This document shows, one piece after another, positions 1-35,875 of a stretch of 35,875 nucleotides of DNA (the first letter of the stretch is position 1; each line of letters opens with the position of its first letter). Position numbers and translations under genes: made by a program. Where the stretch lies: NCBI GenBank assembly GCA_010015585.1, contig ML975175.1. The stretch is one strand, 5' to 3'. The notes below the pieces were generated by a model. It was not told the origin of the DNA and searched no databases. It saw only the letters and a list, made by a program, of their open reading frames with translations. The DNA comes from Eremomyces bilateralis CBS 781.70 (lineage: Eukaryota).

Positions 1-591
1 GGCGGAAGATTCTGCCAAAATACCTCGATCCACCCCTCACTTGCTACTACTGGCATACTCGTGGCCGGTGTAGCAAAAGCGATAAGAAATGCGCCTACGC
101 ACACTATAACACAGGATTCTATGCCCCAGATCCAACTGGGTGCTACAGTGATAAATATGGTAGAGTTGATCCTTTCTAAACAGGCACTTCGCGTCAGTCT
201 ATCCTTATGCGCTTGCTAACATCTTCTAGCTGCCATTACCAAGTCACTCCATAAAGCCGGCCCCAAGCCAAGTCATCCAGACGTTCCGTACCCTGCACCA
301 GAACTGGCCGAGGTCCCTGACTGCAAGTGTTCATTCCGAGAGTATGTCCACCGAGCTCAAGAGATCGAGAATTATAACAGGGGGAGAGATATTGAGCTAC
401 GAGCCCGAGAGGCTCAAGTGAAAGAGAAGGAAGCGCAGCTCCAACAACGGGAGAAATTGGTAAATGAAAGGGAGCGTGACTTGTACAGTCTCTGCTCAAT
501 GGTGAAAAAAGAACTGCTGGGGCACCGGGTCTCCGTTTCTCCAATGCCCACGTCCACCTTCAACGGCGATACGGATGGCCAGGGATCATAA
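1..591 (+). CDS. CCCH zinc-finger protein with C-terminal coiled coil (5'-truncated; exons <1-159, 230-591)
   Basis: Frame starting at base 3 reads RKILPKYLDPPLTCYYWHTRGRCSKSDKKCAYAHYNTG (C-x8-C-x6-C-x3-H). Intron 160-229 (GTAGAG...GCTAAC...TAG) keeps the frame into an E/K/R/Q-rich stretch (ELRAREAQVKEKEAQLQQREKLVNERE) ending TAA 589-591. Confidence 0.75.
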
Positions 592-1046
592 GGCTGGATA
601 TCGGCTCCGTCAAGGTTGATCTTTCTACAAGTTTCATATGGAGCCTAGGCTCAGATCTAGCCAAGTCTTACCTTGCTGTGAGATTGTGGCTTGCTTGATC
701 TGACGGAGGGGCAGAAAGCAACCATGGTGGGAATGGCCCGAGATCTCAATACCCTACTCCCTAGACTTGCAATACGAACAATTATGCTCCCAATTTTCCG
801 AGAAAGGATGATGGAATGTGCATTGCGATCCATACGTAATGATACAAGAAGAAGCTGAGTGATTCATGCATATTATAGGTGAAGGGATTTTCAGTTGGCA
901 GCTGGCGACCGGCGAGGCTAGATTCTTGTCGAACTGCTAGAAGACCCAGAAATACGAGTCCAGTTGACGTCTATATATGTAGCGGATATTTGCTCACGCT
1001 GACAGCTGGTACGCTGATTTTAGGATCAATCGCGGAGGTCTTCCTT

Positions 1047-1806
1047 TCAAACTTCGATTTTACGCACTATCCGAGCAGGATTACCTGCAACAACATGTAA
1101 TTCCGGAACATCCTGATCAAATCAGCACATCAAAATGCAGGCAGAGGATTCGGTGCCCTCGGGGTAGCTCGCCATACCTTTGTCACAACACTGCCTGCAC
1201 CAACGACACAGCCACGTCCAATCCGTACACCGGGAAGAATGATAGCGTTACCACCAATCCAGCAGTCCTCGCCAATCCAGATTTCTTTCCCCAGTTCCGG
1301 TCCTTTGGTGCCGTTTCGGAGAGTCGGATCCAATGGATGTGTTCCACTATAGAAGCTGACACTTGGACCGACGAGAGTCCTCGCACCAATGGTGATGGTG
1401 CACGTATCTAGCATGGTGCAGTTGAAGTTGATAAAGACATTAGGACCGAGCTTCACATTGAATCCGTAGTCAATATTTATAGGAGTCTCTACCCAAGATT
1501 CTTCCTCAAGCAACTTCTCATCTGCTTCTGGGTTTGGGTCTCTTGGTGGTAACGGTTGCGCATCTTCCACGATTCTTTTCCCGGTCAGATGCGATCGGAC
1601 ATAAACCATCGGAGATCGGAAGAAGCACAAAGGCAATGCACTTACTCCCTCCACAGCTCCACCTGTTTGCGTCTATCAACTTCGCCTTTGTTGTTGTATC
1701 GTTCGCAAGCTTGAGCACAACGACGACGAGCTGCGACAAGTTCTGGCGTAAAGGCGTGGTACAGCTCCCCACGTAGCATTCTTTGCCTGTTCTCCGAAAT
1801 CTCCAT
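1047..1806 (-). CDS. Maltose/galactoside O-acetyltransferase family (hexapeptide-repeat) protein; exons 1806-1646, 1574-1178, 1112-1047
   Basis: MEISENRQRMLRGELYHAFTPEL N-terminus; DYGFNVKLG, HPLDP..R, IGEDCWIGGNAIILPGVRIGRGCVVGAGSVVTK/DVPELHVVAGNPAR motifs; canonical introns. Confidence 0.92.
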
Positions 1807-2922
1807 AGTGTCCGAATTGATAGCTCTTTTACTCTATTGCAAATCCGTGAAACCGTGTTTTGTAGAGTGTCGTACGGGTAGATTGTGACTTTGTGAGGGA
1901 GGAGATGGCCGATAAGCGGTTTGAAATGTGGCGCTCCATCGGACGATACCGACCAGTCGCGTAGCTGGTTCCTCTCGCGTCTTCCTTCTGAACTTCAGAC
2001 ACCAACTTAATTGATTTGAATCAGACAGGTAAATGGTAAGTCGCTTCTTCCAAGACTGACTCTACTATGAGAATAAAACTAACAGATCCAAGGAACTTGA
2101 TGATGAAATCCAGTTGCACAATTCGATACAGGAGCCGACCAATTGCCTTCAAGCGATTCGGCCGGCACTGACTGATGCATGCACAAGAACGGATATCTGA
2201 TATAGTTCCTACGCCTAGGATAATTCTCCTGCTCGGATCGGACTTAGCTACGAGGCACGAGACGTTGTAGCACGATATCCCGCGATGACGACACACTTTG
2301 GTTCCGACGCACGCTGTTGAGCTGGCAGTCTCATGCTGTCGCTCCCGCGTGCTCTCTGGGGAATCCACAACAGTAGTTTTCAATCGTAGCGGGATGCTCC
2401 GTACGTGGATATTTTCCCTTTCTATTCGCCGTCAGGCCGATTGGACAACCATGCTAATACGCATACTTAGGTCTTCCTTCGCAGCGGTTCGAGCGAGCAG
2501 GAGAATATCAACTCAAAGTCCAATGATGAGCTAGTGATAACCAAATGCCAAATCTGACGCAACCAGGAGCCCATTGGGAACCCGGTTGCGACTGATCACA
2601 CATAAAAGAAGAGATCATTATCTGAGGATTGAGATTTGACCATTCGCATTTCACTGCTGCGCCAGGCTGTGAGAGGCAGCGCCAATGGGAGTCGCCTTAG
2701 TTTGGAGAGGAACACGTGGATGGTCACCGGCTTAGATCCATTTATTCAAGGCATTCCCCTGGAGGGTTGAGGGGAAGGACAGGAATTTTCGAGGACACAG
2801 GCAAGTCGAAGTGGTTGAGAAAGTGGTGCCCTAGGCCGAAGTCACTCTTGCAGTGAAAAAGAGATGTTATTCCTCGCTAAATGCAGATACGACGCTCAAA
2901 CTCGTTGCGACATGCGGGATAC

Positions 2923-4149
2923 TCAAAACCGGGATGACGCTCTTGATGTCCTGTACATCGTAAAACCCACGTAACAACCTGCAACAACACAGCCGAACAA
3001 AAGGAACTTGAAGAACAACCCAAACCAAGATCCCCGTTTTTCCCGGTTGGCCTTGAGCGACGGCTTGGTCGATCCCTTCGGCGCACTATGTGCATCGTCT
3101 CCTGGGCCCGGAGAATACAAGTTCTTTGTGGATATGGAGATTATGTCGTGGTTATCGGCCAATTCTCCTGTCTCGGCGGAGAAGCCTAGATACGCTACGC
3201 CAGGGATCTTGACGTCGGGGATCGTGAAGCACGAAGTCCACTCATACTCATCTTTGTACTGAAGATCAAGAACCAGGTGTTTATCTTGGAGATAGGTAAG
3301 GCGAAGTTTGGTGGGGATGTTCTGGTTTCGAATACCGCGTACCTAGGCGAGTATAAGTTTCGTGAACACATTAGGCGAAGAGGTCAACATACGCTGCACC
3401 CGGCTAACTCATTCGCCTTGCCGTCATTGTGTTTATCATAGCTGGTCTGTCCATCGCCCATCATGGCCATGACATATGGGAACACGGTCCCTGGTCGATT
3501 GTTCTTGTACGTATCAAAGAAAATGCCGAGGCCGTCGAATTTGTCCATGCTACCGAAGACGGCCCCTTGCTGAGCGCGTTGTTTCGTCAACCACATGGCC
3601 ATGCCGTCGCCGTAAAGCGTGCCAGTGCCATGGATCTTAAACTCCACAACGATCTATTGTAACTCGCAGTCAGCTCGGTGAAGAGAACGTAGATTCCATA
3701 ACACGGTTCATGACTGACCTGCCAGTTGGTTGCGGTCAAGGGAACTCGAGACCACAACCATCCTGAGCGTGAAGGCAATTCTCCCGTCAGTCGGACATAT
3801 TGGTCTGTCCGCACCACAGTGTCCGCCCCAAAATCGAACCAGCGACTTTGCATTTCATTATCTAAATATGGCTGCTGTCATTAGCATTTGGACGACAAGG
3901 GAAGTCGAATTCGACATTGGACCAGGGCCGATGGAGCGAAGCTTACAGCATTCAGGCTATGGGTTCTAAGCTGGGAGAAGTTTATGTTAGCGTGTGATCA
4001 TTTGTTCGAGGGTACCGTGCATATGTTCAGGTTCTTACCTCTATTGCCCTCACATCATCCGGTATGATATTGTTATTATCGGCAGCTCGAGTTCCAAACG
4101 TCCGAAAAGACAGGAGCAATGCTGTCGATATCAAGGTGTGGAATATCAT
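2923..4149 (-). CDS. Legume-like (L-type) lectin integral membrane protein, VIP36/ERGIC-53/Emp46-47-like, multi-exon
   Basis: Signal peptide MIFHTLISTALLLSFRTFGTRA; spliced LRTHSLNA/PYLDNEMQSRWFDFG; YGDGMAMWLT, GLGIFFDTYKN lectin motifs; C-terminal TM helix and short cytosolic tail ending SSRF. Confidence 0.92.
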
Positions 4150-4694
4150 ATCGCATGAGCTTCTGGTCGCTGGATGTTCCCTGGGTTGCCGAGATTGCCG
4201 GTCTCTTGGTCTGGGACAAGGCAGGCCAAGAATTGGAGGGTATATATAGGAATTGGGAGGGATCCTTGCTTGTAGTTGGAGAGACGATAGAGCAACTCAT
4301 CAACACACCGATGATGATCCAACGTGAAGTGGCATCTTTGGTGGAACTCGACCGTCCAGGTGTATGTGGATGTTACAGGGATAGTACTGGTGCCTGACAA
4401 AATTAATGTGGCGCCTTAAGGCCTCAGGCTGTCAGGTATTGAAGGGATCTTACAATTCATTCATCATCACAGCAAATGTTCCGTTCAGATGCCACTCATG
4501 CCAGGACATATAAACCTAATTCAATTCATCCTCCGCATCCCCTAATACTTCCTTCGCCAGCATCATTTAGAAAGTCCCATAGATGTAAGTTTCCCTTCCC
4601 TACGCCGAGGTAGCTGTATGTACTCCGTAAATGTCCACCCGCTTACACACTGAACCAGACTTTCCGCCGACACATTCAAGCACTTTTCAACACC

Positions 4695-5017
4695 ATGGAC
4701 TCCTTCTCCGGTACTCCATCTTCATCAGACCCGAAAGCCGCCCTCATCACACAAGTCCGCCAGGAGTCCGCTTTGTCCAATGCCAGACAACTCGTCGAGG
4801 TCCGATTCCCTTCTTCCGGTCGTTGACACCGCAGTCTAATGAGTTGCAGAAAGTGAACGAGCACTGCTTCGAGAGATGCGTTCCGAAACCATCCACATCA
4901 TTGAGTAGCGGCGAGACATCCTGCTATAGCGCCTGCATGGAGAAGTATATGGCTGCCTGGAACGTCGTGAGCAAAAGCTACATCACGAAGCTCCAGCGTG
5001 AGCCCTCAATGTCATAG
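4695..5017 (+). CDS. TIM13: Mitochondrial intermembrane-space small Tim chaperone; exons 4695-4799, 4850-5017
   Basis: QVRQESALSNARQLVE/KVNEHCFERCVPKP...ETSCYSACMEKYMAAWNVVS twin CX3C motif typical of Tim13. Confidence 0.93.
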
Positions 5018-5329
5018 GGAACATCTTATGAGATTCCGCCCTTGGTTGGATATGTATAGCGACGGGGACTCGCTTGGATTTTCTTCATGGTTTGCAAACG
5101 GCAGGCTCTAGAGGGACAAGGGAAGGCTAGACTTGATCAATGCTTGTCGGCGTTTATACGCCAAGGAGTATACATGTAACATTGCTGTACAATATGACCC
5201 GATTCCTCCGGACAGGACCCGGGCTATGGGGCTCGGACGAAATGAAGAACTCCGCGCTATGCGATAAACAGTCACCCTTCGTCTGTGTGCTACTACTTCC
5301 AGAAGACCGAGATCCGGGTCTGGAATCCC

Positions 5330-6304
5330 CTATTTTTTCACAAACGCTTTCTGCCGGTCCGCATATTCCCGAACCATGATTTCGCACTGCATGTCACCAC
5401 AGAGCCGCTTCCGTCGGTTCAAAGGCAGTTTCTCGGCAAACTCCAGGCCGCTCGCTTTCTCGACCATCTCCAAGGGCACCTCAAACTCCTTCAAACTTCG
5501 ATCGTTCGCAATGCGAGCATTCGGAAGCACGAAAGCGCCAACGGCGACGTTTCCCCCTACCTTCCCATCTTCCGCAAAAATAACTTTAAAGAAATGCGTG
5601 GGCACAGCCACATTGGGCGGCGATCCCACCACTTCGTAGCTGACCCTCCATTTCCCATCAGGTTCTTTTCGAGGCAGGTAGAGGGGTCCCGTGACGATTC
5701 GTACGCTTGGATATTTGTGCGTGAGACGCCGACAGAAATCTTCGAAATGCGCCCAGTAATCGCGATTGAAGCCGTCTCCAACCTGTGGACACATATTGCT
5801 TAGCAAGAATGTCTCGTTCATCGCCTGCTGGCTCCATTTCGCATCCGCGGCGGGAACCTGGTGGCCACGATCGTATCCGCTGCGGAAGTAGTCGCTCAAC
5901 TTCGCCCGAAACTTCTCAGGAATTCCGTCATCTTCGGCAAATGAGCTGTGCTTCCGGTTGCCGTCGCGCCCGGCTAGGGAAGCCGGAGTGATATGTTCAG
6001 CCACCCAGTGCGGATTGCGGGTGCGGCGGTCGAAGGAGGAGACAAGGGCGAGAGAGGGTCGCAGGTCCGCCGTAGGCCCGGGGAATCCATAGTTAAATAT
6101 GCCGGAGGGATCGACGGGGGCTGCAAGGACGCCTTGGGCTGAGATCGGGACTGGATTCGGTGCGCTGGTGGTGGAGGGCGTGGTGATGGTGGTCGTCGTG
6201 AGCGATAGGGATGTCGGTTCCTCCTTTCGACGCGTGAAGGCGGCAGTGACAGCAGCTCCAGCTCCAGCGCCAATGACGAGGGCTGCTACTGTGATCTTTG
6301 CCAT
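5330..6304 (-). CDS. NUC1: Mitochondrial sugar-non-specific nuclease (EndoG orthologue), intronless
   Basis: SGYDRGHQVPAAD active-site motif, TFLLSNMCPQVG.GFNRDYWAHFE, VAVPTHFFKV; ATG at 6304 (MAKITVAAL). Confidence 0.95.
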   Translation of the reverse strand: MAKITVAALVIGAGAGAAVTAAFTRRKEEPTSLSLTTTTITTPSTTSAPNPVPISAQGVLAAPVDPSGIFNYGFPGPTADLRPSLALVSSFDRRTRNPHWVAEHITPASLAGRDGNRKHSSFAEDDGIPEKFRAKLSDYFRSGYDRGHQVPAADAKWSQQAMNETFLLSNMCPQVGDGFNRDYWAHFEDFCRRLTHKYPSVRIVTGPLYLPRKEPDGKWRVSYEVVGSPPNVAVPTHFFKVIFAEDGKVGGNVAVGAFVLPNARIANDRSLKEFEVPLEMVEKASGLEFAEKLPLNRRKRLCGDMQCEIMVREYADRQKAFVKK

Positions 6305-6481
6305 GATTGATAGAACTGTCACTTGAACGGCAGACTGTCTCCTTTTTTCGTGGTCAAGACATCAGGAATTGCCGTGCCGGGCAGGATGCAATGGACGGTC
6401 ATCTGCAAAGACCTCATGATTTCCTAGTCCCTGCCCACGTGCGAGCCTAAGAGCCTGAGGCTTGTGTTGGAAGTTTACATA

Positions 6482-8293
6482 AGTTCGAACCCCTGCCTGT
6501 TGGCCAACCACCTACTTGGCCAGTATCACCATCTTAGCCACCATCATGAAAACCGTGACATCTCTACCACCACGTAATTATATTGAAAATTCAAACCATA
6601 GGACTATTGTACAGCATCTTGGGGAGCGTCTGGTATAGTTTCAGCCACGGGAATACTCTGTTCTAGTATAGTATTTGCCTCCAGAAGCCGTACAGCCTCT
6701 TGCGCTACTTTGATCTCTTTAATCTGTGCGAACTTAACATTGGGATCTATCCGAACCTTCTTCTTGCGTTTTGGGGCTGAGGCGGCATCTAGACGGGCCT
6801 GGAGACTCGCAATTTTCAGATCTGATGCAGCCTGACGCGCCTGTAGCACTCCGATTGCCTTGGCTGCCTTCCCTATGTAGGCCTTCGTCCACTTCGTCAC
6901 GCGTGTGTTCTTGCTAAGAACGCGCAATGCACTTTGTATTTGTTTGGGCTTGTAGGGCGTCGTCTGGAGGACCGAGGCGACTAGTATTGGGGTGCGTGGA
7001 GGCGTGTTTGGTCGTGGAATTGAGGATGCGGTTTCGGTATGCGTGGGCGGTACCACGAACCGGTTATTGAGACCTTTTGACGGGTCCCACGGTATAAGAC
7101 CTGCAGCCTTCCACCCTGATCTGATTGTACGGTCAATTAGGCGTGCCCGACGCGCCTCAGCATAGAGGACAATGAATCTTCGTCGTTTAATCGGTAGCGC
7201 CTCGTCGATATACGCGCTTTGGCGGAGGAGGGCCTTGTAGAAGCGTTTCAGAGGTGAAAAACAGGCGAGATCGAGAGGCTGAAGGATGTGGGAGGTATGC
7301 GCAGGTAGGAAGACCACAATCACGTCATTTATCCTGCATTCGTATAGGAAATCGACGGTTGCGTGGCTTCCGTGCCCGTCCATGAGTAGGATCCTGTACC
7401 GTCGCTCTGTAGCGGTTTCAGGGAGGAAAACTGTACGAAGCCACACCAACGCGTGTTGATCTGAAGTCCAGCCGTTTGGTGATACCGCATAATGGAAGTC
7501 TGGAGGTTGTTCAGGGAACCAAGCAGCTTGTAGGGACGCGCCTTTCTGGATAATGGTTGGTTTGATATAGCGACCGGTCGCAGAGACTGATTCTATGATA
7601 GAACACCATTCCCGGTTCTCAGGACTCGTGATATAAGCTGTCGACTTCTGCGAGTCTGCGATGACAGTAGAATTAGCACATATTCCCATTCCAACACCGA
7701 CTTCATCCATATTCCATGTATCGGAAGGGTGGACATCGTACTGTGTCTGAACTTGGTGAAAATACGCGTAAAACCCATTGATTGTATCCTGGGTTGCAGC
7801 CTGACGTCGTACGACATCTAGACTATGCCCAACACACGTCGCAACGCGTGGATTTCGATGTAGAAATCGTGGTATCCAATTCTTCCCAAGGGGTGTAGAA
7901 TCACCCTGAAGCTCTAGAACTCGCGCGGCCATTTCACGCAGACGTGCGTGGGTAGGGGGGAATCCTTGAGCGTCACTCTCAAGTATCCAGTCGACTAAAA
8001 ACCTCTCTTGCACCGGTGTAAGGCGTTGGTTCGATTGTTGAGCTGTAGAGCGCGATTGCATGCCCTTGAGGCGGTTTTGAAGCGTAGCTCGATTGACCTT
8101 GAATAGGGCCGCAGCTTCATTTTGTGATTTGCATTGACCGGTCTCTACGGCATGGATAGCCTGTAGGAGTACCTCCTCTGAATTTGACATCGTAATACGA
8201 TATGGTGGTTGAGATATTACGCGTTTGGTGATGGTGGTGAAGATGGTGATACTGGCCAAGTAGGTGGTTGGCCAACAGGCAGGGGTTCGAACT
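6482..8293 (-). mobile_element. Fot1/Pot2-like (pogo, Tc1/mariner superfamily) DNA transposon, 1812 bp, apparently intact
   Basis: Perfect 54-bp TIRs AGTTCGAACCCCTGCCTGTTGGCCAACCACCTACTTGGCCAGTATCACCATCTT at 6482-6535 and 8240-8293; TA target duplication at 6480-6481 and 8294-8295; encloses a transposase ORF. Confidence 0.96.
6604..8190 (-). CDS. DDE_1 (DD35D) transposase with N-terminal HTH-psq and CENP-B-type HTH
   Basis: 528-aa uninterrupted ORF from MSNSEE; catalytic motifs WNMDEVG, LLMDGHGSH, QPLDLACFSPLK with 35 residues between 2nd and 3rd Asp; basic NLS-like PKRKKK. Confidence 0.95.
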   Translation of the reverse strand: MSNSEEVLLQAIHAVETGQCKSQNEAAALFKVNRATLQNRLKGMQSRSTAQQSNQRLTPVQERFLVDWILESDAQGFPPTHARLREMAARVLELQGDSTPLGKNWIPRFLHRNPRVATCVGHSLDVVRRQAATQDTINGFYAYFHQVQTQYDVHPSDTWNMDEVGVGMGICANSTVIADSQKSTAYITSPENREWCSIIESVSATGRYIKPTIIQKGASLQAAWFPEQPPDFHYAVSPNGWTSDQHALVWLRTVFLPETATERRYRILLMDGHGSHATVDFLYECRINDVIVVFLPAHTSHILQPLDLACFSPLKRFYKALLRQSAYIDEALPIKRRRFIVLYAEARRARLIDRTIRSGWKAAGLIPWDPSKGLNNRFVVPPTHTETASSIPRPNTPPRTPILVASVLQTTPYKPKQIQSALRVLSKNTRVTKWTKAYIGKAAKAIGVLQARQAASDLKIASLQARLDAASAPKRKKKVRIDPNVKFAQIKEIKVAQEAVRLLEANTILEQSIPVAETIPDAPQDAVQ

Positions 8294-8533
8294 TATAGCC
8301 TCAACTTATTAGCCAGGTTTAGTAAGGCGTTGCCCAAGCCGCACTTTAATGATGCACGTGTCCAGCTCATGAATCGTTCCAAGTGGTTTGACTGAAATTG
8401 ATTCTGGATTGTGAAATGAGGATTTCATCGATCTATATAACTGGCTTGAATGCATTCCAACTCCAAATCGCAGAGATATGGGAACAAGTTCTGCTTTTCT
8501 ACATGTTCATACGAGCCATACGCTCACGTCCAT

Positions 8534-10196
8534 CTATTTTCCTTCAACCTCCTTCAAGAGACCAGCCAAGTTGATGCTCTTGGGTCGCTCGATAGGGAGG
8601 CCAAGAGCACGATCCCAGATCAACTGTGCCAGAGGTCCAAGACCACGGCTGACACCGAAAGTTGCCGTGTAGTACAGAGTCTCGGTGAACCCGTAGTGGT
8701 GGAAGAGCACGCCGGACGAGGAGTCGACATTGGGGTATGGGTTCTTGGTCTGTCCGATACGTTAGTCATTTTCGTTGCATCCCTCCGTGAATGTTTCTCG
8801 TACCTTTCCATGCTCCGTCAACACGCCCGGGGCAATCTCCGAGTTCTTCTTGACTAGCTGGAACACCGGGTTCTCCGAGATCTCAGGTCGTGCGTTGGCA
8901 AAGTCCATGAGGGCCTCGAATCGCGGGTCCGGCTTCCGCAGCACGGCGTGTCCGTATCCAGGAACGACACGTCCAGACTTGAGCGTGCTCCACAGGTAGT
9001 CCTTCACCTCCTGGTCGGTATAGCTGGTGCCAATCTTGTCCTTCATCTGGATGATCCATCGCAGGACCTCCTGGGCAGCCAATCCGTGGAGTGGTCCAGC
9101 AAGGCCCTGAAGACCGGCGCTGTAGCTCAGGAAGGCATCGCTAAGTGCGCTACCGACGAGATGCGTGGCGTGGGCGGACACATTGCCTCCCTCATGATCG
9201 CCGTGGAGCGCCAAATAGAGACGGAGAAGATCCTGGAAGCCCTCGTTCTCCTTGCCGGACTTGCCCAGCATGGCAGCGAAGTTGTAGGACCAATCCTGGG
9301 TGAGGTCGACCTCGGCAGGGAGAGCGCCACCTCCACGGTAGGCGTTCTGGTAGATCTTCGCGGCAATGGTTGGCAGCTTGGCAAGGAGGCTGATGCAGTC
9401 ATCGAAGGTCGGCTCCCAGTAGTCGGCCTTGTTCAAACCCTTCTCATACGCCTTCGCGAAAACAGAGGTGTGGTTGAGAGCGGAGACGGCGCAGGCAAAC
9501 TGGGTCATCGGGTGCAAGTCCTTGGGGAAAGCATCCAGCATCTCGGTGACATACTTGGGAAGCTGGGCTTGCTCGGCCAGAGTGCGGGAGAGTTTACGGA
9601 CTTGGGAAGTCGTGGGAACCTCACCAGTCAACAGCAGCCAAAACATGGCTTCGGGGAGCATCTCCGTCCCTGAGGTGCCCTTGGGAAGTTCGCGCTGGCA
9701 GTCCTTGATGGTCTTGCCATGGAAACGGATGCCCTCATTGGCATCGAGGACGGATCCTTCCCAGATCATGGCTTTAAGACCACTGTGGTATCGTTAGAAT
9801 GCGATAGGGAACCCTATAGTTATTGGCGAGCATACCGCATGCCTCCCAAGGTGTTTTCGACCTTGACCTCACCGATCTTCTTATCGGAATGGGCCTTCAC
9901 CTTCTTGAGCAGCTCCCGCTTCTCAGGGATAACCCTCTTCAATGTCTCCTTGAGATCCTGCTCAGCGGTAGCATAGCTGCGGCGGCCTTCGGCAAACGAT
10001 GCTATTTTCCTTTATTTAGCCAATGCTCTTGGAGTGTAAACAAAGAAAAGGAAATAGAAAGCTTACCGGGAGCGGATTGCTTGACACCCAATGGCTACAT
10101 ATTTCCATCAGACTTTCTGTCCATCAAGATAGGAATTTCGATACGTACCCGAATGGCCCGCAGGGCTCTTGTGGCAGACCGGGCGTTCATAGCCAT
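8534..10196 (-). CDS. mcsA: 2-methylcitrate synthase (mitochondrial citrate synthase family), 5 exons
   Basis: Presequence [61 protein letters not shown]; head-to-head with methylisocitrate lyase, supporting methylcitrate rather than canonical citrate synthase. Confidence 0.88.
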
Positions 10197-11065
10197 GTTT
10201 GCTAATGCAATGGGATGGAGGGTTGACGATGCGGGGATGAAGATGTCTCTGCTTGAAGCTCCCCTGATTCTAGGAGAAGTTCCAAGTGCAAAATCGATCA
10301 ATTGGACAATTAAAAAGGATGAAGGCTAATATCGCAATGGCGGAGGAGAACAAAGGCGGGAGGCGGGAGAGAGAAAGTAGAAAAGTGCTGGTGGTGATGC
10401 ACGACGACGGCTGCCCTCGGTTCAAAAGATTCCCGTGCAGCGAGAGACCGAGATGCAAGTAAGAGGTAACTCCCGCGTTTAAGCTTGATACGGAAGTAGA
10501 ACCTTATTCCCGGGCATTATTCTTGCCTCTTGCCGGTCTTGGTTGCTTTGGGGAACGCAGGCGACTAGTACCTGTTCACGTCTCCATCCTCCGTCCAGAT
10601 CAGCGGGACTTGTCGGCTATGCTAATTCCGCTGACCCGTCCTCCGACCTCGCTCTAACTTCTTCAATTCCTTCCTCGCATATGACTGTGATGTTGACGGA
10701 TGCAATTATTGGCTGCTGACTGAGGGGGAATACTCCGTTGGGTTTCTAATCTGAAGTTCGTTGTCCGCGGTTGTAAATGTGGTGGCGACATCATCGTGGC
10801 GAAGAACTCGACTATTGAAACATCTACTTTCGCTATCTCGCACGCCCGATATATTTATTATAAGCATCCCGATCCCGGAATACAGACTCATCCACTAAAT
10901 ATCATATCCTTTCCAGTCCGTGGCATTCCATCCCTGCCACCGGTGGTAGTCTACAAGTACTGGTGAAGTCAACAAGGGAAGAGCTTGGGGTTGATATAGG
11001 GATTGACTGCAGAGAAAGCCGATAGCACCAAACGTCTGCTTTGTCTCATCTCATCTCATCTCATC

Positions 11066-12988
11066 ATGATCCGAACGTCTTCGCGCGCACTTGCCCGTCG
11101 AGTATGCTCGTGCGGCCGACCATCCAGCAACCTCATTCCACGGGCATTGACCATCACCGCCGCAAGAATGTCTTCCACGCTGCCTAAAGTCGATCCTCCT
11201 GTCTCCACCGCTCACCACACCGATTCTTTCCAACTCCTCTCCGAATCCGCGAAAGCTGGTGCCGCAGAAGACGCACTTTTCGAAAGCCAGGTCCGTGACG
11301 TCGAGGCATGGTGGGCATCGCCTCGTTATGCTGGCATCAAGCGCCCTTATTCCGCTGCAGATGTGGTCGCCCGGCGCGGAGCCCTCCAGCAGTCGTATCC
11401 CAGCTCTCTCATGGCTCGCAAGCTGTTCAATCTGTTTGAGGAACGAGCCGCAGCAGGCCAGCCGGTGCATACGATGGGCGCAATTGACCCCGTGCAGATG
11501 ACACAGCAAGCCCCCAACCAGGAGGTGCTGTACATCAGCGGTTGGGCATGCTCGTCCGTGTTGACATCGACCAACGAAGTGTCCGCCGACTTTGGAGACT
11601 ATCCCTACAACACCGTCCCGAACCAGGTGCAGCGCTTGTTCAAAGCACAGCAGTTGCATGACCGGAAGCAGTGGGATTTGAGAAGGAAGATGAGCAAGGA
11701 GGAGCGAGAGACGGCGCAGTATACGGACTACCTACGGCCGATCATCGCAGACGGCGATACTGGCCATGGAGGTTTGTCTGCCGTCCTCAAACTTGCCAAA
11801 CTCTTTGCCGAAAACGGCGCCGCTGCCGTACATTTTGAGGATCAGCTTCACGGCGGGAAGAAGTGCGGGCATCTGGCTGGAAAGGTGCTGGTCCCCATGA
11901 GCGACCACATCAATCGTCTCGTTGCGGCGAGGTATCAATGGGACCTTATGGGTTGCGAGAATCTCGTCATTGGCCGGACGGACTCGGAGAGCGGCAAGCT
12001 TCTCAGCAGCGCCATCGACGTGCGAGACCACGAGTTCATTAAGGGTGTCACGGAGGATTGTGAGCCTCTGGCGGATCTGCTGCAGCGAATGGAGATGGAG
12101 GGTGCGGCGGGTAGCGAGATCGATGCCACCGAGGCGGCGTGGGTGAAGCAGCACACATTGGTGACATTCGATGAAGGTGAGTTGCTTTTGGCTTAACTAG
12201 AATTATGTACCCTGAGGGCCATGATTTGCTAATAGCTACCTTCCAGCCGTCGAGCAACACCTCCGCTCCGAGTCCGCCCCTCAATCCACCATCGATGAAT
12301 ACCTTTCAGCCGTCCGCGCCGACCGGAACCTGCCCCTTAACCGCCGCCGACAACTCGCCGCTAAATATACCAAAACCCCGGTCTTCTTCTCGTGGGACAT
12401 TCCCCGCACCCGGGAAGGGCACTACCATTACCAGGCCGGCATGGTCGCAGCGACCAAGCGAGCCATCGAATACGCCCCCTATGCCGATCTGCTGTGGGTG
12501 GAAACCGGAGATCCGAGTGTCGAAAAAGCGGCCGTCTTCTCGGGAGAAATTCGCAAGCAGCACCCGGAGAAGAAATTGGTGTACAACTTGAGCCCCAGCT
12601 TCAACTGGATGGCTCACGGGTTCACCGAGGAGACCCTGAAGAGCTTCGTCTGGGATTTGGCGAAACAAGGATTCGTACTTCAGCTGATCTCACTGGCCGG
12701 TATCCACTCCACTGCGACCATCACCAATGAGCTCTCGAGTGGGTTCAAGAAGGACGGCATGCTCGCATACGTCAACTTGGTGCAACGCAGGGAGAAGGAG
12801 CTTGGATGCGACGTCTTGACGCATCAGAAATGGAGTGGCGCATCGTTGGTCGATGGTATGATCGGTGCCATTCAGAGTGGAAGCAGCACCAGCAAGAGTA
12901 TGGGTGAGGGCAACACTGAAACTAGTAAGTAACCGCATGTGCAAGTTGATGCCTGTGCTTGTACTGACCATCCTTCGCAGGCTTCTAA
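11066..12988 (+). CDS. mclA: Methylisocitrate lyase (mitochondrial, ICL2-like); exons 11066-12176, 12247-12924, 12981-12988
   Basis: [11 protein letters not shown] and YISGWACSS signatures (canonical fungal ICL has KKCGHMAGK / GWQSSS); Arg/Ser-rich presequence; ends GNTETSF. Confidence 0.9.
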
Positions 12989-13161
12989 GCATCCAATATG
13001 GAGTTCGTTCAGGCATCAAGGGCATGATGTCCTAAACTAGGTTTATCCTGGTCCTTGTTGTGAATCTCCGAGCTATCCACCATGACTACCCTGATGCAAG
13101 GCAGCCTTGTTGGATAGATGGAAACATTTTTGTAGAATTTAGCGGAAATCAAATGTTAAGA

Positions 13162-13659
13162 TTACGTCGTGCGATTCCGATCCATTCGTAGCTCACTCCC
13201 CCTAACCTTGGCTTTGTCTCCGGTCGACTCCACCGGTTCCATCTTGGCGCTCTCTCTCGCACCCTTCTTGCCCTGCCTCTTACTTCCAACTGGAAACCGC
13301 TTTACGGCTTCACACATGGCACATTGTATCACCAGCACGTCCGCCCAAGGCTTAACGCCACTACGGCTCTCATTCTCCATGTGAACCGAAGCGGATCCAT
13401 CCTGGAGCAGGGTGTTGCAGCGGTTGCAGAGTGAGCGCTTGATCGGTTGTGCAAGGCGAAGCTGGGATTTGAGCGAGACGGCGCGGAGTTGGGAAGCAAG
13501 GTGGCGTGGGAGGGCTGGGCTTGATACAGAAGGTTGTGAGGACTGGGAGGGTTGGTGGGTGCTGAGGTAGGTGGCTGCTTTGTAGAGGTAGGCTAGCCGG
13601 GCTTGTAGATGAGGGTTTTGGTTCCCTTTGGGAGGCTTGGTAGAGCTTTTCGTCCGCAT
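13162..13659 (-). CDS. RPR2: RNase P subunit Rpr2/Rpp21 family
   Basis: HLQARLAYLYKAA, LRAVSLKSQLRL, IKRSLCNRC...KPWADVLVIQCAMC..VKRFP zinc-binding pattern; likely start MRTKSS at 13659. Confidence 0.88.
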   Translation of the reverse strand: MRTKSSTKPPKGNQNPHLQARLAYLYKAATYLSTHQPSQSSQPSVSSPALPRHLASQLRAVSLKSQLRLAQPIKRSLCNRCNTLLQDGSASVHMENESRSGVKPWADVLVIQCAMCEAVKRFPVGSKRQGKKGARESAKMEPVESTGDKAKVRGSELRMDRNRTT

Positions 13660-13777
13660 GGTGGCTATCCCTCCAGTTGATAGCTTAAGAGAGTGAGCGG
13701 GGGGCGCCGTGGCTGATGTGTTTAACTTTGAAGTCAAGATCCTCGAGATGAGAGTCGGAGTGGAGGGGGGAGGTTGG

Positions 13778-13925
13778 CCAATCAGAGCCCTTTGATTCAC
13801 ATCACGTGAACAACGACCAGGCATCAGGTCGGGGCATCCAGGCATCCAACCAGGCACCAAACCAGGCATCAAACCAGGCATCAAACCAGGCAGCAGTGCC
13901 AATCACGTGATAGTTATCACACGTG
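13778..13925. promoter_or_regulatory. Divergent RPR2/SUB2 promoter with CCAAT boxes, three CACGTG E-boxes and a 12-bp tandem repeat
   Basis: CCAAT 13778 and 13899; TCACGTGA 13802-13809 and 13903-13910; CACGTG 13920-13925; CCAGGCA-containing 12-mers at 13838, 13850, 13862, 13874, 13886. Confidence 0.55.
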
Positions 13926-14311
13926 ATGAGGCTCAGCTAGTTGCGGCGGCGATTTCTCATTCCCCCAGCAGCGAAACCATCGCAAACTGAAGCCTCATCA
14001 CTTCGTATCGGTTTTACTTCAGAGCCAACATCCTTCACTCCTCACTCACCCTCTCAGCCTTGCGCTTCTCTCCAAGCTTTCTCTCAACTCTTTTCAACTT
14101 CTGACATTGCCATCAACTCTGAAATCGGACATTTACCTACGTCCTACCACCTGCTCTTCAGGTCGTGACCTTCAAGCTTTCTGCTTGCACCCCTCCCACT
14201 GACATCTTCATTCTCTCCAAACCCCATCTATTCGTCGGCACCCTTCACTCCGATCATCTCGATCATCCTAGCGTCCTTTGAGTACCGCGTTTATCGCTCT
14301 CTATCCTCGAA

Positions 14312-16316
14312 ATGGCTCCCGAACACGAAGAAGATCTCATCGATTACTCCGACGACGAGATCGCCAACGAAGCCGCCCCCGCGCGCACTGCAGGAGCCGC
14401 CAACGGCGCCGCTGCCGAAAAGAAAGGCGATCTCACCGTCACCGGAGCTGGAGCAGACAAGAAGGGCAGTTATGTCGGAATCCACTCCACCGGTTTCCGC
14501 GACTTTTTGTTGAAGCCGGAGCTCCTTCGAGCCATCACCGACTGCGGATTCGAGCATCCATCCGAGGGTTAGTCATGAAATCAATCATTTTCCTCCCCAC
14601 AACATCAAGAAGCAAGATCCGCATCGAGGATGTCACGAACACTCCAAGATTCGTGCCGCGTCCGTCCATCTCAATAGCAAGCAAGGATTAGAAGGTGCAT
14701 ATCAATGTCGTCCACGAGTTGGGAACTCAGCCGTCATGGGTGGCAAATGGTGGTTTTGCGAGCGGAGCCTCAGAGGCCGGTATTAGCTGCTGCTAGTTCG
14801 GTTTGGATGATGGCTGCCTGATATGAATTCTGGTCGTGTCTCAGACAGCGTGGCTGGGTTCTTCCCGCCGGCAACTGGCAAGATGACCTTGCTCTACTGA
14901 GCTGCAAGGATCCAAGGCGGGTTGCGGTCGCGATATGGCGCCGCACTTCACCTTGTGCGTTCAAGCGCACCGCACACGCTACAAGATTTTCAACGATATG
15001 GACGCTTGAGATGAATGGACGCGGCTTCGACTCACTTTGCATCGCTTTCTTCGAACGACCGTTTCTAACTTCTCGGTTGCGCATTACAGTCCAGCAAGTT
15101 TGCATTCCGCAAGCGATCCTTGGGACCGATGTCCTTTGCCAGGCGAAATCCGGTCTCGGTAAGACCGCCGTCTTCGTTCTAGCCACCCTCCAACAGATCG
15201 AACCGGTCGATGGCGAATGCTCTGTCCTCGTCATGTGCCACACTCGCGAGCTTGCATACCAAATCAAGAACGAGTATGCCCGCTTTTCCAAGTACATGCC
15301 AACTGTCAAAACCCATGTCTTCTACGGAGGCACCCCCATGCAGAAGGATGTGGAGATTCTCAAGAACAAGGAGACCCATCCTCACATCATTGTCGGAACT
15401 CCTGGCCGTCTGAACGCTTTGGTTCGGGACAAGCATCTCCAGCTCCGTAGTGTTCAACGCTTTGTCCTTGACGAGTGCGACAAGATGCTCGATCAAATCG
15501 GTATGTGTCACCGCACTTTATCCAAGACTCCGTTCTCACCAAATGTACAGACATGCGCCGCGACGTCCAGGAAATCTTCCGCGCCACGCCGACACAGAAG
15601 CAGGTGATGATGTTCTCCGCCACCTTGTCTCAAGAGACTCGCCCGATCTGCAAGAAGTTCATGCAGAACCCTCTCGAGATCTATGTGGATGACGAGACCA
15701 AGCTTACCCTACACGGTCTCCAGCAATACTACATCCAATTGTCGGAGCAGGAGAAGAACCGAAAGCTGAACGATCTCCTTGATACCCTAGAGTTCAACCA
15801 AGTCATCATCTTCGTCAAGAGCACTGGTCGTGCAACTGCACTCGACAATCTGCTCCGGGACTGCAATTTCCCCAGCATTGCGGTCCATTCCGGCGTCAGC
15901 CAAGAGGAGCGGTACGTCTTAAGCAAAATCCAACCATCGAACTGAGCTAATACAACCCTAGTATCAAGCGCTACAAGGAATTCAAAGAGTTCAACAAGCG
16001 CATTTGCGTCGCCACCGACGTCTTCGGCCGTGGCATCGACATCGAGCGCATCAACCTGGCAATCAACTACGATCTTCCTTCCGATGCCGATTCCTACCTT
16101 CACCGCGTCGGACGTGCTGGTCGTTTCGGGACCAAGGGGCTCAGTATCTCCTTTGTCAGCAGCGAACAGGATCAAGAGGTGCTTAAATCGATCGAGAAGC
16201 GGTTCGAAGTTGCCCTTCCGTAAGCATACCGATTCTGTGTCTGAGAGTTGAACTAACCTGCTCCCAGGGAGTTCCCCGCCGAGGGCATTGACGCCAGCAC
16301 CTACATGGCAAACTAA
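14312..16316 (+). CDS. SUB2: DECD-box RNA helicase UAP56/Sub2; exons 14312-14567, 15090-15500, 15551-15911, 15962-16219, 16268-16316
   Basis: [82 protein letters not shown]; all junctions GT-AG and in frame. Confidence 0.97.
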
Positions 16317-16655
16317 GCGTCAAGTCGGGGTGATGGATACAAGTGTTATACCGTTGCAGTGGACACCTTTCTCAACGGAAGCGATGGTCAAGGATGGAGT
16401 CTTGCAGGGGATAATTTGATTTGTGTAACGGAGAATTCGCTCAAAAGAACGGGTCTACTTCAGTCATTCGGGTTCATACGGTTTCTCTAATCAACACTAG
16501 CTGAGGCGCAATCACTCAGAACGTCAGTAGATTACGAAACAATGTCAGGTCTTTGCTCTCTATCGTTGACTCCTGTGGCCCAAACTCTCCAACTCTCCAC
16601 TCCTGGGCGTTTGTCCCTCCGACCTCGAGAGCGGATGGTGCACAGAACCTCAATG

Positions 16656-18638
16656 CTAGAAAAAGTAGAATATATCGTCCGTAAACCTTTCTAGGGTCAG
16701 TCCGGATGATATTCTGGAAGATTTTGCCTTCTTCATCTCACTGTCTATTAAGCTTTGGAATCCCTTCTCTTCAATCAATTCCTCCCTGATTTCTTTCGCT
16801 CGCTCTATACTAATCGGGAAATCTTCCACATCGTTCACAATTCGATCCATTAGCTCTCCAGGCAATTGGCCTATGCCTCCATTCTTCACCACCTCCTGCG
16901 CCCACCAGTTCTGCCACTGTGGTGGAACGTTCGCAGTGGATATCACTCTTTTGATGTACGGATCCACAAGAAAAAGGGCCAAGACCTTCTGGTGACCAGG
17001 TTTTGACCGGTCGGTGAGGCTGAAGGGCGACACTCGATGCTGGAATATGTTGGGGAAGGCAAGGAATCGAGATTGGCGAGTGAGGATTTGCCCGATCGGT
17101 TGAACGGCTGGCCCACCTTGGTCGATGCCGAAGATAGTTTCAGGCCTTCAAAATCCGCTCGGCCGTCCTCCTTCATCATCATGTCCTCGGTTTTCGTATT
17201 CTGCCGGAACCCAAGATACGAGTCGGTTATGTTCTCGCAATCATAGTAATACAATGCGGTGGCGCAGATATGCTCGTTAACAAACCCTTCGACATGCCAG
17301 GATCCGCCGTGGTAATCTAGTTTATCAGAAGTGAGGTGGATGTTGGCAAGTTTTACGATAACCAGTATACCCTTCGGGGATTGCGCTCGAAGCTCAACTG
17401 GGGCTAGTAATGGATGGTTCGCAAAGTGCTTCAGATCCTCTTCATAGTCCTCTGGATCGGGCTGGACGAGAACTCGGTTATCGCGCTTCTACCGCTGTTT
17501 AAACTCCCTATATTCATTGACATTATCTTCATCCTCCCAGCCAGATTCATCATCTTCATCGTCCGGACTAGGTTCATCATCATGGTACGAGCTATTCATC
17601 ATCCTCATGGTCCGAGCTTGCTGCATCATCATCGTCGTCCGAGCTAGTTTCATTATCTTCATGGGCGAACTAGGTTCACCATCTTTACGTTCGCGGTCCT
17701 TAAACCTGCCGTTGGGCCAGCCGTATTCTGTGACGCTGGTGTGGATGCGCAGCTGCTGCTGTTCTTCGAGATCGGTTACGGAGGAGAGCGTCTCGTTCCA
17801 TAACGGAATGGCCCGTGCAATGATCTCTTCGAGGAGAGGATAGATTCGAGCGTGCGTGACCGGATGGAGATTGTTAACGTAGCTTTCGATCTTTACTCAG
17901 CCATCATCTTGAACGACACATCGCTGGGCAACCATTAAAACTTCATTGAGATCAACTCCTCATATTTCCCAGAGTGCCCCTTTGGGATAGAGGCAACTAA
18001 CCCTTGCCCGCACATACCTATGCAGTCTTGTGTGCCAACTTTCACGTCCACCGTTGGGAAGATACGAGAGACGCCGTAAATCGAGGAAACAACGAAGGGT
18101 GCACCAAATCCAGGACCTTGTCATTGGATCCTGGATGCCAGTCCTTTTGGTGTTTCGGAACATCCTCCAACAGTTTGACGGCTTCAATCAGCCTTTGGCG
18201 TAGCTCTTCAGACACGAGAATATCGGACTTCACCACCGCCGCGCCGATATCTAGAACTCCGACGACTCCCGTGCCTTCATGTTGCTTCGCCTTGTCCCTA
18301 AGCTCTGCAATTCAATAATTAAACATTCGGTCTGAGAAGTCCCGGACCTGAAGCGTTGGGTCCACAATCTTGCCCCGTCATTTGGCTACGATCTCTTCAT
18401 CAAATACCTTGCGGCGCCATTCCGGCTTGTCGGTGAGTGACTCCATCACGCCCAACTTGGCTTGCTCCCGGACTGTTACCGCCAAGCCCCAGTATTCCGT
18501 AGGAAGGGTAACGATTGAGAAACTGGAGCGCTTTCTCTCACCATCTTTGACCGGAAAGCGTGGGAATCTATTAGTCATCCGAATGCCGAAGCCTAGATAC
18601 TCACCGACCCGAGACGTCGTCCTGGTTGAGGGATCCAT
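16656..18638 (-). pseudogene. DUF4246-family gene with several in-frame stops and frameshifts
   Basis: Motifs TDKPEWRRKVFDEEIVAK, DWHPGSNDKVLDLVHPSLFP, GGSWHVEG..NEHICATALYYYD, GHQKVLALFLVDP; stops at 18378-80, 18312-14, 17935-37, 17489-91 and frameshifts (e.g. right after PSLFP). Confidence 0.85.
17548..17700. repeat. Degenerate ~27-nt minisatellite (about 6 units) encoding an acidic S-S-D-H-E-D-D-E-like tract inside the pseudogene
   Basis: Units such as CATCATCTTCATCGTCCGGACTAGGTT, CATCATCCTCATGGTCCGAGCTTGCTG, CATCATCATCGTCGTCCGAGCTAGTTT. Confidence 0.65.
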
Positions 18639-18855
18639 TTTTGAGTGGCGATGGGAATTTGAACAATCTCAGCTTAGCGATAGCCATACTTGAACGAGAA
18701 CACAGAAAATTTGAGGAGACTCAGAACAAAACAGACGAAAGGTTTCTAGGACCGAACTTACTCTTCCCTCACCGTCCTACGCTTACTTTATAAATGTTTT
18801 TCTCTTGGAGTCTTGGTTGTTGTTACTATTACAGGGAACCGATGGCACTTAGTTC

Positions 18856-19346
18856 TAGGGCTGGACACGAATAAGGATTTTGGCTATTCGTATTCGACTT
18901 TTCCTCTTGAACGATTATTCGTATTCGACTAAGTTTTGAGACGTTTTATTCGTATTATTCGCGAATATTCGTAAATAATGCCAAGACTTATTCGGCAAAA
19001 GCCGAGCCAATGAATGAATGCCCAACAGTCGCGACTTTTGTTTACCCGAACACGATCTGGAGGATTTGAGCTCTAAGAGATACAAAGCATATCAATAGCG
19101 TCGAATTGATCACTCCTGACGATTCAGCAAGCCAAGTGACCCCAGCTTAAAGCTCTCTGTCGACCATCTCTCCGATGCGAGATACATGGAAATAGCTTCA
19201 GAGATAGACGAATAATTACGAATAATTACGAATAATGCGAATATTATTCGTACGAATATTAGTAAGCGGAAATTCTAAATTTTATTCGTATTCGACTACG
19301 AATATTCGTACGAATACGAATAGTCGAATATTCGTGTCCAGCCCTA
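18856..19346. mobile_element. Non-autonomous hAT element (MITE), 491 bp
   Basis: 18-bp TIR TAGGGCTGGACACGAATA at both ends; exact 8-bp TSD CTTAGTTC (18848-18855, 19347-19354); many subterminal TATTCG/CGAATA repeats; near-identical copy at 35699. Confidence 0.93.
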
Positions 19347-19455
19347 CTTAGTTCCTCCGCAAAAGTCTCCGTTACACTGATAGTATTTCTTTTCACGGAG
19401 AGTTTGGTGTAACTAGGACTGTAGATAAGTTGGCCAGACACGAGATAGCGCGACG

Positions 19456-19493
19456 CCACCACCACCACCACCACCACCACCACAACAACAACA
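19456..19493. repeat. (CAC)n-(AAC)n compound microsatellite
   Basis: ccaccaccaccaccaccaccaccaccacaacaacaaca seen directly. Confidence 0.9.
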
Positions 19494-19669
19494 GAAAGAC
19501 ATGTACCCCTGAATTCTCCTGCTCAGCTCGTAGGCACTGACCCTCTCGAATGCAGTTCCTTCTCAACTCTCTCTGGATGAGATGCGGTCAACAATTATAT
19601 TAACCTAGAATGTAAATGATACTGGGTTATCATCTGTATCCGTACACCATTGGATCACACGAAGGCAGA

Positions 19670-21674
19670 ATGTCTCAAAACACTATAGCCGACATCATCA
19701 CGTACGTTGGTGTAAGTTGAACATCCCAATGTAATAATCAATCCTGAATGTGATTGATCAATGAATGACTAATCTGAATGGATGTGAAAAGGTTCCCCTT
19801 GCGGTACTCGGGGTTCTTCCGACCCTCTACACATGCATTAAATCCCTCCTTAGTCTGCGGAAGATCCGAAAACAATTGGATCGCAATGGCGTGTCTGCCA
19901 TTACGAGGAGTAGCCTGCTCTCGGGCATCGTGGAAGTGGAGATTCAACGGCATAGTATTACCCCGTTGGAGAGGGCTGACCCTCAATACTTTGACCCCAA
20001 CCAGCACCCTTCGTCTTTGGATGGAGGTTCATGGACGTTATTCAATTGGAGGTTAGGTCTGCATTATCAATAGTTCTGTCTCATCTGACAAATTCATACC
20101 CCCAGGACGATGCCAATTGGCATGAAGCAATACAGATTCCAGTATCACGATGAACTCAAGTAAGATCACTCAGGCTTCTTGCGAATAGCGGACTTACAAG
20201 ACCATGCAGACAACCACAGGCAGAAGTGCAATTCGAAGCACTTATTGCCTTCCTGCTCGACCATGGAGCTGTCCCCAGCGTTGCAGGATTCAACGATTTG
20301 AGGTCATCCGGCCTGTGGACGCCAGTCGGGACATCACTGCTCTCAGCGCCTCATTCGACAGACCCCGTGCTGCAAGTAGCAAAATCAGACGACTCAGACG
20401 GGATCTTGTCACTTTCGCTCAGGTGGAATCCTCGATGGAACAGCAGAGACGCTGACTCTATCCCGCCTTATTGGATTCGTATTAAATCTCCCGCAGCACC
20501 TTCAAAAATAGCGATGAACACCAAAGACGACCAAAAGCAGGCTGATGTGACTGCTCACGAAATTGGTATAGAAGTGCTGCCAGATGATGATGTGAACTAT
20601 CCCACCCTGCCAAGTTTCATAGGGAGGAATGACACAACTGCGACAGATAAAACTATCACCGAAATCGAGCCTTGTCCTCCGCCTAATATCAAGCAGTTAT
20701 CGAGCTCAAGTACCACCACAACTCGTTCATCTCGCCAGAACGCCTATAGGCTTCGTGTTGGACCTGGAGGGGTTCAAGCTGCCTATCGCGAATCCGACCC
20801 CGACACCCCTCTTCGCCTTCACCGTTTTCATGAAACCCATCGCAACAGTGCCATTGCCCCGAACATTTCCGATGGTGCCAATCTCTGGTTCTGCTGCGCC
20901 ATCACAGCTCTCGCGGCACCTCGCGGAGGCTTGTGGTCCTTTGTCATCCCTGCAGACATCCTCGCGCTCTCTCACCGTGAATCCGTCCCATGCGGTGTCA
21001 TGGTACTACTAGACATCCTATCCGAAGACTCGGTTCCCAAATGGCGCTCCGTGACCGCTGCAGAGGAGGCGGAAGCGGAACGGGACGAGCGGCACCGCGA
21101 GTTGGTGGAACAAGGGAGACGGCAGCTGGAGATTTCCAAATTGCCATTTGCGCAGCAGCAGGCAGAGCGACTGAAGGAGATGGAGAAGCAATCCTGGAGG
21201 TTTCATGAAAAATCGAGAGATAAAAATTCCAGACAAATGAAGAGGAAAGTGAAGGAGGTGGAAGAGGCCGTGGGAAGTTGGCGGGTAGGGGTTGGCGTTG
21301 TGGTGGAAGGCTGCAGGAAATGGTTGGTGAAAAGCATGAATTTGGAAGACGAGACTTCAGTGGCCGAGGTGGTAGAAACGTGGTTACTGGACATGGTGGA
21401 GAGTGAAGGGTCGGATGATGCTGAAACCAACGACAACGGGATGAAGGTCAGGCCAGACAAAGTAGCAGAAATGTTGGAAGAATGGAAGGGGTGGGCCGAG
21501 GGGGGAGGCATGTTGATACCTCATTATGAGAAGGCGAAGGAAGAACAATGGGCTTTCTGCGTGTCTGCATGTGTGCTATTCCTGATCAAGGAGATGGCTG
21601 GTATGACAGAGGGCAACGTGGTGTCAGACCTGCAAGAATGCTTGCGCTTATGGAAAAAAGTGCGGTTAGGATAA
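19670..21674 (+). CDS. Fungal protein of unknown function with N-terminal hydrophobic helix; 4 exons
   Basis: MSQNTIADIITYVG/VPLAVLGVLPTLYTCIKSL; three GT-AG introns (first 19712-19791) join in frame to the long last exon ending LQECLRLWKKVRLG. Confidence 0.85.
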
Positions 21675-22047
21675 TGGCTTAGTGTTGCCATGTTTGGAGG
21701 CCAGGACTGTTTACAGTGTCCATAGCAATTTGAATCATATTGTACAGAACGGCTGGCGAAAAGTAGACTGAAAAGTACTCTCTGATCGCAGCACGTATGT
21801 TTACCGCGTACCACTGTAGTGGTGAGGAAACTGTTGATTGATCCTTGTAGCTGGACTCAAGCCCATCGAATCGCCCCCCCGAATTTGGCTTTTTGAAATG
21901 GCACGGCCGGCCATGGGTCTCTGGTGGTGCTTGTGCCGATATCGCTGCAATACTGTGAGAGCAGCTAACATGGCGCTGTATCATAAAATGGGACACATGC
22001 CCAAATATCAAAAGCCAGAGAAACCCCACCTAGCATATGCAAGGGTA

Positions 22048-23085
22048 TCAACCTATAATAGAACCCAACCAGAAGCCCGCCATCCATAACACCCCCCATG
22101 CAGGCTGTAGAACGGTTCTCAGTGCTGCTGGTCCGGGACAAGTCCCAGTGAGACCCCAACTGATACCAAATGTCATGGCTCCCAGGACGAATTTCCAATC
22201 CGAGTCTTTGATCGACTTCGTGGGCAGTTGAAAGCGGGCCTCGAACTTCGGTTTCCCCTCCAAGCCAAAGGTCAGGTTGTACAGACTATTAGGAACAAGA
22301 CCGCAGAGGACGACCACAAGTAAACTAGGATCCCAGTTTCGGATCGGATAGATCGAGAAGAACGCTTGGACCTTATCAGGGTTCCCCATCCCCGAGAGCA
22401 AAAGTCCCAGACCGAATGTGAAGCCAGAAAGCAGATATGTCACCCGATTCGGCAGCGTCGGTTGGGCAGAACGGGTGGATAGCCACCGCGGTATCCAATT
22501 CGTAGCGAGGATAGTGCCCAGGGCGAGCAGGAGGAGGCGCTGTGTCAATGCTTGCGACGGATAGACGGGCACAAAGCAAGGTTGGCCAGCGGGGCATGCC
22601 GCAGTCGGAATTCCCGAACGGTGAGAGAGGAAATATGTGATGAAAGCGGTGGGGAAGAATATCGCGGTTGCGAGGATGGAGCGGCCGGAAAACCTGGACA
22701 TGCCGCAGAGCATGTGGCCAGAAGTGCAACCGTTACAGCCCTATATCGAGTGGCATTGTCAGTCTTTGTTTGAAAAGATGCGACCCAGTGGACATACCTT
22801 CGTTCCCCACCCCGTTAACAGTCCCATCAATACCGTGAAGAGGTAATATCCAGCTTTTTGCTCTACGCCGGGAAACGACGGTAGCAACTCTGGACAAACG
22901 AACGCCATGAGTCCGGCGCTACCCGACATGCCCGCGAAGAATAGCCCTGTCGTCAGAGTTGGGGCGGTCAAAAGTCGTCGAATCAACCCTGAGGCACCGA
23001 GTACAGCTCCATTATTGTAAAGGAGCGTCGTCGTACTATGGTGTAGGAGCAGCGCTCCCAGCGCAGTTTCTATAGGCGTGAACAT
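22048..23085 (-). CDS. YeeE/YedE-family (sulfur transporter-like) membrane protein, fused two-half form; exons 23085-22798, 22740-22048
   Basis: MFTPIETALGALLLH...NG.VLGASG; GCNGCTSGHMLCG.SR.S.RS; GLLLSGMGNPDKV, WDPSL, FGISWGLTGTCPGP. Confidence 0.88.
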
Positions 23086-23597
23086 TGGAAGATTGGCATT
23101 TGGAACAATGCGCAAAGCTTGCGCGGACGTACCAGAACCTTTGTATGCTTCGCAAATGAGGATGCCCGCCTACGAGACGGTCCAGTGGCGCAATTAGGTG
23201 CGGATTTGGGATGAAAGCGATTTCCACCCCCAAGATCCCACGGCATGCTAGGTTCTTAGGGCCCACCAGGCGAAAAGGCTCCGAGATGGGTGAATACACG
23301 GGAGCCCGTGCAATGAAGGGCATTATGCGGTGGTAATTGAACCATCGCGATGGCAAAATGTTCCGATGGCATTTCGGCGTCTTTTGGACTTGTCGATGAA
23401 GTATGTTCCTCACTTCGAAAGAGTGAAGAGTGCTATGTAGTGATGAGGTTGAAGATATCTAATATAAAGTATTGCCGTGAACACTGGTGCTACTAGCCCG
23501 TGAGTGGAGAAACTCATTGTCGGAGAGAGTGACCGGCACGTGATATCAAAGAGCCTACAGTTCGAACATTCACATGAGAGTCGCTTAGCCAGCCATT

Positions 23598-24277
23598 GAG
23601 ACTGCAGGTCGCCCCACTCTCAGATGAGCTTTCGTCTGAGAGTGGCCGTCTGGCCAAGACCGCAGGGTGCACGGTTCATGGGCCCGAGGCAGGCGGAGCA
23701 GTGAGGCACTGAGGCATATCACATGACCCGCACGAGCCACACTTATCACTCTCAGATGAACCTTCCAAAAATGTATTCATAATGCAATAGGAATACATTT
23801 ATTATAGCCCCAGTTTCTAAAGACTGGGTAATGTATTAGGGATATATTCTTAATTCATTTCTACTCAATTAGAAGAGTTCGCCCAAAGCTGTGATCGTTC
23901 AGAATGCCTTCAAATGCATTGAAAATGCATTCCGTCGGAACTTACATCTTGTCCCCATGAGTCCGTGTCCGAACTCCAAAGATCGCGATGGCATCATGGC
24001 AGAGCACAATACGATTGGCATATGGGCTGGATTAGTTAGGAATGTATTCTAAATGTTTTCTAAATGACTTATATTCTTGCCTAACGATATCTTGAATTCT
24101 TGATGAACTGCTAGTACAAGGTAGTGTGAGAAGGAAAAGTTCATCTGAGAGTAGACATTATTGTCATCTGAGTGTGGATAGTCTGTGTCTTTGGCAAAAC
24201 ATGTGAATTATGACCGACTTGTCGATTCTCATGCGAATTGCGAAAGTTCATCTGAGAGTGGGGCGAACTATAGTCTC
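23598..24277. mobile_element. Degenerate MITE-like inverted-repeat element (~680 bp)
   Basis: 37-bp terminal inverted repeats with 4 mismatches (GAGACTGCAGGTCGCCCCACTCTCAGATGAGCTTTCG vs reverse complement of 24241-24277); further ACTCTCAGATGA copies in both orientations; AT-rich core; no TSD recognised. Confidence 0.65.
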
Positions 24278-25081
24278 TCACGTGGATGACGTTTTCCCCA
24301 GCCACCTTTCAAACAGGGGGATGGTGGAACCCACCTGCACGGCTACACCCCTGCGATACTCTATGAATCCCCTCCCTCCAGGAACATCTAAAACTGCATG
24401 AAGATTCATACTAACGTTAAAGATATTCCTCCATCATCATCATTCTTCATCCTGTGCCGAGCACTCAACTATTGCTTGAACATAGCACAGTTGCGACCTT
24501 GCTATTACATACGGAGTACGGAGTACTCCGTAGCACTTAGAAGTCATGTGAATCATGCACCTACCCATTACATCACGCTAGCTGTAGCAACTTCGGATCC
24601 CCAGCCGCCGACTAGCCACACGGATATCACTGAACATTTGGCCACCATGATTTCTCCCAGCCATCATGGATCATATACCACTTGGAACCTGCTGCTGACA
24701 GCGAGTGATTTAGATGATGGTATTGTCATGCACGGAAGTACCGGTAACCAGTATTCCGTACCCTAGCTGTATTCCTTACATTTTGCACATATTGGTTCCA
24801 GCGATTTCCTGTGCCTTTACGTTCTTCGTTGGTTCTTCCTGTGTCTATCTTGCTAGAAAGCGACTATTCCGATGTTTCTCAGCGGTCCCTCTACTGTTCT
24901 ACAGTCTGATCTGCTTTGAAATTGTAATAGGATTCACCCATCGCCCAGCCAGTCGTATATTGTCCTCCACAAGACCATTTACAACTGGCATACAATCTCT
25001 CCTACATCCACTACCTTCTCAATTGCTACCTTGGGCTTCAGAGACCTTAAACCAAGCAAGCCTTTATTGCAAATACTCGGA

Positions 25082-25835
25082 ATGCGCTCATCATCACCTT
25101 TGAGCCTGGGGTGGCTCGCCTTGATTGGAATGGCTTCTAAAGTCTTCTCTCAATCGGCCATCGTCATCCCAATTACAGTATCAGGTGAGACGTCTTGTCC
25201 CATCTCTAAACACGATTCATCTAACATCCGGAAAAGGGAGTCCAGGCATTGCCACAATCACAGTCCCAATCGCCTCCGGTACTATCCCACTCACCGCTGG
25301 CATTAGCATCATTCCCACGCCGTCACCCGGAACAGGAGAAAACATTGCACCAATTACGTCGGAGCACAACCCAGGCAATGCACCGGATGTCTCATCATCT
25401 GCTCTAGGAGGGACTCCAGTCACCGATTACCAGAGCGTCTGGCCTTCCTCCGAATACCCCTCTAGCACTACCCCGTGTACTTCATATTCCGACTTCACCG
25501 GCAGCGAAATTGGGCCAGGATCCTCCCTTACTGGAGAGTCATCCAAGTCCGATGTCTCTAGCTCTGATGCCTCTTCTACCGCAGCTGCTAGTTCATCCCT
25601 CGCAACCGCTTCTGATGCACTTTCCTCTGCTACTTCGGGTATAGTCGAGAGTACAAACGCTCCGAGTGGGCTACAAACGTCGATCATCACACCTACTGGT
25701 CCTTCCACAATACCTTCGTCCAGTCAAACAAACGTTGCCCCTCCTGCCCCGACGGCAAACGGTGCGAAATCACACCGGACAAATTGGGGATACGGTGCAT
25801 TCGCCATTGCCATGGCGCCTTTATGGATATTTTGA
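25082..25835 (+). CDS. Secreted Ser/Thr-rich, probably GPI-anchored cell-surface protein; exons 25082-25184, 25237-25835
   Basis: Signal peptide MRSSSPLSLGWLALIGMASKVFSQ; intron GTGAGA...CTAAC...AAG; S/T/P-rich body; ANGA omega-like site then hydrophobic tail WGYGAFAIAMAPLWIF. Confidence 0.8.
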
Positions 25836-26392
25836 ACGTCCATCGAGGAAAAATTGCTGGACACGGCGAATACGAGGATGCAAGGTTAGAGGAGTAGAAA
25901 TGGGCGCTATATTATGTACGAATTACGGTCATGGTTCGTGTCTGATGATACGGAAGGGTTACACTGGGGGCTGGCGCACTATTGGGGTCGTCCATCACGG
26001 ATGGTTAATGGGTTTACGGATTCGATATGACGATTACATTTACAGCTTCGGCTTTGTAATATCTATGAGTAACCAGCATGAATTGTACTATACTAATCAC
26101 TCTATTCGGACTTCTTCCATGCTCTACTGAATTGGTGTACATTATTGGTGGGAGGACCACTGCACTGCTCTGATTGGGCAGTGCTGGCAGAGAGGGGCCG
26201 GGCAAGGCTGGGCACGCCTGAAAATTCCTGCCCGTATGCCTAAGGCACTAAACCCTTCCAAAATCACGTGGCGAATTTCCAGTGGGGCGTTTATCGATAA
26301 GAACTTCTTCACTTCAACTTCGACTATTTTTCCAGTCGCAGGCGTCGGAACGAAATTTGCAGCACCACCTCGATGCGGAATTAGCAAGCAAA

Positions 26393-29300
26393 ATGGTGTT
26401 AGCAGAGGATCTGTCAGAGAAGCTGGAGAAGATTCGATCTTCTCCCAAGCTAGAAAATCAACAAGAAGTGAGGTCTCATTCCCATTTCGCCGAATCTTGC
26501 TAACTATGATAGACTGCCGTCGTGCTGTCAGCGGTTGAAGACACGCTAAAAGAGCAGAGCACTGAATTCAATCCAACCGCTTACTTTGCGGCTCTTCTGT
26601 CGCTCCTAGCTCAGTATATTGGGCCAGAGAAAGGGATTGTCAACAAGGACGTTGCGACTTCCGTCGTCTACTTACTCGACTTGTTCACGCCTTATGTGCC
26701 TCACCCGCTTTTGCGCTCGAAGTTTCAGCAAATTCTGAGCAATCTTGCCCCAGCTTTGGTACACACGGATGCCGAAGCTCCACTACTGCGTGCCTCAATC
26801 GGCGTCTTAGAATCCTTGCTGGTCGTTCAGGATGCGCAAGGATGGTCGCAAACCCAAGAGGAGATCAGTCCGCGCCGCGCTGTCGCTGGACTCTTGCGCA
26901 TTGGTATGGATCATCGACCGAAGGTTCGCAAACGAGCGCTCGAAGCATTGGGAAAGGTCCTCAACTCTCCGCCTCCGAGTCCGTCGCTGGACCATCCTGT
27001 GGCAGGCATGTGTGCAGAGACCGCTCTGCAATCCTTAAAGCAAATCGTCGATGCTGGCGAACAGAAGAAAAAAAAGAACAAGGCACCGAAGGAGAATCCT
27101 CATGAGCCAAATTTGATCCACTCTTTGCATCTCATCAAAATGTTGGCCACGGCAGGCACGGGCTGGCCAAGTCAAAAAATTGACAGTCTATGCGAGGTTT
27201 TGTTGACCATTTCGCGATCCAGCAGCCAGTATCTCACCATGTCTGCCTTTGAGATATTCGAGGTACTGTTCTCAGGAATGACGGACCAGGTATCATCCGC
27301 CAAACTTCCTCACCTTGTGGAAGTCCTGGAGGAGTTACAACCTGCTCCTACCGACGCTCAACTTCTCCCCCCTTGGGTAGCGGTCATATCACGGGCATAC
27401 GAAGTGTCCTCGCATGTTTACCCTACGGAGACTTTCGAGAAGCTGCCAACAGTCTTTGAGAAGATATCCAAGTTCTTGCTTTCGCCATCCCACAACATCC
27501 GCGTCTCTGCTTCCGAATGTCTTATCTCTTTCCTAGCCAACTGCATTCCCAGCTCGGTCATACTGGAGCCCTCAATAATGGACGAAAAAGTGTTGGAAAT
27601 GGTAGCAGCTATTGCAGTTGATTTGCTGAGCCTCAAGTATCAGCATGCGTGGATGGAGGTTTTCCACGTACATGCTGCCATGTTCGATTCTTTGAGGTGG
27701 CGATCTGATCCTTTGCTTCTAACAACTGTGCGAACCGTCGGAGAGCTGAGGACATCAGGTGCCTTCAACGGCAAAAAGGAGGCGGATGTTGTTCTCGCGA
27801 AAGCAATCGGAGCGATGGGCCCAGAAGCGGTTCTCAAAATCCTCCCCTTGAATCTAATCGATGCTCCGCCCAATCAACAAGGTCGAGCCTGGCTACTCCC
27901 TCTTCTCCGCGACTCAGTCCAGAATACATACCTCCGACACTTTAGGGCCCACCTCATCCCTATCAGCGAGGCGATTTTCCAGAAAGTCATGGATCACGGC
28001 GAGGCGGAGAAGACGATGCAAATCAAAATACTGGAGACAATTGTCCAGCAAATCTGGTCAATCCTTCCAGGTTATTGCGAATTCGCACTGGACATCGAAG
28101 AGGTAAAGTTTCTCACGCAAACAATGTCAACGTTACTAATTGCGGTTTAGGCATTCGACCAAACATTTGCTGAACAGCTTGCGAACCTCCTATACCAACA
28201 ACTCGAACTTCGACATTATGTCTGCAAAGCTTTGCAGAACCTTGTGGACTGCAACGCCGAAATTCGTGACCTAGAAGGTGAAGAGGATCTCTTAGCTCAG
28301 TCGAGGATATCTAAAGCGCAAGCGCTTATGAACCTCGATCATATGGCAAAGTTCTCTGGGAATCTTCTAGCGGTACTCTTCAATGTCTACAGTCAAGCAC
28401 TACCCAGAAGTCGAGGCGCCATTCTACAGTGCATCAATTCCTACCTAAGTATCACTCCGGAAAAGGTGTGTGCATCCAATCCCTCCATGACCTTCGTACT
28501 GATTCCCTTTAGGACCTAGTCGACACGTTCGACCGAGTGGTCACGATGCTTGAATCAGCCCTAGCGGAGGCAGCCAACGAAAAATCCAAAGGGCCACAGG
28601 AACAAGGAAGGCCAAGAGACAAGCTGCCTCCAACCTCTCACACATTGCTAGACCTTCTCATCACCATCTCGGTCTACCTCCCTGTTTCTTCTCTTACGGG
28701 CCTTTTCGCTACAGCCTCTAAACTCATTGTCAATCCGGACTCGTCGATCCAAAAGAAGGCTTATAAGCTAATTCCGCGACTATGCGAAGTAGAGAACGGG
28801 AAAGCTATGATTGAAACACGTTGCTCAGAACTATCATCCGTCATCCTTTCAGCTTCAGAAGCCACGCAAACCCCGGCTCGCCGTGACCGTCTACTAGCAA
28901 TTCAGGCCCTGATTCCCTACCAGGACCGCCTCGATCTGAGCTTCATCCCGTCCGTACTTCCGGAAGTGGTACTAGCGACGAAAGAGGTGAATGAAGGGGC
29001 AAGGCAAGCAGCATTCAGCCTTCTCATCACGATGGGTCGCAGAATGATTGAGGGTGGGAAGATTGTCAGATCCCGAGTACCACACTACCTGCCCGATACC
29101 AAGGACGAAGATGCCAGCATTGACGAATACTTCACTATGATGTCAGCTGCACTAGCTAGCGACAAGCCCCATACTGTTGCGGCCGCGGTCATTGCACTTT
29201 CACGTTGCTTGTTCGAGTTCCGTGAAGATCTGTCTCTTTCAGCAACATCGGATCTTGTCCAGACTGTAGAACTATTTCTGGAACAGAATAGCAAGGAGAT

Positions 29301-30429
29301 TGTCCGAGCCGTTCTCGGGTTTGTGAAGGTGGTAATCATTGGCTTACCTGAAGATTTTGTGAGACCGAGATTGCGCACGTTGGTCCCTGGCATCCTTCGG
29401 TGGGGCAAGGAGCATCGGGAACAATTCAAAGCGCGTGTTCGCAGCATCATCGAGAGGATGGTACGCCGATTCGGTGCTGAGGAGATTGAACGATGCACTC
29501 CCGAGGCGGATCGGAAGCTCATCGCGAACATTCGTAAGATCCGGGATCGAACCAAGCGTCAGAAAGAAGCCCAAGATGAAGGTTCGGACGGAGAGGAGCA
29601 CGGAACTTCCGCACGCGAGGGTGCTGGAAGAAAATTTGCCAGCGAGTATGATGAAGCAGTATATGGCAGTTCCGATGAATCTGGTAGCGAGGAAGAAAGA
29701 CAAGCCGCCCATGGCAAAAGCTCCAGGGACAAACCCACCAAGGGGACATTCATCATGGAGGAAGATGACGAGCCTCTGGATCTTCTCGACCGGCGAGCAA
29801 TGGGAAAGATTTCTACAGACCGACCGCAGAACGCGCGCGAGATGCTCTCAAAGCGACATAAAGCGAAATTCGACATGGACGGCAAGCTCATTTTCCGCGA
29901 AAACGAAGACGAGGACATGCTCGACGACACCGAAGGCAAAGATCCAGGGGATGGCTCCCTTGAAGCTGGCATCAACGCCTACGTTTCGGCGATACGTGGT
30001 CAGAGCGCCGGTAGTCGAGGCCAGAGAGGCAAACTCAAGTTTTCCAGTGCGGGACGCCAGCAGAAGGGTGACGATGGTGACGATATGGAAGTGGATGAGA
30101 CTGAGCTTGCAAGTAAGATCCGTGACGAGAGGCGGGGTCGAGGAGGTGCTCGAGGATCTCGTGGAGGACATCGTGGAGGATCCCGAGGAGGCGCTCGAGG
30201 ATCTCGAGATGCTCGAGGTGGTGCTCCAGGTGGTGCACGAGGAGACTCTCGAGGAAACTCTCGAGGTGGTGCTAGAGGGGACTCGAGGGGAGGCCGGGGC
30301 GCCGGTATGGGAGGGAGGGGCTTCGGTGGACGCGGTGGCCGCGGTGGGCGTGGTGGAATTCAAAAAGCCAAGTTTCAGAGGAGAGGACTCGGCTTTGATC
30401 GTACGCAAGACAGCCGAGTTTCTAAGTAA
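26393..30429 (+). CDS. RRP12: Ribosome biogenesis/export HEAT-repeat protein (NUC173 domain), 4 exons
   Basis: LEKIRSSPKLENQQE/TAVVLSAVEDTL, PTAYFAALL, DHRPKVRKRA, LPLNL...GRAWLLPLLRD, QKKAYK, LPEVVLATKEVNE, ERMVRRFG; three in-frame introns. Confidence 0.94.
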
Positions 30430-30687
30430 TGTGAACTTAGTAGACGATAAAGTATTGCTGCATTTCTAGGCGCATCGCCCTCTCCTTCTCGGACTGGCGT
30501 AGCGTAACGTGAGATGTATTCTGCCGTGGCGCGGCGGCGTTTGTCTTTTTTTTAGTCTTCATGATACCACTGCGTATAGAATGAAATCAATATTGATCCC
30601 CTTTTCTTGTTAAGGGGAGAAATGTGATATTTTAAAACGAAATTAGTCAAGACTACCTATACCAGTCACAAACCGTATTTATAGTCC

Positions 30688-31423
30688 CTATTTCGATGCT
30701 TGTAGACTGAGGAAAATATTCCAGAGCACGCCTGCGATGCTTCCAACCACAACACGTCTATTCACAGGCACCAGAGTGAAGCAGAGAACGGATACAATGG
30801 GCCAAAGTTTTACCCCAGCCATGTAAAAGGGAAAAGAGTCCTATCCACTCGTCAGCACGACAACGCCAATAACAATCAACTCCCAAGTTCTATATGCTTC
30901 AACCCACATTCTTCAACGAGCTCATAATTTCTTCCGAACTACGACCTTTGATCGTCCCGATCCCTCCAATGAACATCGCAATGTTGACCGCCGCGCCGAC
31001 TGTCTGGTCCAGTACGAACTTGATTATTGTGTTTTTCACATTTAATCTTTTAGTGGTCTGAGAGACTACTTTCGATTTGCCCTTCCCGCTCTTCTTCTGC
31101 TCATCTGTAGCGCTCTTCAGCGCATAGACAGGTTCGCTTGTCTGACCCGGGAATACATCCTCCAGCCATTCTTGCCACAAGCAGTTCGGTGGCGTGGCGA
31201 GGATGGTGAAGAGGACGAATTGGAGCAGAGGAACGAGGGAGATGGTGAAAGGTCGCTGAAGAGTAAATTTGGTTAGCATCGTCTCATCCGTCTCAGGATA
31301 TCGAATGCTCATGTTTGTCGAAGTACGTACATCGTCGTTGTAGGCAGAAATCACCTGCGCCAGGATATTGGATGTGGCGCTGAGGATTGCGGACTGTACG
31401 GTAGCGCTGATGATGTGATTCAT
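30688..31423 (-). CDS. Mpv17/PMP22 family membrane protein, 3 exons
   Basis: TVQSAILSATSNILAQ, TPPNCLWQEWLE, IKFVLDQTVGA, and last exon 30840-30688 GVKLWPIVSVLCFTLVPVNRRVVVGSIAGVLWNIFLSL. Confidence 0.9.
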
Positions 31424-32113
31424 ATTGAATTATTGATACCGCTGGGTGGTTGTGTCGTATTCCTCGGAAACTATATCACTGGTGATTTCATAGGAAGCAG
31501 GACGAGATATTAAAAGTACTAATAGTATTGAGTTCAAAAGGATTGGGGATCTCTTATTCAAAGAGTAATTGGAAAAATACGTTTGGAGATGAAATGTTGC
31601 CAATCTCAAACAGATCTTCATATCTGATACGGACATGCATTGCGACTCATGAAGGGTTTGGTGAAATGGACACGTAGCTACTCTGCGGTTGATCAGCATG
31701 GTAGCGAAATGGCGGACCTCGTGTTTTCGTCTATTGTACTATCCGCCGACTGTCAATGCCACTACGTTAAGATGATCTCGGTAATTATTACTATTAAGAC
31801 AATGATCGAGACAAATGGCCGGGAATGGATGGGGTGAGTCTCGTGCAATTCAAAGTGTAATAGTCACGTGATCCAAATCTTAAGTGACATTCAAGTTTCA
31901 GCCCCTTATTACAATGAAGTTGAGGATCGAGAACACTTAGCTGAATAAACAATTTGGTAAACTCGCCATCGCTTCCAAGCGCCTGTATCAACCACTGTGT
32001 TTCAATCCAACACCTACATCAGAAATGACGACGCCACCAGGTTCCCCTAATCCAGTTTCGACCCGATCATTAAAACTCCAGTCGTTTTCCACAAGGACGA
32101 ATTTGTCTCCCTC

Positions 32114-34349
32114 TCACTGAACACCAGACCCAAAATCAGTAAACGTCTCTCTCCAGTAGGCATCGTCAAAGAAATCAAACAAACTCCCTGATCCTGCCCC
32201 CATCATCGGCACGCCCATTGGGTCCAACCCTCCGGGGGTGGCACCTACGCCAGCTTGTCCTGCCATATTCATACCATAGGTGCCCGGCGTATCGCCAGCT
32301 ATTCCCGGAGTTGCACCTAGGTTAGAAGCGCTACCTGGCGCGATAACGCCAGTCATACGTTCCCTCTGAGCCCGGTAAAGCTGCTTCAGAAGTCTCATTT
32401 GGGGAATGACACGTGTAAAGACGTCCAGCTCACCATGCGGGCTCGGATGGATCGCTGCATCGCGAACGGCGGTCTGTAACCGATCGATGAGTTCGTCGAT
32501 GAGAAACAGAAAATTGATCTGCTTCTCGGCCTCTATGTTGTCCCATCCGTCAATTTTGGAGAGGCAAAGTTTGGTGAGGACGATGATAGCGTGGGCAACT
32601 TGTGCCCACGACGCATATGTCATGAGGAAATAATCGGAGTGAGGGATCTCTAGAATGGTTTGAAGGAGGTCACGAGTCGCATCGAGGCAGGCGGAGAGTA
32701 TACCCGGTCGCGAAAGGACAGGTGGAAAGTAGGTAATGGAAATATGTTGCTCGGAGAGTTCAGGATTGAAGCCGATTTCATACATGAAAAGGCGGACGAT
32801 TCGATAGTGCAGGGTGAACAATACTGGTGAGGTTAGGGATTTGTTTGGAAATCGATCGTGGAACACATACAATGGCTCTGTATATTCGCAGGCAATGAAG
32901 CTTTGAGCTGCTCCAGTTCTGACTCGAACGCTTTTAAGCTCATCCCAATTGATGAAGTGAGAGGAGATGGAGGGTCTAAGCAGTCCAGAGGAAGGGTATT
33001 CTGCATGCATAGTGCAATCCTCTGTATTTTAACCAGTTGGACGAGGAAGTAATCTGTGGGGTACTCCTGTTTTTCAAGCAGTACGCGGCAACAGTCATCC
33101 ATGTACCGCGTGAATTTCATAATGTCGGTGTGTTTTACATTGACTGACAATCTAGACAATATCGAGTCAGTATTTTCATCTTCCTCAAAGTCGATTGATG
33201 CAGATTCATACATGGATGTGACATAGAAGCAGCCCAACAACGCTCGCCGCTCTTCAAGGGAGCGTTGGTCACCCCGCTCGGCTGGGTCTGGAAAGAGGTT
33301 GAATCCACAAACCACTGCTCGGTGTCTATCATAGGCTGTGCCCGTCTTGTTGATTTCCAGATCGGTGGTTAGTGCCAGTGCCAAATGGACAAAGTTGGTC
33401 ATTTGTCGGCTTCGTCCAAGATGAAAATGATACCTGCTTCGTGTAAGCCAGTCGTCTAACCGATAGATCATATACATTTAAATATCCTAACAAAGATACT
33501 TACCAGGCAATAGCAATCAACAAGCCCTGAAGATGGTCGAAACTCCGTTCTCCTCTCTGGAACATGGTTGATGCGATATATTCGCGGATTTCGGTCCCAA
33601 AAGCCTGCTGTAGCTCAACATTTCGGTAGGAAGCTGCCATCATGATGCCTTTGAACAGCAAAGGTCGCCTTTCTTTCAGTACGGCAGCCGTAGTATTTGG
33701 CGGAATAACAACAAAGGGGAAGTGCGCAGTCATGTGGGACTGGTAAAAGCGCAGCAGGGCATCAGCATCCTCCATGGAAAGACTGCTGGTGGAGATTCCC
33801 TTCTGATAGTCATGCTTCGGAGCGGTGCTGATGATTCGGGAGTGCCCCAACTCCGAAGCCTCCTGTGACCGTCCATTTGACTCCGGGGTTAACGGGACTT
33901 GACTTGGGGTCGAGTCGACATTCGAGGTATTACTTTGCGTAGTGGTGAGGAGGTTGGTAATATCATCCAACTTCTGCTCCAACCGAGCGACGCGGCTAGA
34001 CCACGGTCAATACGGGATGAAGTAGTGGGGATAACCTGGGGATACCCACGTGGATTTCTTGGTTCCCTTCGCTCTCGGCTTGGGGGTTTGTAGAGTACAT
34101 TCTTTATTCAGTCTCTCGCACCTACAACCATAGCAATAAGAAACATGGTTAGACAATGGAGATAGACGACGATGATCAATCGGGCATATCGGCGGATTCG
34201 TACCTAGTGCACTTCCTCGATCCTTGCTCACCGGCTTGGGGCACGCATTTGGCTTTGGCTACTGCACAGGTTCGGCAAGCCGTTGGCCCACGATTGCCAG
34301 CGGACAGCGGGCCAGTCGGCTTCCCGATGCCAGCGGATTCATCGGTCAT
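32114..34349 (-). CDS. Zn(II)2Cys6 fungal transcription factor, multi-exon
   Basis: ACRTCAVAKAKCVPQAGEQGSRKCTR/CERLNKEC binuclear cluster split by an intron; LEQKLDDITNLL coiled coil; HFPFVVIP, DHLQGLLIAIAW, LEERRALLGCFYVTS middle-homology motifs; acidic C-terminus. Confidence 0.92.
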
Positions 34350-34932
34350 TGGAATCAAAGTCCAGGGCCGGCTCCGGGGTGCAACATGTGCAACAGAAGT
34401 TCACGAAGACATGATGATATGATGGTGGTTTATGGCCTATGGGTGCATGTGGCTGGGTAAAGTTCGGTTGAATGAAAAAAAGGGCAAAAGGAAATGAAAC
34501 CAGACGGAACGTTTAGTGGTCGTGGACTTGGGCTTTTGGGGGCAGGACATGGAGCGAGCTGCGAGGGGGCGACAGGAGGACGCGAAATAATCCAGTCTGA
34601 AATCACAAATGGGAGGGGAGCGAGGCGCGTCCCCGCAGGGGTCGAGTGCGAGAGTGAGACGGAGGCGGAGAAACTGATCTCGCCGGCTCCGAGGTTCCAG
34701 TAAGCCCTGATATTTGATAGTACGGAGTATTCCGTACATGATAGTACTAGTACAAGAACCGTCACGTGGTCCAATCCCTCTGACTAGTTGTACATTATCT
34801 CGTTATACCAGACGTGCCAAGCCCTCGATGATTACTAAGGAATAAATTCGCAGTAAGGTTTCAGGGCTTCAGCCCGTCTGGCTACTTTTTGTACAAAAGG
34901 TGCAACGATTTGTATGCAACAATAAATAAGGA

Positions 34933-35697
34933 TTATTTGTCAAAATCCAGAGGCTCTAAAGTGACAAAAACTTCCTCATCTGTTTCCTGGGGATCATTAT
35001 CATCCTCGTTATCATCTGTATCATCCCCATACTCGTTTTCGCCATCTGATGCAGTGAATATTCCCTCTGGCTGTCTCTCCGGTCGTCGTTGTATCGGTGA
35101 TACAACATCACTTTGGTCAATCGTTCTGATTGTGTCAACAGTATCTGCTCGCTTCCTCCGTCTTACTTTCCTTTTCGTTTCTTCCATCTCCACTAGTTTC
35201 CATGTCGTTCCGTCTTGTTCGCGCGAATACACCAAGAGCAGACATTGACGATGAAGGCGGGCCCTTGGTTGTGGCCGTTTGGCAAGAAGAGCTCGAGTCT
35301 GGAGCAATTCCGGGTGATGATTCGGCGGCCGACGCCGCTCTAACCATTGGTCGTTTCTTCTGACTTTTCGTGGCATTCAATTTCTGTGACTCTACGGGCG
35401 GGTACTAGGCGCGGTAAATCGAATGCCCGGCGCCTTTGCCTCGAATTAGGCTCTATAAGACCTGAATTAAATGCCCAGTTGATAGGCAATCCAGTGCCCG
35501 TGGGAGAGGCTCTCGAAACTGCTTATATAATCACGCCACTTCCTTGGCGAGCAATAACTTTTGAAATGGACCTCTGTAGTAGTGGGTAATATTCCGTAAC
35601 CGTGCCCACGGTAGATTTGAAGCTCCGACTCCATATCTTGATCCAGATTGACTCGGTGGGTAAGAGTTGGCAATACGATCTCCGGATCTAATGGCCA
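34933..35697 (-). pseudogene. Possible degraded gene 3' end abutting the second hAT insertion
   Basis: Frame WPLDPEIVLPTLTHRV... is open right up to the TIR at 35699, then broken by stops; fragments end in basic (RKVRRRKR) and acidic (DDTDDNEDDND) tracts. No family recognised. Confidence 0.3.
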
Positions 35698-35698
35698 A

Positions 35699-35875
35699 TA
35701 GGGCTGGACACGAATAAGGATTTTGGCTATTCGTATTCGACTTTTCCCTGGGAACGATTATTCGTATTCGACTAAATTTCGAGACGTTTTATTCGTATTA
35801 TTCGCGAATATTCGTAAATAATGCCAAGACTTATTCGGCAAAAGCCGAGCCAATGAATGAATGCCCAGCAGTCGC
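35699..35875. mobile_element. Left end of a second copy of the hAT element (truncated by window edge)
   Basis: 177 bp matching 18856-19032 with 7 mismatches, starting with the same TIR. Confidence 0.92.

Follow-up and report, generated by a model that had tools for sequence, protein, structure and literature searches.

Why does the SUB2 gene of Eremomyces bilateralis CBS 781.70 carry a first intron about ten times longer than its other introns, and what might that intron do? We analyzed a window of 35,875 nucleotides (assembly GCA_010015585.1, contig ML975175.1), in which SUB2/UAP56 lies on the plus strand, as do all SUB2 features given below. Five coding exons encode a Sub2 protein of 444 amino acids: exon 1 (14312-14567) runs from the methionine to the residues HPSE and is interrupted in phase 1, and exons 2 to 5 (15090-15500, 15551-15911, 15962-16219 and 16268-16317) are defined by spliced joints, by a profile match of exon 2 to PF00270 and by Sub2 homologs. 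The closest well-matching named homolog of exon 2 is that of Myriangium duriaei (92% identity), and the protein groups with Dothideomycete, Lecanoromycete and Eurotiomycete rows in a tree with no starred set. Introns 2 to 4 are short and ordinary (50, 50 and 48 nt). Intron 1, as originally predicted, spans 14568-15089 from GT to AG and is 522 nt long.

Assembled contigs of a single run (X1), presumed to derive from RNA, agree with this structure, with GT..AG joints at each of the four introns. X1 also contains the intron-keeping form. The spliced intron-1 joint has a depth of 1998 and a contig that spans the intron and reaches into both exons has a depth of 814, so that the intron-keeping share is about 29% of the junction signal in X1 (814 of 1998 + 814). 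An adjoining contig has a depth of 136, which sets a ceiling on DNA background. The exon-1 end, at 2940, is close to the sum of the two forms, which fits retained pre-mRNA and not free intronic RNA. Introns 2 to 4 are without cover in X1, where assembly may have lost short retained introns. A cassette or poison exon using the GTGCGT at 14955 was also considered and rejected, as it has no joint in X1 and is not conserved.

The original prediction saw in intron 1 a hairpin-packed, structured regulatory RNA, or else the host of a non-coding RNA. The letters of the named hairpins are present where it placed them, among them a 10-bp stem (14728-14737 with 14807-14816) that includes one G-U pair, but the packing does not exceed chance. 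The intron folds with a z-score of only -0.73, and 24 of 100 shuffles fold equally well; the reverse strand gives -1.54, and the median over the 27 orthologous introns described below is -1.3 (12 shuffles each). Hairpins of 4 bp number 29 versus 21.6 +/- 5.6 in shuffled sequence (17 of 150 shuffles reach 29), and those of 6 bp number 10 versus 6.9 (38 of 150 reach 10). The 10-bp stem has a pair probability of 0.13, and 21% of 150 shuffles contain its equal (no more than one G-U pair, loop of up to 120 nt). Low ensemble pair probabilities were obtained for the hairpins beginning GCAAA (0.14), GCCT (0.00) and GGCTGGG (0.07), and higher ones for TAGC (0.99), CCTTGC (0.6-0.8), CAAGG (0.4-0.97), TGCGG (0.9-0.99) and GTGCGT (0.5-0.9). 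Those at 14887-14970 are well populated in the predicted ensemble, and the cluster at 14880-14959 ranks first among 75 local windows (z = -3.4, 40 shuffles). Even so, 12-mers from the named stems match at 10 or more of 12 positions in just zero to two of 26 orthologous introns; judged by this comparison, these hairpins are species-specific.

To obtain the orthologs, we retrieved at least 118 loci with a pattern for the exon 1/intron junction and selected those with a complete intron and, after it, an exon 2 of ascomycete type, which left 29 distinct loci including the window (L013 was omitted as a duplicate). Among the matches listed, 28 of the 29 have a long intron 1 (423-697 nt); the other is a yeast intron of 79 nt. 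Setting aside L047, a near copy of L017, gave 27 long introns for comparison, assigned by best hit and tree to Dothideo-, Sordario-, Eurotio-, Lecanoro-, Leotio- and Pezizomycetes and one yeast lineage; L003, being too short, is absent from the tree, and the placement of L054 and L072 is unsure. The controls were 51 SUB2 introns (46-90 nt) located further downstream in these loci. A further 54 complete introns at the intron-1 position, nearly all from other eukaryotes, have a median length of 206 nt, and three of them begin GTYAGT (among the matches listed). Because related rows share ancestry, p-values across orthologs overstate independence. In the yeast lineage (L009), SUB2 has lost its other introns and kept a 553-nt intron 1 that begins GTTAGT and holds long stems (z = -7.3), in contrast to the canonical 79-nt intron 1 of L012.

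The proposal of a structured cis-regulatory element in this intron is supported, not by the named hairpins but by atypical splice signals, an early stop and a long-range helix that had been overlooked, which we call P1. Its 5' arm (14655-14674; core 14660-14671, predicted extension 14651-14678) pairs with a 3' arm at 15006-15025 (core 15009-15020, extension 15004-15030). The 12-bp core is GUCCGUCCAUCU/AGAUGGACGGAC, with one G-U pair and one C-A mismatch in this genome. P1 tops the inverted-repeat list for 3.5 kb, scores 43 in the window versus a shuffle maximum of 35, and is predicted to extend over 20 bp, with core pair probabilities of about 1.0 except at one mismatch.

Both arms are conserved. 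Aligned to one another, the long introns agree little overall (mean column identity 26%); conservation is concentrated in the donor, the branch site and two internal blocks. These blocks, GTCCGTCCATCT and AGATGGACGGAC, are mutual reverse complements. Matches to both arms at 10 or more of 12 positions occur in 21 of the 27 introns, from five classes (among the matches listed). The 5' arm alone reaches this level in 20 of the 26 orthologous introns, unlike the stems named earlier, and is also present in 14 of 17 incomplete loci, of which some nearly duplicate full loci. An unbiased search for each intron's best ungapped long-range helix, judged by reading its output, returned P1 or a variant for 23 of the 27; the exceptions were L028, where the P1 extension was found, and L009, L059 and L064, where other helices were. 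L059 nevertheless retains P1 at a pair probability of 0.98. Among the 27, L064 and L009 have no clear P1; in the yeast-like L009, a 22-bp stem of different sequence ends 61 nt before the 3' end of the intron. The best long-range helix exceeds all 25 shuffles in 17 of the 27 introns. A clamp helix is conserved across classes of filamentous ascomycetes, and possibly in the yeast lineage too. Of 120 Sub2 proteins in the database, about a dozen whose gene models run through the end of the intron appear on reading to carry the translated 3' arm (MDGR, RWTD and the like), which suggests a wider range for P1.

Do the arms act as RNA? They could instead be two inverted DNA motifs that form no RNA helix, and two tests leave room for that reading: only 8 of 21 introns fold better on the sense strand, and G-U outnumbers A-C among core changes by 6 to 2 (p = 0.29), neither result being significant. 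The flanks of the core, which differ between lineages, provide the stronger evidence for pairing. With the core held fixed in 18 representatives, flanks pair with their own partner at -38.8 kcal/mol versus -34.5 kcal/mol when partners are permuted, and none of 20,000 permutations did as well; shuffling each P1's own flanks gives -31.6 kcal/mol versus the native -38.8, a value reached in 0 of 200 shuffles. Changes on both sides of the helix also exist: core changes comprise six that keep a G-U pair, two that give A-C, five on both sides (four of these at core positions 11-12) and three that break a pair. Since the core is mostly invariant, it offers little covariation. The spacing of P1 is, moreover, tied to the splice sites, and we regard the DNA-motif reading as extremely improbable. 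RNAalifold predicted zero pairs on the gap-rich ortholog alignment, and duplex energies between wide end windows were noisy (16 of 27 introns at z < -2). P1 is a real and old cis-element.

The domain enclosed by P1 (14675-15005) contains the hairpins named earlier, with the best local fold at 14880-14959, and its sequence is not conserved across classes. A clade-restricted inner architecture occurs in L017, L018, L078, L069, L080, L035, L019, L060, L030, L079 and L059 and has no clear counterpart in the window. It features a hairpin whose loop measures 7 nt (71.9% paired; 1 of 500 shuffles). This pattern, defined after seeing the data, is found in 17 of the 27 introns versus 9.8 expected; a subset of the clade adds inner helices GGAAGUCUC/GAGACUUCC and GCAGGCGG/CCGCCUGC. 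Such recurring inner elements, and the closure by P1 of a 290-500 nt domain about 70 nt upstream of the 3' splice site, are what one might expect if P1 were the terminal stem of a hosted or stable intronic non-coding RNA. We consider this very improbable. Nothing in the window or in 18 orthologous loci reached the Rfam gathering score (a single chance match had an E-value of 2.7), and an exact C box occurs in only 3 of the 27 introns, at unrelated places, with no conserved C/D boxes; H/ACA RNAs were covered through Rfam alone. The interior cannot be aligned across classes, and the X1 depths (2940 at exon 1, near 1998 spliced plus 814 intronic) fit an intron kept within the transcript.

The splice signals of intron 1 are both fixed and atypical. 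The donor, GTTAGTCA (14568-14575), has a pyrimidine at +3, and the form GTYAGT occurs in 26 of the 27 orthologs versus 3 of the 51 control introns (among the matches listed); in Fusarium, 10% of 2022 introns have a +3 pyrimidine (PMC5677156). The branch site, TCTAAC (15064-15069), has a T where other introns carry a purine and is predicted to be unpaired (probability > 0.9); TCTRAY, with T before the CTRAY core, is found in 23 of the 27 versus 5 of the 51 controls (among the matches listed). Branch site and acceptor (TACAG, 15085-15089, confirmed by the X1 joint) are 22 nt apart in intron 1 versus 13 nt in controls. That these signals are weak we can only infer, because by plain count their complementarity to U1 and U2 is not significantly lower than in controls (p = 0.45 and 0.08). 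Direct pairing between donor and branch site (GTYAG with CTRAC) was considered and discarded, as the two motifs do not co-vary.

The same donor encodes a stop. If the intron is retained, translation meets an in-frame TAG at 14570-14572, which results from the T at +3, and then a TGA at 14576-14578. Among the matches listed, 24 of the 27 orthologs have their first stop at codon 2 or 4, and 6 of the 8 with C at +3 have a TAA at codon 4. The end of exon 1 (14552-14567) is also under constraint at the nucleotide level: over orthologs, which are phylogenetically related rows, His is CAT in 37 of 37, Ser is TCG in 26 of 37 and Glu is GAG in 36 of 37, versus 26 of 80, 16 of 73 and 131 of 184 for the same codons in exon 2 (this genome has CAT, TCC and GAG). 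Just past the donor lies a C/U-rich tract ending in AG (14588-14609) that resembles a decoy 3' splice site. Such a tract, typically 20-40 nt past the donor, occurs in 26 of 37 orthologs versus 9.5 in shuffles, with the pattern set after seeing the data; no joint to this early AG was seen in X1. Three further candidates were rejected: concealment of the donor by the C-rich tract (0.605 versus 0.561 shuffled, reached by 8 of 40 shuffles), pairing of the P1 3' arm with the exon end (merely -7 to -12 kcal/mol in six cases tested), and a translational restart from the 3'-arm ATG (of 23 cases, 12 have it in frame and 6 have it open; the peptide is not conserved).

The arrangement of P1 recalls the zipper stems of long Saccharomyces cerevisiae introns such as RPS17B (PMC2536676; PMC12350175), in which one helix likewise bridges a segment downstream of the donor and a segment upstream of the branch site. 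The definition given by Rangan 2025 asks for a high-confidence stem of 6 bp or more between donor and branch point, and P1 is predicted to have 20 bp. Its linker, 87 + 43 = 130 nt (about 121 nt with the bulged extension), lies outside the 42-85 nt range of that definition; measured on the ungapped helix, the linker is at most 85 nt in 3 of 23 orthologs and longer in 20. The autoregulated RPL7B pre-mRNA has a zipper stem that serves as an enhancer that can be switched off, together with a nonconsensus branch point (PMC12311795). Both RPL7B and SUB2 place a zipper-type stem and a nonconsensus branch site in a first intron; in SUB2, however, the zipper itself is conserved, the host is a helicase gene, and no conserved mutually exclusive fold was found. 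When P1 was penalized and the introns refolded, the arms found different partners in each of 21 introns, with no conserved alternative. Because its linker exceeds 85 nt and it has no conserved competing fold, we describe P1 as zipper-like and do not assign it to the zipper-stem or RPL7B type.

P1 could simply be a constitutive aid to the splicing of a long intron, a plain zipper stem with no feedback. It lies near both intron ends in most orthologs, and 32 of 88 long yeast introns carry zipper stems (PMC12350175). A plain zipper would leave unexplained the lasting length of the intron, the fixed atypical donor, branch site and exon-end codons, and the retention of the core sequence across five classes, given that the yeast stems, in a genus-level set, are just 20-30% conserved (PMC12350175). 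We judge it unlikely.

The reading we prefer, although we give it only even credence, is that intron 1 is a tuned, partly retained, stop-carrying intron, with P1 as a zipper-like splicing enhancer within a negative feedback loop of Sub2/TREX. An atypical donor and branch site at ten times the normal intron length would splice poorly. P1, if it forms in vivo, would loop out 290-500 nt and reduce the donor-branch linker to about 100 nt (130 here), thereby enhancing splicing; on this model it probably sets the spliced share of the SUB2 message. Intron-keeping transcripts would hit a stop within two to four codons, yield no helicase and be degraded. The spliced share would most likely follow the level of Sub2/TREX: excess Sub2 might open or remodel P1, or export the slow-splicing pre-mRNA unspliced, and so close a negative loop.

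The helicase gene DBP2 autoregulates through its own intron, and the anatomy of SUB2 intron 1 (long, with atypical signals, an early stop and, in X1, partial retention) matches that of autoregulated introns in RNA-processing genes. YRA1 encodes a TREX partner of Sub2 that is held down through slow splicing and export (PMC11585973, PMC2864733, PMC2911113); it shares with SUB2 a long intron and a divergent branch site, and its unspliced RNA is removed, but its pre-mRNA escapes NMD, uses Edc3 and contains five modules. The fungal srp2/SRSF5 gene, like SUB2 an RNA-processing gene of filamentous fungi, has a conserved long retained intron with stops; the sequence of that intron is reportedly not notably conserved (PMC4379411), whereas SUB2 has a sequence-conserved helix. 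SUB2 intron 1 combines the features of the YRA1 and srp2 type, namely a long conserved intron, a retained form (seen in X1) and an early stop. In yeast, overexpression of Sub2 inhibits growth and export (PMC4818039), which speaks for negative feedback.

A different regulator might instead act through P1, be it Yra1/THO/Mex67, a protein that reads duplexes or C-rich tracts, or stress. The invariant core sequence suggests recognition, the Neurospora srp2 intron is long, retained and targeted to NMD (PMC4379411), and the YRA1 intron modules work with Mex67. Among the precedents considered, self-regulation predominates, and we hold this alternative to be distinctly unlikely. A positive dependence, in which Sub2 is needed to splice its own intron 1, seems quite improbable, even though Sub2 aids U2 loading at the branch site (PMC11585973) and the branch site here is atypical. 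Its model is human: the orthologous proteins DDX39A and DDX39B control intron retention in their own transcripts, their depletion raising retention of intron 6 (PMC11317157). That case concerns a different, later intron, acts in the positive direction and has no helix described in the text consulted, and a positive loop would give no guard against harmful Sub2 excess.

Returning to negative feedback, a more specific version would make P1 itself the direct substrate and sensor of Sub2/UAP56: Sub2 would open P1, the intron would be retained, the donor stop would silence the message, and the level of the TREX helicase would be held. We offer this tentatively and consider it doubtful, though precedent makes plausible the original suggestion that Sub2 senses or unwinds an intronic element. 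The DEAD motif of plant DRH1/RH46 transcripts is a conserved RNA helix by which a helicase pre-mRNA senses its own helicase (bioRxiv 10.64898/2026.01.23.701338), and could serve as a model for a helicase-sensing loop. It belongs to another helicase subfamily and is a local stem-loop that masks an alternative 3' splice site; P1, by contrast, is a long-range clamp associated with intron retention, with no alternative site seen. An AG does occur within the P1 3' arm, preceded by no conserved branch site that we could see, and X1 contains no alternative joint.

We found no description of the P1 element in the literature searched and no Rfam match. Two screens for structured RNAs in fungi, PMC8216456 and PMC5640933, contain no mention of SUB2, UAP56 or a helicase in their main texts. 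The absence of P1 from these main texts and from Rfam suggests that such screens overlook long-range clamps whose interiors vary. Sub2/UAP56 has a central part in mRNA export and in recognition of the branch site, and its excess harms yeast cells, yet the literature searched offered no explanation of how its level is set in fungi. P1 and the fixed atypical splice signals form a compact element, with two 12-nt arms, that can be tested directly. Should Sub2 indeed sense P1, an enzyme usually considered sequence-blind would have a natural RNA target that is defined by sequence.

SUB2 intron 1 is also, to judge from protein sequences, often mis-annotated in databases. Of 120 Sub2 database proteins, 33 do not have the normal HPSE-VQQ junction, and most of these read through intron sequence; they include P0007, P0014, P0022, P0023, P0031, P0036, P0037, P0092 and P0099.

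Around SUB2 in the window lie an isocitrate-lyase-family gene (PF00463; 11000-12932, plus strand), a divergently oriented gene for an Rpr2/Rpp21 RNase P subunit (PF04032; 13165-13662, minus strand) and a DUF4246 gene in overlapping frames (PF14033; 16659-17488, minus strand). Between the Rpr2-like gene and SUB2, at 13816-13897, a 12-nt unit (CCAGGCATCAAA-like) is repeated head to tail about five times. Three TCACGTGA palindromes, near 13803, 13905 and 13919, flank this array; the repeats and palindromes are possibly promoter elements.
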